64,000 bases of DNA from IMG/VR virus record IMGVR_UViG_3300026478_000749, positions 1 through 64,000 of that record. One strand, given 5' to 3'. This document shows, piece by piece, positions 1 through 64,000 of this stretch. The stretch is from a virus. Within the stretch, counting starts at the first letter, position 1; each line of letters opens with the position of its first letter. The notes under the pieces are model-generated. The model saw only the letters and a program-made list of their open reading frames with translations, was not told the origin of the DNA and ran no database searches. A program made the position numbers and the translations under genes.

Positions 1-371
1 CTTCGAGATAGAAAAAATAAAGTGGCTGGTCTAGCTTTACCGAATTCATCTAAGCCAACAAGTGTAACGTTATCATCTTTATGATCATATACAAGTTTAT
101 TAAACTCGTTATAAACATTAATGTAACTTACTGGAGAATGTCCATAAAGCTCCATCGGATATTCAATGTATTGAAAATAATCCTTTTGCTCTTTTGATTG
201 AAATATAAAATGATTGGAAAGATCTTGATTTGTAATTGGCTCAACTACCTTATAGTCAAACTTATCTTCGCTTGCATCAACATCTACATCAATGTATGCA
301 TTTTCATAATGATAGTGAAATCTATTTATGAAATTACGTAAAACCCCATCTATTGAAATGTATATATTCAT
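1..371 (-). CDS. HAD-superfamily (5'-nucleotidase-like) protein, runs off window start
   Basis: Manual translation from ATG at 371: MNIYISIDGVLRNFINRFHYHYEN..., open to base 1. Resembles HAD motif I (DxDGVL) but with Ser at the first Asp. Confidence 0.6.
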   Translation of the reverse strand, partial: MNIYISIDGVLRNFINRFHYHYENAYIDVDVDASEDKFDYKVVEPITNQDLSNHFIFQSKEQKDYFQYIEYPMELYGHSPVSYINVYNEFNKLVYDHKDDNVTLVGLDEFGKARPATLFFLSR

Positions 372-414
372 ACTTCAAAAGATAGGGTTAAAATTTAATA
401 AAGTAAATATCTAT

Positions 415-1128
415 TTACTCGTATCTCTTTAAAATTTCGCTAATAATTGGGTTTCTAACAATATCATCATTACCAAATTCAAATATACCGATTCCTCTAA
501 CGCCTTCTAATCTTTTTTTAGCGTCATATAATCCGGTTTTGGTTTTATCTTTGAATTTATCAGATTGTTCTAAGTCTCCAGATAAGAAAAATTTAGAATT
601 GAAACCAATACGTGTTAAAAGTAATTTTATTTGCGCTGGTGTTGCATTTTGAGCTTCCTCAAAAACAAGGATAGTATTGTCGACATTCCATCCTCGCATA
701 TAAGCCAAAGCAGCCACTTCAATATAACCTTCGTCCTTCATTCTTTCTCTGGCCTCTTTTCCTATTATTTTATTTAACAAATAATAAGATGGATAAATGT
801 ATGGATCTAGTTTTTCCTCTAAACCACCAGGTAATGAGCCTAATTTTTCTTCAGCCTCAACTGCGGGTCTAACGATGATTATTTTTTCATATTTGTTATC
901 ATCGTCCCAAAGTAAATCAATAGCTCTTTTCATCGCTATATATGATTTACCTACCCCAGCGGGCCCAAAACATAATGTTATTTGATTTTCACCCAATATT
1001 CTCCAATACTCTTCTTGTGATTGTGTTAAAAATTTCTCCTTGGGTTTTTTAATGATTTCTCTAATTCTTTGTTTATGCGGTGTTTTCTTCTCCTCTATTA
1101 CGGCGGCTTTGTTTTTTCGATTTATCAA
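415..1128 (-). CDS. phoH: PhoH-family ATPase
   Basis: GPAGVGKS Walker A, RPAVEAEEKLGSLPG, LAYMRG, EEAQN, LLTRIG, GDLEQSD, DIVRNP motifs. Confidence 0.95.
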   Translation of the reverse strand: MINRKNKAAVIEEKKTPHKQRIREIIKKPKEKFLTQSQEEYWRILGENQITLCFGPAGVGKSYIAMKRAIDLLWDDDNKYEKIIIVRPAVEAEEKLGSLPGGLEEKLDPYIYPSYYLLNKIIGKEARERMKDEGYIEVAALAYMRGWNVDNTILVFEEAQNATPAQIKLLLTRIGFNSKFFLSGDLEQSDKFKDKTKTGLYDAKKRLEGVRGIGIFEFGNDDIVRNPIISEILKRYE

Positions 1129-1173
1129 AACTTTAAATTTTAAAATTAACAGTTATTCTCACCCATATAAATA

Positions 1174-1791
1174 TCACTTAATTCCACTAGAATTAAAGCC
1201 ACCCTCACCTCTTGTTGTATCGTTAATTTGGTCTGATTTAGCTAATGTGATCTTACCCTCACCAAATACTGGCATTATAACCCCTTGAGCGATTCTATCA
1301 CCCTTTTCAATCTTAAAAGGTTCCTCACCTAGATTGATTAAAGGTACCTTAACCTCACCTCTATAGTGGCTATCAACAGTACCCGGACTATTTAAAACTG
1401 TTATTCCGTGTTTAACCGCTAAACCACTTCTTGGTCTAACCTGTATTTCAATACCTTTAACTAATTCAAAATATAATCCAGTTGGTATCAATGCTCTTTT
1501 AAATGGTTGAATTATAATTGGTTCCTCAATATCTGCTCTAAGATCAAATCCACTATCTCCTTCATATGCAAATTTTGGGTCTTCGTTTGTTGATTTATTG
1601 ATAAACTTAACAGAGAATGATGATAGCTCTTTTGCTTGCGCTGAATAAACTTCTTCATTTAGTTCATCAAGTGTTTGGTTAATTTGTTTAACCAACTCTT
1701 CATCTAATTCAGAATCATCATCTTTGGAAAGTAACGATTCGTATTCTTTTAGCTTATCTAAAATGCTTAAAAAATTGTTATTTGTTTCCAT
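1174..1791 (-). CDS. dut: trimeric dUTPase with acidic N-terminal extension
   Basis: SGFDLRA, RPRSGLA, NSPGTVDSHYRGEV, GDRIAQ, RGEGGFNSSG (motifs 1-5). Confidence 0.95.
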   Translation of the reverse strand: METNNNFLSILDKLKEYESLLSKDDDSELDEELVKQINQTLDELNEEVYSAQAKELSSFSVKFINKSTNEDPKFAYEGDSGFDLRADIEEPIIIQPFKRALIPTGLYFELVKGIEIQVRPRSGLAVKHGITVLNSPGTVDSHYRGEVKVPLINLGEEPFKIEKGDRIAQGVIMPVFGEGKITLAKSDQINDTTRGEGGFNSSGIK

Positions 1792-2347
1792 ATTTTTCTT
1801 CTATTAGTGCTAATTCAAAACCATGTTTTAGTATCTGTGATAAGATTGATGAGTGCCACTTTGCCATTTTATCATCAGCGTCTTTATCAACATTTATTAT
1901 TGCTTGGTATTCATCATCATCTAAACTACACCCATATTTTAAAGCGTAGAAAGCACTTCTTTCACCTGCTTTCATTGCAACCATATTTTCAGTTTGGTAA
2001 ACATACATTTTACCTTGATTGATCCTATGCCATTCGCTTGGGTTTGGTTTAAATAAAAATACTTTCCCAATTTGTGATAAAAAAACAGTTTTTACTATTT
2101 TATTTTTTTCGATTTTTATTTTTTCGGGTAGTATATCATTTATGTATAGTGAAAATTTACAAACTTTTAATAAATGATCTAATAACCCACCTGGATACGC
2201 GCCATATAAATCAAGAGAAGGAGAAGCTGGGCAATGAAAAAAATCATCACCCAGAAACTCTTCTAACTCTTTTGTAAAAATGCCGTAAGTTTCATTTACT
2301 TCAAGAAACTTCTTTTTATTTTTTTCGATTTTTTCTTTCGAAATCAT
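1778..2347 (-). CDS. HD-domain-like protein (degenerate metal-binding motif)
   Basis: CPAS...GAYPGGLLDHLLKV resembles YhaM-type phage HD hydrolases, but the HD position reads FLSQIGK. Confidence 0.65.
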   Translation of the reverse strand: MISKEKIEKNKKKFLEVNETYGIFTKELEEFLGDDFFHCPASPSLDLYGAYPGGLLDHLLKVCKFSLYINDILPEKIKIEKNKIVKTVFLSQIGKVFLFKPNPSEWHRINQGKMYVYQTENMVAMKAGERSAFYALKYGCSLDDDEYQAIINVDKDADDKMAKWHSSILSQILKHGFELALIEEKYGNK

Positions 2348-2348
2348 T

Positions 2349-2579
2349 TTACTTGTAATATTCCGGCGTGTTTTTCTCGTCTATTACACATTCGATTGGC
2401 ATTTTTACTACACTCAAGCTTTCGCTACCTCTAATGTCACCAGCCCTATATTTGGCAGCAACCATAGTAGCTTCTTCAACAGATTCAGCCTGAAGCACGT
2501 ATTTAACTTTTTTGATTCTAGGGTTACCCTCTCTGTCCATTTGTTCGGTTTCGTAACCGATAGTAATTAAATAATACAT
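2349..2579 (-). CDS. small protein resembling Bacteroidota DUF4494
   Basis: Pattern Y-E...G..+..K..Y.L.A.S..EA resembles the DUF4494 N-terminus. Confidence 0.5.
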   Translation of the reverse strand: MYYLITIGYETEQMDREGNPRIKKVKYVLQAESVEEATMVAAKYRAGDIRGSESLSVVKMPIECVIDEKNTPEYYK

Positions 2580-2637
2580 AATTTTTGATTTTAATGTTAT
2601 TAACTAATATAACTCTTTTTTTTCGAAAAACCAAAAA

Positions 2638-3864
2638 CTATTTGTTAACAATGGATTTAAAGAATTGAACGCGGTCTGCACACACCTTTTTTAAAGAATA
2701 TTTGTCTTTAACTGTTTCATATAAACGATTACCAAGGTCTTCAATCATATTTGGGTTATCTATTAATCTTTTCATGTGCTTTGCCCAATCTTTATGATTT
2801 TTTCTTGGCGATACAAGTAATGCGTTACCGGCATCGTTAAATTTACCTTCATTAACAGCCGATACTAGATCCATAGTATATGGCATTGTTTCACTAGCAA
2901 TTATGGCTTTTTTATGGAAACCTGCCTCGATCACTTTTAATTGAGATTTACATGAGTTAAAATGTGATTCAAGCAGTGGTGCTAATGAAACATCAAAGTA
3001 GTTGTAATTTAATGCATATTTGGTAATATCCTGTGTCCATCTTCTAACATACGGAACATCCATTGATGGGTAATCTGACTGAACATAAGAAAGTAAAAAA
3101 TTTCTATAATTTTCGTCTAATGCTTTATATCCAGAAGTAAAAATACTTTCATATTTAGACCATACAGTTTCATGGGGTTGTATTGGTCTTTGTGTAATCT
3201 CTCCAGTTGTTTTGTTGATCTCATGAACACTGCCTCTTAAATCAAAACCACATAAAACAAATTGAGTTTTATTTTTATATTCATTTTGAATACTTTCTAT
3301 ACCGCTTTTCATTAACTCAATATCATATAAATGTGAAGACCCACCTAACCAGCCAAACCTAATCTTGTCAGACTTTAACGGGGTTGGCTTGAATTGTGGT
3401 TCTTCTTCATCTACAGCGTTTGGAAACACAATTACATTTTTAACCCCCAATCTTTTTTTGATTTCATTAGCAAAAAATTCTGTTGTACAGGTAACATAAT
3501 CTGCTGCTTTTAAGAAAGCTACTTTTTTTTCTGCAATGTTTTGTTTTTTAATTTGTTCAAACATCGGATGTCTTTGGTCAACGTTCCAAAAATCATCAAT
3601 ATCCATAATAACTTTGATGCCTCGTTTTTTTAACCAATCGATTCTTTCCAAATTTCTTTCGAATGGCACCATGTGTATAAAACTATGAAAGAGAACAATA
3701 TCATAGTTATCGAACACACTATCATCATCTTCTAGATTCATAACAATATCAACATGGATATCGTCAGAATGATTATTTCCAATAAATTTAAATGGGTCTA
3801 GTACTCTGTATTTGCCAACACCGTGGCCATCAGATGGGATTGCTAATATTCTTATTTTAGACAT
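2638..3864 (-). CDS. GT-B fold glycosyltransferase (GT4-like)
   Basis: DIDDFW, ADYVTCTT, VFPNAVD, RFGWLGGSSHLYD, DVSLAPL...FNSCKSQLKVIEAG, AIIASE motifs. Confidence 0.85.
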   Translation of the reverse strand: MSKIRILAIPSDGHGVGKYRVLDPFKFIGNNHSDDIHVDIVMNLEDDDSVFDNYDIVLFHSFIHMVPFERNLERIDWLKKRGIKVIMDIDDFWNVDQRHPMFEQIKKQNIAEKKVAFLKAADYVTCTTEFFANEIKKRLGVKNVIVFPNAVDEEEPQFKPTPLKSDKIRFGWLGGSSHLYDIELMKSGIESIQNEYKNKTQFVLCGFDLRGSVHEINKTTGEITQRPIQPHETVWSKYESIFTSGYKALDENYRNFLLSYVQSDYPSMDVPYVRRWTQDITKYALNYNYFDVSLAPLLESHFNSCKSQLKVIEAGFHKKAIIASETMPYTMDLVSAVNEGKFNDAGNALLVSPRKNHKDWAKHMKRLIDNPNMIEDLGNRLYETVKDKYSLKKVCADRVQFFKSIVNK

Positions 3865-3885
3865 TTTTTGTAATCTTATATGTCT

Positions 3886-3914
3886 ATTATAAAGAATTTT
3901 AAAATAAAAGTGAA
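3886..3914 (-). promoter_or_regulatory. sigma70-like promoter of the glycosyltransferase
   Basis: TTCACT-17 bp-TATAAT. Confidence 0.65.
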
Positions 3915-3916
3915 CT

Positions 3917-4474
3917 TTACTTGGCTTTATTTACGCCAGTGATTTTACCCTTAAAAACTGAATCACCAACTTTTAAAACTAAGTTTTCATTAATTGAAGT
4001 TGTTTGTTGTGCAGTAAGAATCTGATTTAATTTTTCATCCATAACTTTTCTAACTGTATTCTCAATTAATGTGGCAATCGCACTCATATCAATATTTGAG
4101 CTTGCTGTTGTGCCTGGGTTTTTTTGTTGTGGGGTTGGTTTTGATAAACCTTCTCTTTCCATTAACTTTTTAGCTCCTTTAACGAAATCCATATCTAAGG
4201 TCTCGTTTAGAGAAATCTGTGGAATTGGATTATCAATCATAGCTTTTTTAATATGGTCTGGTAATTTTGATTGTTGTATTCTATCAACACTTGGTGTTGC
4301 CATTTGTCTAGTTGGTGGGACAGATTGTTCAGAAATATCTTCTGGGGCACTTCTTAAGATGTCTTCATTAATGTGACCTCTTTCAAAATTACCGCCATCA
4401 ACTTTATTCATTACTTTTTTTGCTTGCACTAATTTGTGCATTAAGTCGTTTTCTGATATTGCTCCGTTTCCCAT
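3917..4474 (-). CDS. hypothetical protein (late-promoter driven)
   Basis: 185-aa ORF with TATTTAT motif 6 nt upstream. Confidence 0.7.
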   Translation of the reverse strand: MGNGAISENDLMHKLVQAKKVMNKVDGGNFERGHINEDILRSAPEDISEQSVPPTRQMATPSVDRIQQSKLPDHIKKAMIDNPIPQISLNETLDMDFVKGAKKLMEREGLSKPTPQQKNPGTTASSNIDMSAIATLIENTVRKVMDEKLNQILTAQQTTSINENLVLKVGDSVFKGKITGVNKAK

Positions 4475-4513
4475 AATATTATAAATATATTTGTTTGTTT
4501 GATTAAAATAAAG

Positions 4514-5515
4514 TTAAAAATATGAAATAAGTTTTTTTACTCTATTTACAAATCCTTCATTTAAATCATAACGATTATCTTCTGGTTTGTTTGTTGGTTT
4601 TTGTTTTTTAGGGACCTCAGGTAATTTCTTTTCTTTATCCACTGGTTCCTGATCTTTTTGATTCGGTTTTTTAGACGGTTTTTCTGTTGGTGTCGGAATT
4701 AATGTTTCTGGATCTTTCTTCTTTGCTGAAACTCTTCTAGTAAAGTTACTTATTTTACTTTTATCTTCAGGTTTAACATTTTGACCAATATTTGCAATAG
4801 TGTCAGCAATTTTATTTAAAAGATCATCTTTTTTCTTGTTGAGATCCTTTAATTGTTGAATATACTTTGTTTCTTCTGGCTTACCTTTGTTTACTTTGTA
4901 ACCATCTAAATTTGTTTTAATGTCTTTTTCAATTGTATCTAATTCAACATCGAATTTTTTTAACTCAGCGTCTACATTTCTTGCTTGTTTTGTGATGGTT
5001 GCTGGTTTTGGTCTTTCTGGTTCTACACTTGGTGTTTTTGATGGCTTTTTTGTGTCACCAATTCTTGGTTTAGGTGGGGTTTGAGAAAAATCTGTGCTCA
5101 CATATGTAACGCTCATTGATTTATCATCTCCTCCGCCATTATATTTTTCTCTAATAGTGTTAAAAGTTTCATCTTTAACAACTTGAACGTTTGACATTCT
5201 AGCCGCTAAAAATGTTCTCCAACCATAATTAGATTTTTCTTTTCCAACTTTACCTGGTGTTCCTCTTTTTGATGTTGATGGATCATCAATGTATGCTCTA
5301 ACCAATAAGTTACCGGTGCTTTTGTGTGCACCAAGCGCTACTGGTTCCGCTTTTACTCTATACCCCGCTTTAACGCTTTTCTTTTTTGGCTTTCTTGGGC
5401 CACTATAATAAAAGGTAATAGGATGTCTATTTACAATAGCATCCACTAGGGGTTTATTTTTAGTTGTTTTTAATATCCCTTCGTTTTGTTCCTCAATAAT
5501 TTCTTCTAATTTCAT
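4514..5515 (-). CDS. WYL-domain protein with Lys/Pro-rich coiled-coil C-terminus
   Basis: DAIVNRHPITFYY...RVKAEPVALG...NLLVRAY...GWRTFLAARMSNV matches the WYL signature. Confidence 0.75.
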   Translation of the reverse strand: MKLEEIIEEQNEGILKTTKNKPLVDAIVNRHPITFYYSGPRKPKKKSVKAGYRVKAEPVALGAHKSTGNLLVRAYIDDPSTSKRGTPGKVGKEKSNYGWRTFLAARMSNVQVVKDETFNTIREKYNGGGDDKSMSVTYVSTDFSQTPPKPRIGDTKKPSKTPSVEPERPKPATITKQARNVDAELKKFDVELDTIEKDIKTNLDGYKVNKGKPEETKYIQQLKDLNKKKDDLLNKIADTIANIGQNVKPEDKSKISNFTRRVSAKKKDPETLIPTPTEKPSKKPNQKDQEPVDKEKKLPEVPKKQKPTNKPEDNRYDLNEGFVNRVKKLISYF

Positions 5516-5516
5516 A

Positions 5517-6170
5517 TTAAAAATCCGGATACCTTTTTGTTTCTCCGTATTTGTTTCTTGCTACCGATTCTATTCTATTATTAATATCCACAGAAGAACC
5601 TATTTGTGTATTAACTTCTCCCTTTCCTTTCACATCTCCGTCAGATAATGCATTTGGGTGAACGCTTGAATAACGATTTTCTCCGTTATAAACATTTTTG
5701 TTTACTAGTTCTGTTCTAGTGTTTATATCTGTTAATGAACCAACCTTTCCATTATTTTCTCCTTTACCTTTTTCGTCACCATCAGAAACTGCATTTGGAT
5801 TTGTTGCACTATACCCTTTAACATTACTATACGTGTTTTTGGATAGTAATTCAGTTCTGGTGTTTATATCTGTTTTAGAACCTATTGTTAGAGTTTCACC
5901 TTTACCTTTTTCATCACCATCAGATAATGCATTTGGGTTATTTGAATCATAACGATTGTCGCTAGAATAAGTGTTTTTAACTAAATTGTTTATTCTAGTT
6001 TGAATATCTGTCGCTGACCCAATTGTATTTGTCTCTCCTTTACCCTTATCATCTCCAGTAGATAACGCATTTTCATGGGTTGTTGCATAACCGTTTTTAT
6101 CGATATACGCATTTCTAGATAAATGCTCTTGTCTCTGTTTTTCTGCGATTATTTCTAATTGTGTTGGCAT
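5517..6170 (-). CDS. protein built from four ~46-47-aa repeats
   Basis: Repeat N.Y....Y....NALSDGDEKGKGE...GS.TDI..R occurs four times. Confidence 0.85.
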   Translation of the reverse strand: MPTQLEIIAEKQRQEHLSRNAYIDKNGYATTHENALSTGDDKGKGETNTIGSATDIQTRINNLVKNTYSSDNRYDSNNPNALSDGDEKGKGETLTIGSKTDINTRTELLSKNTYSNVKGYSATNPNAVSDGDEKGKGENNGKVGSLTDINTRTELVNKNVYNGENRYSSVHPNALSDGDVKGKGEVNTQIGSSVDINNRIESVARNKYGETKRYPDF

Positions 6171-6173
6171 ACT

Positions 6174-6668
6174 TTATAACATTAATTTTTTTATTCTTTC
6201 GATCTCTTCAAAAATACCGACAGAAGTTATTGGTGATATTGATGTTTCGTCTGAATTAGATTTTAGAAAATTTTTATATGATGGTTTTTCTTCCGCTTTT
6301 TTATGAGTAGATAAAAAAGGGTTTTTTCTCATGCCGTTCATTCCGGTCAAATTATTTATTTTTTGAGAAGATTGTTTTTTTGATTTAACTAACCCTCGTT
6401 GTCCATCTAAAAATTGTTTCGCCCATTTTTCCATCAACTCTCCGCCGTATAACTCGTATCTTAGTTTATCTTTTTCTTTGTCAATAGTCTTTATATCGTG
6501 TATAATTCTTTTTAATTGGCCATAGGTTACTTTTTTCTCTGAGCAAAGCGTTTTAGCACGTTGAACCCCATGTGAGGATTCATCATTAACCGAAGAAAGT
6601 ACCGAATTGATTTTTTCTAAAATATCATTTGGGACCTCGTAAACATTATCTTTTAGTTGATTATTCAC
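6174..6668 (-). CDS. hypothetical protein, possibly virion-internal
   Basis: 164-aa ORF coupled to neighbours; ends IFEEIERIKKLML. Confidence 0.7.
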   Translation of the reverse strand: MNNQLKDNVYEVPNDILEKINSVLSSVNDESSHGVQRAKTLCSEKKVTYGQLKRIIHDIKTIDKEKDKLRYELYGGELMEKWAKQFLDGQRGLVKSKKQSSQKINNLTGMNGMRKNPFLSTHKKAEEKPSYKNFLKSNSDETSISPITSVGIFEEIERIKKLML

Positions 6669-7392
6669 TTTTAAGGTGGTTTACAATTTTTTCTACTGGT
6701 ATATTATTACTCTTTAAGGTTTTCTTTAAAGAATCGATTTGCTTCTTAACTAGTGGATTTAATTCACTTTCACCCTCTTCTTTTGCTATCACCTCTTTAT
6801 CGTCACCTTTTTTTACAAGAACACTTTCAATATAATCTTGCATAAATTTTTTTGGATTTTCAACCAATCTAACTAATTCTTTTTCTCCAGGAATATATCC
6901 CATAGCTTTTAGTCTTTCTTTAGCTTCCTCATCGCTTAAACCTAATTTTTTAGTAAAATGAGAATATGCTTCATCATATGTTGCATCGTCACCAAGGGTA
7001 TCATCATATCCTAAAGCGGCGCTCATATCAGATTCTGCCCAATATCTTAATGAAGTGTGTGTACCGTGAACACCATGAATACCCATAGCACCAGCTCCGG
7101 TCTTAACCACCTTATCGGTTCTTCTTTTAGCGCCTACTGTACTTTTTTTCATGGCTAAAGGAACCTCACTTCTCTTAATATTACCCTGATCATCTACAAT
7201 TTCTTCGATTTCTTCTTCTTTTTCCACTTTTTCTGGGATTTTTTTGAAATCGGTGTCTGCTGAAAATTCTTTAGCCCATTTAGCCCACTTTTTACCCTTT
7301 TTGCCACCTTTTCCAGCCTGAGCATAGAAAAATCTTTGCTGAGCTTTTGATGCAAACTTTTCTTCGATTACTTGTTTAATAAAATTATTCAT
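6661..7392 (-). CDS. hypothetical protein, possibly virion-associated
   Basis: 243-aa ORF, first gene of a late-promoter operon; N-terminal EEKFASKAQQRFFYA. Confidence 0.7.
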   Translation of the reverse strand: MNNFIKQVIEEKFASKAQQRFFYAQAGKGGKKGKKWAKWAKEFSADTDFKKIPEKVEKEEEIEEIVDDQGNIKRSEVPLAMKKSTVGAKRRTDKVVKTGAGAMGIHGVHGTHTSLRYWAESDMSAALGYDDTLGDDATYDEAYSHFTKKLGLSDEEAKERLKAMGYIPGEKELVRLVENPKKFMQDYIESVLVKKGDDKEVIAKEEGESELNPLVKKQIDSLKKTLKSNNIPVEKIVNHLKSE

Positions 7393-7408
7393 CTAAACGC
7401 TTTTTTAT

Positions 7409-7439
7409 ATAAATATCAAATCCTATGAAAGATATTTAT
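7409..7439. promoter_or_regulatory. back-to-back divergent TATTTAT late promoters
   Basis: ATAAATA at 7409-7415 (minus) and TATTTAT at 7433-7439 (plus); the same motif recurs upstream of about 15 genes. Confidence 0.7.
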
Positions 7440-7445
7440 CTACAT

Positions 7446-8894
7446 ATGAATAGCCAGAATATTTTAAAGTTTTATGGTAGTAGATTGAATTCTAAATTAG
7501 ATAGTTCAGAATTTTATGATTATGAGATAAGTAAAGTAACAGATGATTACAATACTGATGTATTAGATTTGTCCACACCAATTACTTACCAAACACTAAA
7601 AATAGACCAATCTTTGGCTAATTTTAGTTGTTCAAGGAACACGATTAGCTTAAACGAGTATAATAATACCGTTAATGATCCAAATTACAAATATTCTGGA
7701 TTAACCTTAACTGTGCCATATTCCAATTTTGTAAACCACGTATCAGCAAATTACCAACACACCATATTGAATAGCGATGTTTACAAGTACACAGGTTTTA
7801 CTGGAGAAACGCACTATTTTACAATATCAGCATTTAACCAACCTTTAGCTAAAGATATTAGGTTTACTTCACCAGATGAAATATCCGTAATTACGGGATT
7901 TACAACAGGAACAACAAATGTTTTAAAATGTACATTACGTTTGGCTGATGAAGATGCTTGTTGCGGCTTACCTAATAAACTAAGTAACAAACCTTGGGCT
8001 TATCAGTTTAAAGAGCCCTTTTTAGATTGTCCTTCAACAATTGAAAGAAGAGCAGCTAGTGGGTGGACTTTGGATTTTATTTTTAATAGGGAGGGGTTGC
8101 CATGGTCTAGCGGAGGTGTTTTCTATTATTTTGGAACTAGAGGATCAAATAGCCCATCCGATTATGCTGACAGTAATTTATCTTTTCAGTTTACTTCTGA
8201 TGGAAGAATAAAATGGACCGCTATTCGTTATTCGGGTTACTGCGCTAACGACGCCTATACAGAAACATATTATACAGATATGGGTCAAACCCCAACATTA
8301 TGTGCAACTGGTTTGACTAAAGATTTTAATATTACTATTGTTTTTGATAGATACAAGCATTATGATAATTGCGATATTGAAAATATGGGTGGATGGAATG
8401 ATATGCTTGGTTTTAAAATATCTGACTATTCTGACACAGTGATAACTGCTGTTACCTCAAATCAGCTAGCAACATATGAAGAAAAATATGAATTTTTAAA
8501 TAAAAAGTGGGCAGACGAGAGACAGAGAAGGTTGGGGACACTTAAAATATACTTAAATGGTAGACCAATTTATAAAAAAGAAAATTGGGAAGAGGTTGTT
8601 GCTTCTAATAGGGGAGCTCAACCATTTATCCAATCGTGGGGAGGAGGAACTGGATTAATGAATAGTGTTCATTCTGGTGTTTCTTGTTTTAATATTAAAT
8701 CAATAAAATATTATGAAGAGCCACTAGACTTTGTACATGTTAGACACAATTTCTTAACAAGAATTAATAATTATGACTTCTTTATATGCGGAATTGATTG
8801 TGATGACGATTTAATATCATACGTTACAAATGGCCTTTTGGCTGAAAACGGTGAATATTTAATAACAGAAGACGATAATATGGCTTTATACTAA
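7446..8894 (+). CDS. putative virion structural protein (beta-sandwich/LamG-like)
   Basis: Beta-rich with a GTLKIYLNG...IKYYEEPL LamG-like ending and a C-terminal LLAENGEYLITED. Start moved from 7425 to 7446 because TATTTAT lies at 7433-7439. Confidence 0.6.
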   Translation: MNSQNILKFYGSRLNSKLDSSEFYDYEISKVTDDYNTDVLDLSTPITYQTLKIDQSLANFSCSRNTISLNEYNNTVNDPNYKYSGLTLTVPYSNFVNHVSANYQHTILNSDVYKYTGFTGETHYFTISAFNQPLAKDIRFTSPDEISVITGFTTGTTNVLKCTLRLADEDACCGLPNKLSNKPWAYQFKEPFLDCPSTIERRAASGWTLDFIFNREGLPWSSGGVFYYFGTRGSNSPSDYADSNLSFQFTSDGRIKWTAIRYSGYCANDAYTETYYTDMGQTPTLCATGLTKDFNITIVFDRYKHYDNCDIENMGGWNDMLGFKISDYSDTVITAVTSNQLATYEEKYEFLNKKWADERQRRLGTLKIYLNGRPIYKKENWEEVVASNRGAQPFIQSWGGGTGLMNSVHSGVSCFNIKSIKYYEEPLDFVHVRHNFLTRINNYDFFICGIDCDDDLISYVTNGLLAENGEYLITEDDNMALY

Positions 8895-8907
8895 AATATT
8901 TATTTAA

Positions 8908-10887
8908 ATGGCAGGATTAAAAATTTCCGAATTATCTAGTTCACTAGCACCAAGTTTAACGGGTGTTACCCCGGTTGTATTGGGTAGTACAACATATAAA
9001 TCTACACTTCAAAGTCTTAGACAAGTTCTTGTTGATAGTGGTTCGCACGTCTTCACTGGAAGTCAAGTTATTAAAGGTGACTTAACAATAAGTGGTTCTA
9101 TAACCGCACAACAATATATTTTAAGTTCGTCAATAACAAACATCACTACAGAAACAATTAGTGGGTCGTCAAATTTTGGTAATAGTATTGATGATAAACA
9201 TACTTTTACTGGGTCCTTATTTGTGTCTGGGGCAGTTATGTCTGAAGGCATATGGGATAAAGGAAACTTATACGTTTCAGGTTCTGCAATTATTGGAATT
9301 GACACGATTATTAGTGGGTCAAACTCACCAAAACTTCACGTAAGGAATTCTGGTAGTCTTAATATCGCACATTTTGAGGGTTATAATGATTATTATGCTC
9401 AAGTTTACATTACGAATACTAATTCTGGAAGTTTAGCCAGTTCTGATTTGGTTTTAACTGCAGATAATGGAAATGAAACTGTTCACTTTGTTGATTTGGG
9501 TATTAACTCAAGCACATATAATGGTGGATATGTTGGATATGAAAACGACGCATATCTTTTAAATGTTGGTAAAGATTTATATATTGGTACTGTTGGTGGA
9601 ACAAACCACCCAGCTGAATTAAAACTATTTGCAAATAATAGTTGGGAAAACCCACAAATTATTATTCATACAGGAAGCCAGGTTACCTTTAATACTGGTT
9701 CTTTTTCTGATGGTTACACATATGAGTTCAGCGGAAGTATTAAATTACAAAATGAATTAAGTGTTGATGGTTCTGTTACTGCTTCCTATTTTGTTGGTGA
9801 CGGTAGTCATTTAACAAATTTGCCCGTTCAAACAACGAATGTTTCAATGTTCTTGTCATCGAGTACATTTAATACATTTACATCATCATACAGCACTACA
9901 AGCGCATCTTTTGATTCTAGAATTATAGCGGCAACAAACGAACAAGATCTATCATATTTCGCAACGACAGGGTCAAATATATTTGTTGGGAACCAAATTA
10001 TTAGTGGTAGTAAATATTTGGCAGTAGATACAATACAAAATTTAAGTGGTAGTATAAACTTAATAACCGACGGTGACACCGTACAAATTTTAGGAAGTAA
10101 TTTATCTGTTGTAAATGGTGGTATATTAACAAATTTTAATGTTTCAGCATCTTCATTAACTGGATCTATTGATTACTCTAATCTAACAAATGTACCAAAT
10201 CCAACACTAATTAGTAGTGGGCCAACAGCACCTGGTAGTGCGGTTGTTGCTAATGATACAGATGTTGATATTAATTATTCAGGGTATGGAACTAGATGGA
10301 CTTTTACAGTAACTGGTTTAACTTTTCCTGATTCAACAATTCAAACAACAGCGTTCACTGGATTCACAGCAGGATTAGTATCAGGTAGCTCTCAAATACA
10401 ATATAGTGGATTAACAGGAATACCTTCAGGACTAGTATCTGGTAGTTCACAAATAAGTGGTTTGGGGTATGCAATAACCGGTTCAAATACATTTAATGGT
10501 AACCAAACAATCAATGGTTCATTAATTATTGAAGGTGTTAGCGAGGTTATTACAGTTGATGGCGGATTTAATGGAAATAGAACATTTGATTATACATCGG
10601 GATCAATATTCTACTTAACAGGTTTAACGGGAAATGGTGTATGGAATGTTAATAATGTGCCAACCACAAACAATAGAACATTAACACTTACATATGTTAT
10701 CGAACAAGGTGTAACACCATATAGTGGTTCACAATATCAAATAAACGGTTCAAACGTAACAATTAAATGGGTTGATAACACAATACCAACGGGTAGTGCA
10801 AACAATACAGAAGTAATTGGCTTAACCGCATTTAGAGTTGGTTCATCTTGGAATGTTATCGGCTCATTATCAACATTTGGTGTATAA
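8908..10887 (+). CDS. tail fibre / receptor-binding-like protein
   Basis: Starts MAGLKISEL; many G-S/T beta repeats (TGSQVIKGDLTISGS, TGSNTFNGNQTINGS). Confidence 0.7.
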   Translation: MAGLKISELSSSLAPSLTGVTPVVLGSTTYKSTLQSLRQVLVDSGSHVFTGSQVIKGDLTISGSITAQQYILSSSITNITTETISGSSNFGNSIDDKHTFTGSLFVSGAVMSEGIWDKGNLYVSGSAIIGIDTIISGSNSPKLHVRNSGSLNIAHFEGYNDYYAQVYITNTNSGSLASSDLVLTADNGNETVHFVDLGINSSTYNGGYVGYENDAYLLNVGKDLYIGTVGGTNHPAELKLFANNSWENPQIIIHTGSQVTFNTGSFSDGYTYEFSGSIKLQNELSVDGSVTASYFVGDGSHLTNLPVQTTNVSMFLSSSTFNTFTSSYSTTSASFDSRIIAATNEQDLSYFATTGSNIFVGNQIISGSKYLAVDTIQNLSGSINLITDGDTVQILGSNLSVVNGGILTNFNVSASSLTGSIDYSNLTNVPNPTLISSGPTAPGSAVVANDTDVDINYSGYGTRWTFTVTGLTFPDSTIQTTAFTGFTAGLVSGSSQIQYSGLTGIPSGLVSGSSQISGLGYAITGSNTFNGNQTINGSLIIEGVSEVITVDGGFNGNRTFDYTSGSIFYLTGLTGNGVWNVNNVPTTNNRTLTLTYVIEQGVTPYSGSQYQINGSNVTIKWVDNTIPTGSANNTEVIGLTAFRVGSSWNVIGSLSTFGV

Positions 10888-11564
10888 TGATTAATAGATT
10901 ATCGTCTCGTAGTGGTTCAAGTAATAGATTTGGTAAAAAAAAATTACCTAAAGTAAATCAAATTATACAAGAATTTGATTATCCTAATTTCGCATCAACA
11001 TCGGGCCTTACTTATTTGGGTAATGTTTCCGTTACATCAAATATTCTTTATTTAACAAGCGCACTAAACAACAGAATTGGTAATGTATATAGAACAAGTG
11101 CAATTAAATATAATAGAAACTTTTCTGTAAATTGGTCAACATTTATTGGCGGTGGGACGGGTGCAGATGGATTTTGTTTACAATGGACTTCAACCAATAA
11201 TACAAATGGTTCTACGGGCGGTGGGGTCGGTTTAGTTAATTCGGTTAATACAATAAATGCCATTACATTTTTAACTTGGTCTAATAATAGTTATAATTGG
11301 TATAAAAATATGTCAATTCAATCCAATAATTCAGTTTCTTCAGGATTTTGGAGACAAACATTATATTTTTGGGGTGATTATAACCATTCTACACAAACTT
11401 TCTCACTTTATTGGAATACAACAAATACTAAGCCCGGTTCACCAAATAAAATATTTACAGGTTTTTCATTTGACAATGGTTCCTATTATATAGGATTTGG
11501 TGCTGCGACAGGAGGTGGAAACGATAATCATCAATTACTAAGTTGGGGTTTGATTTTTAATTAA
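10887..11564 (+). CDS. legume (L-type) lectin-domain protein
   Basis: GGTGADGFCLQW and YIGFGAATGGGNDNHQLLSW motifs; ATG at 10887 overlaps the upstream TAA (TAATG). Confidence 0.8.
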   Translation: MINRLSSRSGSSNRFGKKKLPKVNQIIQEFDYPNFASTSGLTYLGNVSVTSNILYLTSALNNRIGNVYRTSAIKYNRNFSVNWSTFIGGGTGADGFCLQWTSTNNTNGSTGGGVGLVNSVNTINAITFLTWSNNSYNWYKNMSIQSNNSVSSGFWRQTLYFWGDYNHSTQTFSLYWNTTNTKPGSPNKIFTGFSFDNGSYYIGFGAATGGGNDNHQLLSWGLIFN

Positions 11565-11599
11565 AAAACAAAATATAGACAGTAAACTATTTATAAAAT

Positions 11600-11968
11600 A
11601 TGGAATTTTTTATCAGACAGGGGGCAAGTGACCCAATTTTAAAACTTAGATTGATTGATGATGGTAAAAATGACAAATCATCATTTAATGATTTATTGGA
11701 AAATTCCGATATTACTTTTGAAATGTACGATTATAAAACCGAAGAACCTATAATTCTTAACGGAACAGCTCTGATCACAACCAGAACAAAAAAATATAAT
11801 CAAACAACCGATGAATATTATATAACATACAGATTTACAGAGGTTCAAACTGTAAAACCTGGTAAGTATGAAGGTAAATTTATTGTTCAATTTTTAGATA
11901 CTAATTCTAATCCAACCACAAAACTCATATTACCAGTAAAAGAAAAATTATTCATTAACATCATTTAA
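11600..11968 (+). CDS. BppU-N-like baseplate/fibre adaptor
   Basis: FFIRQGASDPILKLRL...ITFEM...YRF...T..PGKYEGKFIVQF pattern. Confidence 0.55.
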   Translation: MEFFIRQGASDPILKLRLIDDGKNDKSSFNDLLENSDITFEMYDYKTEEPIILNGTALITTRTKKYNQTTDEYYITYRFTEVQTVKPGKYEGKFIVQFLDTNSNPTTKLILPVKEKLFINII

Positions 11969-12059
11969 TTTTTTTTTATCCATAATTTTATGTATATTTA
12001 CAGGGTAAAGGCAAATTACGGTTTCCCCGTAAGCTAATGTGTCACCCAAAAAATAAAAT

Positions 12060-14966
12060 ATGCAAGAGATTATATCTCAAGAAGTTATCGAGAGCTTCTT
12101 GAACGGTTCTGACCCGGAAAGCTACATTGTTGGTGTTGAGTATGATTACATGGCCAACAAAATTTACAAAATTATACAAGACCCCATAAGAGGAAAATAC
12201 GTCACTGAAGACACCTTCATACCATTTCTTTGGGCGGGTGATTTAAGTGAGTTCAATTTCTATGGAGGTAGTAAAGCCCTTCAAAAAAAGAAAATGGGTG
12301 AGTATGGTATTTTAAGCACCAAACTTCAAACTGGCGAAAATGAAAGATTGGAAGCCGGCTTAAAGTACATGGTTAAAAGTACCAAGGGTTACCAAGAACT
12401 TATTAAATTTTTTAAAGATGGTGGTATTGATCCTTGGGGAGAAAATTTCAAATCTCAGTTTATTATTTTAACGCCGGTAGAACAATACCTTATTCAAAAG
12501 AAAAAAAGATTATTCAAAGGTATTGAAGATTATAATGAAGTTCATAGAATGGTATTCGATATTGAGACAACGGGTCTTGATCCGTTGAATGATAAAATCA
12601 TTTTAATTGGAATCAAAGATAATCGCGGTTATAGAAAACTATTGGATGCATATGGTGAAGATGGTGAGAAAAAATGTATCGAAGAATTTTTCAAAATTAT
12701 AAAAGACCTTAAACCAACGATTATTAGTGGTTACAATTCTGCAGCATTTGACTTACCATTCATAATGAAAAGAGCAGAGTTACTTGGTGTGGATATCAAA
12801 AAAGCTACTCAAATTTTTACAAAAAGTGGTATCAAAACAAAAGAAGGTGTTTTAAAATTAGCAAACGAAGTTGAGCCATATACACAATATGTTTTATGGG
12901 GATTCAGCATGGTTGATATTGCACACTCTGTTCGTAGAGCACAAGCGATTAATTCTGAAATTAAATCTTGGGGATTAAAGTATATCACAAAGTATCTAGA
13001 AAAAGAAAAACCAAATCGTGTGTACGTTGATGGTGCTTTCATTTCTAAAATTTATTTGGATAACGAAAGTTATTACATAAACCCTAAGACAGGAAAATAT
13101 AAAAAAATTGGCGAGCCGGGAACAGATGGTTTATTAGAAAAATACCCTGGTAAATATGAAGTTTGGCCGGGTAGAAAAATTGTAGAACAATATCTTGACG
13201 ATGACTTGTATGAAACAATGATTGTTGATGATTCATTTAGTCAATCTACGTTTTTACTTTCTAAAGTGATCCCAACAACATACGAAAGGATCGCAACAAT
13301 GGGTACAGCAACTCTTTGGAAAATTCTAATGTTAGCTTGGTCTTATGAAAATGATTTAGCTGTACCACTTAAAGATGAGAAGAGAAGTATCACTGGTGGT
13401 TTATCAAGATTATTGACAGTTGGTTACTCAAAGAACATTGTTAAGTTTGACTATGCATCACTTTACCCGTCAATTCAACTTGTGTACGATGTATTTCCGG
13501 ATTGTGATATTATGGGTGTACAGAAATCAATGTTAAAGTATTTTCGTAACATTCGTATTTTATACAAAAGATTAGCCGCGGAATTAAAAGATAAAGATCC
13601 GGTACAAGCTGAGATGTATGATAGAAAGCAGTTACCAATTAAAATTTTTATCAACGCGTATTTTGGATCGTTGTCAGCACCACAGGTATTTCCATGGGGA
13701 GATATGAATATGGGTGAGATGATTACCTGTACTGGTCGTCAGTGTTTAAGAATGATGATTATGTTCTTTATGAAAAAAGGATATAAACCTCTTGTAATGG
13801 ATACTGATGGTGTTAACTTTGAAACACCTGAAACTATTAACGAGCACAAATATATTGGTAAGGGTAATAACGAATTAGTTGAGGCTGGTAAGGAATATAG
13901 TGGTGTTGAGGCAGACACTGCAGAATTCAATGATTTGTTTATGAGAAATGAAATGGGCTTGGACATTGACTATATGGCGCCGGCTTGTATTAATGTTTCT
14001 CGTAAAAATTATATTATTAAGCTTATCAAGAAAGGTAAAGAAAAAATAAAACTAACTGGAAATACAATTAAATCTAAAAAGCTTCAGCAATATGTTGTTG
14101 AGTTTTTAGATCAAGGATTAGTTCATTTACTTAATGGTGACGGTGTTGAATTTTTAAACTTGTACTATGAAACAATTGAAAAAATTTATAACAAGCAAAT
14201 ACCATTAACAAAAATTGCAAATAAGGCGCGTGTTAAACAAAGTGTAGAAGATTATAAAAAGCATTGTAAAAAAGTAACTAAATCTGGTGCTGCAATGTCA
14301 AGACAAGCTCACATGGAATTGGTTCTTGAAAACAATTATCCAGCAACTTTGGGTGAAACAATTTACTATGTTAATAATGGTACTAAAAAAGGCGATGGGG
14401 ATGTTCAAAAATTAACAAAGCCAACAAAAAAACAACAAGAGGAATATTTTGCAAAACATGGCAAACCTCTACCAGCTGATTATATTCAAATTAATTGTTA
14501 CATGATTACGGAACGTGATTTGGTTAACAATCCTGATATGACAGGTGATTATAATTCTGCGAGGTATATCAGTATCTTTAATAAAAGAGTTGAGCCGTTG
14601 TTAGTTGTTTTTAAACCAGAGATTAGAGAAGATATATTAATAGATGACCCATCAAAGCGAATCTTCTTTACAAAAAAACAATGTGAATTGGTTTCAGGAT
14701 ATCCATTAAAAACAGAAGGTCAAGATAGTCTAGATGAAGTAATGACATTATCTGATGGCGAAGTTATGTTCTGGAATAGAATTAACAAAGACCCGTTTTT
14801 TATGTATGTTGAGGACAGCTTAAAACATGTTGATCAGAAGTGGATAGAATACAATAGAAAGGTTGTTTCTTTCCAGGCTGAAAGTATCAAAGAGAAGCAC
14901 GAGGAGGATGAAATGATCGAAAGAAACTCTCACGATTATGCATTACATGCTGCTATACCAGATTAA
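12060..14966 (+). CDS. polB: family B DNA polymerase
   Basis: ExoI FDIETTG, ExoII GYNSAAFDLPFI, motif A FDYASLYPSI, motif B KIFINAYFG, motif C DTDG. Confidence 0.95.
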   Translation: MQEIISQEVIESFLNGSDPESYIVGVEYDYMANKIYKIIQDPIRGKYVTEDTFIPFLWAGDLSEFNFYGGSKALQKKKMGEYGILSTKLQTGENERLEAGLKYMVKSTKGYQELIKFFKDGGIDPWGENFKSQFIILTPVEQYLIQKKKRLFKGIEDYNEVHRMVFDIETTGLDPLNDKIILIGIKDNRGYRKLLDAYGEDGEKKCIEEFFKIIKDLKPTIISGYNSAAFDLPFIMKRAELLGVDIKKATQIFTKSGIKTKEGVLKLANEVEPYTQYVLWGFSMVDIAHSVRRAQAINSEIKSWGLKYITKYLEKEKPNRVYVDGAFISKIYLDNESYYINPKTGKYKKIGEPGTDGLLEKYPGKYEVWPGRKIVEQYLDDDLYETMIVDDSFSQSTFLLSKVIPTTYERIATMGTATLWKILMLAWSYENDLAVPLKDEKRSITGGLSRLLTVGYSKNIVKFDYASLYPSIQLVYDVFPDCDIMGVQKSMLKYFRNIRILYKRLAAELKDKDPVQAEMYDRKQLPIKIFINAYFGSLSAPQVFPWGDMNMGEMITCTGRQCLRMMIMFFMKKGYKPLVMDTDGVNFETPETINEHKYIGKGNNELVEAGKEYSGVEADTAEFNDLFMRNEMGLDIDYMAPACINVSRKNYIIKLIKKGKEKIKLTGNTIKSKKLQQYVVEFLDQGLVHLLNGDGVEFLNLYYETIEKIYNKQIPLTKIANKARVKQSVEDYKKHCKKVTKSGAAMSRQAHMELVLENNYPATLGETIYYVNNGTKKGDGDVQKLTKPTKKQQEEYFAKHGKPLPADYIQINCYMITERDLVNNPDMTGDYNSARYISIFNKRVEPLLVVFKPEIREDILIDDPSKRIFFTKKQCELVSGYPLKTEGQDSLDEVMTLSDGEVMFWNRINKDPFFMYVEDSLKHVDQKWIEYNRKVVSFQAESIKEKHEEDEMIERNSHDYALHAAIPD

Positions 14967-16078
14967 ATAACGTTAAATGGATTTGTCATAGGTCTGAACT
15001 TGAGGGCCTTATTAAGGTTCTCAGCTTCATTGCCTTTTCTTTCAAGCATTTTGTCTGGACGAAGTCTTTCAAGTCTTAACATCAATTCTTCATTTAGCTT
15101 AAGTCTCTCATCTTTAGCTTCTGTAAGAAGAGATGTGTAGTCTAATTTAACATCGCTATCTGGTACTTTTAAATCGCCAGAGAATTTACCATAGATTCTA
15201 CCTAACGCTTCTTTGCAATAAGTCATTAGATATTTTCTAACCCAGTTTTGCGCCGGTCTATTTAATTCGTCCCATTGAAGTTGATCCATCACAACGTCTG
15301 ATGGCAATCTAACTACATCTTTATTTTCTTTTAAACAGGTGTCTCTATCGAAAGTATCATAATACCAATACCAAACTTTAATATTATTGTTTTGTATCGA
15401 ACCAAAATCATATTTACCGCCTGGTACGTTCATTAAGTGTACATATTTTATACCATTTGGTCCAGCTGTTATTCTATATGTTAAATCCCCGCCAATTAAA
15501 CGGTTTTTTATATTTCTATCTTGCATTCTTAATAACAAATCAAATGCTGGCAATAAGAAGTAAGACCCTGAAGCGCCAACTTGGGCAAAACCACCCACAC
15601 CACCAAAACCAACACCACCAAGACCACCAAAACCACCTAAGAATGGGTCAACAATTGAATCAGTTAGCTCAGCTCTTGAAAACCAAAGTAATTCATTTAT
15701 TTCTCTTCCGGCTGGTATTTCATAAATTTGTTTATTGCGCTCTAGGGTTATATAATCTTTTTTTAATTCCCACGGCCCCCCTGCTTGTAGACCAACGATT
15801 TTCGAGTAAGAATAGGTATATTGAGTTTCGTAATTAATATCTCTAGTAGTAAAAGCTTTTGTTAAAGATTGTGTGTCTACATCTAATCCAGCTAACGCTG
15901 ACCATTGAGATTCGATAAGCCAATCATTAACTAGTTGCTCATATTCACTTACAGATATTTCAAGGAACGAGTCCATTTGCTCTTCTGTTAATTCAACACC
16001 TCTAACTGGCATACCCAAAAGGTGTAATATCTGACTATAAAGTTTTTCTTTTTCTGGTGCGCTTATAACAGTACTCAT
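14963..16078 (-). CDS. neck/head-completion protein (T4 gp13-like)
   Basis: LGMPVRGVELTEEQM N-terminus and WVRKY...KEALGRIYGKF C-terminal region typical of gp13-like adaptors. Confidence 0.75.
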   Translation of the reverse strand: MSTVISAPEKEKLYSQILHLLGMPVRGVELTEEQMDSFLEISVSEYEQLVNDWLIESQWSALAGLDVDTQSLTKAFTTRDINYETQYTYSYSKIVGLQAGGPWELKKDYITLERNKQIYEIPAGREINELLWFSRAELTDSIVDPFLGGFGGLGGVGFGGVGGFAQVGASGSYFLLPAFDLLLRMQDRNIKNRLIGGDLTYRITAGPNGIKYVHLMNVPGGKYDFGSIQNNNIKVWYWYYDTFDRDTCLKENKDVVRLPSDVVMDQLQWDELNRPAQNWVRKYLMTYCKEALGRIYGKFSGDLKVPDSDVKLDYTSLLTEAKDERLKLNEELMLRLERLRPDKMLERKGNEAENLNKALKFRPMTNPFNVI

Positions 16079-16119
16079 TAAAATAGCTTTTACTAATAAA
16101 TACCAGATTATAAATAAAA

Positions 16120-17871
16120 CTATAATAAGTTCTTAAGTAATTCGCTAGCAAACGTATCTCCATATTCGCCATCACCCATTACTTGGTCAATAATATTCTT
16201 CTTTTTCTGAAGTATGTTGTACACTTGGATTTCAATCGTGTTGTCGAACACTGGATAATAAACTAAAACGCTTTTAGTTTGTCCATGTCTATAAGCCCTA
16301 TCCTCGGCTTGTGAATGGTGGGCAGGTACAAATGACAGATCGTTCATTATAACCCCCTCAGCCGCCGTTAAAGTAATCCCTACACCACCTGCAACTATGT
16401 TGGAGATAAAGACTTTTATTTTATCATTTGTTTGAAATTTATCAACACTTTCTTGTCTTTTATCTTTACTCATTCTACCATCTAAAATTACAGAGTTCTT
16501 TTTGTATTTTTCATGTAACGCGTCTAGGCTTGCAGTAAAATTTGTAAACACAATGACTTTTTTATTTTGCTCAATAAACTTATCAATCAATTCACAAGTG
16601 TATGGTATTTTTTCCATGGCAATTAATTGTCTAATATTCATTAAACGATTAAGTGTTACCGATATACTTTCTTTTTGTTTGTTTTCAGAAGATATTCTTA
16701 TAAAGTCTTCTAATTCATTATCATAAAATTTACTTTGAAGCTCTAGATAAACAGGGGTAATTATCTTTTCTGGTAAATCCAAGATGTCAGTCTTCATTCT
16801 TCTTAAAACAAGATTTTTAGTCTTTTCCCTTAATTCATCTAGATTGGATGCTCCGCTAGTATTCCAAACTTTTCTATTCCCAACTCTAAATTGATATCCG
16901 GCGCAATATCTTCTAACATAACTCTGCCAGTTAAGAGCCAATGGTGATTCAACAATTTTTAATAAGTTATAATAGTTAATAGGTCTAGAGGTCATTGGTG
17001 TACCTGTTAGTAACCAAACTTTAGGAATTATACCTAATATATCGTTTAACAATTTTGTTCTTTGTGCAGTAGCATTTGAAATATAATGTGCTTCATCTAC
17101 AATAGCTAAATCAAAACCATTATTTGCTATTAACTTATACGCTTCGCTATCTTCACTTTTATCTGTTGTGTGAAAGTTTTTAAGGATATCATAATTGATA
17201 ATGTAGAAATCAAAAGTGGAACCCCACTTTCTACCTTCAATTACTAATATCCTTCTGTCAGTATAATTTTTTATCTCCCTTTCCCAGTTTATTTTTAATG
17301 TTGCTGGACAAACGATTAAGATTTTTTTAGCCCCACTTTCTAAAGCAGCAATAACCGCTGCGGTAGTTTTACCAAGCCCCATATCATCAGCAAGAATGAA
17401 CTTATCGTTTGCTAATAACTTTTCAATGGCTTCTTTTTGGTGGTCCATTGGAGGTCTATTGTCATATGGGCTATAATCAATAGTTCTATTTAATTTTTTC
17501 TCTTCCGGTATAATAGCAATTTTAGGAACCCAAAAAGCGTGAAGTATATCACCGTCTACAACCTTACCCCATATATGATACGCTTTATCTGTTTCACATA
17601 ATAATTTTTCAACCCATATTTGTTCGGGGGCAACAGGTAACAATCTATCTTCTCTCATTTTTTCAGCAAAAGAAGAAAAGACCTTAACCCATTTCCTAGC
17701 AACCTTAGGTATTACTTTTTCATATTTTATAACATAATCTGCTTGAGGTCTACTCAAGGAATAGTTTTTAAGTTCTAAAACTTTTCTTTTTAAATCTAAA
17801 AGATGGTTGTTAGAACCCGCATATGAAAAAAGTATCTCTCTCGCTACAATTTCTGGTATTTTAGTTTCCAT
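16120..17871 (-). CDS. SNF2-family (SMARCAL1/HARP-like) helicase
   Basis: LADDMGLGKT, VDEAH, LTGTP, GVGITLT, QAEDRAYRHGQ. Confidence 0.92.
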   Translation of the reverse strand: METKIPEIVAREILFSYAGSNNHLLDLKRKVLELKNYSLSRPQADYVIKYEKVIPKVARKWVKVFSSFAEKMREDRLLPVAPEQIWVEKLLCETDKAYHIWGKVVDGDILHAFWVPKIAIIPEEKKLNRTIDYSPYDNRPPMDHQKEAIEKLLANDKFILADDMGLGKTTAAVIAALESGAKKILIVCPATLKINWEREIKNYTDRRILVIEGRKWGSTFDFYIINYDILKNFHTTDKSEDSEAYKLIANNGFDLAIVDEAHYISNATAQRTKLLNDILGIIPKVWLLTGTPMTSRPINYYNLLKIVESPLALNWQSYVRRYCAGYQFRVGNRKVWNTSGASNLDELREKTKNLVLRRMKTDILDLPEKIITPVYLELQSKFYDNELEDFIRISSENKQKESISVTLNRLMNIRQLIAMEKIPYTCELIDKFIEQNKKVIVFTNFTASLDALHEKYKKNSVILDGRMSKDKRQESVDKFQTNDKIKVFISNIVAGGVGITLTAAEGVIMNDLSFVPAHHSQAEDRAYRHGQTKSVLVYYPVFDNTIEIQVYNILQKKKNIIDQVMGDGEYGDTFASELLKNLL

Positions 17872-17922
17872 ACAGTATATAATATAAGTAATTCTAAATA
17901 CTTTATAAACTATTTATAGGGT

Positions 17923-18435
17923 ATGAGCAATAAACTACCCATAACTAGATTAAGTAAATTCTTTTCAGAAGAAGACTTTAATTTACAAGTTCAAATAGGT
18001 CAAGAATACCTACATGGTGATTTAAATCAAAAACTTGTCCTTTATAGAGTCGATAGACAGAAAACAGATAAGGACGATGTTTACGGGGAAGTTGGGCAGG
18101 ACGAGATAAAATATTTCCCACCTATAGAATTTAATGCACTTGTTAAAGTTGAGGCACCCAAAAACTCAAGTTATAAAGGTGGTATGTTAAGATACCTAGA
18201 ACCAGGTAATCTAATATTGTCTGTTTACATTAGACATTTAGAGGAACTTGGTGTGGATATAAAATATGGTGATTATATTGGTTATCCAGAATCGGAAAAT
18301 AAAATAAGATATTATACTGTAACTAATGATGGTAAGGTCACTTCGGATAACTCACATCATTTATTTGGTTATAAACCATATTACAGAACTATTACTTGTG
18401 CTATAGCACAAGATCAAGAATTTAGAGGAGTATAA
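17923..18435 (+). CDS. head closure/neck protein (gp14-like)
   Basis: Size and DDVYGE motif; position between gp13-like and tail-terminator genes. Confidence 0.55.
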   Translation: MSNKLPITRLSKFFSEEDFNLQVQIGQEYLHGDLNQKLVLYRVDRQKTDKDDVYGEVGQDEIKYFPPIEFNALVKVEAPKNSSYKGGMLRYLEPGNLILSVYIRHLEELGVDIKYGDYIGYPESENKIRYYTVTNDGKVTSDNSHHLFGYKPYYRTITCAIAQDQEFRGV

Positions 18436-18436
18436 A

Positions 18437-19672
18437 ATGGGAATACCTAAAAGAAAAACAGACATTCAGATTTACAAAGGTAAAATCTTAACAGAAAGAA
18501 GAGAAGAGTTATTAGACAAAATAACAAAATCAGATTCTTATCTCCCTGATTCTGTTTTACATGACGATTTGGATGCTGGTATGTTAGAATTCGTAAAAAA
18601 GAATTTTGTTGTTATATCTGATGGTAAGAAAATACCAGTAATTCCAAAAATCTTAACTATACAAAGATGGGCCCAAATTATGAACACTTGGGAGTTTTCA
18701 GATTCCGATGGTAACTTACAAGTACCGTTTGTTGGGGTAATTAGAAGACCGGACGTTCAGCCAGGCACAAACCCGTCAATTGTTAGGACAATACCTGAAA
18801 GGTTACAATTTCATTATGCGTCTGTTGCAACATGGAATGGTAATCAAATGGGGGCAGACATATATAAAATACCACAACCTGTTCCTGTTGACATCACTTT
18901 TGAGGTTACGATTGTATGTACAAAGCTTAGAGAATTAAATAGATTTAATAAAATTATACTTCAAAAGTTTGCTTCTAGACAAGCCTATACTATGGTTAAG
19001 GGACACTATATTCCAATTATTATGGATAAGGTGGAAGACAATTCGCCAATTGAACAGATAGATGGACGTAGATTCTATCTTCAGAATTATCAATTTACAA
19101 TGTTGGGATTCTTAATAGATCAAGAAGAATTTGAGGTTAAGCCGGCTGTTAGTAGATTTTTCTTAATGACTGAATTTGCTAAAAATACAAATTTCCAAAA
19201 GAAATATATTAATAAAAGAATTGATATTACCGTTGGTACCTTTATTGCAGATGGTATGCAAACCGCATTTAGCGTTGGTGAAAGTATTAGTATGTTGTTT
19301 AATGTTTCGATTAACGGTTTATTACAAGAAAGAGATGTTGATTTTTTTCACATAGCAGGTACATCTAAAATAACATTCGCATCACCACCTTTGGAGGGGA
19401 GTACTGTTACTATAACATATTTTAAAGGTAGAAATAGTGTTTTTGTCGATAGCTATGGTAAAACATTACAGGTAGCTACCGAATATTTTAACTATGACGG
19501 CAGTTCTTTAATTTTTACTTTAAATAACGCGATTGACAGTATTGTAAGTTTGGATATAAATGGTCTAGTTGAAGAAGAGGGTCAAGGCTTTGATGTTAGC
19601 TCCGCCACTCAGGTTAAATTGAATTTCTCACCCACATTGGGCTCTAAGATAGGGGTTACTTACGTATATTAA
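18437..19672 (+). CDS. tail terminator (gp15-like) with two C-terminal Ig-like repeats
   Basis: IPQPVPVDITFEVTI core; two C-terminal units DG....F.....NGL.Q/E......I.F..PP..GS.V.ITY. Confidence 0.65.
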   Translation: MGIPKRKTDIQIYKGKILTERREELLDKITKSDSYLPDSVLHDDLDAGMLEFVKKNFVVISDGKKIPVIPKILTIQRWAQIMNTWEFSDSDGNLQVPFVGVIRRPDVQPGTNPSIVRTIPERLQFHYASVATWNGNQMGADIYKIPQPVPVDITFEVTIVCTKLRELNRFNKIILQKFASRQAYTMVKGHYIPIIMDKVEDNSPIEQIDGRRFYLQNYQFTMLGFLIDQEEFEVKPAVSRFFLMTEFAKNTNFQKKYINKRIDITVGTFIADGMQTAFSVGESISMLFNVSINGLLQERDVDFFHIAGTSKITFASPPLEGSTVTITYFKGRNSVFVDSYGKTLQVATEYFNYDGSSLIFTLNNAIDSIVSLDINGLVEEEGQGFDVSSATQVKLNFSPTLGSKIGVTYVY

Positions 19673-19827
19673 TCCTCTCCGTAAATGTCAGTTTTTTTGG
19701 GTTTAACGATTTCTTCAATCATTTTTTCCAAAACTTTATAAATTTTTAAGCCTTTCTTATCACAATAGTTTTTTAACATTTCGTGGTGCTTTTCACTGAT
19801 TTTTACGTTTTTACTTTTCTTTTCCAT
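19669..19827 (-). CDS. 52-aa ribbon-helix-helix-like DNA-binding protein (not in ORF track)
   Basis: MEKKSKNVKISEKHHEMLKNYCDKKGLKIYKVLEKMIEEIVKPKKTDIYGED: beta strand KNVKIS followed by helix-G-helix. Confidence 0.7.
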   Translation of the reverse strand: MEKKSKNVKISEKHHEMLKNYCDKKGLKIYKVLEKMIEEIVKPKKTDIYGED

Positions 19828-19953
19828 GGTTAAAGATAAATAACTATCTAAAAAGATAAATTAGGATATAAATACGAAAAAATCCAGAAATCTTTGCTGA
19901 AAACAAAGATATTTATTTGATAAGAATAAAATTAATTAACCAAACATTTATCA

Positions 19954-22797
19954 ATGGCAAATTCAAACAGAGTATTCGTTTCTCCAGGTGTGTATACATC
20001 AGAGAAAGATTTAACATTCGTAGCTCAAAGTGTAGGTGTTACAACATTGGGTCTGGTTGGTGAGACTTTGAAAGGTCCAGCATTTGAACCAATTCTAATT
20101 TCAAATTTTGATGAATTTAGAACTTATTTTGGTGGTACTAGCCCCGCAAAAGATGGTGCTGGAAATCCAAAATATGAACTTCCATATGTTGCGAAATCTT
20201 ATTTACAAGAGTCAAACCAATTATTTGTAACCCGTGTATTAGGACTTACTGGATATAAACCAGGCAGAACTTGGGGCATCAAAGCCCTAGGTGGCGTAAC
20301 TCTTGGTTCACTAAGCGGATCAACAGCAGGTATTTCATTAGTACCAACAGCATTAGGCATAACAGGTAGCACAATCTATGCTGAATTATCAGGAAAAACC
20401 TCAACAGAAGGTTCTTCAATTACTGACTACTTGGTAGCAGCAACTAATTCTGGCGGTGTTTACGCGCACAACGAATGGTTCACAATCGGAGAAGTTCCTG
20501 AATCTGCTACTAGCAGTCTTACAGGGGTAGAATTGGTTTCACCAATTGGCTCAAATAACAATAAAGAATGGTACAACGTTTACTACACTAAAACAGGATC
20601 AACTGATTCAACAATTGATGGTGTATATTCATACCTTTTTGTTTACTCAACAGGTACATCAGCTTTCACTGTAACAAGATTTAAGTATAATGCATCATTG
20701 AATACCGATTATCATGATATGCAAGTTTGCCTATTGAGATCTAGAGGTAGCTATATTCAAAACGTATTAACACACAGAGTAACTGGCACAACTGTTAGCG
20801 TTAGTGGATCTGGATTATCAACTAATCCTTTAGCTGACTTTACAATTCAAGTAACTGATATCGATAGTGATGTTAGAACATTTAATTGTTCTTTAGATCA
20901 AACTTCCACAAAGTACCTTACAAAGGTAATTGGTGCAGATGTATTTGATAAAGATAGAATTGAATATCCATTATATGTACACGAAGCATATCCAAACTTA
21001 GTTTCAAATCTTTTTGAACAAGGTTTAATTAGAGGTTTAAGCACAACAGTTGTAAACGCAACTGAAGGTGATAACTTTATGACTCAGTGGGACATGGCCG
21101 GATCTTCAACCATCGTTTCTGAGGTTAGAGGTGGTAAGGTATTTGACCTATTCAGTTTCTTAACAATATCTGATGGTGACGCATCTAACTACGAAGTTAA
21201 AGTAACCGTTCAAAATATTGATTTAGATACAGGCGAATTTGATGTTCTTGTTCGTGATTTCAACGATACAGACGCAAATCAGGTTGTATTAGAAAAATAC
21301 AGCAGATGTACTATGAACCCAGATCTTCCTGGCTATGTTGGTAGAAAGATTGGTACTTCTGATGGCGAATATGAATTAAGATCTAAGTACATTATGTTGG
21401 TTATGGCAGATGATGCTCCAACAGATGCTATCCCAGCTGGTTTCAAAGGTGTAACAACAAAAGCTAACGTTGGTGGTATTCGTTTCAAAACAAAATACTA
21501 CGATGCTGGTGATGTTTTATACTACAATGTAGATGGTACACCTGTAACAACAAATGGTGATAAAGTGAAGAAAGTTACTTTAGGTTTATCTACAGACGAA
21601 CACTTTATTTTTGATAGAGATATGTTCAAATTTAAGGGTACCGATGCAACTGATTCATCTTTTGGTTTCCACTTGTCTGTTAACGCAGCAAATATTACAG
21701 GTACTACTGGTGAAAAATTATTTAAAACAACTTCATACGATTTAGAAGGTACTAATAAAGGTAAATTAGATGGTGTTAACTTCCGCAAATTTACATTACC
21801 AGTATTTGGTGGATTTGATGGTTGGGATATCTACAGAAATGTTAGATCAAACGGAGATGGTTTCATTTTCGGAAAGACAACTTATATAAGCGGACACACA
21901 ACTAATGGTGGTGTATTCAATAGTTTAGTTGGTAATTCAGATTACTACGCATTTTTACAGGGTATTGAAACATTCAAGAATCCTGAAGCTGTTGATATTA
22001 ACATTTTTGCTACACCAGGTATTAACTGGAACGACCATAGCTCACTTGTAAATCAAGCGGTTGATATTATTGAGAATGATAGAGCGGACTCTCTTTATAT
22101 CATCAATGCTCCTAATTTTAGCGGCACAACGGGTGCTAACGAAGTAATTGGTGCTTTAGATGATTTAGGATTCGATTCTAACTACTCAGCAACTTACTGG
22201 CCTTGGATTCAAGTAAGAGATACAGATAACGCTACTCAGCTTTATATTCCACCAACAGGTGAGGTATTAAAGAATATTGCATTAACTGATAATGTATCTT
22301 ACCCATGGTTCGCAGTAGCGGGTTACTCAAGAGGTCTTGTTAACTCAATCAAAGCAACTAAGAAGTTGACTCTTGATGAAAGAGACGAACTTTATAAAGC
22401 AAGAATTAACCCAATTGCAACATTCTCTGATACAGGTACTATTATTTGGGGTAACAAAACGTTACAAGTTAGAGAATCAGCACTTGATAGAATCAACGTA
22501 AGAAGATTGTTATTAAGAGCAAGAAAGTTAATCTCTGCAGTAGCTGTAAGATTATTGTTTGAACAAAATGATGATCAAGTTAGACAAGAGTTCTTAAGAT
22601 TGGTTAACCCAATTCTTGAATCAATTAAGAAAGAAAGAGGTCTTTATGATTTCCGTGTAACAGTATCAAACGATCCAGAAGATATTGATGCTAACACATT
22701 GAGAGGTAAGATTTACATCAAACCTACAAGAGCGTTAGAATTTATTGATGTTGAGTTTATTATTACACCAACAGGAGCTTCTTTTGAGAATATCTAA
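19954..22797 (+). CDS. contractile tail sheath protein
   Basis: FVSPGVYTSEKD N-terminus; YWPWI, WFAVAGYSRG, WGNKTLQ, RINVRRLL, IKPTRALEFI C-terminal domain. Confidence 0.97.
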   Translation: MANSNRVFVSPGVYTSEKDLTFVAQSVGVTTLGLVGETLKGPAFEPILISNFDEFRTYFGGTSPAKDGAGNPKYELPYVAKSYLQESNQLFVTRVLGLTGYKPGRTWGIKALGGVTLGSLSGSTAGISLVPTALGITGSTIYAELSGKTSTEGSSITDYLVAATNSGGVYAHNEWFTIGEVPESATSSLTGVELVSPIGSNNNKEWYNVYYTKTGSTDSTIDGVYSYLFVYSTGTSAFTVTRFKYNASLNTDYHDMQVCLLRSRGSYIQNVLTHRVTGTTVSVSGSGLSTNPLADFTIQVTDIDSDVRTFNCSLDQTSTKYLTKVIGADVFDKDRIEYPLYVHEAYPNLVSNLFEQGLIRGLSTTVVNATEGDNFMTQWDMAGSSTIVSEVRGGKVFDLFSFLTISDGDASNYEVKVTVQNIDLDTGEFDVLVRDFNDTDANQVVLEKYSRCTMNPDLPGYVGRKIGTSDGEYELRSKYIMLVMADDAPTDAIPAGFKGVTTKANVGGIRFKTKYYDAGDVLYYNVDGTPVTTNGDKVKKVTLGLSTDEHFIFDRDMFKFKGTDATDSSFGFHLSVNAANITGTTGEKLFKTTSYDLEGTNKGKLDGVNFRKFTLPVFGGFDGWDIYRNVRSNGDGFIFGKTTYISGHTTNGGVFNSLVGNSDYYAFLQGIETFKNPEAVDINIFATPGINWNDHSSLVNQAVDIIENDRADSLYIINAPNFSGTTGANEVIGALDDLGFDSNYSATYWPWIQVRDTDNATQLYIPPTGEVLKNIALTDNVSYPWFAVAGYSRGLVNSIKATKKLTLDERDELYKARINPIATFSDTGTIIWGNKTLQVRESALDRINVRRLLLRARKLISAVAVRLLFEQNDDQVRQEFLRLVNPILESIKKERGLYDFRVTVSNDPEDIDANTLRGKIYIKPTRALEFIDVEFIITPTGASFENI

Positions 22798-22817
22798 TAG
22801 TCAGAATCTGACTGAAT

Positions 22818-22847
22818 AAGGGGTGGTTTTTAACCATCCCTTTTTTA
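22818..22847 (+). terminator. intrinsic terminator after sheath (possibly bidirectional)
   Basis: AAGGGGTGGTT/AACCATCCCTT stem followed by a T tract. Confidence 0.8.
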
Positions 22848-22978
22848 TTAGTATAAAGTAGTAATTAAAGAATATTAGTACATTGAAAATCAGTACATTA
22901 GAAATAATAGAACATAGAAATATTAGAATAAAGTAAAATAGTACTATTAGAACATTAGTATTTTAGTAACGTAGTAGC
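22848..22978. repeat. non-coding array of ~15 AG(T/A)A units at ~7-9 bp spacing
   Basis: attAGTAcatt, cAGTAcatt, attAGAAat, attAGAAcatt, tttAGTAac etc., all in the same orientation; no ORF. Confidence 0.75.
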
Positions 22979-22981
22979 AAA

Positions 22982-23010
22982 AAGCTAACGATTTTTTTCC
23001 AAAAAGTCAA
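22982..23010 (-). promoter_or_regulatory. sigma70-like promoter pointing into the repeat array
   Basis: Minus strand TTGACT-17 bp-TAGCTT. Confidence 0.6.
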
Positions 23011-23091
23011 GTATTTTGAAAAATAAATTTATTTCTAATATTGATATATTTATAAGGAAAGAAATAAACAAAACAATATAACACAAACACA

Positions 23092-23580
23092 ATGGCAGAT
23101 TTATTAATGAAAATGCCGGTTCCATATGAACCGAAACGTAAAAATAGGTTTATCCTAAGATTTCCATCATCTTTGGGTATCAACGAGTGGTATGTAACAT
23201 CTACATCCCGTCCTAGTGCTAAAATTAATTCAACTGAAATTCCGTTTTTAAATACTTCAACATATGTAGCAGGTAGATTTACCTGGGACCCAATTAAGGT
23301 TACTTTTAAAGATCCAATTGGTCCATCTGCATCCCAAGCATTGATGGAATGGTTCCGTCTTCATGCTGAATCCGTAACTGGTAGAATGGGTTATGCTGCA
23401 GGTTATAAAAAGAACGTAGAACTTGAAATGTTAGATCCAACAGGGGTTGTTGTTGAGAAGTGGATTTTAGAAGGCTGTTTCTTAACAAGTTTAAACTTTG
23501 GTGATCTTAGCTATTCAGAAGATGCTTTAGCTTCAATTGACGCTGAACTAAGAATGGATAGATGTATCCAAGTTTACTAA
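23092..23580 (+). CDS. tail tube protein (T4 gp19-like)
   Basis: YEPKRKNRFIL, YVAGRFTWDPIKVTFKD, LDPTGVVVEKWILEGCF; follows the sheath gene. Confidence 0.92.
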   Translation: MADLLMKMPVPYEPKRKNRFILRFPSSLGINEWYVTSTSRPSAKINSTEIPFLNTSTYVAGRFTWDPIKVTFKDPIGPSASQALMEWFRLHAESVTGRMGYAAGYKKNVELEMLDPTGVVVEKWILEGCFLTSLNFGDLSYSEDALASIDAELRMDRCIQVY

Positions 23581-23601
23581 TATTCAAATAGTTTTATTTA
23601 T

Positions 23602-23640
23602 AATCCCATATTCGTAAAAAACGGATGTGGGATTTTTATT
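23602..23640 (+). terminator. intrinsic terminator after tube gene
   Basis: AATCCCATATTCGT/ACGGATGTGGGATT stem plus T tract. Confidence 0.8.
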
Positions 23641-23668
23641 TAATTGATAATCAATTAATTATATCAAG

Positions 23669-23684
23669 TGTTCCACGTGAAACG
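23669..23684. promoter_or_regulatory. parS-like centromere site
   Basis: TGTTCCACGTGAAACG, a 15/16 match to the bacterial chromosomal parS consensus TGTTNCACGTGAAACA; intergenic. Confidence 0.75.
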
Positions 23685-23692
23685 CTGGTCTA

Positions 23693-23721
23693 TTGATTTT
23701 TAATTATTTTATAGTTATATT
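23693..23721 (+). promoter_or_regulatory. sigma70-like promoter of the tail chaperone, adjacent to parS
   Basis: TTGATT-17 bp-TATATT. Confidence 0.6.
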
Positions 23722-23745
23722 AAAAGAAAAGAATTCAATACTATT

Positions 23746-24486
23746 ATGGAAAATATTAACCCAATGGTTGCGTATGATGTTGTTCAACTACCTTCTCAAG
23801 GTGTACATTATTCCAACGGAAAAAAATCATTAAGAGTTGCATACCTAACCGCATCAGACGAAAATATTTTAATGTCTCCAAACTTGATTCAATCTGAAAC
23901 GGTTGTGGATGAATTATTAAAAAGAAAAATTTTAGATAAAGATATTTCTTTTGACGAGATTGTAGAAGAAGACAGACAAGCAATATTAATATTTTTAAGA
24001 AATACTGCATTTGGAACTGAGTATACTGTAACAATTACTGACCCAGGAACAAAAAAACAATTTGAAGCAGTAGTGGATTTATCTGTTTTAAAGGTTAAGG
24101 ATTTTAAATTAACAGCGGATGCTAATGGTGAATATACATTTAGCCTTCCAGTATCAAAAAAGAATGTAACTTTTAAGTTTTTATCAAACACACAAGAAAA
24201 AGAATTACAATTAATTAAAGAAACAAGTGGTACAAATGTCGCACCTGTTAATACAAAGAGATTGGAGATGATGATAAAATCAGTAGATGGTCAAAGAGAC
24301 CAAATGGCTATTTATCAATTTATTCAAAATCTACCAATTAAAGATTCTTTAGAATTTAAAAAATTTGTATCAGAAAATAAACCAGGTTTAGACTTAATAG
24401 TAGATGTAATCGCCCCGTCAGGAGAAAAAGTCCCAGTTTTGGTTGACTTTGGGGTGGAATTTTTTCGTCCCTTCTACGGAATATAA
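23746..24486 (+). CDS. tail assembly chaperone / baseplate hub assembly protein (gp26-like)
   Basis: LPSQGVHY, LTASDENIL, DRQAILIFLRNTAFG..Y, ends EFFRP; lies between tube and tape measure. Confidence 0.75.
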   Translation: MENINPMVAYDVVQLPSQGVHYSNGKKSLRVAYLTASDENILMSPNLIQSETVVDELLKRKILDKDISFDEIVEEDRQAILIFLRNTAFGTEYTVTITDPGTKKQFEAVVDLSVLKVKDFKLTADANGEYTFSLPVSKKNVTFKFLSNTQEKELQLIKETSGTNVAPVNTKRLEMMIKSVDGQRDQMAIYQFIQNLPIKDSLEFKKFVSENKPGLDLIVDVIAPSGEKVPVLVDFGVEFFRPFYGI

Positions 24487-24610
24487 AAAAAGTCAAATAG
24501 AAACTATACTATTTCTTGTCTCAAGAGGATTTAGTTATCAAGATATCTTAATCCTGCCAATTCACGAAAGAACAAGCATGATTAATGCTATATTACAAAA
24601 AACTGAATAA
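24458..24610 (+). CDS. frameshift extension of tail chaperone (G-T / gp51-like segment)
   Basis: +1 frame ...STEYKKSQIETILFLVSRGFSYQDILILPIHERTSMINAILQKTE* overlaps the chaperone 3' end and has no upstream ATG. Confidence 0.65.
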   Translation, partial: NFFVPSTEYKKSQIETILFLVSRGFSYQDILILPIHERTSMINAILQKTE

Positions 24611-24640
24611 AACTATTTATAATATTATAGCACTAGTAAT

Positions 24641-26596
24641 ATGGCAGACATAAAAAAAGATTTTTACGACTTTTTAAGAAGTTTAGGTATCGATGATGAT
24701 GATGCAAAAAAAGCATCAGAAAAACACGCTAGTGCGATTGCTGATACAGCAGCCAAAGCCTCTAAATCAACGTCAACAACCTCAAGTGGTGGTAATAGTG
24801 TTGCAAGTGCACTAGGTGCTGCTTTTATAGATCAACAAGCTCAAACCTTAGCTAGAATTAATACAGAAACTGGTAAAAAAATACTCAATACTGTAAAGGG
24901 GATGGCGACATTTAATCCTTTAGAATTAATATCAACGGTTTTCGATGCTGGACTTGCAACAACCGAGGTTTTGTTAGGGGATATAGCTAAATTAAATGCT
25001 GAATTATTAGAAAAAACAAGGGGTGCTGGTGGGTATGTCGGCAGAATTGCAACCGAAATGATGGATACAACCAGATTCGCTATGATTGAAGCTCAGCGAT
25101 TTGGTGTTACAACAAACGAAACAATAAGCGCTGTTGAGTCTTTAATGGTTAATTCTGAGAGAATGGCAACATATAATGACAAGACCATATCAAATAGCAT
25201 GGTTGCGTCGTTAGCATTCACAAAGAATTCAAAAACAATATTAGAGAACGCTGAAAATTTTAGAAATGTTGGTATTGGCCTCGATGGTGCTGCAAAATCT
25301 ATTGAACAAATTGGTTCAAGATCAATAAAATTAGGTCTTAGTGCAAAAGCTACATCAGAAACCTTAATAAGCCAACTCGGTAAACTAAACGCATTTGGAT
25401 TCCAAAACGGAATAGCTGGTTTGGGTAAAATGGTTCAAGAAGCTCAAGCTTTAAAAATAAACATGGAAAGTATTTTTACCGTTGCAGATAAATTATATGA
25501 TCCAGAAAGTGCAATAAATTTAGCCGCTAATTTACAAGTTGTTGGTGGCGCCGTTGGCGATTTAGCAGACCCAATTAAACTAATGTATGATGCAACAAAT
25601 AATGTTGAATCGTTACAAACAAGTATTATTGGTGCAGCAAGAAGCTTAGCAACATACAATGCAGAACAAGGAAGATTTGAAGTAAGTGGAGCGAATTTAA
25701 GAAGAGCTAAAGCTATGGCAGATTCATTGGGTATATCAATGGGCGAGCTAACAAATATGGCAGTTAAAGGAGCCGCTAAATTTGAAGCAATGAGCGAATT
25801 GAATATGTTCCCATCATTAACAGATGACCAAAGAGAATTTGTTTCAAATATTGCAACAATAAAAGATGGAAAAGTTGGTTTCGATATACCTAAAAATATG
25901 GTTCAACAGATGGGTCTAACCAACGTTAAAGATGGATTTGTTAGTTTGAGTGATTTAACAGATAAACAACTAGCAGAATTACAGGATTTACAGAAAAAAG
26001 CTGCAGATGAAAAGCCAATAGATATTGCTAGAAACCAATTTAATGAAACAACAAAAATATTAAACGTAGCAACAGCAATTTACTTAAGATTAATGGAGGA
26101 TGTGAGAAGTGGACCGGCTGGGGATGCTGCAGCTAATTTAATGAAGAAGGCAGTCGATTTTACTGAAAATATTAACCCAACACAAAATAATACCGCTCAA
26201 ACAGTTAGACAAGTATATGGTGAGGCTACAGGAGCTGCTGGTGAAGCTTTAGATAAAATAATAGATAAGGTAAAAGGAGGAATGCCAAAAGAGGTACAAG
26301 AAACAATTAACTATCTAGAAACAAAACTAAGTGATATAACTAAAGATTTGAATATTCAGGAAAAAGCAACTGAGGTCCTAGAAAAAGCAAAAGAGTTAAT
26401 CGAAAGAGGTATAGAAAAAGGTAAAGATGCTTATGAGAATTTAAAGGGCTTTACAGGCGCCGTAGACATTAAAGTGGATATAAACAGTAATAGCACACAA
26501 TTAGCGGGTATTGTTGTGGATGAATTATCTAAAAATCCACAAATGAGAGCTGAATTTGTTTCTAATATCGTTAAGAGCACTAAAACATTTGCATAG
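24641..26596 (+). CDS. tape measure protein
   Basis: Ala-rich helical 651-aa protein directly after the tube and chaperone genes. Confidence 0.75.
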   Translation: MADIKKDFYDFLRSLGIDDDDAKKASEKHASAIADTAAKASKSTSTTSSGGNSVASALGAAFIDQQAQTLARINTETGKKILNTVKGMATFNPLELISTVFDAGLATTEVLLGDIAKLNAELLEKTRGAGGYVGRIATEMMDTTRFAMIEAQRFGVTTNETISAVESLMVNSERMATYNDKTISNSMVASLAFTKNSKTILENAENFRNVGIGLDGAAKSIEQIGSRSIKLGLSAKATSETLISQLGKLNAFGFQNGIAGLGKMVQEAQALKINMESIFTVADKLYDPESAINLAANLQVVGGAVGDLADPIKLMYDATNNVESLQTSIIGAARSLATYNAEQGRFEVSGANLRRAKAMADSLGISMGELTNMAVKGAAKFEAMSELNMFPSLTDDQREFVSNIATIKDGKVGFDIPKNMVQQMGLTNVKDGFVSLSDLTDKQLAELQDLQKKAADEKPIDIARNQFNETTKILNVATAIYLRLMEDVRSGPAGDAAANLMKKAVDFTENINPTQNNTAQTVRQVYGEATGAAGEALDKIIDKVKGGMPKEVQETINYLETKLSDITKDLNIQEKATEVLEKAKELIERGIEKGKDAYENLKGFTGAVDIKVDINSNSTQLAGIVVDELSKNPQMRAEFVSNIVKSTKTFA

Positions 26597-26635
26597 TAAA
26601 ATAATAAATTATCTATTTATTAGATAAAAGAATAG

Positions 26636-29600
26636 ATGCCAAGTTATTTAGATTTTAATTCTACAAAAAAACTTAGAGATGAGTTATTAGCCAAGACCCT
26701 ACAAAAACCAAACGGGCCTCAAACTTTTAACACGTCTAATTATTCTATTCAAAATACCAGAAATATTGCTAATAGAGATTTAGGAGATGTGACATTAAAC
26801 GATGACACATCTAGAGCCGCTCAATTAGTTTCAACAGATAGTAGTAATAGATTCGGACCCGAAAACAGTCAATACGAAGTTTTAGAAAATACAAGAATTT
26901 TAATTGATCCGGCTGGTAATATAGGTTTGTATCCTTATTTTCCAATAGCTGACAGTATATTAGGTAGAAGTCTTATTGGGGCTTTAAATTCTGGTAATTA
27001 CGAGTTTGAATCAACATTAGCAAAATTTGCTAACTATCATTTAACCGAGTCGCCAGATGGTCCAGTTCAATCTAGAATTAGACAAAATTTAAAAACAGCC
27101 ACAGAAGGTAGAGCAAGAATATTAGATGCGGTTAATGGTAACTTATCATCCGCAATTAATATTATAAGAGGTAGAGAAAGATTAATTGAAAAAAATTATA
27201 AGATTACTGTTGCAAAAACCATACCTGGTAAAGCAATAGATTTTTTACAAACAGTTTCTGGTATAGAATTTCCATGGTCAGAAATACCTGGTGATTATTT
27301 AACAAATCCAGCAAATCCTATTGTAAACAGACCAGTACCTAAAACTGAATTAGGAAAAATATTTCAAGATGCTACTGGTGTATTAGGTTCATTATTAGGA
27401 ATACAAAGAAGGCCAACACCAAGTAGAAAACCATCAGATTTAATGATTGAATATTTGAGTGATGGTCAAAAAGATGTTTTATTTGATAATTTATCTTTTT
27501 CAACCTATGCACCAAATTATACAACTAGAGCTAGGTCACAAAACACAAGTAAATTATTCAACTTTGTTGATAGTGTTGCTACCGGCATAAATAAAGTATT
27601 AGGTAGAGAGGCTCCTGAAGGTAAAGCATATATTGGTGATGATAGAGGTGATGACATTAAAAATGTTTTAGAAGATTTCAACCAAAACAAAGTATTAAGT
27701 CCATATTATCTTTCATATAAATTTGATTCAAAGGCAGCGGAATTATTTTCTAACGAAAAAAATATTTCAGAAAGAGGAACTATTCCAGGAAAACTAACTT
27801 GGTTTAGTATTAATTCAAAAAATAGATTAGGGGCTAACAATACTGAGTATTCATCAGAAAGAGGTGTTTTTGAAGATAGCCTATCAACAAAACACGAATT
27901 CAGAGACGATTCAATACTTGGTAAAACACAACAATTATTAAATTCATTACCAAAGAATGGTGGTGAATCTAGATCACATGTTGCAAATGTTATTGATCAA
28001 ACATCAAGAGTTTTCAGAGAAGGTACTAAATTAATATCAAGAGGTTCAGCAATAGCATATGTTGATAAAGCAACAGGTGTACAAGATGGTACTGAATATT
28101 GTAGAGTTTGGACAAAAGATAGAGCTTATATGAACTATAGCGATACTATGAAAAAAACTGGAACGATTAGAAAAATCGAAGACAGTGTTATGAGTACGCC
28201 ATGGAATTTAAACATAGCACCAATGTCAAATGGTAATAGATCTTTTGTTGGATCTACTAACATAGATGGTATAGAAGGTAAAGCTAAAAAATATATGTTT
28301 TCTATCGAGAATTTAGCATGGAAAACATCAAATAAATTTGGATATACTGTTAACGATTTACCAATATGTGAAAGAGGAGCAACCGGCGGTCGTGTTATGT
28401 GGTTTCCTCCATATGATTTAAAGGTAAACGAAACTAATACAGCTAACTGGGATAAAAATAATTTTTTAGGTAGACCAGAACCAATATACACGTATCAAAA
28501 TACAGAAAGAACAGGTACTATATCTTTTAAAGTTGTTGTTGATCATCCAAGTATTCTTAATTTGTTAATTAAAGAAATTTCTGACGAAGAAGCTGAGAAC
28601 TTTTTAAATTCATTCTTTGCAGGATGTTATGATGTTGATTTTTATACTTTAGTTAGAAAATATATTACGTTAGATCCATCTGATCTTCAATTGATAATGT
28701 CTTATCTTGAGTATTATAGAAAAGATTCAAGCGGAAATTTTAAAAGAGAAGATACAACGACATCTCTTGAATTTAATAATGTTGCTGGAGAAGTAATAGT
28801 AAAACCAGGAAGAGAAGAACCTATTGAAAGTCCAGCCGCTGATGGTAGAAATACCTTTGGACAAGTTTTGGCTGATAAAATTATTTATTTCCCTAATGAT
28901 ATCCCTGGTCCAAAAACTAACATTTATGTTGACGCTAAAAGTCAATCATATGATTTAGTATACAATGATTACATTAAAGATAAGGAAAACTTTAAAAATC
29001 AATTAGCTAGTGGACTTAATACTATCTTAACTGTCGATACAAAAGATAATAGAGCAGATAGAGTTGTTATATTTGGAACAGAAGATCCAACAAGCGGAGG
29101 CACAATTTCAATTCAAACATTAATAAATGATAAAAAGGGTTTAATTGATACTGCTTTTACAGAATTACAAACTAACTTTGGTGTAATAAGTGGAGCAACA
29201 GCAACACTTAAATCGGAATTAGAGAAAAAGAATATAAAACAAATAAAACTAACTATCGAGTCGTCAACATCATTTGTTGCGGATGATTCATACAATATTA
29301 AACTTTCACATAGAAGATCTGATAGTTTAATAAAATATATATTAAAGTCAATTTCAAAAGATTCAAATACAATACCAGAGTACAAATGGGATAAAACAAT
29401 TGACCAATTAAATACAGATACAGCACAAACTAATCAAACAATAACAATAGACCTTAAAAAATTAGGTTATGGTGAAGACATTGAAGGTTCTATGGTTGTT
29501 GATTTTATTAACAAGGGTGAGAAAGCGACAGCAAGTGGCCCGGAAACATATGATTGTACCGGTAAAGAAATTAAAAATAAAACTGGTTTAAAAAAATACG

Positions 29601-31447
29601 CCCCAATTACTTTCTATTGTAGATCTGCAAGTGTTGTAATAACTTATGAACAAGTTAATAAAACTGAACCAGAAAAGAAAACTAGATTTATTCCTGGAGA
29701 AACAATAGTAATCCCAGGTAAAACAGATATTTCAGAAATCACAACAACTAAAAAGAGAAAGCCGCCATTAGATGTTGTAAAGAAACTTATAATGAAGGCT
29801 TTATCTGAGTGTTTCTATTTTAAGAAATTAGAAGAAACAGATCCTGTTGTATTTGGTAGTTTAAAAGAGAAGCTAAGATATTTTCATCCAGCTTTCCACT
29901 CAATGACACCAGAGGGTTTAAATGCTAGATTAACGTTCTTACATCAATGTATTAGACCTGGTGATACTATACCGGTTAAACAATTAGGTACAGATATAAA
30001 TGGAACAGTTGTGGATGCAAGAAATACAACATTTGGCCCGCCGCCTGTTTGCGTTTTAAGAATTGGTGATTTCTACCATTCAAAGATTGTGATAACAGCT
30101 ATGAATATTACGTATGAGAATAGTACGTGGGATTTAAATCCCGAAGGTATAGGTGTTCAACCAATGGTTGCAGATGTAACCTTACAAGTTAACTTTATTG
30201 GTGGTCAAGGTATTAAAGAACCGGTGGCTAAATTACAAAATGCTTTAAGTTCAAACTTCTATGCAAACACTGAAGTGTATGATTATAGAGCAGATTCAAC
30301 CGTTGATCAAGACAAGCTTGTTAAATTCAATGTAGACTTTTTAGAAAAACTAACTGGTGGGATCGAGACACCAAAAATAAGTGAAATACCAACTGAAGAT
30401 AAAACTAAAAAAGATGGTACTTGGATTGGTTCACAAAATGGAACTAAAATGACTTACAAAGAAGTTATTCAAAATTTATTTAAATCAACCAATGATTATT
30501 TTACAGCGTTTAAAAACACATATACTAAATTAACCGAATCATATGGTAAAGAATTTTTACCTCTGTTTATATCACAAACCTATAGAACAATTAATCAAGT
30601 TGATGTTCAAAACACATTGTCATCAACAATACAAATTAACTTATTAGGTGAGTATAAACAATTCGTTGATTTTGCAAATCTTTATGGAAGAGTTGAAAAA
30701 GAATTATTAGCTAAAGTTAGTTCATCAGATCACAATGTTGTTTTAGATTTAGGATTTGATTCAGGAACTTCAAAGTATGATAGATCCAGAGAAATAATTG
30801 ACGCGTATATTAAAACAACAGTAACCGAGTTTTTAAATAAAATTAGAGACGAAAAAGCCGCTAAAGAACTGGAGCAAAATAGAAATAAACTTGTCGATTT
30901 AATTGATAGGGTTAATTTTATAGTTAAGACCAATGGTAAAGATGGAAGATTCGATAAAAAGGAAACAACAGTAGCTACATTAGCAAATTTTGATTATACT
31001 AAGTTTTATACACAATATGACGAAGCAATAAATCTTATAAAAGATAAACATTCAATTTTTACTAGCGAATTAGATAACACAATTAACTTTAATTTACCAT
31101 CTTTTGATGATACAGCTTACAAAAAGATATTAGCGTTTATAATAAAAGATAAGGTTTCTATAATTAAAAAATTGTATGATGATTCAAAGGACACAAAATA
31201 TTTTGATCAAAATGCAATAAACAGAATAGAGAAGAATATTGAAAAATTTATCAAAAACAATAAATCTAATTCTGATATTAAGAAATTTAAATATAAAGAA
31301 GCCAAACTTAAAAAAGAAATAAAACCATTTGATTTCAGTTATACTGGAACATTAAGTGGACAAGAAATCGAAATACTTGAAAAAGTACACGCAATAAAAG
31401 GTTCGGCGGGAGCAACTAAATTAAACTTTATAAAACCTAGTACATAA
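26636..31447 (+). CDS. large baseplate/tube-initiator protein with inserted OmpA-like domain
   Basis: WFPPYDL...W....LGRPEPIYTY...R...ISF and PPVCVLRIGDFY...WD...QPM.ADV tube-initiator motifs; internal YNIKLSHRRSDSLIKYI. Confidence 0.65.
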   Translation: MPSYLDFNSTKKLRDELLAKTLQKPNGPQTFNTSNYSIQNTRNIANRDLGDVTLNDDTSRAAQLVSTDSSNRFGPENSQYEVLENTRILIDPAGNIGLYPYFPIADSILGRSLIGALNSGNYEFESTLAKFANYHLTESPDGPVQSRIRQNLKTATEGRARILDAVNGNLSSAINIIRGRERLIEKNYKITVAKTIPGKAIDFLQTVSGIEFPWSEIPGDYLTNPANPIVNRPVPKTELGKIFQDATGVLGSLLGIQRRPTPSRKPSDLMIEYLSDGQKDVLFDNLSFSTYAPNYTTRARSQNTSKLFNFVDSVATGINKVLGREAPEGKAYIGDDRGDDIKNVLEDFNQNKVLSPYYLSYKFDSKAAELFSNEKNISERGTIPGKLTWFSINSKNRLGANNTEYSSERGVFEDSLSTKHEFRDDSILGKTQQLLNSLPKNGGESRSHVANVIDQTSRVFREGTKLISRGSAIAYVDKATGVQDGTEYCRVWTKDRAYMNYSDTMKKTGTIRKIEDSVMSTPWNLNIAPMSNGNRSFVGSTNIDGIEGKAKKYMFSIENLAWKTSNKFGYTVNDLPICERGATGGRVMWFPPYDLKVNETNTANWDKNNFLGRPEPIYTYQNTERTGTISFKVVVDHPSILNLLIKEISDEEAENFLNSFFAGCYDVDFYTLVRKYITLDPSDLQLIMSYLEYYRKDSSGNFKREDTTTSLEFNNVAGEVIVKPGREEPIESPAADGRNTFGQVLADKIIYFPNDIPGPKTNIYVDAKSQSYDLVYNDYIKDKENFKNQLASGLNTILTVDTKDNRADRVVIFGTEDPTSGGTISIQTLINDKKGLIDTAFTELQTNFGVISGATATLKSELEKKNIKQIKLTIESSTSFVADDSYNIKLSHRRSDSLIKYILKSISKDSNTIPEYKWDKTIDQLNTDTAQTNQTITIDLKKLGYGEDIEGSMVVDFINKGEKATASGPETYDCTGKEIKNKTGLKKYAPITFYCRSASVVITYEQVNKTEPEKKTRFIPGETIVIPGKTDISEITTTKKRKPPLDVVKKLIMKALSECFYFKKLEETDPVVFGSLKEKLRYFHPAFHSMTPEGLNARLTFLHQCIRPGDTIPVKQLGTDINGTVVDARNTTFGPPPVCVLRIGDFYHSKIVITAMNITYENSTWDLNPEGIGVQPMVADVTLQVNFIGGQGIKEPVAKLQNALSSNFYANTEVYDYRADSTVDQDKLVKFNVDFLEKLTGGIETPKISEIPTEDKTKKDGTWIGSQNGTKMTYKEVIQNLFKSTNDYFTAFKNTYTKLTESYGKEFLPLFISQTYRTINQVDVQNTLSSTIQINLLGEYKQFVDFANLYGRVEKELLAKVSSSDHNVVLDLGFDSGTSKYDRSREIIDAYIKTTVTEFLNKIRDEKAAKELEQNRNKLVDLIDRVNFIVKTNGKDGRFDKKETTVATLANFDYTKFYTQYDEAINLIKDKHSIFTSELDNTINFNLPSFDDTAYKKILAFIIKDKVSIIKKLYDDSKDTKYFDQNAINRIEKNIEKFIKNNKSNSDIKKFKYKEAKLKKEIKPFDFSYTGTLSGQEIEILEKVHAIKGSAGATKLNFIKPST

Positions 31448-31767
31448 TGAATCAGTATTTCAATAGATATGATTACTTTTTAGAAGATGGGGAACATAAA
31501 ATTGTTCCAGGTATTGAAATACCTCAAAAGTCTACTGATAAGTTTTTTAATTATAAAAAGGGTAAAGATCGTTTAGATAAAATATCACAAGAATATTATG
31601 GAACCCCATTATTTAGCTGGTTAATTTTAATGGCTAACCCTAAATTAGGCTCTGTAGAGTTTGAGATACCAGATAACGCAATCGTTAGGGTACCTTTTCC
31701 TTTGATTAATTCTTTACAAGATTATAAAAAGGGCGTAGAATTGTATAGACTATATTATGGCGAATAA
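31447..31767 (+). CDS. LysM-like baseplate wedge protein (gp53/P2 gpX-like)
   Basis: DRLDKISQEYYGTPLFSWLILMANP...IPDNAIVRVP. Confidence 0.8.
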   Translation: MNQYFNRYDYFLEDGEHKIVPGIEIPQKSTDKFFNYKKGKDRLDKISQEYYGTPLFSWLILMANPKLGSVEFEIPDNAIVRVPFPLINSLQDYKKGVELYRLYYGE

Positions 31768-34700
31768 TCAATTAAATCAGAATGAAAACATATTAGTATT
31801 AGTAGATCAACAAAACATAGTACATATTGATCCTAATACCGTTGTTTCTTCATCTGGAGATTTACAGCCAAGATTTGTAGATCACGAAAATTTAGTAATG
31901 TATGCTAATCTTGAAGCCGATTTGGTCCCAAGAAGTGTTTTATATTCTGAATCTCAAACAAATACTTTAACATCGGTTGCACAAGGTAAGTTTAACTTAC
32001 TTAGAAACTCAGACCCAAAAAATGAGTTTGAAAACAACTTTGATACAAACTGGACAGAAACATTTGTTTCAAATAACAATATAGCAACCAGTAGAACAAC
32101 TGGTGAAGGGGTACATTACGACCCAACCGCACAAACATTTGGTATTGATTCAATAAACATTACGGTTAAAGGGGCTAATAATATTCCTCAAGTCGGTATA
32201 AATTTTATTGATGTTAGAGGTAAAACATTATTTGACGCGCCAGACAACTCACCGTATAAAGCATTCTTTCACCAGCCATGGCCAATATTTTATTTAACAA
32301 TTAAAGGCTATTATGGTAAAGCAATAAGATACAGACTTCAATTGGTTGATTTTAAATCCAAATTCAATGGAAGTAATGGTAATTTTGAGATAGCAACAAA
32401 GTTTGTTGGCTCAAGCTATGCGTTTTTAAACGATATCCTTTTACAAAACATTATTAATGCACCGTTTATGTATATGGTTGAAAAACCAGAACCGTTTAGG
32501 GTAAATGAAAAAACAGGTTTTGTTGAAAAAAAGATATCTAAAACAACAAAAGGATATGCGATATTAAAATCTGTTTATAATGAATACATAGCAAAGGGTT
32601 ATATTGATAAAGATTTCCCAGTCAAAACTCTTAGAGATTTATTAATGACTGCAACTGCATTAGACACAATTATAGAGAAAGCTCTTTTTTCTGAAACAAT
32701 CGAACCCGATGTTTTAAGTGATGTAGCACAATATGATAAGTCTCTTGATAAATTTGAAAAAGCAATTATTTCTTGGGGTAATAGATACCTTTCAGCAGAC
32801 AATCCCCCTTATTCTCAAACTTTAAGATTTCCAGGGTCAAGTGTTGATACCACTGTAAATTATTATAGATTAAACAAACCAACAAACGATAGTAGTAAAG
32901 TTACAAGTGGTCCCCTTAATTTTGATATAGTTACAGGGACAACAACCAATAACTCATTAGCTTCTATTATTAAATTTTATACGGATGATCTTGAAAATAA
33001 TAAAGCATTTGGTAGCAAACCCAAAGCCAAATTACAAAATGGTATAGAGACGCAAACAATATCCTTAGACACCGTAAAAAATATTAAAGACTTTTATGAA
33101 ATAAAAGACAGTCAAATACTTGTGTCAAATGAAAAATTAGTAAACTATATAAAATCAATACAAGCTACATTCATTAAGAAAAGAGATGCGGTTGAAAATG
33201 AAGTTGAAAACAAAATGAATGTAGTGATTCAAGACAAAAAAGTTGGCTTTGGTTTCAAGCCTACTATTAGAAATATTTTTGCTGTTATTTTAGCAAACGC
33301 AGATACGTACATTAGATTAATGAAAGATGTACATAACAAATCAATACAAAAATCTGATTTAAGAAAAAAAGAATTATCTGGGTACACATCAAATGATAAA
33401 AATGAAATTGTTTATCCTTGGCCAGAAGTTAAAAAGAATGGTCGAGATGATAAACCAACATTTTTTTATCCCGCTGATCCAGAAATAATAGGATTAACTA
33501 AAGGTAATAATTACAATATCTGGCCAGAGGTTGAATTTGTTGAAACATATAATAGTGTTGCTGTTAAAAGAGTCGATACTGGAACTGGTAAAGAAGTAAG
33601 CCCTGGAGAAATTACTTTTGTATTTGATGATGATAAAGAAACAAGAGAAACATTTAATGTTAGTTCATTATTAAAAATTGCGGTGCCATCACCATACATA
33701 GATAAATCTTTATCAAATATTCTTTACGAAATTTACGAGAGAGCTCAATTAATCACATCTTTAGAGAGTTTTGACTATGGAAAAGGTTTAGACGAAATTG
33801 TTGAAAATGAGTTTAAAAATATTAGTGGGGCAACACAAGGTGATCTTGAAATAAGAGCATTGCTTAGCACAAGAATTAAAAGCATAACAGATTTAACAAA
33901 CAATCTTGAAAAATTCGCAGAAAAGGAAAGATTTCCATATTTCCAAGATGGTCTAACAACAGTAGAATATATTAGAGGGTTACTTGATAGTGATTTTAAA
34001 ATTGAACACTATACTAAGTCTGTTCAAGAAAGTGGCACCAAAAGTAATGAATTTGAGAAGTTACAGTCCGCTTTAGATTCGTTTGTTATTCCAGAATATA
34101 GAACAAAAGAATTTCCTTTTAATTCTGAACTATACGGCTCATATGTTGCAAGTAATTTATTGAGTAACACTTTTGGTGTTGGTTCATCTATCGGTTATAA
34201 AGGTATCTTTAAAGTTAATGAAAATTCTAATTTCATTAGTTCGCCAATTAATCCAAAAGCTTGGGTAAATTCAAGTTACCATAAGAATATGTTTTCTAGT
34301 CAAATAAAGTATGATAACTTTACAAGAAATCTATTAAACACACCATATTTTCATAAGCAGCTATATGATGACTTTATGAAAGGTGGTGTTGAAGGTAGAT
34401 ATGTTGGATCGGCTTATATTTTATTAAATTCTTTACCATATAAAGACCTAGATGATGTTTTAGATTTTGATGGTAAAAAGACATTCATGTTTGCTTTACT
34501 TAAAGAAGTTGGCGCAACACATTACATACCACACCATTTAATCTTAAGATGGGGGGCACAATACCATAGATATAAAAAATATCTTACTGATGGTATTGAT
34601 ATTATAAGTGGGATTACAATTCCTATTAATGCCGCAACATTTTTTGATAATGCAACTAACGCTTCATTTAACTTATCTGGAAACACAACACCAGATCAAA

Positions 34701-37573
34701 CTGGAATGACCAGCACAATAACTGGGGCGACTTATAATAGTAATAGCTACGTGGGATTATATCCATTTTACCATGGTATATATTCTCAGATTGTTAATGG
34801 GTATAGTTTTTATAATCCATCTGGTTTTACAAAAACAAGTGCTAACGCTTCCAATGCCGCAAACCAATATTCTGCTGCAGTAGCATCAGGAATGACCAAG
34901 TTTGTTATTTCAAAACCAACATCAACATCTGGTTATACCTTTACGTGCTTAGTTGATAATTCTATATTTTCTCCTGACGATGTTCGTTATACCGTTTTAC
35001 CTTCATTTAATGGAGGTCAAATAAATGACTTAATCAATAACTTTAACACACTAACACAAGATTCATTTAGACTTATTTATGACTCAAATAATCTAAATAA
35101 TAACCCATCATATAGCACAGCATATTTCCCAACGTATGGCGAAAGATTTGAAAATATTTCTGGCGAATACACATTAAACGGTAACAAAAAACGTGTAATG
35201 GATTTAATTGCGGTCTTTAGTCCTGAAATATTAGACGAGTTTGAAAAAATGTTTATTGATTTTGCGTCATTAGATCTTGACTTAGATACAGTAAAAAAAG
35301 AAATTGACTATAGTTCTTTCCAAAGCTTTTTAAAAGAAATTACCAGTATATCTAAAAATGGTATTAATTTTAATTCTAGTGGTTACGAAGTAAAGATAAA
35401 AGAAAACCAAACAAAAAAGTTAGAAGATTTAACCAATCAACTATTAGATAATAAAGCTTTGGATATTTTAACAATTGGTAATCCTAGACAAATTGATGAC
35501 TATGTAATTCGTGGATATATTGGAAGATCAAAGACATATCGTCTAAATGAATATAATGCTTCTCAGTTAACCCCACAAAACCAAAAATTAATTGAATTAT
35601 ATATTGGCCAAAATATCACAGGTGCAACATATAGTGGCATTAGTTCTAATCTATACCATCACTTTTTTCAAATAAGCGATATTGAGGTTACACCTGAAAA
35701 TATATATGCACATAGAGAGTTAGCAAGAATTTATGCTGGATGGGTTAAAGATCAAATTGTAAACACTCCAGGATTTTCGCCAAACTACACAAATTTTAAA
35801 ACCTATATAGAATCTAGCATATTCCGTCCACAGGTAAACAGATTAAATGATTTTTTAAATAATCTTACCAGAAAATTTTCAGCTTTAAAAGAAGAGCCGA
35901 TTGAAGGAAGAGTCACAATATATCATGGTTTTAACGAAACAAAAACAACATTACTAGACTTATATCAATTTTTTAAATCTTTTAATGATAAATGGATTTC
36001 TGGTAACGCTATTGGGCAAAGGAGCCTTATGGAAGAATTTTTATTTTTAGATAGAGCTAATAGAGACATTGGGAATGAGGCATACATAAGCCTCGAACGT
36101 TTGATTTCTTTAGCGGACGAAAAAAATATTAAAATAGATTTATATAGTGCAGTTTCATTGTTAATTCAAGGTACAAACTTTGACTTAAGACCGTTACCGG
36201 CATATGTGAATTTCTATGGAACTAATTCAACCAATAAGAAAAAAATACTACCTTCTAAAAGTATTGCTCGTACATTATTTGGAACTCACTTAGATGTGGA
36301 CTACCAAGAATCATCACCAAAAATTATACTTCAGTATATTAACAAGACGTCTCAATATCTAGATATGTCTAAAGTTAGTAAAGAATATAAATTTAAAAAT
36401 GATGGGTTTGATATTAAAAATCCAAACAACAATCCGTTATTGATTGAGCCCAAAATATTCATGGATACTGATTTATCAAAATCAAATAGAGTGGTTTCAT
36501 TTGAGATAAATTTTGGAGATCAAGCACAAAATATATTTAAAAATATTTCTCTTGACCAAAGCACATACAAGAATACAACAGAAAGCGCTTTAGCACAAGA
36601 AAGGCTAGCAAGGTCACAAGGTGGAGGAGGTAGTCATTCTGTTGATATAGGTTTATTTGATATTTACAAAACTGCTTCTTATCAATGTAGTGTTACCTGT
36701 ATGGGTAATGCTATGATACAGCCAACAATGTATTTTTATTTGGCTAATGTCCCAATGTTTACAGGGACTTATTTGGTTTTTGATGTGAGCCACGCAATCA
36801 AACAGGGGACGTTTGAAACAACATTTACAGGTGTTAGAATTTCTAATAGTTCACTACCGTCATTAGAAAGTACATTTATGTCTAGTTATAGACCTTTGTT
36901 TAGTAGAATACTTTCAGCAGCGGTTAAGAAAAAACAACAAACAGCTCAAGCTCAAACAACTGCTAAATCAATTACAACTGCAGATAATAAAACCTTTACA
37001 ATTGATCCCGGCGCCCCAGCAAGAGGAGAAGATTTAAATAATATCAATAAAGCGTCAGGTTTTATATTTGGCGATTTAATCCCATATAATGGTCAATTGA
37101 TAAATGGTAAACCAGAGCAGTATATTCAATCTATTAATTACAAGAACGAAAATTGGTTAAGAGCGAGGGTTTGCGTTCTTGGTTCAGGTAAGTATACACC
37201 AATTAAAAACGGATCTCCAGCAGAATTATCTTTAGTTAGTGGGTGGAAAGCATATCCTAATAAACTTGTTAAGTTAGCAGATATCGGTGCGTTGTATGAA
37301 TATTATTCTATAAGAGCAAATGTAACAAACGCAAATAAAGAAATTCTTTTTGATTGGGATACTGTTTTCTATGTTCCTAAGTCGGACACTACATATACAC
37401 TTGAAACAAACGTTAATCCAAATGACGGTAGATTTGATGGCCCAGTTCATAGCGGTCCAAGTATAGATGACCCCACATATGCTCAATATGGGGTTGCTCT
37501 TAGCCCTAGTTTAATGAGAAAATTAAGACTGGTTGAGGGAGATGTTTTATATTTAAGACACGTAAGGAAATAA
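31757..37573 (+). CDS. large baseplate hub protein (gp27/gpD-like C-terminal region)
   Basis: FGIDSINIT...VGINFIDVRG near the N-terminus; CMGNAMIQPTMYFYL..VPMFTGTYLVFDVSHAI...FETTFTGVR hub motif. Confidence 0.65.
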   Translation: MANNQLNQNENILVLVDQQNIVHIDPNTVVSSSGDLQPRFVDHENLVMYANLEADLVPRSVLYSESQTNTLTSVAQGKFNLLRNSDPKNEFENNFDTNWTETFVSNNNIATSRTTGEGVHYDPTAQTFGIDSINITVKGANNIPQVGINFIDVRGKTLFDAPDNSPYKAFFHQPWPIFYLTIKGYYGKAIRYRLQLVDFKSKFNGSNGNFEIATKFVGSSYAFLNDILLQNIINAPFMYMVEKPEPFRVNEKTGFVEKKISKTTKGYAILKSVYNEYIAKGYIDKDFPVKTLRDLLMTATALDTIIEKALFSETIEPDVLSDVAQYDKSLDKFEKAIISWGNRYLSADNPPYSQTLRFPGSSVDTTVNYYRLNKPTNDSSKVTSGPLNFDIVTGTTTNNSLASIIKFYTDDLENNKAFGSKPKAKLQNGIETQTISLDTVKNIKDFYEIKDSQILVSNEKLVNYIKSIQATFIKKRDAVENEVENKMNVVIQDKKVGFGFKPTIRNIFAVILANADTYIRLMKDVHNKSIQKSDLRKKELSGYTSNDKNEIVYPWPEVKKNGRDDKPTFFYPADPEIIGLTKGNNYNIWPEVEFVETYNSVAVKRVDTGTGKEVSPGEITFVFDDDKETRETFNVSSLLKIAVPSPYIDKSLSNILYEIYERAQLITSLESFDYGKGLDEIVENEFKNISGATQGDLEIRALLSTRIKSITDLTNNLEKFAEKERFPYFQDGLTTVEYIRGLLDSDFKIEHYTKSVQESGTKSNEFEKLQSALDSFVIPEYRTKEFPFNSELYGSYVASNLLSNTFGVGSSIGYKGIFKVNENSNFISSPINPKAWVNSSYHKNMFSSQIKYDNFTRNLLNTPYFHKQLYDDFMKGGVEGRYVGSAYILLNSLPYKDLDDVLDFDGKKTFMFALLKEVGATHYIPHHLILRWGAQYHRYKKYLTDGIDIISGITIPINAATFFDNATNASFNLSGNTTPDQTGMTSTITGATYNSNSYVGLYPFYHGIYSQIVNGYSFYNPSGFTKTSANASNAANQYSAAVASGMTKFVISKPTSTSGYTFTCLVDNSIFSPDDVRYTVLPSFNGGQINDLINNFNTLTQDSFRLIYDSNNLNNNPSYSTAYFPTYGERFENISGEYTLNGNKKRVMDLIAVFSPEILDEFEKMFIDFASLDLDLDTVKKEIDYSSFQSFLKEITSISKNGINFNSSGYEVKIKENQTKKLEDLTNQLLDNKALDILTIGNPRQIDDYVIRGYIGRSKTYRLNEYNASQLTPQNQKLIELYIGQNITGATYSGISSNLYHHFFQISDIEVTPENIYAHRELARIYAGWVKDQIVNTPGFSPNYTNFKTYIESSIFRPQVNRLNDFLNNLTRKFSALKEEPIEGRVTIYHGFNETKTTLLDLYQFFKSFNDKWISGNAIGQRSLMEEFLFLDRANRDIGNEAYISLERLISLADEKNIKIDLYSAVSLLIQGTNFDLRPLPAYVNFYGTNSTNKKKILPSKSIARTLFGTHLDVDYQESSPKIILQYINKTSQYLDMSKVSKEYKFKNDGFDIKNPNNNPLLIEPKIFMDTDLSKSNRVVSFEINFGDQAQNIFKNISLDQSTYKNTTESALAQERLARSQGGGGSHSVDIGLFDIYKTASYQCSVTCMGNAMIQPTMYFYLANVPMFTGTYLVFDVSHAIKQGTFETTFTGVRISNSSLPSLESTFMSSYRPLFSRILSAAVKKKQQTAQAQTTAKSITTADNKTFTIDPGAPARGEDLNNINKASGFIFGDLIPYNGQLINGKPEQYIQSINYKNENWLRARVCVLGSGKYTPIKNGSPAELSLVSGWKAYPNKLVKLADIGALYEYYSIRANVTNANKEILFDWDTVFYVPKSDTTYTLETNVNPNDGRFDGPVHSGPSIDDPTYAQYGVALSPSLMRKLRLVEGDVLYLRHVRK

Positions 37574-37625
37574 ATCCCGAAAAAACATAAAGATTGTAGT
37601 ATTTATATGTATACATTTTAACACT

Positions 37626-37823
37626 ATGGAAAAGTTAAATAACGCGGTCAATCAGTTTTTAAACCCAAAGGTTACTAAAGCTGTTTCTAATGACCAAATG
37701 GAAAGAGAAGAATGCGATTTGCAGACTGGTGAATGTTATGTCATCAGATCTAAAGATGGTATTGTTGAAAGAATAAATAAAAAATACATTACCGAAGACG
37801 GTAGACAATTATTACAAGACTAA
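37626..37823 (+). CDS. small hypothetical protein
   Basis: 65 aa with TATTTAT upstream; contains CDLQTGEC. Confidence 0.7.
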   Translation: MEKLNNAVNQFLNPKVTKAVSNDQMEREECDLQTGECYVIRSKDGIVERINKKYITEDGRQLLQD

Positions 37824-37827
37824 AACT

Positions 37828-38469
37828 ATGTTAGAACAAAAGCTTTTACAAGAGGTAAATAGATTTAGAGAAATCAATAGAAATGCAACAAAGCATTATA
37901 TTATAAAAGAACAGGCTGAGCCTGCAGCTTTACCTCCAGCAGATGCTCCAGCAGCACCGGATGCTTCAGCTGCACCAGAAATGCCAACCCCAGATGCGGC
38001 CGTTCCAGCTGCACCAGGATTACCCGATAGCCCAGCTATGGGTGAAACAGAAGAGGTGGACGTTACGGATTTGGTTAATATGACCAAAAATATTAAAAAC
38101 GAGCTAGAGACCTCAAAAATGGAAAACGATAGCGTTATCCAGAAAATGGATACTGTGTTCAGCAAATTAGACGACTTAGAGTCTAAATTAAGCAATATGG
38201 ATGCTATCATATCTAAGATTGATCAATTGGGTGCTAGAGTTGAAGAAATGAAGCCACAAACCCCACAAGAGAAATTAGAAATGCGTTCATTGGATTCTTA
38301 TCCATTTAATGAAAAACCACAAGAGTTTTTTGCTCATAAACAAGATGAAATGAGAGCTAGCGGTAAAAATGAATATGTTTTAACAAAAAATGAAATTGAG
38401 AACTATTCAAAAGAAGAACTAGCTGGAAGCTTTAACCCTTATCAAGATGAACAACAACCTAAGTTCTAA
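37828..38469 (+). CDS. hypothetical protein with Ala/Pro linker and coiled coil (possible scaffold/core)
   Basis: LLQEVNRFREI N-terminus, PAALPPADAPAAP low-complexity stretch, heptad region. Confidence 0.6.
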   Translation: MLEQKLLQEVNRFREINRNATKHYIIKEQAEPAALPPADAPAAPDASAAPEMPTPDAAVPAAPGLPDSPAMGETEEVDVTDLVNMTKNIKNELETSKMENDSVIQKMDTVFSKLDDLESKLSNMDAIISKIDQLGARVEEMKPQTPQEKLEMRSLDSYPFNEKPQEFFAHKQDEMRASGKNEYVLTKNEIENYSKEELAGSFNPYQDEQQPKF

Positions 38470-38827
38470 TGTAAATTTCTTTTTAGGACTACAAAATCAG
38501 TTTAAAATATTACACTGGCAAACTAAAGGTTATGCTAGACATAAAGCATTTGGTGAAATTTATGAAACTTTAGATAGTCTTATTGATGAATATGTTGAAA
38601 TTTGTATGGGAAAACATGGTAGATTTATATTAGATAATTCTTCAAACACAATTCAAATGACCAACCTAGCTGATCTCAATATAGTTGAATTTTTACAAAC
38701 TGCAAAAAATAGACTTATAGGTTTTAGCGGTGAATTATCACAAGAAAGAGATACCGATCTTTTAAACCTTAGAGACGAAATGTTAGGTTCATTGAATAAA
38801 TTAGCCTACCTACTCACCCTAGAATAA
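38447..38827 (+). CDS. Dps/ferritin-like four-helix protein
   Basis: LHWQTKGYARHKAFGEIYETLDSLIDEYVE ferroxidase-type H/D/E pattern; DLLNLRDEM...YLL. Confidence 0.75.
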   Translation: MNNNLSSNVNFFLGLQNQFKILHWQTKGYARHKAFGEIYETLDSLIDEYVEICMGKHGRFILDNSSNTIQMTNLADLNIVEFLQTAKNRLIGFSGELSQERDTDLLNLRDEMLGSLNKLAYLLTLE

Positions 38828-38854
38828 TTTTTAGGTATTTTTTAAAATATTTTT

Positions 38855-38883
38855 AGCCCAGATTTTGTAATCTGGGTTTTTTT
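38855..38883 (+). terminator. intrinsic terminator
   Basis: AGCCCAGATT/AATCTGGGTT stem plus T tract. Confidence 0.8.
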
Positions 38884-38921
38884 GTTTATATTTTACTATT
38901 GTCAATTTAAAAACAAATAAT

Positions 38922-39770
38922 ATGAGTACAGTAGATGCAGTACTAGCACAGTACGAAAAAAGCAAACAATCCGCAAGCGGAAACAACAACAGAGTATCTA
39001 GCGAAGAAAGACTTAAAAGGTATTTTACAACAGTATTACCTAAAGGCTCTAAAGGGGAAGAACGCAGAATCAGAATTCTCCCTACAGCAGACGGAACTTC
39101 TCCATTTAAAGAAGCTTATTTCCATGAAATTCAAGTAGATGGAAAATGGGTTAAATTATATGACCCAAAACAAGACGGTAAGCGTTCTCCATTAAATGAG
39201 GTGTATCAGAGTTTAATGAATACTGGTGTTGAATCAGATAAAGAATATGCTCGTCAATATCGTTCTAAGAAGTTCTATATTGTAAAAGTTATCGATCGCG
39301 ATAATGAGCAAGACGGACCAAAGTTTTGGAGATTTAAACACAATTCAAAGCAAGACGGTATTCTAGATAAAATTTTCCCATTATTCCAAAAGAAGGGAGA
39401 TATTACAGATCTACAAACAGGTAGAGATTTAACTTTGTTCTTAACATTAACAAAATCTGGTAATGGTAAAGAATACACAACAATTAACTCTATCATTCCA
39501 GAAGATCCATCACCACTTCACTCAGATGATACGGTGGCAAAAGGTTGGGTTAATGATGAGTTAACTTGGTCTGATGTTTATTCTAAAAAACCAGAAGAAT
39601 ATTTAGAGATGGTTGCAAAAGGTGAAACACCTACTTGGGATTCAGAAGGTAAAAAATGGGTTTCAGGTGCAAGTGGAGAAGATGTGATTGTTGGTAAAAA
39701 ACAAACAGTTTCTACACCAATTGAAGATCCACAAGAAGATGAAGATGCAGATGAAAATCTGCCATTCTAA
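38922..39770 (+). CDS. single-stranded DNA-binding protein (gp32-like)
   Basis: RIRILP, KFYIVKVIDR, DITD..TGRD, acidic tail EDEDADENLPF. Confidence 0.8.
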   Translation: MSTVDAVLAQYEKSKQSASGNNNRVSSEERLKRYFTTVLPKGSKGEERRIRILPTADGTSPFKEAYFHEIQVDGKWVKLYDPKQDGKRSPLNEVYQSLMNTGVESDKEYARQYRSKKFYIVKVIDRDNEQDGPKFWRFKHNSKQDGILDKIFPLFQKKGDITDLQTGRDLTLFLTLTKSGNGKEYTTINSIIPEDPSPLHSDDTVAKGWVNDELTWSDVYSKKPEEYLEMVAKGETPTWDSEGKKWVSGASGEDVIVGKKQTVSTPIEDPQEDEDADENLPF

Positions 39771-39821
39771 CCCAACGGGCCGGAGATAACGTCAATGGCC
39801 CATTTTTAAAAAATTATTATT

Positions 39822-40853
39822 ATGGCTATAAAAAAACAAAACTTCTCGATTTCACAACTTGCTTCTAAGTATTCAAGTAAAACAACATATAAACCAGATC
39901 GTTTTTTGGATCTTGGCGACGCATTCTTGGATGCGACCGGTCTACCAGGCCCAGCATTAGGTCATATTAATATGTTTCTAGGTCACTCAGATACAGGTAA
40001 AACAACAGCATTACTTGGAGCAGCTGCAGACGGTATTAAAAAAGGTATGTTACCGATTTTCATAATTACGGAGCAGAAGTTTGATTTTGATCATGCTGCA
40101 ATTATGGGTATTCCTGTAACAAAAGATGTCGATCAATCAACAGGTGAAGTAACATATTCTGGTGATTTCATTTTCAGAAACGATTTTGAATATATTGAGC
40201 AGATTACAGATTTTATCAACGAGATGCTTGATTTACAGGAAAAAGGTGAATTACCATATGACTTGTTATTTCTATGGGATTCTGTTGGATCTGTACCATG
40301 TAAGATGACATGGGAAGGTAAAGGCGGAAAGCAACATAATGCGTCTGTTTTATCTGATAAGATTGGTATGGGTATCAACCAAAGAATATCTGGCTCTAGA
40401 AGAGCAGATAAGGCTCATACAAACACTTTGATTATCGTTAACCAACCTTGGGTTGAACTTCCTGATAATCCATTTGGTCAGCCTAAAATCAAAGCTAAGG
40501 GTGGCGAATCTATTTGGTTGAATTCAACATTAGTATTCAGATTTGGTAACGAGAAAAATGCCGGTACAACAAAAATTTCTATCACTAAAAACAAGAGAAC
40601 TGTAACTGTTGCAACAAGAAGCAAAATTACGGTTATGAAAAACCACGTAAATGGTATTCAATTTGGTGATGGTAAAATTATGGTAACACCTCATGGATTT
40701 ATGAGAGCAAAAGAAGCGGCAGAGGAGAAAAAATCTAGAGAGGATTATGTAAAGGACAACTTAGATTATATCAGTTCATTATTCGACGAAAAAGTTGATA
40801 ATGTTGAAGAGCTTAAGTTTGAGCCAATCCCAGAAGAAGAGAACGAAGATTGA
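39822..40853 (+). CDS. recA: RecA/UvsX-like recombinase
   Basis: GHSDTGKTT Walker A, LFLWDSVG Walker B, IIVNQ, KGGES, KNHV. Confidence 0.88.
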   Translation: MAIKKQNFSISQLASKYSSKTTYKPDRFLDLGDAFLDATGLPGPALGHINMFLGHSDTGKTTALLGAAADGIKKGMLPIFIITEQKFDFDHAAIMGIPVTKDVDQSTGEVTYSGDFIFRNDFEYIEQITDFINEMLDLQEKGELPYDLLFLWDSVGSVPCKMTWEGKGGKQHNASVLSDKIGMGINQRISGSRRADKAHTNTLIIVNQPWVELPDNPFGQPKIKAKGGESIWLNSTLVFRFGNEKNAGTTKISITKNKRTVTVATRSKITVMKNHVNGIQFGDGKIMVTPHGFMRAKEAAEEKKSREDYVKDNLDYISSLFDEKVDNVEELKFEPIPEEENED

Positions 40854-40880
40854 TTGTTTAACTATTAAAGACTAGACTAA

Positions 40881-41900
40881 ATGTCTAATACATTATTGGT
40901 TGATGGAGATAATCTATTAACCATTGGTTTCTACGGTTTAAAAAACCATTTTTATAAAGGTCAACATATAGGTGGATTGTTTCACTTTATTGACACGCTC
41001 AGAAGATCATTTGAGAATTATCAATTAGATAAGATCTGTGTATTCTGGGATGGTAAAGATGGTCATATATCTAGAAAGAAAATATATCATCACTACAAAG
41101 AGAACAGAAAGTCGAGAACAAGGACTGAAGAAGAAGTCTTCTCATACCAAAGGCAAAGATCTAGGATTAAACAATACTTGGAAGAACTTTATGTTAGACA
41201 AGGTGAATTCGAGTATTGTGAGTCCGATGATTGTATCGCCTACTACACACAAAATTCTCCTAAAGAGAAAAAGATAATCTATTCATCTGATAGGGACTTA
41301 GCACAGCTCGTAAATGAGAATGTTACACTCTATAACCCATCACACAGAAAGGTATACAAGAAGAATGACATAATTGATTATGATCATGAGAATATCTTGA
41401 TCGAAAATGTCAAACTAGTTAAAATCTTATGCGGTGATCCTTCTGATAATATCTTTGGGATTAAAAATATGGGCATCAAAAGATTAATCTCACTTTTCCC
41501 CGATATAAAGGAAAAGGAAATCACTCTAAGTGAGGCGAGAGAAAGGGGTAATCTTTTATTTTCCGAAGACAAAGAGAATAAATTGGTACAGAACTTTTTA
41601 ACTGGGGTCACTAAGCTCGGCGTTTTTGGTGACGAATTTTTTGATATAAACAATAAAATGGTTTGCTTGGATGAACCAATTTTAACTGAAGAAGCCAAAG
41701 AAGGTGTTAATTCTTTAATAAAAGAAAATCTTGATACTGAAGGTCGATCCTATAAAAACACTATGAAAATGATGATGGAAGATGGTATTTTCACTGTTTT
41801 GCCAAAGAGTGATGATGCGTGGATAAAATTTCTAAATCCTTTTCTAAGATTAACTACTAAAGAAAAAAATAAACATACAATTAAATTTAAAATTAAATAA
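40881..41900 (+). CDS. 5'-3' exonuclease / RNase H (FEN-like)
   Basis: LLVDGDN, VFWDG, YKENR, ESDDCIA, SSDRDLAQL, GDPSDNIFGIKNMG. Confidence 0.92.
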   Translation: MSNTLLVDGDNLLTIGFYGLKNHFYKGQHIGGLFHFIDTLRRSFENYQLDKICVFWDGKDGHISRKKIYHHYKENRKSRTRTEEEVFSYQRQRSRIKQYLEELYVRQGEFEYCESDDCIAYYTQNSPKEKKIIYSSDRDLAQLVNENVTLYNPSHRKVYKKNDIIDYDHENILIENVKLVKILCGDPSDNIFGIKNMGIKRLISLFPDIKEKEITLSEARERGNLLFSEDKENKLVQNFLTGVTKLGVFGDEFFDINNKMVCLDEPILTEEAKEGVNSLIKENLDTEGRSYKNTMKMMMEDGIFTVLPKSDDAWIKFLNPFLRLTTKEKNKHTIKFKIK

Positions 41901-41912
41901 AAACTAAGACTT

Positions 41913-42356
41913 ATGAACATTCAAGAACAAAACAAGTTTGAATTTTTACTTACACTAGACGGCAACATTATCTGCCAGCGATTTTTTAACGTTAAGGACT
42001 ATAATCCTGATACCAGGAAGTCTATGAATCTGCATTATGAAGTAAAAAATATTTGTGAAGAAATTTCGGAAGATTTGAAAATAAAAAGTTCCGAATACCT
42101 AATCGAAAATCAAGGATTTTTTATGAATAACGATGTTGTGGAAGATCCTAAAGAGATGGAAGAACAGTATTTTTTATTGCAAATTAAGCAAGGTGACGAT
42201 GTATTTATTTCAAGAATATTTGCTGCTCACTATTACCATCCAAAGGTTAGGTATGCTGTGGATATTCGACCAAAGTTGAGAAGAATTTTGGCAGATTTAA
42301 CTGAAGTTTTGTCAGTAAGCGATCCAGAAACGACATATCTTCAGTACGAACTTTAA
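41913..42356 (+). CDS. hypothetical protein
   Basis: 147-aa ORF within the replication operon. Confidence 0.75.
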   Translation: MNIQEQNKFEFLLTLDGNIICQRFFNVKDYNPDTRKSMNLHYEVKNICEEISEDLKIKSSEYLIENQGFFMNNDVVEDPKEMEEQYFLLQIKQGDDVFISRIFAAHYYHPKVRYAVDIRPKLRRILADLTEVLSVSDPETTYLQYEL

Positions 42357-42385
42357 TTTATTTTATTTTATAACTTATATATTTT

Positions 42386-43777
42386 ATGACCGAGAAGAAT
42401 TTTGGCCATTTAGGGCAAACGTATCAAATATCACTATTAAAAACTATTATAGAAGACCGAAAATTCGGTGAAACTATTGTTGAGGTCATAGATCAAAACT
42501 ATTTTGATAATAATGGGTTCAAGTTCATTATGCAAAATATTAAGGAGTGTTATGAGAAATACGAAACACTACCTTCTTACACAGCATTAGAACAAAAGAT
42601 ATTGTCAGAAAGCGTTTCAGATACTGCTAGAACCGCTTTTATTGATACTATCAAGAACATACAAGAACATGTTATTGATCAGGGTGGAATTCCTTTAATT
42701 AAGGACAAAGCTATGAACTTCTGTAAGCAGCAAGTTCTTAAGAAAACCATCAAGAAAATAGAGGAGATAACAGCTAAGGGTGAATTTGAAGAGTATCACA
42801 AAATTGAGAAACTAATTCAAGATGCTCTACAAGTTGGTGTTAGTGATAACGATGTAGTAGACATCTTTGATAGTATTAGTTCAGCATTACAAGCTGACAA
42901 TAGAAGACCGATACCAACAGGCGTTGTAGGTATTGACAATTTATTAGATGGCGGATTAGGGAGAGGTGAGCTTGGGGTGGTTTTAGCTCCAACCGGAACA
43001 GGTAAAACAACTTTATTGACTAAATTCTCTAACGAAGCTTTTAATCAAGGGTATAATGTTGTTCAAGTTTTCTTTGAAGATAATGTTAATAACATTAAAC
43101 GAAAACATTTTACCATATGGACAGGCATTTCTCCAAAAGAACAACCATTACACGCAGAAGAGGTTGAAAAAATAGTTACTGAAAGAAAAAGTATTTCAAC
43201 TGGCGAGCTTAGATTATTAAAACTGCCTAGTGATTCTGTTACTATTTCTGAAATTAAATCAAAATTAAGAAAGATGCAAGCAGATGGTTTTAGAGTAGAT
43301 TTACTAACTTTGGACTATGTTGATTGTATCACTCCCGAGAAGACAAATTATAATGAAGAGTGGAAGGGAGATGGTGCAATCATGAGACAATTAGAAGCTA
43401 TGACATCTGAATTTGATATCGCAATATGGACTGCTACTCAAGGTAATAGAGAATCTATTAAGAGCGAAGTAGTAACAACAGATCAAATGGGTGGATCTAT
43501 CAAAAAGGCCCAAATTGGGCACGTTGTATTGTCTATTGGTAAAACAATTGAACAAAAAGAAATGAATCTTGCAACATTAACATTATTGAAATCCAGAATT
43601 GGTAAAGATGGTGTTGTATTCAATAACTGCAAATTCAATAACGAGTTTCTTGAAATTGATGTTGACCATCAGAATACTTTGCTTGGCTTTAAAACCGATA
43701 AGGAAGAAGAAGCAAAGCAGCGCAAGAACAAAATCTACAACGAATATCTAGCACAAAAAGAATTATTAAATAAATAA
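42386..43777 (+). CDS. dnaB: replicative DNA helicase (DnaB/gp41-like)
   Basis: [28 protein letters not shown]. Confidence 0.92.
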
Positions 43778-43790
43778 AAAAACAAACACT

Positions 43791-44768
43791 ATGACCGAGA
43801 AGATTCTAGTTGACAATCCCGGACGCTTTGTCCTTTTCCCAATCGAGCACCATGACCTATGGAAGCTTTATAAACAACAAGAAGCATGTTTTTGGACTGC
43901 TGAAGAAATTGATTTAGGGCAAGACATTTATGACTGGGAGAATAAATTAAACGCAGACGAACAGCATTTCGTTAAACATGTATTAGCATTTTTTGCAGCA
44001 TCTGATGGTATTGTTAATGAGAATATTGCAATGAATTTTGTTAACGCTGTCCAATACACTGAAGCTAAAATGTTTTATGGCTTTCAGATTATGATGGAAA
44101 ATATACACAGTGAAACTTATTCATTGTTAATTGACACATACATTAAAGATAAGGAAGAACAAAATAAATTATTTAATGCCATTGAAACTGTTCCTGCTAT
44201 TAAAAGAAAGGCGGAGTGGGCATTAAGATATATCGAAAAAGGAACTTTTGTTGAAAGACTTATTGCTTTTGCTGCGGTTGAAGGTATCTTTTTCTCTGGG
44301 TCATTCTGTGCAATTTTCTGGTTGAAAAAAAGAGGTTTGATGCCAGGTTTAACTTTTTCTAACGAATTGATTTCTCGTGATGAAGGTATGCATTGTGATT
44401 TTGCGTGCCACCTATTCAATCATCATATTGAAAACAAACTATCACAAAAGCAAATTAAAGATATTATCTGTGGTGCTTTAGAAATTGAGAAAGAATTTAT
44501 TCTTGAGGCTTTACCAGTAAGACTTATTGGTATGAACTCAGATTTAATGGCGCAGTATCTTGAATTTGTAACAGATAGATTATTAGTTGCTTTAGGCGTT
44601 CCTAAGGTTTACAATTCAGAAAACCCATTTGATTTTATGCAAAATATTGCTCTACAAGGAAAAACAAATTTCTTTGAAAAGAGAGTTGCTGAATATCAAA
44701 AAGCGGGTGTTAATAAAACTGCAGAAGCAGAAGATCTAGAATCAGCATTTGGTGATTTGGAATTTTAA
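43791..44768 (+). CDS. nrdB: ribonucleotide reductase class Ia beta subunit
   Basis: [40 protein letters not shown]. Confidence 0.97.
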
Positions 44769-44782
44769 AAATATAATTTGAG

Positions 44783-47218
44783 ATGAAAGTACTAAAAAGA
44801 GATGGAACGTTAGAAGAGATGAGATATGACAAGATCACTAAAAGAATTAGTGCTCTATGTGATGATCTTAATATGGATTATGTTGACCCAACATTTATTA
44901 CACTTAAAGTTACTCAAGGAATTTATGATGGAATATCAACTAAAGAGTTGGATGTACTAGCAGCAGAAACTGCAGCATCTATGACAACAACACATCCTGA
45001 CTATGCAAAATTAGCAGGAAGATTAGCTGTCACAAATTTACACAAGACAACACCAAAGAAGTTTTCTCAGGCTATTAAAGAATTACATTCTTTTATTGAG
45101 CCAAAGACTGGTAAAGAGTCAACATTAATTTCTGATGAAGTGTATGAATTTGTAATGGACAATAAAGAAATTATTGACGGTGCAATCAACATTACAAGAG
45201 ATTTTGATTTTGATTATTTTGGTTTTAAAACTTTAGAAAGATCATATCTTTTAAAGATTGGCGAAAGAACAGTTGAAAGACCACAGTACATGTATATGAG
45301 AGTTGCTGTTGGTATTTGCAATGGTGATGTCCAAATGGCATTGAGAATTTATGACGATTTATCACAACATTTTTATACACATGCAACACCAACATTATTT
45401 AATGCTGGAACACGCAGACCACAAATGTCATCATGTTTCTTAATTGGAAACAAAGGTGATGATATCGATGGATTATTTGATACAATCAAAGATGTTGCGA
45501 AAATTTCTAAATGGGCTGGCGGTATTGGTCTACATGTTCACGATGTTCGTGCTAAAGGTGCTTATATTAAAGGTACCGGAGGTATGTCAGATGGCTTATT
45601 ACCAATGATGAAAACCTACAATGAAGTTGCTCGTTGGATTAATCAAGGCGGTAAAAGAAAAGGTTCTTTTGCAATTTATCTTGAGCCATGGCATTCAGAT
45701 GTGTTGGAATTCATCGATCTAAGAAAGAATCACGGTAAGGAAGAAATGAGAGCTAGAGATTTATTCTTAGCTATGTGGACACCAGATTTGTTTATGCAGC
45801 GCGTTGAATCTGATGGCGATTGGTCATTATTTTCACCAGACGAAGCACCAGGACTTTCTGATGCATACGATACACCGGAAGACAAAGCATTTACTCGTTT
45901 ATACGAACAATATGAGTCAGAAGGTAAAGCTAGAAAGGTGATGAAAGCCAGAAAACTTATGGACGCTATTTTAACAGCACAAATTGAGACAGGTACACCA
46001 TACATGTTATATAAAGATGCTGCTAATTATAAATCAAATCAAAAGAATTTAGGTACAATTAAATCCTCAAATTTATGTACTGAAATCATTGAATATAGTT
46101 CACCAACAGAACAAGCGGTGTGCAACTTAGCTTCTATCGCCCTACCAAAATATATTTTAGATGGTGAATTTAATCATCAATTATTATTTGAATACACTTA
46201 TCAAGTTGTTAAGAATTTAAATAATGTTATTGATTTGAATTTTTACCCAACAGAAGAAACTAAAAGATCTAACTTCAAACATAGACCAGTTGGTTTGGGT
46301 GTACAAGGATTAGCAGATGTGTTCTGCATGTTGTCACTACCTTTTGAAAGTGAAGAGGCAGATAAATTACAAACAGAAATTTTTGAAACAATTTATTTTG
46401 CTGCAGTAACATCATCAAAAGATATTGCAAAAGAAGTTGGGGCATATGAATCTATTTCCGGTTCACCAATAGAAAAAGGTATTTTCCAATACGAAATGTG
46501 GGGTAAGACAGATAAAGATATGTCTGGAAGATGGGATTGGAAATCCTTGAGAAAAGAAGTTGTAAAGTATGGTGTTAGAAATTCATTACTTGTTGCACCA
46601 ATGCCAACGGCATCAACTGCGCAAATTTTAGGTAACAATGAAGCGTTCGAACCATTTACAACAAATCTTTATTCAAGAAGAACATTAGGTGGTGAATTTA
46701 TTGTTGTAAACAAACACTTGGTTAAGGATTTAATGAACTTAGGCTTATGGAATGAAGAATTGAAAAAGAAGTTAATTCTTGAAAACGGTTCTATTCAAAA
46801 CATCCCAGAAATCCCTACACCGATTAAAGAAGTTTATAAAACTGTTTGGGAAATGTCTCAAAAGAGAATTTTACAAATGGCCGCTAACAGAAGTATTTTT
46901 ATTGATCAATCACAGTCAATGAATTTATTCATCGACAATGCAACAAAAGCTAAAGTACTTGCTGCTCATTTGTTCGGTTGGAAATTAGGTCTTAAAACTG
47001 GTATGTATTATTTGAGAACAAGATCTGCCGTTGATCCAATTAAAGGTTTAGGTTTAGATACATCAACAGTAAAACCTGTTGCTGAAACACAGCCAAAACA
47101 ACAAACAACATATACTACGCCTCAAAATACAATTATAAGTGAAGAAACACCTGAAGTTGTAATGATGGCTAGTAGACCAGATGATTCCCCATTTGAGTGT
47201 GAAGGATGTGGATCGTAA
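44783..47218 (+). CDS. nrdA: ribonucleotide reductase class Ia alpha subunit with ATP cone
   Basis: MKVLKRDG ATP cone, TPTLFNAG, SSCF, SNLCTEI, PTAST, TGMYY, C-terminal CEGCGS. Confidence 0.97.
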   Translation: MKVLKRDGTLEEMRYDKITKRISALCDDLNMDYVDPTFITLKVTQGIYDGISTKELDVLAAETAASMTTTHPDYAKLAGRLAVTNLHKTTPKKFSQAIKELHSFIEPKTGKESTLISDEVYEFVMDNKEIIDGAINITRDFDFDYFGFKTLERSYLLKIGERTVERPQYMYMRVAVGICNGDVQMALRIYDDLSQHFYTHATPTLFNAGTRRPQMSSCFLIGNKGDDIDGLFDTIKDVAKISKWAGGIGLHVHDVRAKGAYIKGTGGMSDGLLPMMKTYNEVARWINQGGKRKGSFAIYLEPWHSDVLEFIDLRKNHGKEEMRARDLFLAMWTPDLFMQRVESDGDWSLFSPDEAPGLSDAYDTPEDKAFTRLYEQYESEGKARKVMKARKLMDAILTAQIETGTPYMLYKDAANYKSNQKNLGTIKSSNLCTEIIEYSSPTEQAVCNLASIALPKYILDGEFNHQLLFEYTYQVVKNLNNVIDLNFYPTEETKRSNFKHRPVGLGVQGLADVFCMLSLPFESEEADKLQTEIFETIYFAAVTSSKDIAKEVGAYESISGSPIEKGIFQYEMWGKTDKDMSGRWDWKSLRKEVVKYGVRNSLLVAPMPTASTAQILGNNEAFEPFTTNLYSRRTLGGEFIVVNKHLVKDLMNLGLWNEELKKKLILENGSIQNIPEIPTPIKEVYKTVWEMSQKRILQMAANRSIFIDQSQSMNLFIDNATKAKVLAAHLFGWKLGLKTGMYYLRTRSAVDPIKGLGLDTSTVKPVAETQPKQQTTYTTPQNTIISEETPEVVMMASRPDDSPFECEGCGS

Positions 47219-47224
47219 GATAAT

Positions 47225-47310
47225 GGGTGGCGCCCTCAAAGTTTAGCTGTCGTCAAGGCGTACCTTGAGCATCCAGGACTTGACAATACAGGGTGCGAAT
47301 ATCAAGTCAC
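47225..47310 (+). ncRNA. candidate structured RNA (hairpin plus H-type pseudoknot)
   Basis: GC-rich island: TCAAGG/CCTTGA hairpin, and GCATCC/GGGTGC crossed by GACTTGA/TCAAGTC. Confidence 0.5.
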
Positions 47311-47316
47311 AATACT

Positions 47317-47345
47317 AAAACCCAACTTCGGTTGGGTTTTTTATT
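47317..47345 (+). terminator. intrinsic terminator with cUUCGg tetraloop
   Basis: AAAACCCAAC-TTCG-GTTGGGTTTT followed by TT. Confidence 0.9.
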
Positions 47346-47379
47346 TATATCCATTTTAGTATTGTTTATATTTATTGAT

Positions 47380-47835
47380 ATGGCTACAAAATATGGTATA
47401 GATTTTCCTTTTAGAAATAGCGCGTTAGGTGACTATACTAGAATGACATTGAATATAGATGAAGAGGTAAGAGCAAACCTTATTCATTTGCTATTGACTA
47501 GAAAAGGAAGTAGATATTTTTTACCTGACTTTGGCACTAGATTATATGAATACATATTTGATTTAAACGACAGTATTACTTATAGCAGTATAGAGGATGA
47601 GATTAGAGAAACTGTTAAAATTTACATACCAAATCTAGAAATAAACGCAATAAAAATAACTAATCCTGATATAGATCCAGAAGACGGTGCCTCAAGCATT
47701 AGTGAAGATGAAGATACCAGATTATTTAGAGTTGGCGATGGTTCTACTAAACCATATACAGCTAAAATAAGAATTGATTATACAACAAATAATGGAACAT
47801 TTTCCAGTTCCGACTTTGTAATTATTAACATATAA
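47380..47835 (+). CDS. baseplate wedge / sheath initiator (gp25-like)
   Basis: GIDFPF, NLIHLLLTRKGSRYFLPDFGTRLYEYIFD; ATG start at 47380 follows TATTTAT. Confidence 0.9.
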   Translation: MATKYGIDFPFRNSALGDYTRMTLNIDEEVRANLIHLLLTRKGSRYFLPDFGTRLYEYIFDLNDSITYSSIEDEIRETVKIYIPNLEINAIKITNPDIDPEDGASSISEDEDTRLFRVGDGSTKPYTAKIRIDYTTNNGTFSSSDFVIINI

Positions 47836-47836
47836 T

Positions 47837-49669
47837 ATGAGCAAAAAGATAGCATATACCAACAGGGATTTTGCTGGGTTGAGACAAGACCTGGTAAATT
47901 TAACTAAAGAATATTACCCAGATATTATTCAAAATACAAACGACGCGTCGATTTATTCTGTTTTATTGGATTTAAACGCGGCTGTTTCTGATAACCTACA
48001 TTTTCATATTGATAGAGTTTGGCAAGAAACAATGTTAGATTTTGCTCAAAAAAGACAATCTTTATTTCATATTGCAAAAACATATGGTATTAGAATTCCT
48101 GGGTTAAGACCTTCAGTAGCTTTGTGTGATTTTAGTATTAATGTACCGGCTAGAGGTGATAAAGATGATGACAGATACGAAGGAATTTTAAGAGCTGGAG
48201 CACAAATTTCAGGCGGAGGACAAGTATTTGAAACAATTGAAGATATCGATTTTTCAAATCCTTTTAATAGTAAAGGCGAACCAAACAGATTAAAATTACC
48301 CAATTTTGATAATAACAACAGATTAATCTCTTACACAATTGTAAAAAGAGAGCCGGTTGTTAATGGGGTAACTAAGATTTTTAGAAAAGTAATTAGTCAA
48401 CAAGATCAAAAGCCCTTTTTAAAGATATTTTTACCAGAAAGAAACGTTCTTGGTGTTTCTTCTGTGATCCATAAAGAAGGAACCACATTTGCTGGTAATC
48501 CAGCTTACAGCGAGTTTATAAGCGATCCTAATAAATGGTATGAAGTTCAATCTCTAGTTCAAGACAAGGTGTTTGTTCCAAGCACAACCGGGGTTTCAGA
48601 TAGACCAAATTTCAAAGCTGGAGAATATGTTACAGTACAAAATAAATTTATTACTGAATACACCCCAGAAGGTTATTTCTTTTTAACATTTGGCTCAGGA
48701 AACGTCGATCCACTTGATAACTTAGACAATTATATTACAGATAAATTAAAAGTAAATTTATCATCATATCTAAACAATCTTTCATTAGGTTCAATCCCAA
48801 AACAAGATACAACACTATTCATAAAATATAGAATAGGTGGTGGTAAAGAAAGTAACATTGGGGTTGGTGTCATCAATAATGTGGAAAATTCGGATTTTAT
48901 CATTACAGGTCCTAATTCTGACACAAATAGCCAAGTTTCACAATCTTTGAGTGTAACTAACGTAACACCAGCTGTTGGTGGAGCTGATCAACCAACTGTT
49001 GAAGAACTAAGAGCAATGGTTGCATATAACTTTGCAGCACAAAATAGAGCGGTGACTCTAAATGATTATAAATCAATGATTGAAACGATGCCATCAACAT
49101 ACGGAGCGCCAGCAAAAGTCAATGTGATGGAGGAAGATAACAAAGTAAGAGTTAAGCTATTGTCCTATGATGAAAGCGGTAATTTAACAAACGTTGTTTC
49201 TAACACATTAAAACAGAACATATTAAATTATCTTTCTCAATTTAGAATGATAAACGATTATATTGATATCGTTAGTGGTGAAGTTATTGACATGGGACTA
49301 GAAATTGACCTTTTATTAGATAAAAATCAAAACCAAGGAGAAGTTATTAGAGATGTGATTTCAGCAACAACAGATTATTTTTCAATCGATAAAAGAAAAA
49401 TGGGTGATCCTTTGTTTGTTGGTGAATTAATGAAAGAAGTTAACAATGTTCCTGGGGTAGTAAACGTTATCGATGTGAGAGTTTTCAATAAAATCGGTGG
49501 CGAATATTCTTCATCACAGGTGTCACAGTCGTACAAAGACCCAGCAACAAAAGAAATTTTGCAAAATGATATGACGATTTTTATGAAAGCTAATCAAATA
49601 TTCCAGATTAGATTTCCTCAAAAAGACATAAAAATCAGGGTAAAAACATTAGGCACGACTACATATTAA
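47837..49669 (+). CDS. baseplate wedge protein (gp6/baseplate J-like)
   Basis: YTNRDFAGLR, FLTFGSG, YRIGGG..SN, GGAD, QNRAVTLNDY. Confidence 0.9.
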   Translation: MSKKIAYTNRDFAGLRQDLVNLTKEYYPDIIQNTNDASIYSVLLDLNAAVSDNLHFHIDRVWQETMLDFAQKRQSLFHIAKTYGIRIPGLRPSVALCDFSINVPARGDKDDDRYEGILRAGAQISGGGQVFETIEDIDFSNPFNSKGEPNRLKLPNFDNNNRLISYTIVKREPVVNGVTKIFRKVISQQDQKPFLKIFLPERNVLGVSSVIHKEGTTFAGNPAYSEFISDPNKWYEVQSLVQDKVFVPSTTGVSDRPNFKAGEYVTVQNKFITEYTPEGYFFLTFGSGNVDPLDNLDNYITDKLKVNLSSYLNNLSLGSIPKQDTTLFIKYRIGGGKESNIGVGVINNVENSDFIITGPNSDTNSQVSQSLSVTNVTPAVGGADQPTVEELRAMVAYNFAAQNRAVTLNDYKSMIETMPSTYGAPAKVNVMEEDNKVRVKLLSYDESGNLTNVVSNTLKQNILNYLSQFRMINDYIDIVSGEVIDMGLEIDLLLDKNQNQGEVIRDVISATTDYFSIDKRKMGDPLFVGELMKEVNNVPGVVNVIDVRVFNKIGGEYSSSQVSQSYKDPATKEILQNDMTIFMKANQIFQIRFPQKDIKIRVKTLGTTTY

Positions 49670-49729
49670 CGTCTTTTTTACTTATCTTTTTTCTATAGGA
49701 AAATTGATGAGTTTCTATTTATAGTTAAT

Positions 49730-52700
49730 ATGGTACAAAAGCACAGAATTAACACCACTTTAAACGGGGATAAGAAAGTAACTGTTGAATTAAAACAGGA
49801 TTATGATCTTTTAGAAATTTTATCCTTAAAATTCACACAACAAGACGCTTATACGTCATTATGTGCGGATTATGGTGTTGTTTGCGGTAGAGTAACAGCA
49901 AATAATGGCCTAGGTATACCAAATGCTAGAGTTTCTATTTTAATACCAATATCAGATCAAGACGAACAAGATCCAGTAATTTCCACACTTTACCCATTCA
50001 AACTTAGTAGTGATAAAAATGATGATGGTTATAGATATAACCTTTTACCATCTAGACAGCAACATGCTGGGCATACACCAACAGGTACATTCCCAGACCA
50101 AAATGACATTCTTAGTAGAGAAGAACAATTAGAAGTTTTTGAAAAATATTACAAGTTCACGGCGAAAACGAATTATGCCGGCGACTATATGATTTGGGGG
50201 GTACCTTTAGGCGAACAACAATTACATATAGATGTTGATTTATCAGATATGGGTTGTTTTTCACTTAGACCCTATGATTTTATAAGACAAGGCGAAGATG
50301 CTAATAAATTTGAGAGATTTTTTAAATTCAGATCGGATACCGATTTAGATGGGTTACCACAAATAGTTGCTTTCGATAAAACGATAGATGTTTCTCCTTT
50401 TTGGGGGAATATGGATTTGTGTCAAATAGGGATAACCAGGGCAGACTTTGATTTATCTAACTTAGGGATTAAAGTAGATCCTGTGTCATTAATGCTAGTA
50501 TCAACAGTTACCGATGCAGATAGTGATGCTGTTAAAAGAAGTGGTGTAATCAGAAGAAAAAGTGGTTATAAATGTAATCTACAAACTAGCGATGGAAAAA
50601 TTCAAGGGGTTAGATTTACAGGTAAAAAAGTTATAGGCTCAGACGGCGTAACAATATACCCAGAATTAGAATATTTTAATCCAGGTGTTATTGATGATGA
50701 TGGTACAGCTATGGCTGTTATCCCAATGAATCTTGATTATGTTTATACAAATGAATTTGGTGAACAAGAAACAACCAACGATCCAAATAAAGGGGTGGCC
50801 ACATCTACTGTGGCTAGACTTAAATTAGAATTGAATAACTCTAGCGGGGAAGGATCTTCCAGAGGAACATCAAGCGCAACCTATCTGGTTCCTAATATTA
50901 GAGAGTTTAATAAGTATACTAGCGGTGTTGCTAGTGAATATAGTGAGGCAATCATATCTTCATATGTTTTTTCAGATGTATTTGAAGACTACTTAAATGT
51001 TCCCGTTCCAACTGGTGTAACATTAGAACCGCTAACAAACGCAGAAAGATTACATAAAAAAGAATTAATATTAGGCACGAATAATAACGATATACCTGAA
51101 GACTATTTTTATAAATTTATTTACGGGAAAGTATACACACCTACATCGTTTCAAGGATCTCACTATGAAGTGTCTGCAGCCGAAAATTTACTTGGTTTAA
51201 GTAGAAGGGATGCGTTTTTAGGTATAAAAGAAATTAGACCAAATGCTGAAGATGATTGTGCCGGCACCGCAAATTACATTCCAACAAATTTTGCTTTTAG
51301 AAATAGAACTAAATTTGGTTTATTAATATCACAAGTATTATTATTTCTACAATTCATATTTGCATTAATATTGAATTTTGTTTTTGAATTGTTGGGAAGA
51401 TTTTTCATGAGTGTTGGTAAAGCCCTATATTCAATATACTTTGGTTGGCCTTTTAACTGGAGACCATTTGCAAGAATTGGTGAACAGTTTCAAGATATCG
51501 CACATAAATTACAAGTTAATGGTACACAAACATTGGCAATAACAACATATCCAGATTGTGAAGAATGTACAACAGATGATGAAGCGGCTACTCTAACTAC
51601 AGATCTATCAAACACATATTGTTCTGTTGGAGAAATAAAATTTAAAGTAATTGGTGTTGGTGCCGGAGGCGGTTATATATATCTAATTCCTATAGAATTT
51701 AATACAAGCACAAGTACAAATAGCTCAATAGTTTCTCCAGGAAATAGAGCTAGAGATTATGATCCAACCGATCAATACATGAGTGGTAACACTTTCTCTA
51801 TAACTGGCGCAACAAAAGCAGATACTCGAACAATTTTATCTGGGTTAGATGAACAAACAATAACACCAGCAGATCCTGGCGATACAAATAATGCAAGATT
51901 TATTGCACAAGGTATTTCTATTGTTGACGATAGTATATTACCATATTCTCCAGCAGGAGGAGACACTGTAACAAAATCTATATCATTTAGTGATTTTGAT
52001 TTAAATTTTAGTGCAAATACACAGTTAGGTAATCTAGCACAATTTACAACGGGTACAGCAACTCTTATTACCCAAGCACTATGGAATCAAGTCGGAAACT
52101 ACCCGTCTACTAAACTTAATGAATGGATTAACTATGCTGGTCAAAGTGGATCAACAGCAACTGTTTTATTAATGCCGTTTAACCACGCATCTTGGGCAGA
52201 AATAGCCGGTAGTAACTATGAAACGTATGATGGCCCAGATAGTGGTGATACACCAAATGGTAAAGGTAACTTTGGTGATAGAGGTACATATGTTGTCATT
52301 AGAATTTTTGATAGAAGCAAATTAAAATTTGATCCAACTGGGACTTCTACCACTTTTCAAATTGAAGAAGGTTGTAAAAAATATGATAAAGCATATGATG
52401 AGTCAATTTCTTACAAATATCTTTGGTCTACAGGTAACACTTACGGTAGTTCATATGTACCATTAGAACCTCAAAACGGATATCCGGCTGGATTTTCCGA
52501 ATCTACAACAAGTCCCGGATCAGGTTATTCAATTATGGCCGACATTATTGGTGGAGGTGGTAGATTGCCTAGGTTAAGGGTATGGTCAAAAATAGGAAAT
52601 TCATATTATGACAGAAAAACAAAATCGGGATTATCCGAAATCAGAGATGGCGTTTTTACAGTTATTCCGGTAATAGAAGGAACATCTAAAAACGCAAGCT

Positions 52701-54043
52701 TAATTCAAGAATGGTATAGAAGAAAACGTATTGGTATGTTTTTCTGTGGAGGCGTGGTTAATTATTCTTATATTGAAAACTGGTTACACGGTGTATTATA
52801 CTTTTTTAAATTTGATTATAGAATAAGATGGGACGATAAATCAGTAAGAGATTTAAATCAAAGAGGTAGCAAATATCCGAGAGAGCTAATTTTCTTTAAT
52901 GTTTTAGACGGTAAATTTTATTATAGAAGCACCCCATACAACCCAACATCTAAAACATTTATTGGTCAATCATATTCCGGATACAAAGAATTATTACATC
53001 CAACAACCTTTTATGATGTTGGTGTTAGAGATGAATTTTTTGATGAGATCTGTTTTGACCCAGCAGTAGACCCAACATGTTCTGTAATTAGAGATTTGAC
53101 AGTATCAAGTTATCAAGATCCAGCTAATATAATTGAACATGTTATTAACTATAGAATGGATGTTTCGGCTGCAAGAACTAATATTAATGATTTCTTCACA
53201 AATTCTGGATATACATTTAATGGAAGTGTAATGGATGGTGATGTACTTCAGCTAATCTCAATAAATTGCGAGGCAGGTATTGAAGCTTTTGATTTAGATA
53301 GCCCACATTATTTTATGTTTAATGGTGAGTTCTTAGATCCTGAAGACACAACATTTATGTCATATTTTAAAAATGGTTCTTCATGGGGGCCAACACCAAT
53401 TGATTTTAAATTAGATGTCAATGGTAGCTTTGTTAGGTATTGTTTAAATAATAGACTAGGCGACTTTACACAAAAAGTACCTTTTTATTTGTGGGATAAA
53501 AAAGCCAATGGCTTTGGATTAGATGATGATCAATTTTGGGATAGAACCGCAATAGGTGTACAAAAATTACAAAGAATGATTTCGGTATCTGGTGCAACTA
53601 ACACAACAACAAATTATTTAATGGCAGATGGGGAAGAAGAATATTTAATTAAACCAATGACAAAAACACACAACACGTTCTCATTTGTTGGTAACTATCC
53701 AGATTCTTTAGAAAGATTTGAGGCAATAAGATTAACAACACCAACAAGTGCAACAGAATTTGTTGAAGGTGACCTTTGGTTACATGTTTTAACTGGCACA
53801 CAAAAAAATCCATTAACAGGTAACATTTATGTTGTTGTAAACGGGGCTTGGTCTTCTCCAATACCGTATGTTAAAGATAACAATGAAACGTTCATTTATC
53901 AAACAGCATTAAACTATTCTGGAAACAAACAAGTACTCTCAACACCATTCCAATTCTATTTCGGATTAAGACCTGGGAGCACGGCTTATGATAAATTTAT
54001 AAAATATTATGGACCAAAAGGTGCATTCCCGTCAACTGAATAA
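49730..54043 (+). CDS. large baseplate-associated structural protein
   Basis: Follows gp6-like gene; N-terminal prealbumin-like GVVCGRVTANNGLGIPNARVSI; internal hydrophobic segment. Confidence 0.6.
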   Translation: MVQKHRINTTLNGDKKVTVELKQDYDLLEILSLKFTQQDAYTSLCADYGVVCGRVTANNGLGIPNARVSILIPISDQDEQDPVISTLYPFKLSSDKNDDGYRYNLLPSRQQHAGHTPTGTFPDQNDILSREEQLEVFEKYYKFTAKTNYAGDYMIWGVPLGEQQLHIDVDLSDMGCFSLRPYDFIRQGEDANKFERFFKFRSDTDLDGLPQIVAFDKTIDVSPFWGNMDLCQIGITRADFDLSNLGIKVDPVSLMLVSTVTDADSDAVKRSGVIRRKSGYKCNLQTSDGKIQGVRFTGKKVIGSDGVTIYPELEYFNPGVIDDDGTAMAVIPMNLDYVYTNEFGEQETTNDPNKGVATSTVARLKLELNNSSGEGSSRGTSSATYLVPNIREFNKYTSGVASEYSEAIISSYVFSDVFEDYLNVPVPTGVTLEPLTNAERLHKKELILGTNNNDIPEDYFYKFIYGKVYTPTSFQGSHYEVSAAENLLGLSRRDAFLGIKEIRPNAEDDCAGTANYIPTNFAFRNRTKFGLLISQVLLFLQFIFALILNFVFELLGRFFMSVGKALYSIYFGWPFNWRPFARIGEQFQDIAHKLQVNGTQTLAITTYPDCEECTTDDEAATLTTDLSNTYCSVGEIKFKVIGVGAGGGYIYLIPIEFNTSTSTNSSIVSPGNRARDYDPTDQYMSGNTFSITGATKADTRTILSGLDEQTITPADPGDTNNARFIAQGISIVDDSILPYSPAGGDTVTKSISFSDFDLNFSANTQLGNLAQFTTGTATLITQALWNQVGNYPSTKLNEWINYAGQSGSTATVLLMPFNHASWAEIAGSNYETYDGPDSGDTPNGKGNFGDRGTYVVIRIFDRSKLKFDPTGTSTTFQIEEGCKKYDKAYDESISYKYLWSTGNTYGSSYVPLEPQNGYPAGFSESTTSPGSGYSIMADIIGGGGRLPRLRVWSKIGNSYYDRKTKSGLSEIRDGVFTVIPVIEGTSKNASLIQEWYRRKRIGMFFCGGVVNYSYIENWLHGVLYFFKFDYRIRWDDKSVRDLNQRGSKYPRELIFFNVLDGKFYYRSTPYNPTSKTFIGQSYSGYKELLHPTTFYDVGVRDEFFDEICFDPAVDPTCSVIRDLTVSSYQDPANIIEHVINYRMDVSAARTNINDFFTNSGYTFNGSVMDGDVLQLISINCEAGIEAFDLDSPHYFMFNGEFLDPEDTTFMSYFKNGSSWGPTPIDFKLDVNGSFVRYCLNNRLGDFTQKVPFYLWDKKANGFGLDDDQFWDRTAIGVQKLQRMISVSGATNTTTNYLMADGEEEYLIKPMTKTHNTFSFVGNYPDSLERFEAIRLTTPTSATEFVEGDLWLHVLTGTQKNPLTGNIYVVVNGAWSSPIPYVKDNNETFIYQTALNYSGNKQVLSTPFQFYFGLRPGSTAYDKFIKYYGPKGAFPSTE

Positions 54044-55809
54044 TGGAAAAGAAAACAATCATATTACCAGAGTTAAGGTATCATAAAGCCCCGGCCCTTG
54101 ATCTATCAACAAGAATTGGTTTAGAAACAAGTGAAGAATTGCTAAGGGAAGGAGATCGTTCAATTGTTCTAGATCTTGAAGAACACTTTAGCTACGAAAG
54201 AGCACAAAGTAACAAATACAAGATATATGGTAAGCTTAGAATGATATTCAGAAACATGTATGAAGGCGATAGCAATTACCAAAACTTGACTGAATACCTT
54301 TACTTAACTGGCGCAGGTGATATTGGAGACAATACTGGTTACATACCGTATGATGAATTCGCATTTATAAGAAGAGACACGTATAGACAAGACATTAGTG
54401 TCCCTTCAGTTAGTGGTACAACATATGGCACATACACACCAACTTTTTCATTACCAACAAAACCAAGAAACAAGCATCAAAATATATCAAATATGGACGC
54501 CCCATATCATAACTGGAATCTTTATACAAGTTATGTGTATAGCGGCGATACCAATTATCCAATGAAATATACACTCAGCGGAGCGACCAAAGTGGAGGGT
54601 ACAAATATTATTACATTTACTAGCGGTAAAGGAATACCATGTAGAGTAGAAACAACAGCAACAAATTACAAACTAACAACACCAGTTCCACATGGAATAG
54701 GTGAAGATGAGTTTGTTATAATATCTTCGGTTTCAGCTATTAGTGGAAAAACATATTCTGTTTCAAGTCTTGGTGATGACAAATATAATTCATCAAAATA
54801 TGTAATAAATCTAAATAGACAACAATTTAGTGGTGTAACCCTACCAACATTAATCACAATTAAAAGATGTATTAATGATAAAAATATATCAGGAACAACA
54901 TCAACATATTACGTACATAAACATAAAACATTAACCCCATATACCGATTATATTTTAGATAAAGCCGGATTTGAGGTACCAATATTTGAGGAAGAAAAAA
55001 AGATTTTATTTGAAGATAGTGTTGGTAATAATGATGTGTTGGTTGAAAGAAACAGACCAGAATCATTGTTATACGACTTTAGAAATAGTTTTATTTTAAC
55101 TGGTTTAACAAATAATCTTGGTTACACACCAACAGAAGTTTATGTAACTGTTTTATTTAAAAACGGATCTGGGTATTTCGAATATCCGCCAAAGGTTGGT
55201 TATAGATTTCATTTACATGACGGTTGGATAGATAATCATTTTAGTGGTACTACAGCTCAAGAAACCGCACTTAGTGGTACATCTGTTACTATTAGCGGGA
55301 TAACATTTACATCTGGTAGCACAATACCAACTGGAACAATTTTAACTGGTGCATTTGTCGAATACAATCCTTATGAATTAAAAGAAAGAATCATATCTGA
55401 AGCACTTCATAAAATTGTTCACCCAACAACAATTTTTGACCACAATCAAGACCATGATGTTGTAGGTTTTAGCGGTGCAACAGCTAATAATAAATCAGGC
55501 TTATTATATCAGCCACATTATCGAGTAAAATTAAGACAGCTTTCACCATATGTTGAAACATTTAATACCAATAATATAATAGATCTTCCAGATAATGCAA
55601 GATATTTTCCAGATGAAAAATTGTGGAAGTGGAGAGATTTATATGATCATGGTTTTGTTGATGACGAAGGTAACGGGACTGATTTCCCATTTGTAAATGG
55701 TCAACATTATGTTAAAACAGATTTTAATTTTTATTTCATAAACGAAAAAGAATTTAATAATAAATCAGATGGATTTAAAGGATTTGGAAATACAAACATA
55801 AATTGTTAA
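54043..55809 (+). CDS. putative structural protein
   Basis: Coupled (TAATG) in the baseplate operon; 11 [ST]GxT motifs. Confidence 0.6.
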   Translation: MEKKTIILPELRYHKAPALDLSTRIGLETSEELLREGDRSIVLDLEEHFSYERAQSNKYKIYGKLRMIFRNMYEGDSNYQNLTEYLYLTGAGDIGDNTGYIPYDEFAFIRRDTYRQDISVPSVSGTTYGTYTPTFSLPTKPRNKHQNISNMDAPYHNWNLYTSYVYSGDTNYPMKYTLSGATKVEGTNIITFTSGKGIPCRVETTATNYKLTTPVPHGIGEDEFVIISSVSAISGKTYSVSSLGDDKYNSSKYVINLNRQQFSGVTLPTLITIKRCINDKNISGTTSTYYVHKHKTLTPYTDYILDKAGFEVPIFEEEKKILFEDSVGNNDVLVERNRPESLLYDFRNSFILTGLTNNLGYTPTEVYVTVLFKNGSGYFEYPPKVGYRFHLHDGWIDNHFSGTTAQETALSGTSVTISGITFTSGSTIPTGTILTGAFVEYNPYELKERIISEALHKIVHPTTIFDHNQDHDVVGFSGATANNKSGLLYQPHYRVKLRQLSPYVETFNTNNIIDLPDNARYFPDEKLWKWRDLYDHGFVDDEGNGTDFPFVNGQHYVKTDFNFYFINEKEFNNKSDGFKGFGNTNINC

Positions 55810-55810
55810 A

Positions 55811-56644
55811 ATGAATATATTATATAATAGAGATAGTAAATCGTTGGTTTTTAATCCGGAAACAGATTTTAGAACAAATGCTGGATGGGAAAAAAATTTC
55901 CTAGATTACCAGGAAGAAGTTCTAAGGTCAATTATCAATCCGGTTGAAAATTATGAAACGGTTAGATATATTCATGAACCATATGATGTAACAATATCTG
56001 GGGTAACAACTAAGCAGTGTGATATTTGGTATCAATTTTATTTTTTAAACAACCAGAACCCTAGAGATTATGACAATGGCTTTGATTACGATTTGATCGG
56101 TATAAGCCCAAAAGAAAATGCCAAATTGTTAAAGCACACCGTTAATAGTTTCTTTAGGTTAGAATTTTATACAACAAGGGAAAGAGAAACACAAAAACTT
56201 GTTTTTGCTAAAAATTTATCAATACCTCTTGGCCAAAAAGTTTTTGACCTAAACTTAAGAGAAGACATTTTTGTGCCGGTATTTAATGGTAACAACTATA
56301 GAAATACTGAAAACATGTATTTGTTTTGGTTTGGTGACGATAGTGTGTTTAGTGGACTAACCTTTTATATGACAGCTAGATTCTTTAACGCTGAAGACGG
56401 TACTATTACAAGATTCTTAAATAAAGATTTAACTGTAAATAATTCTGGTTTAGTTAATGGTGAAAGAGTGGGAACAACCGCTAATCCTGTTAAGTTTTAT
56501 GAGATGAACTATAGCAATACCGTGGACGAGGTTAATGATGTTTATTATCAAGTAAGATTTAAAAGATCAGATCATAGCTACAAAATAACAAGAGGAATTA
56601 CAAGTGATTGTGATTTTGGTAGTGGCACCGCAACTAAATTATAA
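55811..56644 (+). CDS. putative structural protein
   Basis: 277-aa ORF in the baseplate operon. Confidence 0.6.
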   Translation: MNILYNRDSKSLVFNPETDFRTNAGWEKNFLDYQEEVLRSIINPVENYETVRYIHEPYDVTISGVTTKQCDIWYQFYFLNNQNPRDYDNGFDYDLIGISPKENAKLLKHTVNSFFRLEFYTTRERETQKLVFAKNLSIPLGQKVFDLNLREDIFVPVFNGNNYRNTENMYLFWFGDDSVFSGLTFYMTARFFNAEDGTITRFLNKDLTVNNSGLVNGERVGTTANPVKFYEMNYSNTVDEVNDVYYQVRFKRSDHSYKITRGITSDCDFGSGTATKL

Positions 56645-56646
56645 AA

Positions 56647-57909
56647 ATGAAAAAATATAAGTACGAAATATTGCAAAAAAATATATTATCAGTTGTTTTA
56701 TATAACGCTGGGCAGTATTGGTATGATAACCATCTACAGTTAATACCCTGGTCAGCAACAACAGCTCCAACTAGCGGAACAACAGTTATGGATGTTAAAT
56801 GGTATAGTGACATTACTTATACTGCTGGTGATACCATTTATTACAATGGTAAAATTTACAAATCTTTAGTTGCATCAAATTTAAATAAAATACCATCAAC
56901 ACAAACATCTTTTTGGGTTGAACAACCTGAAGCACTAACCTGGACTGATAAAGGATATTATTACAGGTGGAATGGAACGTCTTGGGTTAATATTGGAAAA
57001 AATAAATCGGCAGCATATCCAGATTATAAATTACCAATACTTTTAAATGCAAAAGTGGATGAATTAGGTATTATGGTTGGATTTGATGGTGAAATCGATC
57101 AAGTAGAACAACTTTGTAATTTCACATATAAAGCGTCTGGTAATACTATAACTGTATATAATACAACAAATACAAATACATTAAAAAGAGTAGTTGACGC
57201 GACATTTCAAATTAATTGGGGGGATTTAACAACTTCCCCAATATCAATTTTAGGTAACGCAACTAAAACATATACAACCTCCGGAAATAAAACTATTTCA
57301 ATTACAATGAATAGTCCGTGGAAAGTTCAGACTTTATCAAGAACAATAAAGTTACCACTAGTAATTGGTGACCCAACTAGTTTAGGTACCCTAGCATTCA
57401 CATTCCCATATACAGATTATGGGGTAGCTGCTTCCGGATCAACACAAACACGATCATCAACAAGTTTAACTTTTGTTGCTGTTGGTAAAAGTAGAATCAT
57501 AGAAAAAAAATTATATGGTCAAACATCGTATACCGGGGTGACATCCACATCATTACCTGGTACAACTTTAAGTTGCTCAAAATATACGGTTGATGGTTTG
57601 GATTATTATGATTGCTCAGACGGTGTTACATATGTTACAGGAAAAGTACCAAATCATATTATAAATGGTACTTCTGGGTTTACAAACGGGAATACCACAG
57701 ATTTTGCAACAGAATATGTGGTAAATAAAATGTTAACCAGAAACGAGCATTTTCTAGGTTTTGTTTCTGATCCATCCGTTTATTCTGACATATTTGTTGA
57801 AAGAGGTAAGATGGGTGTATCTGAATTTAATTTAAGATTAGGAGAAATTGACAATATTGGCGAATTAGACATATATGGAAATGGATTTTTCGTTGTGAAA
57901 AAACAATAA
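56647..57909 (+). CDS. structural protein with CBM5/12-like and PKD-like modules
   Basis: WYSDITYTAGDTIYYNGKIYKSL...P....FW (CBM5/12-like); INWGD...KTYTTSG..TISIT (PKD-like). Confidence 0.65.
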   Translation: MKKYKYEILQKNILSVVLYNAGQYWYDNHLQLIPWSATTAPTSGTTVMDVKWYSDITYTAGDTIYYNGKIYKSLVASNLNKIPSTQTSFWVEQPEALTWTDKGYYYRWNGTSWVNIGKNKSAAYPDYKLPILLNAKVDELGIMVGFDGEIDQVEQLCNFTYKASGNTITVYNTTNTNTLKRVVDATFQINWGDLTTSPISILGNATKTYTTSGNKTISITMNSPWKVQTLSRTIKLPLVIGDPTSLGTLAFTFPYTDYGVAASGSTQTRSSTSLTFVAVGKSRIIEKKLYGQTSYTGVTSTSLPGTTLSCSKYTVDGLDYYDCSDGVTYVTGKVPNHIINGTSGFTNGNTTDFATEYVVNKMLTRNEHFLGFVSDPSVYSDIFVERGKMGVSEFNLRLGEIDNIGELDIYGNGFFVVKKQ

Positions 57910-57933
57910 AATTATATTTATTAATAAAATGCT

Positions 57934-58851
57934 ATGGCAGTAGGAAGTTACGGAACAATAAGACCAGCGGATGTATCACCAGAAGATGTAGAAATACTAC
58001 TTCACTATGCTGCGGATAGGGGTGCAACTACCGATTCAACATTAACAAAGTTGGACTCGGCAGCTATCTTATCACCATTATATCATAATGCAAATACAAC
58101 TGACGACACAAATGCTCCAAATGTGGAGGTTTTGGGTGGTATGTACACATTAAGATTAGAAAGTACCACATTCTCTGAGTTAGGAATTTACACACTTCAC
58201 GTAAGACCAAAACAAATAAGAACACAAATAACAGATTGTGGTGTTTTAGCATCATTATCTTCAGTTAGGGGTATTGTAGTCGATCTTGGAAATGTTGACC
58301 AAGAGGATAGATCTAAATTCACCCCACAGGGCTTAGTTGGTTACAGAGTTGAGTATATAAGTGTTAGTGACAACAAAAAGGTCCCAAATTTTTATAAAAT
58401 TGTGACTTCGTCATTTTATTGTGAACCGGTAACAACAAATCTAACTAACACCACACAAAAATCAGTTAGATACAGATATTCAGATTCACCAACAAACTTG
58501 GTGTTTTTGACTGTTACCCCATCCTCTGCTCCTAGTAACAAACCAAACACTGTTCCATTTATTGGTCAACCACTACAAAAAATTATATTAACAAACAGCT
58601 ATTTTAATCCAACTACGATTGAGGTAGAAATGGTTGAACATGACGCATCTACGCTTGCACTTGCTCTTTATGGTAATCAAAGTAAGGCGGTATCTTCAGG
58701 TATCTACACGATTTATGATGGCTCAAATAACATTTATAAACAGTTTAACCTATACGAAGTTAAAGACGAATTTAATGAGACATTATATGAGATTCGTGAG
58801 GGAAGGACTGATATAGACCAAACGTTAAACTTTGACGATATTACTGATTAA
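57934..58851 (+). CDS. putative structural protein
   Basis: 305 aa, beta-rich, TATTTAT upstream. Confidence 0.6.
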   Translation: MAVGSYGTIRPADVSPEDVEILLHYAADRGATTDSTLTKLDSAAILSPLYHNANTTDDTNAPNVEVLGGMYTLRLESTTFSELGIYTLHVRPKQIRTQITDCGVLASLSSVRGIVVDLGNVDQEDRSKFTPQGLVGYRVEYISVSDNKKVPNFYKIVTSSFYCEPVTTNLTNTTQKSVRYRYSDSPTNLVFLTVTPSSAPSNKPNTVPFIGQPLQKIILTNSYFNPTTIEVEMVEHDASTLALALYGNQSKAVSSGIYTIYDGSNNIYKQFNLYEVKDEFNETLYEIREGRTDIDQTLNFDDITD

Positions 58852-58853
58852 TA

Positions 58854-61800
58854 ATGGCAAAAAGAAAAGTTCCGAGTCAGGCGGCTAGTGGTTTTGAAAC
58901 GTTTAGCGATAGTCTCGTTGGTAGACAAATTACCGACGGTACTAGTCAATTGACTAATACGAACTTCGCTCTTGATACAATTGTCCCAGAGAAAGACTCA
59001 AAAAAATTCCAAACTGCGCCATTTTCAGATTTTATTACATTAGAAAATCTTAAGGTTGAGGAAGATGTTCCAACAACGGTTGTACAATCTGATGGTAAAA
59101 AGAGACCAGTAAGATTTAATACAAATAAAAGGGACGCATCTAAATCTCTTTTTGGTTCATTAAGAGAAAGAATTAGAGTCTCTATTGCTAGAATTGCTAA
59201 AAATTTTCCTGGTGCTATTTTTGTTGATAAAGATGCTTTAGCATCAATCACCAGCTACACTGCTGAAAATATATCATATAACCCAACAACTAACACAACA
59301 ACATTTAAAATTCAAGTTGGTAGATTTTTCAATCCTTTTGATATTGTATTAAAAGAGCCAACAGCAAGTCAATTAATTGAAGTTGAAAACAAAATAAGAA
59401 ATTTATTCTCTTCATATACAAAATATTGTATTGTAGTTGAGAATAAAACATATGCTATAACAAGCTATGTACAACCAGATCAGTTTAACCAAATATCACT
59501 TGTTGTTGATGGTAAACCGTTTACCGGGACAACATATTCAGATAGTTTTATTTTAAGACCCAATGATAGTGTTGTTGAAGAATTTTACTTAGGACTAGAC
59601 GATTTAGAGCAAACATTATTAAATAGAGATACCTATCCAATATATCAAGCTGGATTTACGGTTCCTAGAACTAGTTTAGATGAAACAAAAACAGAACTAA
59701 TTTCTATATTAGTTAACTGGCCAACATCAAAAGACGGATATAATATTCAAATTACCGGTCTTAAGTTTGAAGAGTACATAACACGTCTAAGTGATTTAGC
59801 AACTGAAATTGATAACTATAAATCTAACTTAGTTACAAGATTCCTTGTTGCCCCACAATTATTTGAATTTGATACTGAAGACCAAAAAATTGATAAGATA
59901 TTTCAATTATATGGTCAGAGTTTTGATAAGGTAAAATCTTATATTGATAATATTGCGAACATGAGAAATGTTTCTTATGACGCAATCGATAATATTCCAG
60001 ATGTTTTTCTTAAAAATTTAGCAAATACACTTGGTCTTAATACCATCAATTTATTTGATCAAAAAAGTTTAGAAGAACAAATATATAAAGCATCTTCTAC
60101 TGTTTACAATGGACAAGCTATTGGTAAAAATCTAGTAGAAGCTGAACTTGAATTTTACAGAAGATTATTAGTTAATCTAGCATTTATATACAAATCAAAA
60201 GGTACTAGAAGTAGTATTGAATTTTTCTTAAAGTTTATCGGTGCACCAGATCCAATGGTGAAAATAGACGAATATGTTTATAAAGTAACTAGCGCTTTAC
60301 CACCATCTACTTTAGATGATTTAAATAACACATTAAATAATATTAATGTTAGCAACAATGTAACATTTAATAGCGAAACATATACATATACCGTTTCTTC
60401 TTTAACAGGGTTAACAACAAATAGTCAATTAACGGATTATCCTATTGATGAAACAACGTTACTACCTAAAGCCCCAACAACAAACCAAGAAAATGTTTTC
60501 TTCCAAATGGGTTCAGGTTGGTCAAGCGTTACTTTAGATCACAGATCTTCAGATATTCTTGATACAGAAAATTCAGTATTATCAGGGAGAACTAAAACTT
60601 TACTAACAACATCGAAACCATATTCATATGGTGAAGAGTTTTTTGACAACTATAGAACATTACCTGGTTTGGATTATGGTTTTACAATACAAAGTGAAAT
60701 TGATAACCAGCAGGGGCAAATTTTAGAAGACGAAGCTCTTTCAAATTTAATTCTTAATAGAAAAAACATAAACGTTTTTGTATCTGCAGCAAATGCTGTT
60801 AATTATGATATTTGGAGAAAGTCTAGAGAACTTGAAGTGACTTTTGGAACAAATAGTTTACCACCACAAACAGGTGTAACTTTTGCGCAATACTTAGAAA
60901 ATATTTTCTCAAGTCAAATAACTAATTCGAATATAATAAGATATAAGAAAAATTATATCGCTTTAGAGGATGTTTATCAGGATTACATAAATCAATTAGT
61001 AGCGTCTGGATATACAACTTATGATATGATATCAACATCTGATTTTGTTAATCAGATGAGTCCATATTGGTCAAATGTTTTAGAACAAATTATACCATCA
61101 ACAACATTATGGATGGGGGGTAATTTAATTGAAAACAATGTTTTTGGTAGACCTAAGTTTTCATATAGAAAACCATGTAAGCCGTTAGAGATTGTAGAAA
61201 ATTTATATCCAGAATTTGAAACAGTAATTGAAGAAGATCTTGAAACAATAATTGGAGACCCAGATAACTTAAGAGGTTTAATTGAATTTAGTGGTGTAAC
61301 ATTTACTTTACATATTGATATTGATGGAACTGATTATAGTGGGACAACACAGGTAGTTTTAACCGGTAGCACACTATTCGGTACCGGCTTTACCGCAGTA
61401 GAAAACTGTAGTGTACTTACTTCTTCATCATCTAAAATACCACTTATTTGTGAATATAAAAATTGGATCAATTTAAATTTAACAACAATAAAGGCTGCTT
61501 GGAAAAACGCAATAGCCGCGCTTGTTAATCAGATTAATCAAACAGAAACACAATACAGCGCATTTAATACTCCTTCATATGTTCCTGGAAATGCTGTATT
61601 ATCGGGAAAAACACAATTAATATCTTATGAATTTTTCACAGATAATAATGGTGTTGAAAAAGTTAAATTTATTGCACACACAAACTCTTCCGGAGAATGT
61701 TTAGTAAAAGATAATTTAGATTTTTATTTTGATGTTGATTACAAATATACTGAACCTAAATGTCATTTAGATTTATCATTTGATGCGTCTTGTGATGTTT

Positions 61801-64000: not shown

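Follow-up and report, generated by a model that had tools for sequence, protein, structure and literature searches.

A parS-type site conserved beside the tail tube gene of a large phage matches the centromere variant of its likely host family

The ParB–parS pair is the universal bacterial centromere and SMC-loading system, and its DNA element is a palindromic 16-bp word with the consensus tGTTNCACGTGAAACa and the core GTTYCACGTGRAAC. Among phages, the plasmid-prophages P1 (parABS) and N15 (sopAB with centromeres) encode their own ParA and ParB and have site sequences of their own. We know of no case in which virulent-type phages without partition genes exploit ParB–parS. The consensus given here agrees with table 1 of PMC7022226, which also lists TGTTCCACGTGGAAC(A/G) as the parS of Pseudomonas aeruginosa, P. 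putida, and Myxococcus xanthus, and that paper describes a half-parS, GTTCCAC or GTTTCAC, that is also bound by ParB. According to PMC4368675, one perfect parS together with a parAB operon stabilized a plasmid, and in P. aeruginosa the CACGTG core mattered for affinity, with two-mismatch sites binding weakly and unable to support segregation; a table in the same paper includes natural weak P. aeruginosa sites with centers (CACGAG, TACATG, and CACAGG) like those of the phage sites described below. In P. aeruginosa, ParB is reported to repress promoters locally where they adjoin a parS (bioRxiv 10.1101/151340). Among the matches listed, all of the literature containing the exact GTTCCACGTGGAAC was on ParB or ParB-like systems, and a search of the literature, supplements aside, for phage, parS, and ParB together with the exact motif returned no description of a host-type parS on a ParB-less phage.

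The phage site that we describe resembles chromosomal ParABS sites (tGTTNCACGTGAAACa, or TGTTCCACGTGGAACA in Pseudomonas and Myxococcus) in being a 14–16-bp palindrome with a GTTCCAC/GTTTCAC half-site, and differs from them in being present in a single copy, in residing on a virus genome in which no cognate ParB or ParA was found, and in having a less strictly kept core. The phage shares with P1 and N15 the carriage of a centromere-like site, which in those plasmid-prophages serves stable inheritance, but none of the four phage records studied here has a ParB_N, HTH_ParB, or AAA_31 match, and the site appears to be that of the host. Plasmids with one chromosomal parS and host or supplied parAB indicate that one perfect parS suffices for ParB-dependent handling of a foreign replicon (PMC4368675); those plasmids were laboratory constructs, whereas the phage sites are natural, are conserved in a virulent-looking jumbo phage clade, and are often imperfect. 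As at the ParB-repressed promoters of P. aeruginosa described in bioRxiv 10.1101/151340, the phage parS lies right beside a promoter, although its spacing from the promoter varies among relatives and promoter control in the phage is only putative.

The window, by which we mean the whole stretch of DNA that we analyzed, is the first 64 kb of an 86-kb IMG/VR record with a GC content of about 32%, which CheckV scored as 28% complete, implying a genome near 300 kb. The parS-type site TGTTCCACGTGAAACG (23669-23684, no strand assigned) is intergenic and agrees with the parS consensus in 15 of 16 letters; its 14-bp core GTTCCACGTGAAAC (23670-23683) matches GTTYCACGTGRAAC at all 14. The tail sheath gene (19954-22797, plus strand; Phage_sheath_1 and Phage_sheath_1C; phrog_23) is followed by a 294-bp spacer (22798-23091, plus strand), which lacks the motif in this phage, and then by the tail tube gene (23092-23580, plus strand; phrog_4542 tail tube, E 5e-28, with a PF06841 match below its cut-off). 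The site occupies the next spacer, of 165 bp, which separates the tube gene from a T4-baseplate/hub-like gene (23746-24486, plus strand; PF12322 T4_baseplate, E 1.9e-7; phrog_150 baseplate hub). The elements of this spacer are, in order, an intrinsic-terminator-like hairpin ending the tube transcript (23602-23634, plus strand; 14 pairs, of which 5 are G-C, followed by a T-rich tail, with the same hairpin obtained in a separate folding), a perfect AT-rich 9-1-9 palindrome, TTAATTGAT-A-ATCAATTAA (23640-23658, no strand assigned), the site itself, eight bases (23685-23692), a promoter-like TTGATT-17-TATATT for the hub-like gene (23693-23721, plus strand, scoring 9/12), and the start codon at 23746. 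An initial annotation had described the intergenic parS-like word, the palindrome, and a sigma70-like −35 beginning 8 bp after the site, all of which are present exactly as it described; it had also taken the gene downstream of the site for a chaperone, an assignment that the domain matches replace with a T4-baseplate/hub-like one.

The AT-rich word TTGAT/ATCAA occurs three times around the site (23640-23658 and 23692-23706), as the perfect palindrome and as a further copy that also serves as the −35. One subclade retains both the TTGA..TCAA palindrome and this third copy, which are absent from L009- and L020-type loci; in L017 all three copies are altered in step (GTTGA / TCAAC / GTTGA), and in the L042 clade the TTGAT/ATCAA words are replaced by AATTCGTTA...TAACGAATT followed by a T run.

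When at most one mismatch to TGTTNCACGTGAAACA was allowed, the window contained one match and none of 100 dinucleotide-preserving shuffles contained any. Extending the scan to the whole 86-kb record left this single intergenic site as the sole match at two or fewer mismatches. A scan at three or fewer gave six matches, against a shuffle mean of 2.54, a number reached by 9 of 100 shuffles and hence not unusual. A chance origin of the parS-type site is excluded. The hexamer CACGTG occurs once in the 86-kb record, inside the site, where a first-order model predicts 6.6 occurrences, which puts it among the most depleted hexamer palindromes of the record. Other palindromes are also depleted (GGATCC, 0 seen and 7.5 expected; GCATGC, 0 and 7.8; AGGCCT, 0 and 7.3; CTCGAG, 0 and 3.4), and the observed/expected ratio for CpG is 0.70. 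CACGTG is rare as well in three large relatives (G001, 251 kb; G002, 212 kb; and G003, 199 kb), with 3–5 occurrences versus 8–26 for GTGCAC. Each of these relatives, like the window's own record (G000), has the tube-locus site plus one coding near-match, and the coding near-matches fall in different, non-homologous genes with no synonymous conservation. In the window, the coding match at 54685 (GTTCCACATGGAAT, in the ORF at 54043-55809), which encodes a conserved V-P-H-G, was rejected as a second site because its synonymous positions vary in 10 distinct relatives (31 loci fetched).

IMG/VR scans with the tube protein (best 80 of 596 confirmed relatives) and the hub protein (best 80 of 102) provided 156 related loci in addition to the window's own. 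Both spacers were placed by tblastn and identical spacer pairs were merged, leaving 101 distinct loci, from which we dropped 17 that were missing one spacer. Exactly one GTTCC-A[C/T][G/A]N-GGAAC site was found in 62 of the 84 distinct loci with both spacers: in the tube–hub spacer of 33, in the sheath–tube spacer of 29, and in both spacers of none. The remaining 22 had it in neither spacer. Among distinct loci at 59% hub identity or higher, 62 of 67 had the site, and below 59% none of 17 did, in either the two spacers or the fetched loci. The site is thus conserved in related phages, whose lack of it, along with a lack of ParB binding, the initial annotation had named as the finding that would count against a parS. 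The same annotation had suggested checking for a conserved position between the tube gene and the downstream gene; this holds for the 33 tube–hub loci but not for the 29 in which the site is on the other side of the tube gene. Loci L082 and L083 do not differ from the window in sequence and probably represent the same phage from other samples.

Within each spacer the placement of the site is regular. Sites in the tube–hub spacer are 56–68 nt before the hub start and 6–15 nt ahead of TTGAyt-17-TATATT, in which the 17-nt spacing is retained even in the diverged loci L009, L017, L020, and L021. Those in the sheath–tube spacer are about 220–265 nt upstream of the tube start, directly after the sheath terminator and ahead of a repeat array, with a TATAAT-like word 8–9 nt after the site, and they hold this position even when insertions lengthen the spacer. 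Throughout the clade no more than about 800 bp separate the site from the tube gene, and a promoter always adjoins it. So constant a neighborhood favors either a function exerted locally or linkage with a cis element close by, the repeat array being one example, and the possibility of placing the site on either side of the tube gene weakens the classical centromere reading.

The repeat array of the sheath–tube spacers, seen at 22798-23091 in the window and in relatives, is strand-specific: in 72 distinct spacers (22,108 nt) the plus strand has TGGAAC 35 times and AGAAC 39 times outside the main motif, mostly as ACT(G/A)GAACTAG, versus 0–2 times for composition-matched 5-mers. The repeat unit and the parS half-site have TGGAAC in common, and in some relatives the parS-type site abuts the array.

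Beyond this clade, a search for close cultured relatives came up empty, with no match for positions 22000-26000 in megablast against phages. The best tube-protein matches in cultured phages were to Microcystis phage Mel-JY01 (40%) and Flavobacterium phage immuto (34%), and neither record contains the motif at one or fewer mismatches. A 484-kb uncultured phage with a tube protein 40% identical to that of the window has one GTTTCACGAGAAAC (LR756508.1:430305-430318, corresponding to L196:2006-2019), far from its tube gene, at the beginning of a minus-strand ORF or just within it.

To describe the motif itself we used 49 sites that were distinct over a 64-nt context, which are not phylogenetically independent. 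The left arm was well conserved (G1 in 48 of the 49, T2 in 42, T3 in 49, C4 in 47, C5 in 49, and A6 in 49), as was the right arm (G10 in 46, G11 in 44, A12 in 49, A13 in 49, and C14 in 45), with a looser center (C7 in 42, G8 in 33, and T9 in 40) and flanking columns that were unconstrained except for AT-richness. The center was ACGT in 23 sites, ACAT in 10, ATGT in 7, ACAA in 6, ACGA in 2, and ACGG in 1, so that it was eroded in 26 of the 49, mostly by CpG-to-TpG/CpA changes. Mismatches to GTTYCACGTGRAAC numbered zero in 12 sites, one in 27, and two in 10, and the CACGTG core, intact in the window's site, was intact in 20 of the 49. Both half-sites were perfect (GTTCCAC or GTTTCAC) in 12 sites, one of them in 34, and neither in 3. 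The arms had the C/G form in 43 sites, a hybrid C/A form in 4, and the T/G and T/A forms in 1 each, and L077 and L080 had symmetric double changes in both arms, giving GTTTC...GAAAC. The damaged core in about half of the related sites weakens the classical centromere reading. The presence of at least one perfect half-site in 46 of 49, together with extra half-sites adjoining the motif in some loci, suggests that the half-site behaves as a unit, as expected for a helix-turn-helix dimer. A third half-site of this kind adjoins the motif in the sheath–tube spacers of L025, L026, L045, L115, L116, L030, L041, and L062, producing three alternating or tandem half-sites, such as TGTGGAAC|GTTCCACGTGGAAC or, in L062, GTTCCACATGTTCCACGGGGAAC.

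The eroded centers raise the possibility of a relic or a liability: a parS of host type, acquired once and now decaying or being selected away from ParB binding, kept up by neighboring constraints or weak residual use alone. The CpG-to-TpG/CpA and other center changes, the three sites without any perfect half-site, and the clades below 59% hub identity without the site would all fit such a history, and the depletion of CACGTG means that restriction avoidance may erode the core. We nevertheless regard decay as quite improbable, because most arm columns remain at 44–49 of 49 (position 2 at 42) although the flanks can no longer be aligned, because the site has been relocated or regained between two spacers and is always found at exactly one copy, and because the arms of L077 and L080 have changed symmetrically.

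Complementary arms around a variable center might instead mark a structural element, either a small hairpin (5-bp stem, 4-nt loop) or the end of a larger structure, which could be a terminator-like hairpin or a cruciform, with a role in RNA processing, termination, or DNA structure. The right half of the palindrome, AATCAAT (23649-23655), is complementary to ATTGATT (23692-23698) on the opposite side of the site, and folding predicts an AT-rich hairpin at 23641-23706 that encloses the window's site; in L042, L046, and L051, a long stem is capped by the motif and precedes a T run. Against such a role, the stem of the motif never reaches into the flanks, arm changes mostly break pairing, and the site comes after a strong terminator and before a promoter, where it is probably little transcribed. 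An RNA hairpin was rejected for want of covariation, with 1 compensatory versus 13 unpaired cells and 108 of 500 shuffles scoring as well. A hairpin would also leave the identity with host parS unexplained, and we consider a structural explanation highly improbable.

Six-frame searches for ParB_N (PF02195), HTH_ParB (PF17762), and AAA_31/ParA (PF13614) gave no match in G000–G003, whereas control genomes responded. The initial annotation's statement that the window has no parA or parB gene is therefore borne out in the full 86-kb record, and its proposed search for a phage parB came back empty in that record and in the three 199–251-kb relatives. The same four records, including G002, which is labeled 'provirus', had no six-frame match to Phage_integrase. 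A self-contained parA-parB-parS cassette, with parA and parB on the same replicon, was not found in these records, but they are 28–75% complete, and the DNA not sampled could encode a phage ParB or some other binder.

That incompleteness leaves room for reading the site as an operator: a phage-encoded (or other host) dimeric regulator would read GTTCC...GGAAC and control the adjacent tube or hub promoter, with the likeness to parS being coincidental or a by-product of competing with ParB. Such a regulator would account for arms that are much better conserved than the center, for the proximity of the site to promoter elements (6–15 nt before TTGAyt-17-TATATT in tube–hub spacers and 8–9 nt before the TATAAT-like word in sheath–tube spacers), and for its clade-wide location within about 800 bp of the tube gene. 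The larger inverted repeat of one subclade and the constant promoter neighbor would also suit a dedicated regulator, and the looser core constraint, which is more in keeping with a half-site or regulator-like mode than with a strict centromere, keeps alive a dedicated binder reading the arms. However, the several operators or neighboring regulator gene that would mark a dedicated operator were not found: each record has one intergenic site, with sheath, tube, and hub as neighbors; no second operator (beside a regulator gene, for instance) turned up; and annotated window proteins include no candidate binder (Pfam annotation of ten further proteins yielded no DNA-binding candidate). The −35 lies anywhere from 6 to 15 nt away, so the spacing is not phase-locked, which together with the single copy favors a loading site over a classical activator. 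Finally, a 14-bp identity with the host-family centromere, including the C/G arms and the hybrid GAAAC form, would be very unlikely for an unrelated operator. We judge the operator explanation unlikely on balance.

The match to the host-family centromere depends on who the host is. SD-like words are found upstream of only 2 of 51 genes, the GC content is 32%, and the sheath–tube–hub–tape measure order is common to Flavobacterium phage immuto, though the tube proteins are only 34% alike; from these Bacteroidota-like traits the phage looks Bacteroidota-infecting. When the tube protein was compared with genome contigs, the sole match, at 86% identity, was on a 248-kb contig in a metagenome-assembled genome (MAG) titled Flavobacteriaceae, another contig of which carries a ParB_N protein and two perfect TGTTCCACGTGGAACA sites. 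Flavobacteriaceae are therefore the likely hosts, an assignment drawn from co-binning in the MAG, which is weak evidence for a host. The related phage contig within that MAG (L158) does not have the motif. Sequencing runs were of no help with the host: the 20 runs concerned, each marked as a possible source, were all riverine metagenomes, with no RNA run among them.

In the family of this MAG, GTTYCACGTGRAAC was present in 59 of 61 sampled genomes, with near-zero counts for the reversed control. These genomes usually have two parS sites about 1.9 kb apart (61 sampled; the G005–G064 pattern), and in one annotated genome the two (L161:3782-3795 and L161:5703-5716) flank gidA/mnmG, one of them 35 nt upstream of the start and the other 15 nt downstream of the stop; like the phage site, the host sites flanking gidA are intergenic and beside a promoter. 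The exact 14-mer of the window, GTTCCACGTGAAAC, is one of two forms at the chromosomal sites of the family and occurs in at least 17 genomes among the rows listed. In a sample of 81 genomes from the phylum, the C/G arm form GTTCCACGTGGAAC was found in 13 and GTTTCACGTGAAAC in 56, whereas GTTTCACGTGAAAC was found in only 4 of the 61 family genomes. Because both the phage sites and the family sites have C/G arms, the phage motif matches the centromere variant of the very family to which independent, weak evidence ties it. The sites are exact on host chromosomes and eroded on phages, which implies that the phage is under a different, looser constraint.

Taken with its conservation in relatives, this match to the variant of the likely host family supports the chromosomal-type parS identity that the initial annotation had assigned. 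We favor, with a probability of roughly 0.6 based on sequence comparisons, the explanation that the site is an orphan, host-matched parS whose selected function is to load host ParB. A host centromere word kept without partition genes of the phage's own suggests that the phage probably borrows host ParB, and the site appears to be the same word as the centromere of the organism that would supply that ParB, given the host link drawn above. Dimers of host ParB would recognize the paired GTTCCAC-type half-sites, form closed CTP clamps there, and move out along the adjoining sheath–tube–hub DNA, and such sliding would create a ParB cluster on each copy of the phage genome. The most likely consequence would be that the host's ParA/SMC machinery takes on phage DNA as a client. 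Foremost among the possible benefits we would place positioning, compaction, or segregation by that machinery in a long or carrier-state infection. Because the parS is right beside a promoter, ParB could also damp that host-type promoter 8 bp away, possibly until replication outnumbers ParB, and we rank this second; third would be drawing ParB away from both host sites. An orphan parS that is conserved and host-matched on a phage of roughly 300 kb may offer a route to position, compact, or persist in a carrier state, and it may tie up a key host cell-cycle protein.

Searching IMG/VR for the exact 14-mer GTTCCACGTGGAAC returned at least 120 stretches (L197–L316), versus 58, a full count, for a control palindrome of the same letters reversed (L317–L374). 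The full T...A 16-mer extension was present at 53 of 116 distinct parS sites versus 3 of 52 control sites, and 34 of 116 parS sites versus 7 of 52 control sites were outside open frames of at least 100 aa. A ParB homolog was detected by single-sequence phmmer in the fetched flanks of 1 of the 120 listed loci. With the exact 14-mer in at least 120 stretches and a ParB homolog in 1 of 120, orphan chromosomal-type parS sites may be common in viral contigs, some of which may be plasmids, proviruses, or mis-binned host DNA. The listed loci were on many unrelated viral contigs of all GC contents, with one in this phage family and another in a distant relative (L244). We tentatively entertain, at less than even odds, the idea that phages carry orphan copies of the host parS as a general strategy, hitherto undescribed, to engage the ParB–CTP clamp of the host and thereby ParA and SMC, with the arm variant tuned to the host lineage. 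If the arm variant is so tuned, a phage parS could even predict the host, and because the variant tracks the host family here, the site is a possible sequence-based host clue. The distant relative (IMGVR_UViG_3300028027_000193, GC 0.31), which is about 30% identical to two proteins of this phage, has two near-identical units of about 35 bp (1497-1533 and 1794-1831) that each contain a perfect TGTTCCACGTGGAACA and that bracket an 89-aa gene.

Follow-up and report, generated by a model that had tools for sequence, protein, structure and literature searches.

We are highly confident that the DNA downstream of the reductase gene nrdA in the phage analyzed here encodes a plus-strand, transcribed RNA domain of ∼85 nt, which consists of two adjacent hairpins joined by a loop-loop helix. 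The topology is that of the kissing loops of two neighboring hairpins, with the strand order A B A' C B' C', and the knotted element lies in the 3' UTR of nrdA, starting 5 nt past its stop codon.

The window, by which we mean the whole stretch of 64,000 nt that was analyzed, is held by an 86-kb IMG/VR phage record with a CheckV completeness of 28%, and since the contigs of relatives reach 316 to 334 kb, we consider the phage to be a giant one. The genes around the element are ordered as DnaB-like helicase, nrdB, nrdA, element, terminator, gp25-like baseplate gene, and Baseplate_J gene, and NrdA carries the Pfam domains ATP-cone, Ribonuc_red_lgN, and Ribonuc_red_lgC (E 1.3e-200). In GenBank, nrdA matches Tenacibaculum phages (67 to 71% identity), a likeness that is the sole ground for our weak guess that the host belongs to the Bacteroidota. 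A preliminary description of the locus had pictured a GC-rich island in AT-rich DNA, and this is what we see: the GC content of 90-nt segments over 47170 to 47319 is 0.47 to 0.49, versus 0.26 to 0.37 in most flanking segments and ∼0.30 in the surrounding DNA. Elsewhere in the window, a Thr/Pro-rich sequence is encoded at 63027 to 63696 by imperfect direct repeats of 18 and ∼87 nt in long arrays, and positions 5554 to 6116, coding on the minus strand by appearance, hold four to five tandem units of ∼138 to 141 nt with 64 to 84% identity, probably a repeated protein domain. The features of the nrdA 3' region, all on the plus strand, are as follows.

44783 to 47218, plus strand: nrdA, class I RNR alpha chain of 811 aa, with its TAA stop at 47216 to 47218 (open reading frame and Pfam)
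47219 to 47223, plus strand: spacer GAUAA from the stop codon to helix A, its final two A nearly invariant (alignment conservation)
47224 to 47229, plus strand: 5' strand of helix A, UGGGUG, pairing with 47270 to 47275 (covariation; RNAalifold)
47230 to 47236, plus strand: 5' strand of the kissing helix B, GCGCCCU, in the loop of hairpin A, pairing with 47290 to 47296 (covariation)
47240 to 47248, plus strand: optional mini-hairpin H0, AGU/GCU, 3 bp (covariation)
47253 to 47268, plus strand: optional hairpin H, UCAAGG, loop CGUA, CCUUGA (covariation)
47270 to 47275, plus strand: 3' strand of helix A, CAUCCA (covariation)
47276, plus strand: one-nucleotide linker between hairpins A and C, G here and U in some relatives (alignment)
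47277 to 47283, plus strand: 5' strand of helix C, GACUUGA, pairing with 47302 to 47308 (covariation)
47284 to 47289, plus strand: loop linker CAAUAC with an invariant AAU (invariant columns)
47290 to 47296, plus strand: 3' strand of helix B, AGGGUGC, in the loop of hairpin C (covariation)
47297 to 47301, plus strand: loop linker GAAUA with an invariant AAU (invariant columns)
47302 to 47308, plus strand: 3' strand of helix C, UCAAGUC, inside which three RNA-library contigs end at G47306 (covariation; contigs)
47309 to 47316, plus strand: 8-nt spacer to the terminator, with A47309, C47310, and A47312 invariant (invariant columns)
47317 to 47346, plus strand: intrinsic terminator with a 10-bp stem, a cUUCGg loop, and a U-run, outside the conserved fold (terminator scan)
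47380 to 47835, plus strand: gp25-like baseplate wedge protein, first of the structural genes (Pfam GPW_gp25, E 6e-11)

The structure rests on a comparison of 72 distinct members of the family, gathered by an NrdA search, by pattern scans, and with a covariance model, R1. The structure of that model comprises A, H0, H, and C, to which the final alignment was thus fitted, favoring these helices; helix B lies outside the model, so that the alignment was not fitted to it. Standard pairs fill 96.6% of the 2008 pair cells, and changes on both sides occur in 10 of the 29 pairs (125 cells). The covariation score is 0.224, versus at most 0.061 when the partners are slid by one to three columns, and none of 500 shuffles reaches it; our first alignment, made of 38 sequences with MAFFT only, agrees closely (96.9% paired, score 0.223). 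Helix A has six pairs, with 99.5% of cells paired; its pair 13-72 is A-U in 37 members, U-A in 35, and unpaired in none. Helix B has seven pairs and is 95.4% paired, with both-side changes in three pairs, one of which, 17-98, takes six pair types and is unpaired in no member. Helix C, also of seven pairs and 95.4% paired, has two covarying pairs, 79-111 (U-A in 50 members, A-U in 21, G-U in 1) and 80-110 (C-G in 37, U-G in 25, U-A in 10). Within the loop of hairpin A, where both optional hairpins sit, H0 is 93.8% paired, its third pair being U-A in 47 members and C-G in 10, and H is 97.9% paired, with both-side changes in three pairs. RNAalifold by itself finds helices A and C. When the pairs are placed on a tree of the gp25 gene (82 rows), each covarying pair has changed from at least 4 to at least 14 times, pair 13-72 at least 9 times; recombination may inflate these counts, though both sides of a pair always move together.

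The 127-nt stretch folds at -36.8 kcal/mol, compared with -28.4 ± 3.2 for 200 shuffles (z -2.63, none as good), a figure that includes the terminator, and the minus strand folds comparably (z -3.09), so that thermodynamics alone settles neither the structure nor the strand. Conservation and covariation among relatives, the comparison that the preliminary description had suggested, were both found and make the stretch more than a product of chance. As for the strand, 161 of the 2008 cells are G-U or U-G, which would be A-C mismatches on the other strand; the folded strand is therefore that of the mRNA, as had been proposed from G-U pairs.

Every segment named in the preliminary description lies where it had been placed when the sequence is read directly, and its central idea, a pseudoknotted plus-strand RNA in the nrdA 3' UTR, is borne out by the conserved, covarying fold of the 72 members, as are its hairpin TCAAGG/CCTTGA, our H, and its stem GACTTGA/TCAAGTC, our helix C. 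The arrangement of the knot has to be redrawn. What had been described as an H-type pseudoknot, a stem GCATCC/GGGTGC crossed by GACTTGA/TCAAGTC, is knotted indeed but consists of two kissing hairpins. The GCATCC/GGGTGC stem would be paired in only 88.1% of cells, and its central pair is impossible in 26 of the 72 members; the true partner of CAUCC is the upstream UGGGUG, which had been overlooked. Because the same C-rich strand always pairs with the G-rich strand of helix A, and in view of the 26 failures, we reject the GCATCC/GGGTGC stem. Conversely, GCGCCCT/AGGGTGC, previously offered as a mutually exclusive alternative, is the conserved helix B. The two-state switch built on this pair of stems is thus unsupported, one of them failing covariation and the other being part of the conserved fold.

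The members range in length from 57 to 87 nt. In the short forms, of which one type follows nrdA (as in L007) and another follows a different RNR (as in L184), so that they occur in at least two backgrounds, H0 and H are deleted, and A, B, and C are retained with a 6-nt linker. H0 is lengthened to 5 bp in one member (L203), and other members carry differing short inserts. Helix B is apparently shifted by one position in L050, L060, L181, and L195, as read off the alignment and left uncounted. About a dozen unpaired nucleotides are invariant: the A before helix A, the AAU in both linkers around the 3' strand of helix B, and the A, C, and A after helix C. The linker at the position of GAAUA, which leads from helix B to the 3' strand of helix C, is 5 nt long in all 72 members.

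Among the members gathered, the element is tied to reductase genes. In viral contigs, 91 stretches (58 distinct sequences) fit a strict pattern, and all those with enough upstream sequence follow the stop codon of an RNR alpha gene; a looser pattern gives at least 117 stretches, the non-RNR matches listed scoring at most 15 bits with the covariance model, on which true members score at least 58.7 bits. A pattern requiring a changed helix C pair finds no stretch. Metagenome contigs contain 46 pattern stretches, namely 33 true members, all after an RNR stop, and 13 chance matches. Bacterial and archaeal genomes give at least 120 pattern matches, with no member among those listed and a best model score of 19.8 bits. 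The model also has weak matches upstream of nrdA (21.7 bits, five loci) and at 974 to 1028 (19 bits), which we set aside as chance matches in coding sequence. Mean pairwise identity over 58 loci is 0.79 for the element, compared with 0.69 for the last 99 nt of nrdA and ∼0.60 downstream; the element is thus conserved more strongly than the surrounding genes.

It also holds its place despite a change of reductase. One subclade has a different RNR in place of nrdA and nrdB, with the same flanks: the helicase lies upstream, the element follows the alpha stop, and gp25 follows the element. The replacement alpha chain has 592 aa, lacks the ATP cone, and shares 26% identity with the NrdA of the window; its beta chain has 365 aa. 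The swap is found at L163 (1443 to 4341, minus strand) and in L116, L127, L102, L115, L117, L123, L134, L159, L169, and L184.

The distance from the stop codon is tightly kept. Helix A starts 5 nt past the stop in 31 members, 6 nt in 34, and 7 nt in 7, and the stop codon is TAA in 72 of 72. Such spacing, maintained after two unrelated RNR alpha genes, would suit a device coupled to translation termination, in which the ribosome at the nrdA UAA reaches into helix A and unfolds it, so that the fold reports or exploits translation of the message; a ribosome holding the 5' strand of helix A would free CAUCC for GGGUGC, a pairing compatible with 88.1% of cells. We think this reading very improbable, given that the close spacing may simply mirror a compact genome and that 26 of the 72 members have a mismatch in the middle of the alternative stem, at its central pair. 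Products of read-through or bypass are excluded by length differences of 1 nt, which break the frame; a coding role was likewise rejected, since the frame of the window is open past the TAA, but neither the spacer (5 to 7 nt) nor the length of the element (57 to 87 nt) varies in steps of 3 nt.

Retention of the element is far from universal. The NrdA search of viral contigs returned at least 593 related places, the best 80 of which were analyzed. The element is present in 47 of the 74 loci with more than 150 nt past the stop (37 distinct sequences, counting the window). In the other 27, a short AT-rich spacer with a terminator takes its place, and some of them hold remnants, for example L027. 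In L027 and L028, the first 40 nt past the nrdA stop contain the remnant GATAATGGGTAATACCCATAAAGTACTA followed by unrelated sequence, which shows that the element was lost by internal deletion and had not been absent from the outset. Presence and absence have changed at least nine times on the gp25 tree, and the element has been lost repeatedly. Four large phage contigs contain one copy each, and a fifth, of 251 kb, lacks the element, its nrdA 3' region holding only a remnant.

Repeated gain and loss is common for counter-defense cargo, and a fold followed by a terminator is the layout of 3'-UTR-derived small RNAs, to which the nuclease-resistant RNAs of flaviviruses are analogous. The accessory character of the element and the position of its knotted fold, at the start of the 3' UTR and ahead of a terminator, would by this analogy suit a stable trans-acting RNA (a small RNA, a decoy, or a sponge, perhaps directed at a host factor or defense system) that, with or without the terminator, outlives the decay of the message. 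We hold such a role to be distinctly unlikely: no target or partner is known, and the unbroken RNA contigs from nrdA to the element, described below, neither show nor exclude a separate small species.

Downstream, the hairpin at 47317 to 47346 is the only terminator-like site nearby, and a hairpin with T5 follows the element in 69 of the 72 members. Helix C and the terminator hairpin are 6 to 20 nt apart, most often 8 nt, and the terminator stems of the members are of many unrelated sequence types. Many relatives (L007, 5500 to 5560; L012, L020, L029, L032) have as their terminator a CGCGACA...TGTCGCG hairpin with one or two additional half-copies of the word GCGACA(C/T)TTT in front of it; this arrangement resembles a repeated family of terminators or boxes that is specific to the phages. 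A strongly conserved AT-rich block lies after the terminator and ahead of the gp25 start codon, both in the window (47341 to 47382) and at the same place in relatives; it reads TTTATTTAT...GTTTATATTTAT and ends ∼5 nt before the ATG. This block is retained even in loci that lack the element, which makes it a candidate late promoter or translation start region.

The near-constant distance to terminators that themselves differ raises the prospect that the element is a sensor controlling the terminator 8 nt downstream and thereby setting early read-through into the baseplate genes. It could be a riboswitch-like aptamer, e.g., for a (d)NTP, or it could bind a protein of the phage or the host, or RNA polymerase in a manner comparable to the put RNA of phage HK022. 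The invariant unpaired nucleotides in the linkers and after helix C would fit such a device, as would a link to RNR that outlasts a change of RNR type and the one nucleotide between the hairpins, putRNA being ∼70 nt with two polymerase-binding stem-loops in the accessible text of PMC9378689. Nevertheless, we rate the sensor as rather unlikely. Terminator stems of unrelated sequence leave no room for a conserved competing pairing with the element, which deprives the sensor of the usual expression platform; together with the interchangeability of the terminators, this argues against a classical riboswitch. Moreover, the Rfam riboswitch models give no match, the baseplate gene has its own conserved upstream sequence past the terminator, and put sites, according to the same part of PMC9378689, directly follow early promoters instead of closing an operon.

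Comparison with catalogued RNAs places the element outside every family of Rfam 15, in keeping with the preliminary description, which had recognized no known ribozyme or riboswitch in it. At gathering score, the 64 kb of the window have no Rfam 15 match. A scan of 47100 to 47450 with E values up to 10 gave nine matches, all terminator look-alikes or chance and pistol not among them, the best being istR (22.2 bits versus a threshold of 45). ARAGORN found no tRNA or tmRNA, and blastn of the 98-nt element found no match in GenBank phages. Two simpler identities were considered and discarded. That of an intrinsic terminator is excluded because the sole terminator-like site lies outside the fold. 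That of a repeat or mobile element is contradicted by a single model match per large contig and by the lack of a repeat at the site: no repeat family covers the element, and a search of the 86-kb record returns only the element itself and a 12-nt chance match.

The stretch is present in river metagenomes and in six river metatranscriptome runs, and 14 DNA runs contain all sampled words of 46700 to 47700. Logan contigs were compared for four of the RNA runs (X15, X16, X17, and X18), and in all four libraries a single contig joins the nrdA coding sequence to the element. The X15 contig continues to 47408. Those of X16, X17, and X18, which are three coded studies but possibly one campaign, stop exactly at 47306 with no loose end; in these three, 47307 to ∼47402 is uncovered, from which we draw no inference. 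No metagenome contig ends at the homolog of base 47306. We take the shared end as a weak hint of an RNA end, bearing in mind that contigs cannot show true RNA ends and that the stop may be an assembly effect: base 47306 lies exactly 30 nt past 47276, which is G or U in the family, so that a strain variant there would break a k=31 graph at this very point, and a variant at 47307 would do likewise. None of the relatives that were fetched creates a k-mer branch at 47306. The position is inside a covarying helix (columns 110/111), a poor fit to the simple stalling of an exonuclease outside the structure, and the dinucleotide at 47306/47307 varies among members (GU, GA, or AA).

A shared end near the 3' end of the fold, invariant linkers, and a helix order like that of pistol, in which a hairpin loop pairs between the strands of a second stem (PMC4604425, in the part available), could together indicate a new class of self-cleaving ribozyme with the pistol strand order and a cut near its 3' end. 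We find this very unlikely. The putative end, G47306/U47307, falls between the covarying pairs 80-110 and 79-111, where the geometry is ill suited to in-line attack, and the dinucleotide there is not conserved. In the available part of its description, the pistol ribozyme (Rfam RF02679; Harris et al. 2015, PMC4604425) has a P3 stem and a 2-nt, mostly GU, junction at the cleavage site. Unlike pistol, the element has no P3, and the 5-nt GAAUA (47297 to 47301) stands in place of P3 and the strict 2-nt GU junction; the loop of hairpin A pairs, through helix B, between the strands of stem C, and without P3 the "junction" is merely the loop of hairpin C. The candidate end likewise lies inside helix C and not in a junction. 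The pistol family model, which includes 10 highly conserved nucleotides, has no match in the element even at E 10. The hairpins of pistol are separated by an A-rich linker, those of the element by 1 nt. Resemblances remain in that both are small and phage-associated, in that a hairpin loop forms a pseudoknot of 6 to 7 bp between the strands of the second stem, and in that the candidate RNA end of the element lies near the 3' end of the fold. The absence of P3, of the 2-nt junction, and of an Rfam match argues against membership in the pistol family.

Having weighed these readings, we tentatively favor, as a reasonable possibility, that the element acts in cis to set or protect the 3' end of the reductase message. 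Such a 3'-end module is suggested by the compactness of the knot, by its location where the 3' UTR begins, by the adjoining terminator, and by the hint of an RNA end. According to this working model, the early helicase-nrdB-nrdA message would carry a compact knot between the stop codon and the terminator, and the knot would decide where the mature 3' end lies and shield that end from nucleases. It might do so as a processing site, for example through a single-strand cut in a quasi-continuous C-B-A helix, or as a barrier to exonucleases; RNase III makes single-strand cuts in T7 early mRNAs. Both the nuclease action and the fate of the mRNA are things that we infer. A pure stabilizer looks dispensable, given that the terminator hairpin already protects the 3' end and that 27 of 74 relatives do without the element. 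In addition, a ligand, a protein, a polymerase, or a ribosome would also be a fitting partner for an element with these invariant unpaired nucleotides and with such tight spacing to either side. It is quite improbable, yet worth stating, that the knot is catalytic or mechanical in a way undescribed for bacterial phages, i.e., a P3-less pistol-like ribozyme or a nuclease-resistant RNA of the bacterial world; if so, the reductase message would owe its mature 3' end, at or near G47306, to the knot.

Time and again, small RNAs that are tightly knotted and carry a dozen invariant unpaired nucleotides have proved to act as ribozymes, as riboswitches, or as handles for proteins or polymerases. The present one stands at the border of early (replication and nucleotide) and late (baseplate) genes in a large group of uncultured giant freshwater phages and, whatever its role, would join a very small number of 3'-UTR structures that have been defined in the messages of phages or bacteria. 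Should it be a mere message stabilizer, it would be a modest addition to the orphan RNA motifs. At 57 to 87 nt, it is easily tested at the bench. It may be among the candidates of a 2023 survey of IMG/VR intergenic regions, which reported 8495 new, anonymous candidate structured RNAs of 29 to 151 nt (PMC10690425, in the part available) and whose main text contains no occurrence of ribonucleotide reductase or nrd. Our full-text literature search found no description of the element, the supplementary alignments of PMC10690425 lying outside that search; in PMC10879173, RNR appears only as an analogy.

Among phage RNAs, the put RNA of HK022 is close in size and layout. As far as the available part of PMC9378689 describes it, put acts on distant terminators; like the element (for which action in cis is our inference), it is a phage RNA of ∼70 to 85 nt with two neighboring stem-loops upstream of a terminator. 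The element differs in standing at the end of an operon, 3' of a 2.4-kb gene and 5 to 7 nt past its stop, and in having a loop-loop helix, of which that part of the put description makes no mention. A second comparison is with exonuclease-resistant RNAs, where the likeness lies in a pseudoknotted fold that opens a 3' UTR and in a junction or loop that pairs with downstream sequence. These xrRNAs begin the 3' UTRs of flaviviruses and plant viruses and block a eukaryotic 5'-3' exonuclease; the element, by contrast, has no sequence or model match to them, nor is there evidence of a 5' boundary at the element. Finally, the 3' ends of T7 early mRNAs are made at RNase III processing hairpins, which are simple, irregular, and unknotted. 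The element differs from these sites in being knotted and in that its cleavage is only hinted at by contig ends, but it resembles them as a structured intergenic element that would leave the upstream message with a paired, protected 3' end.
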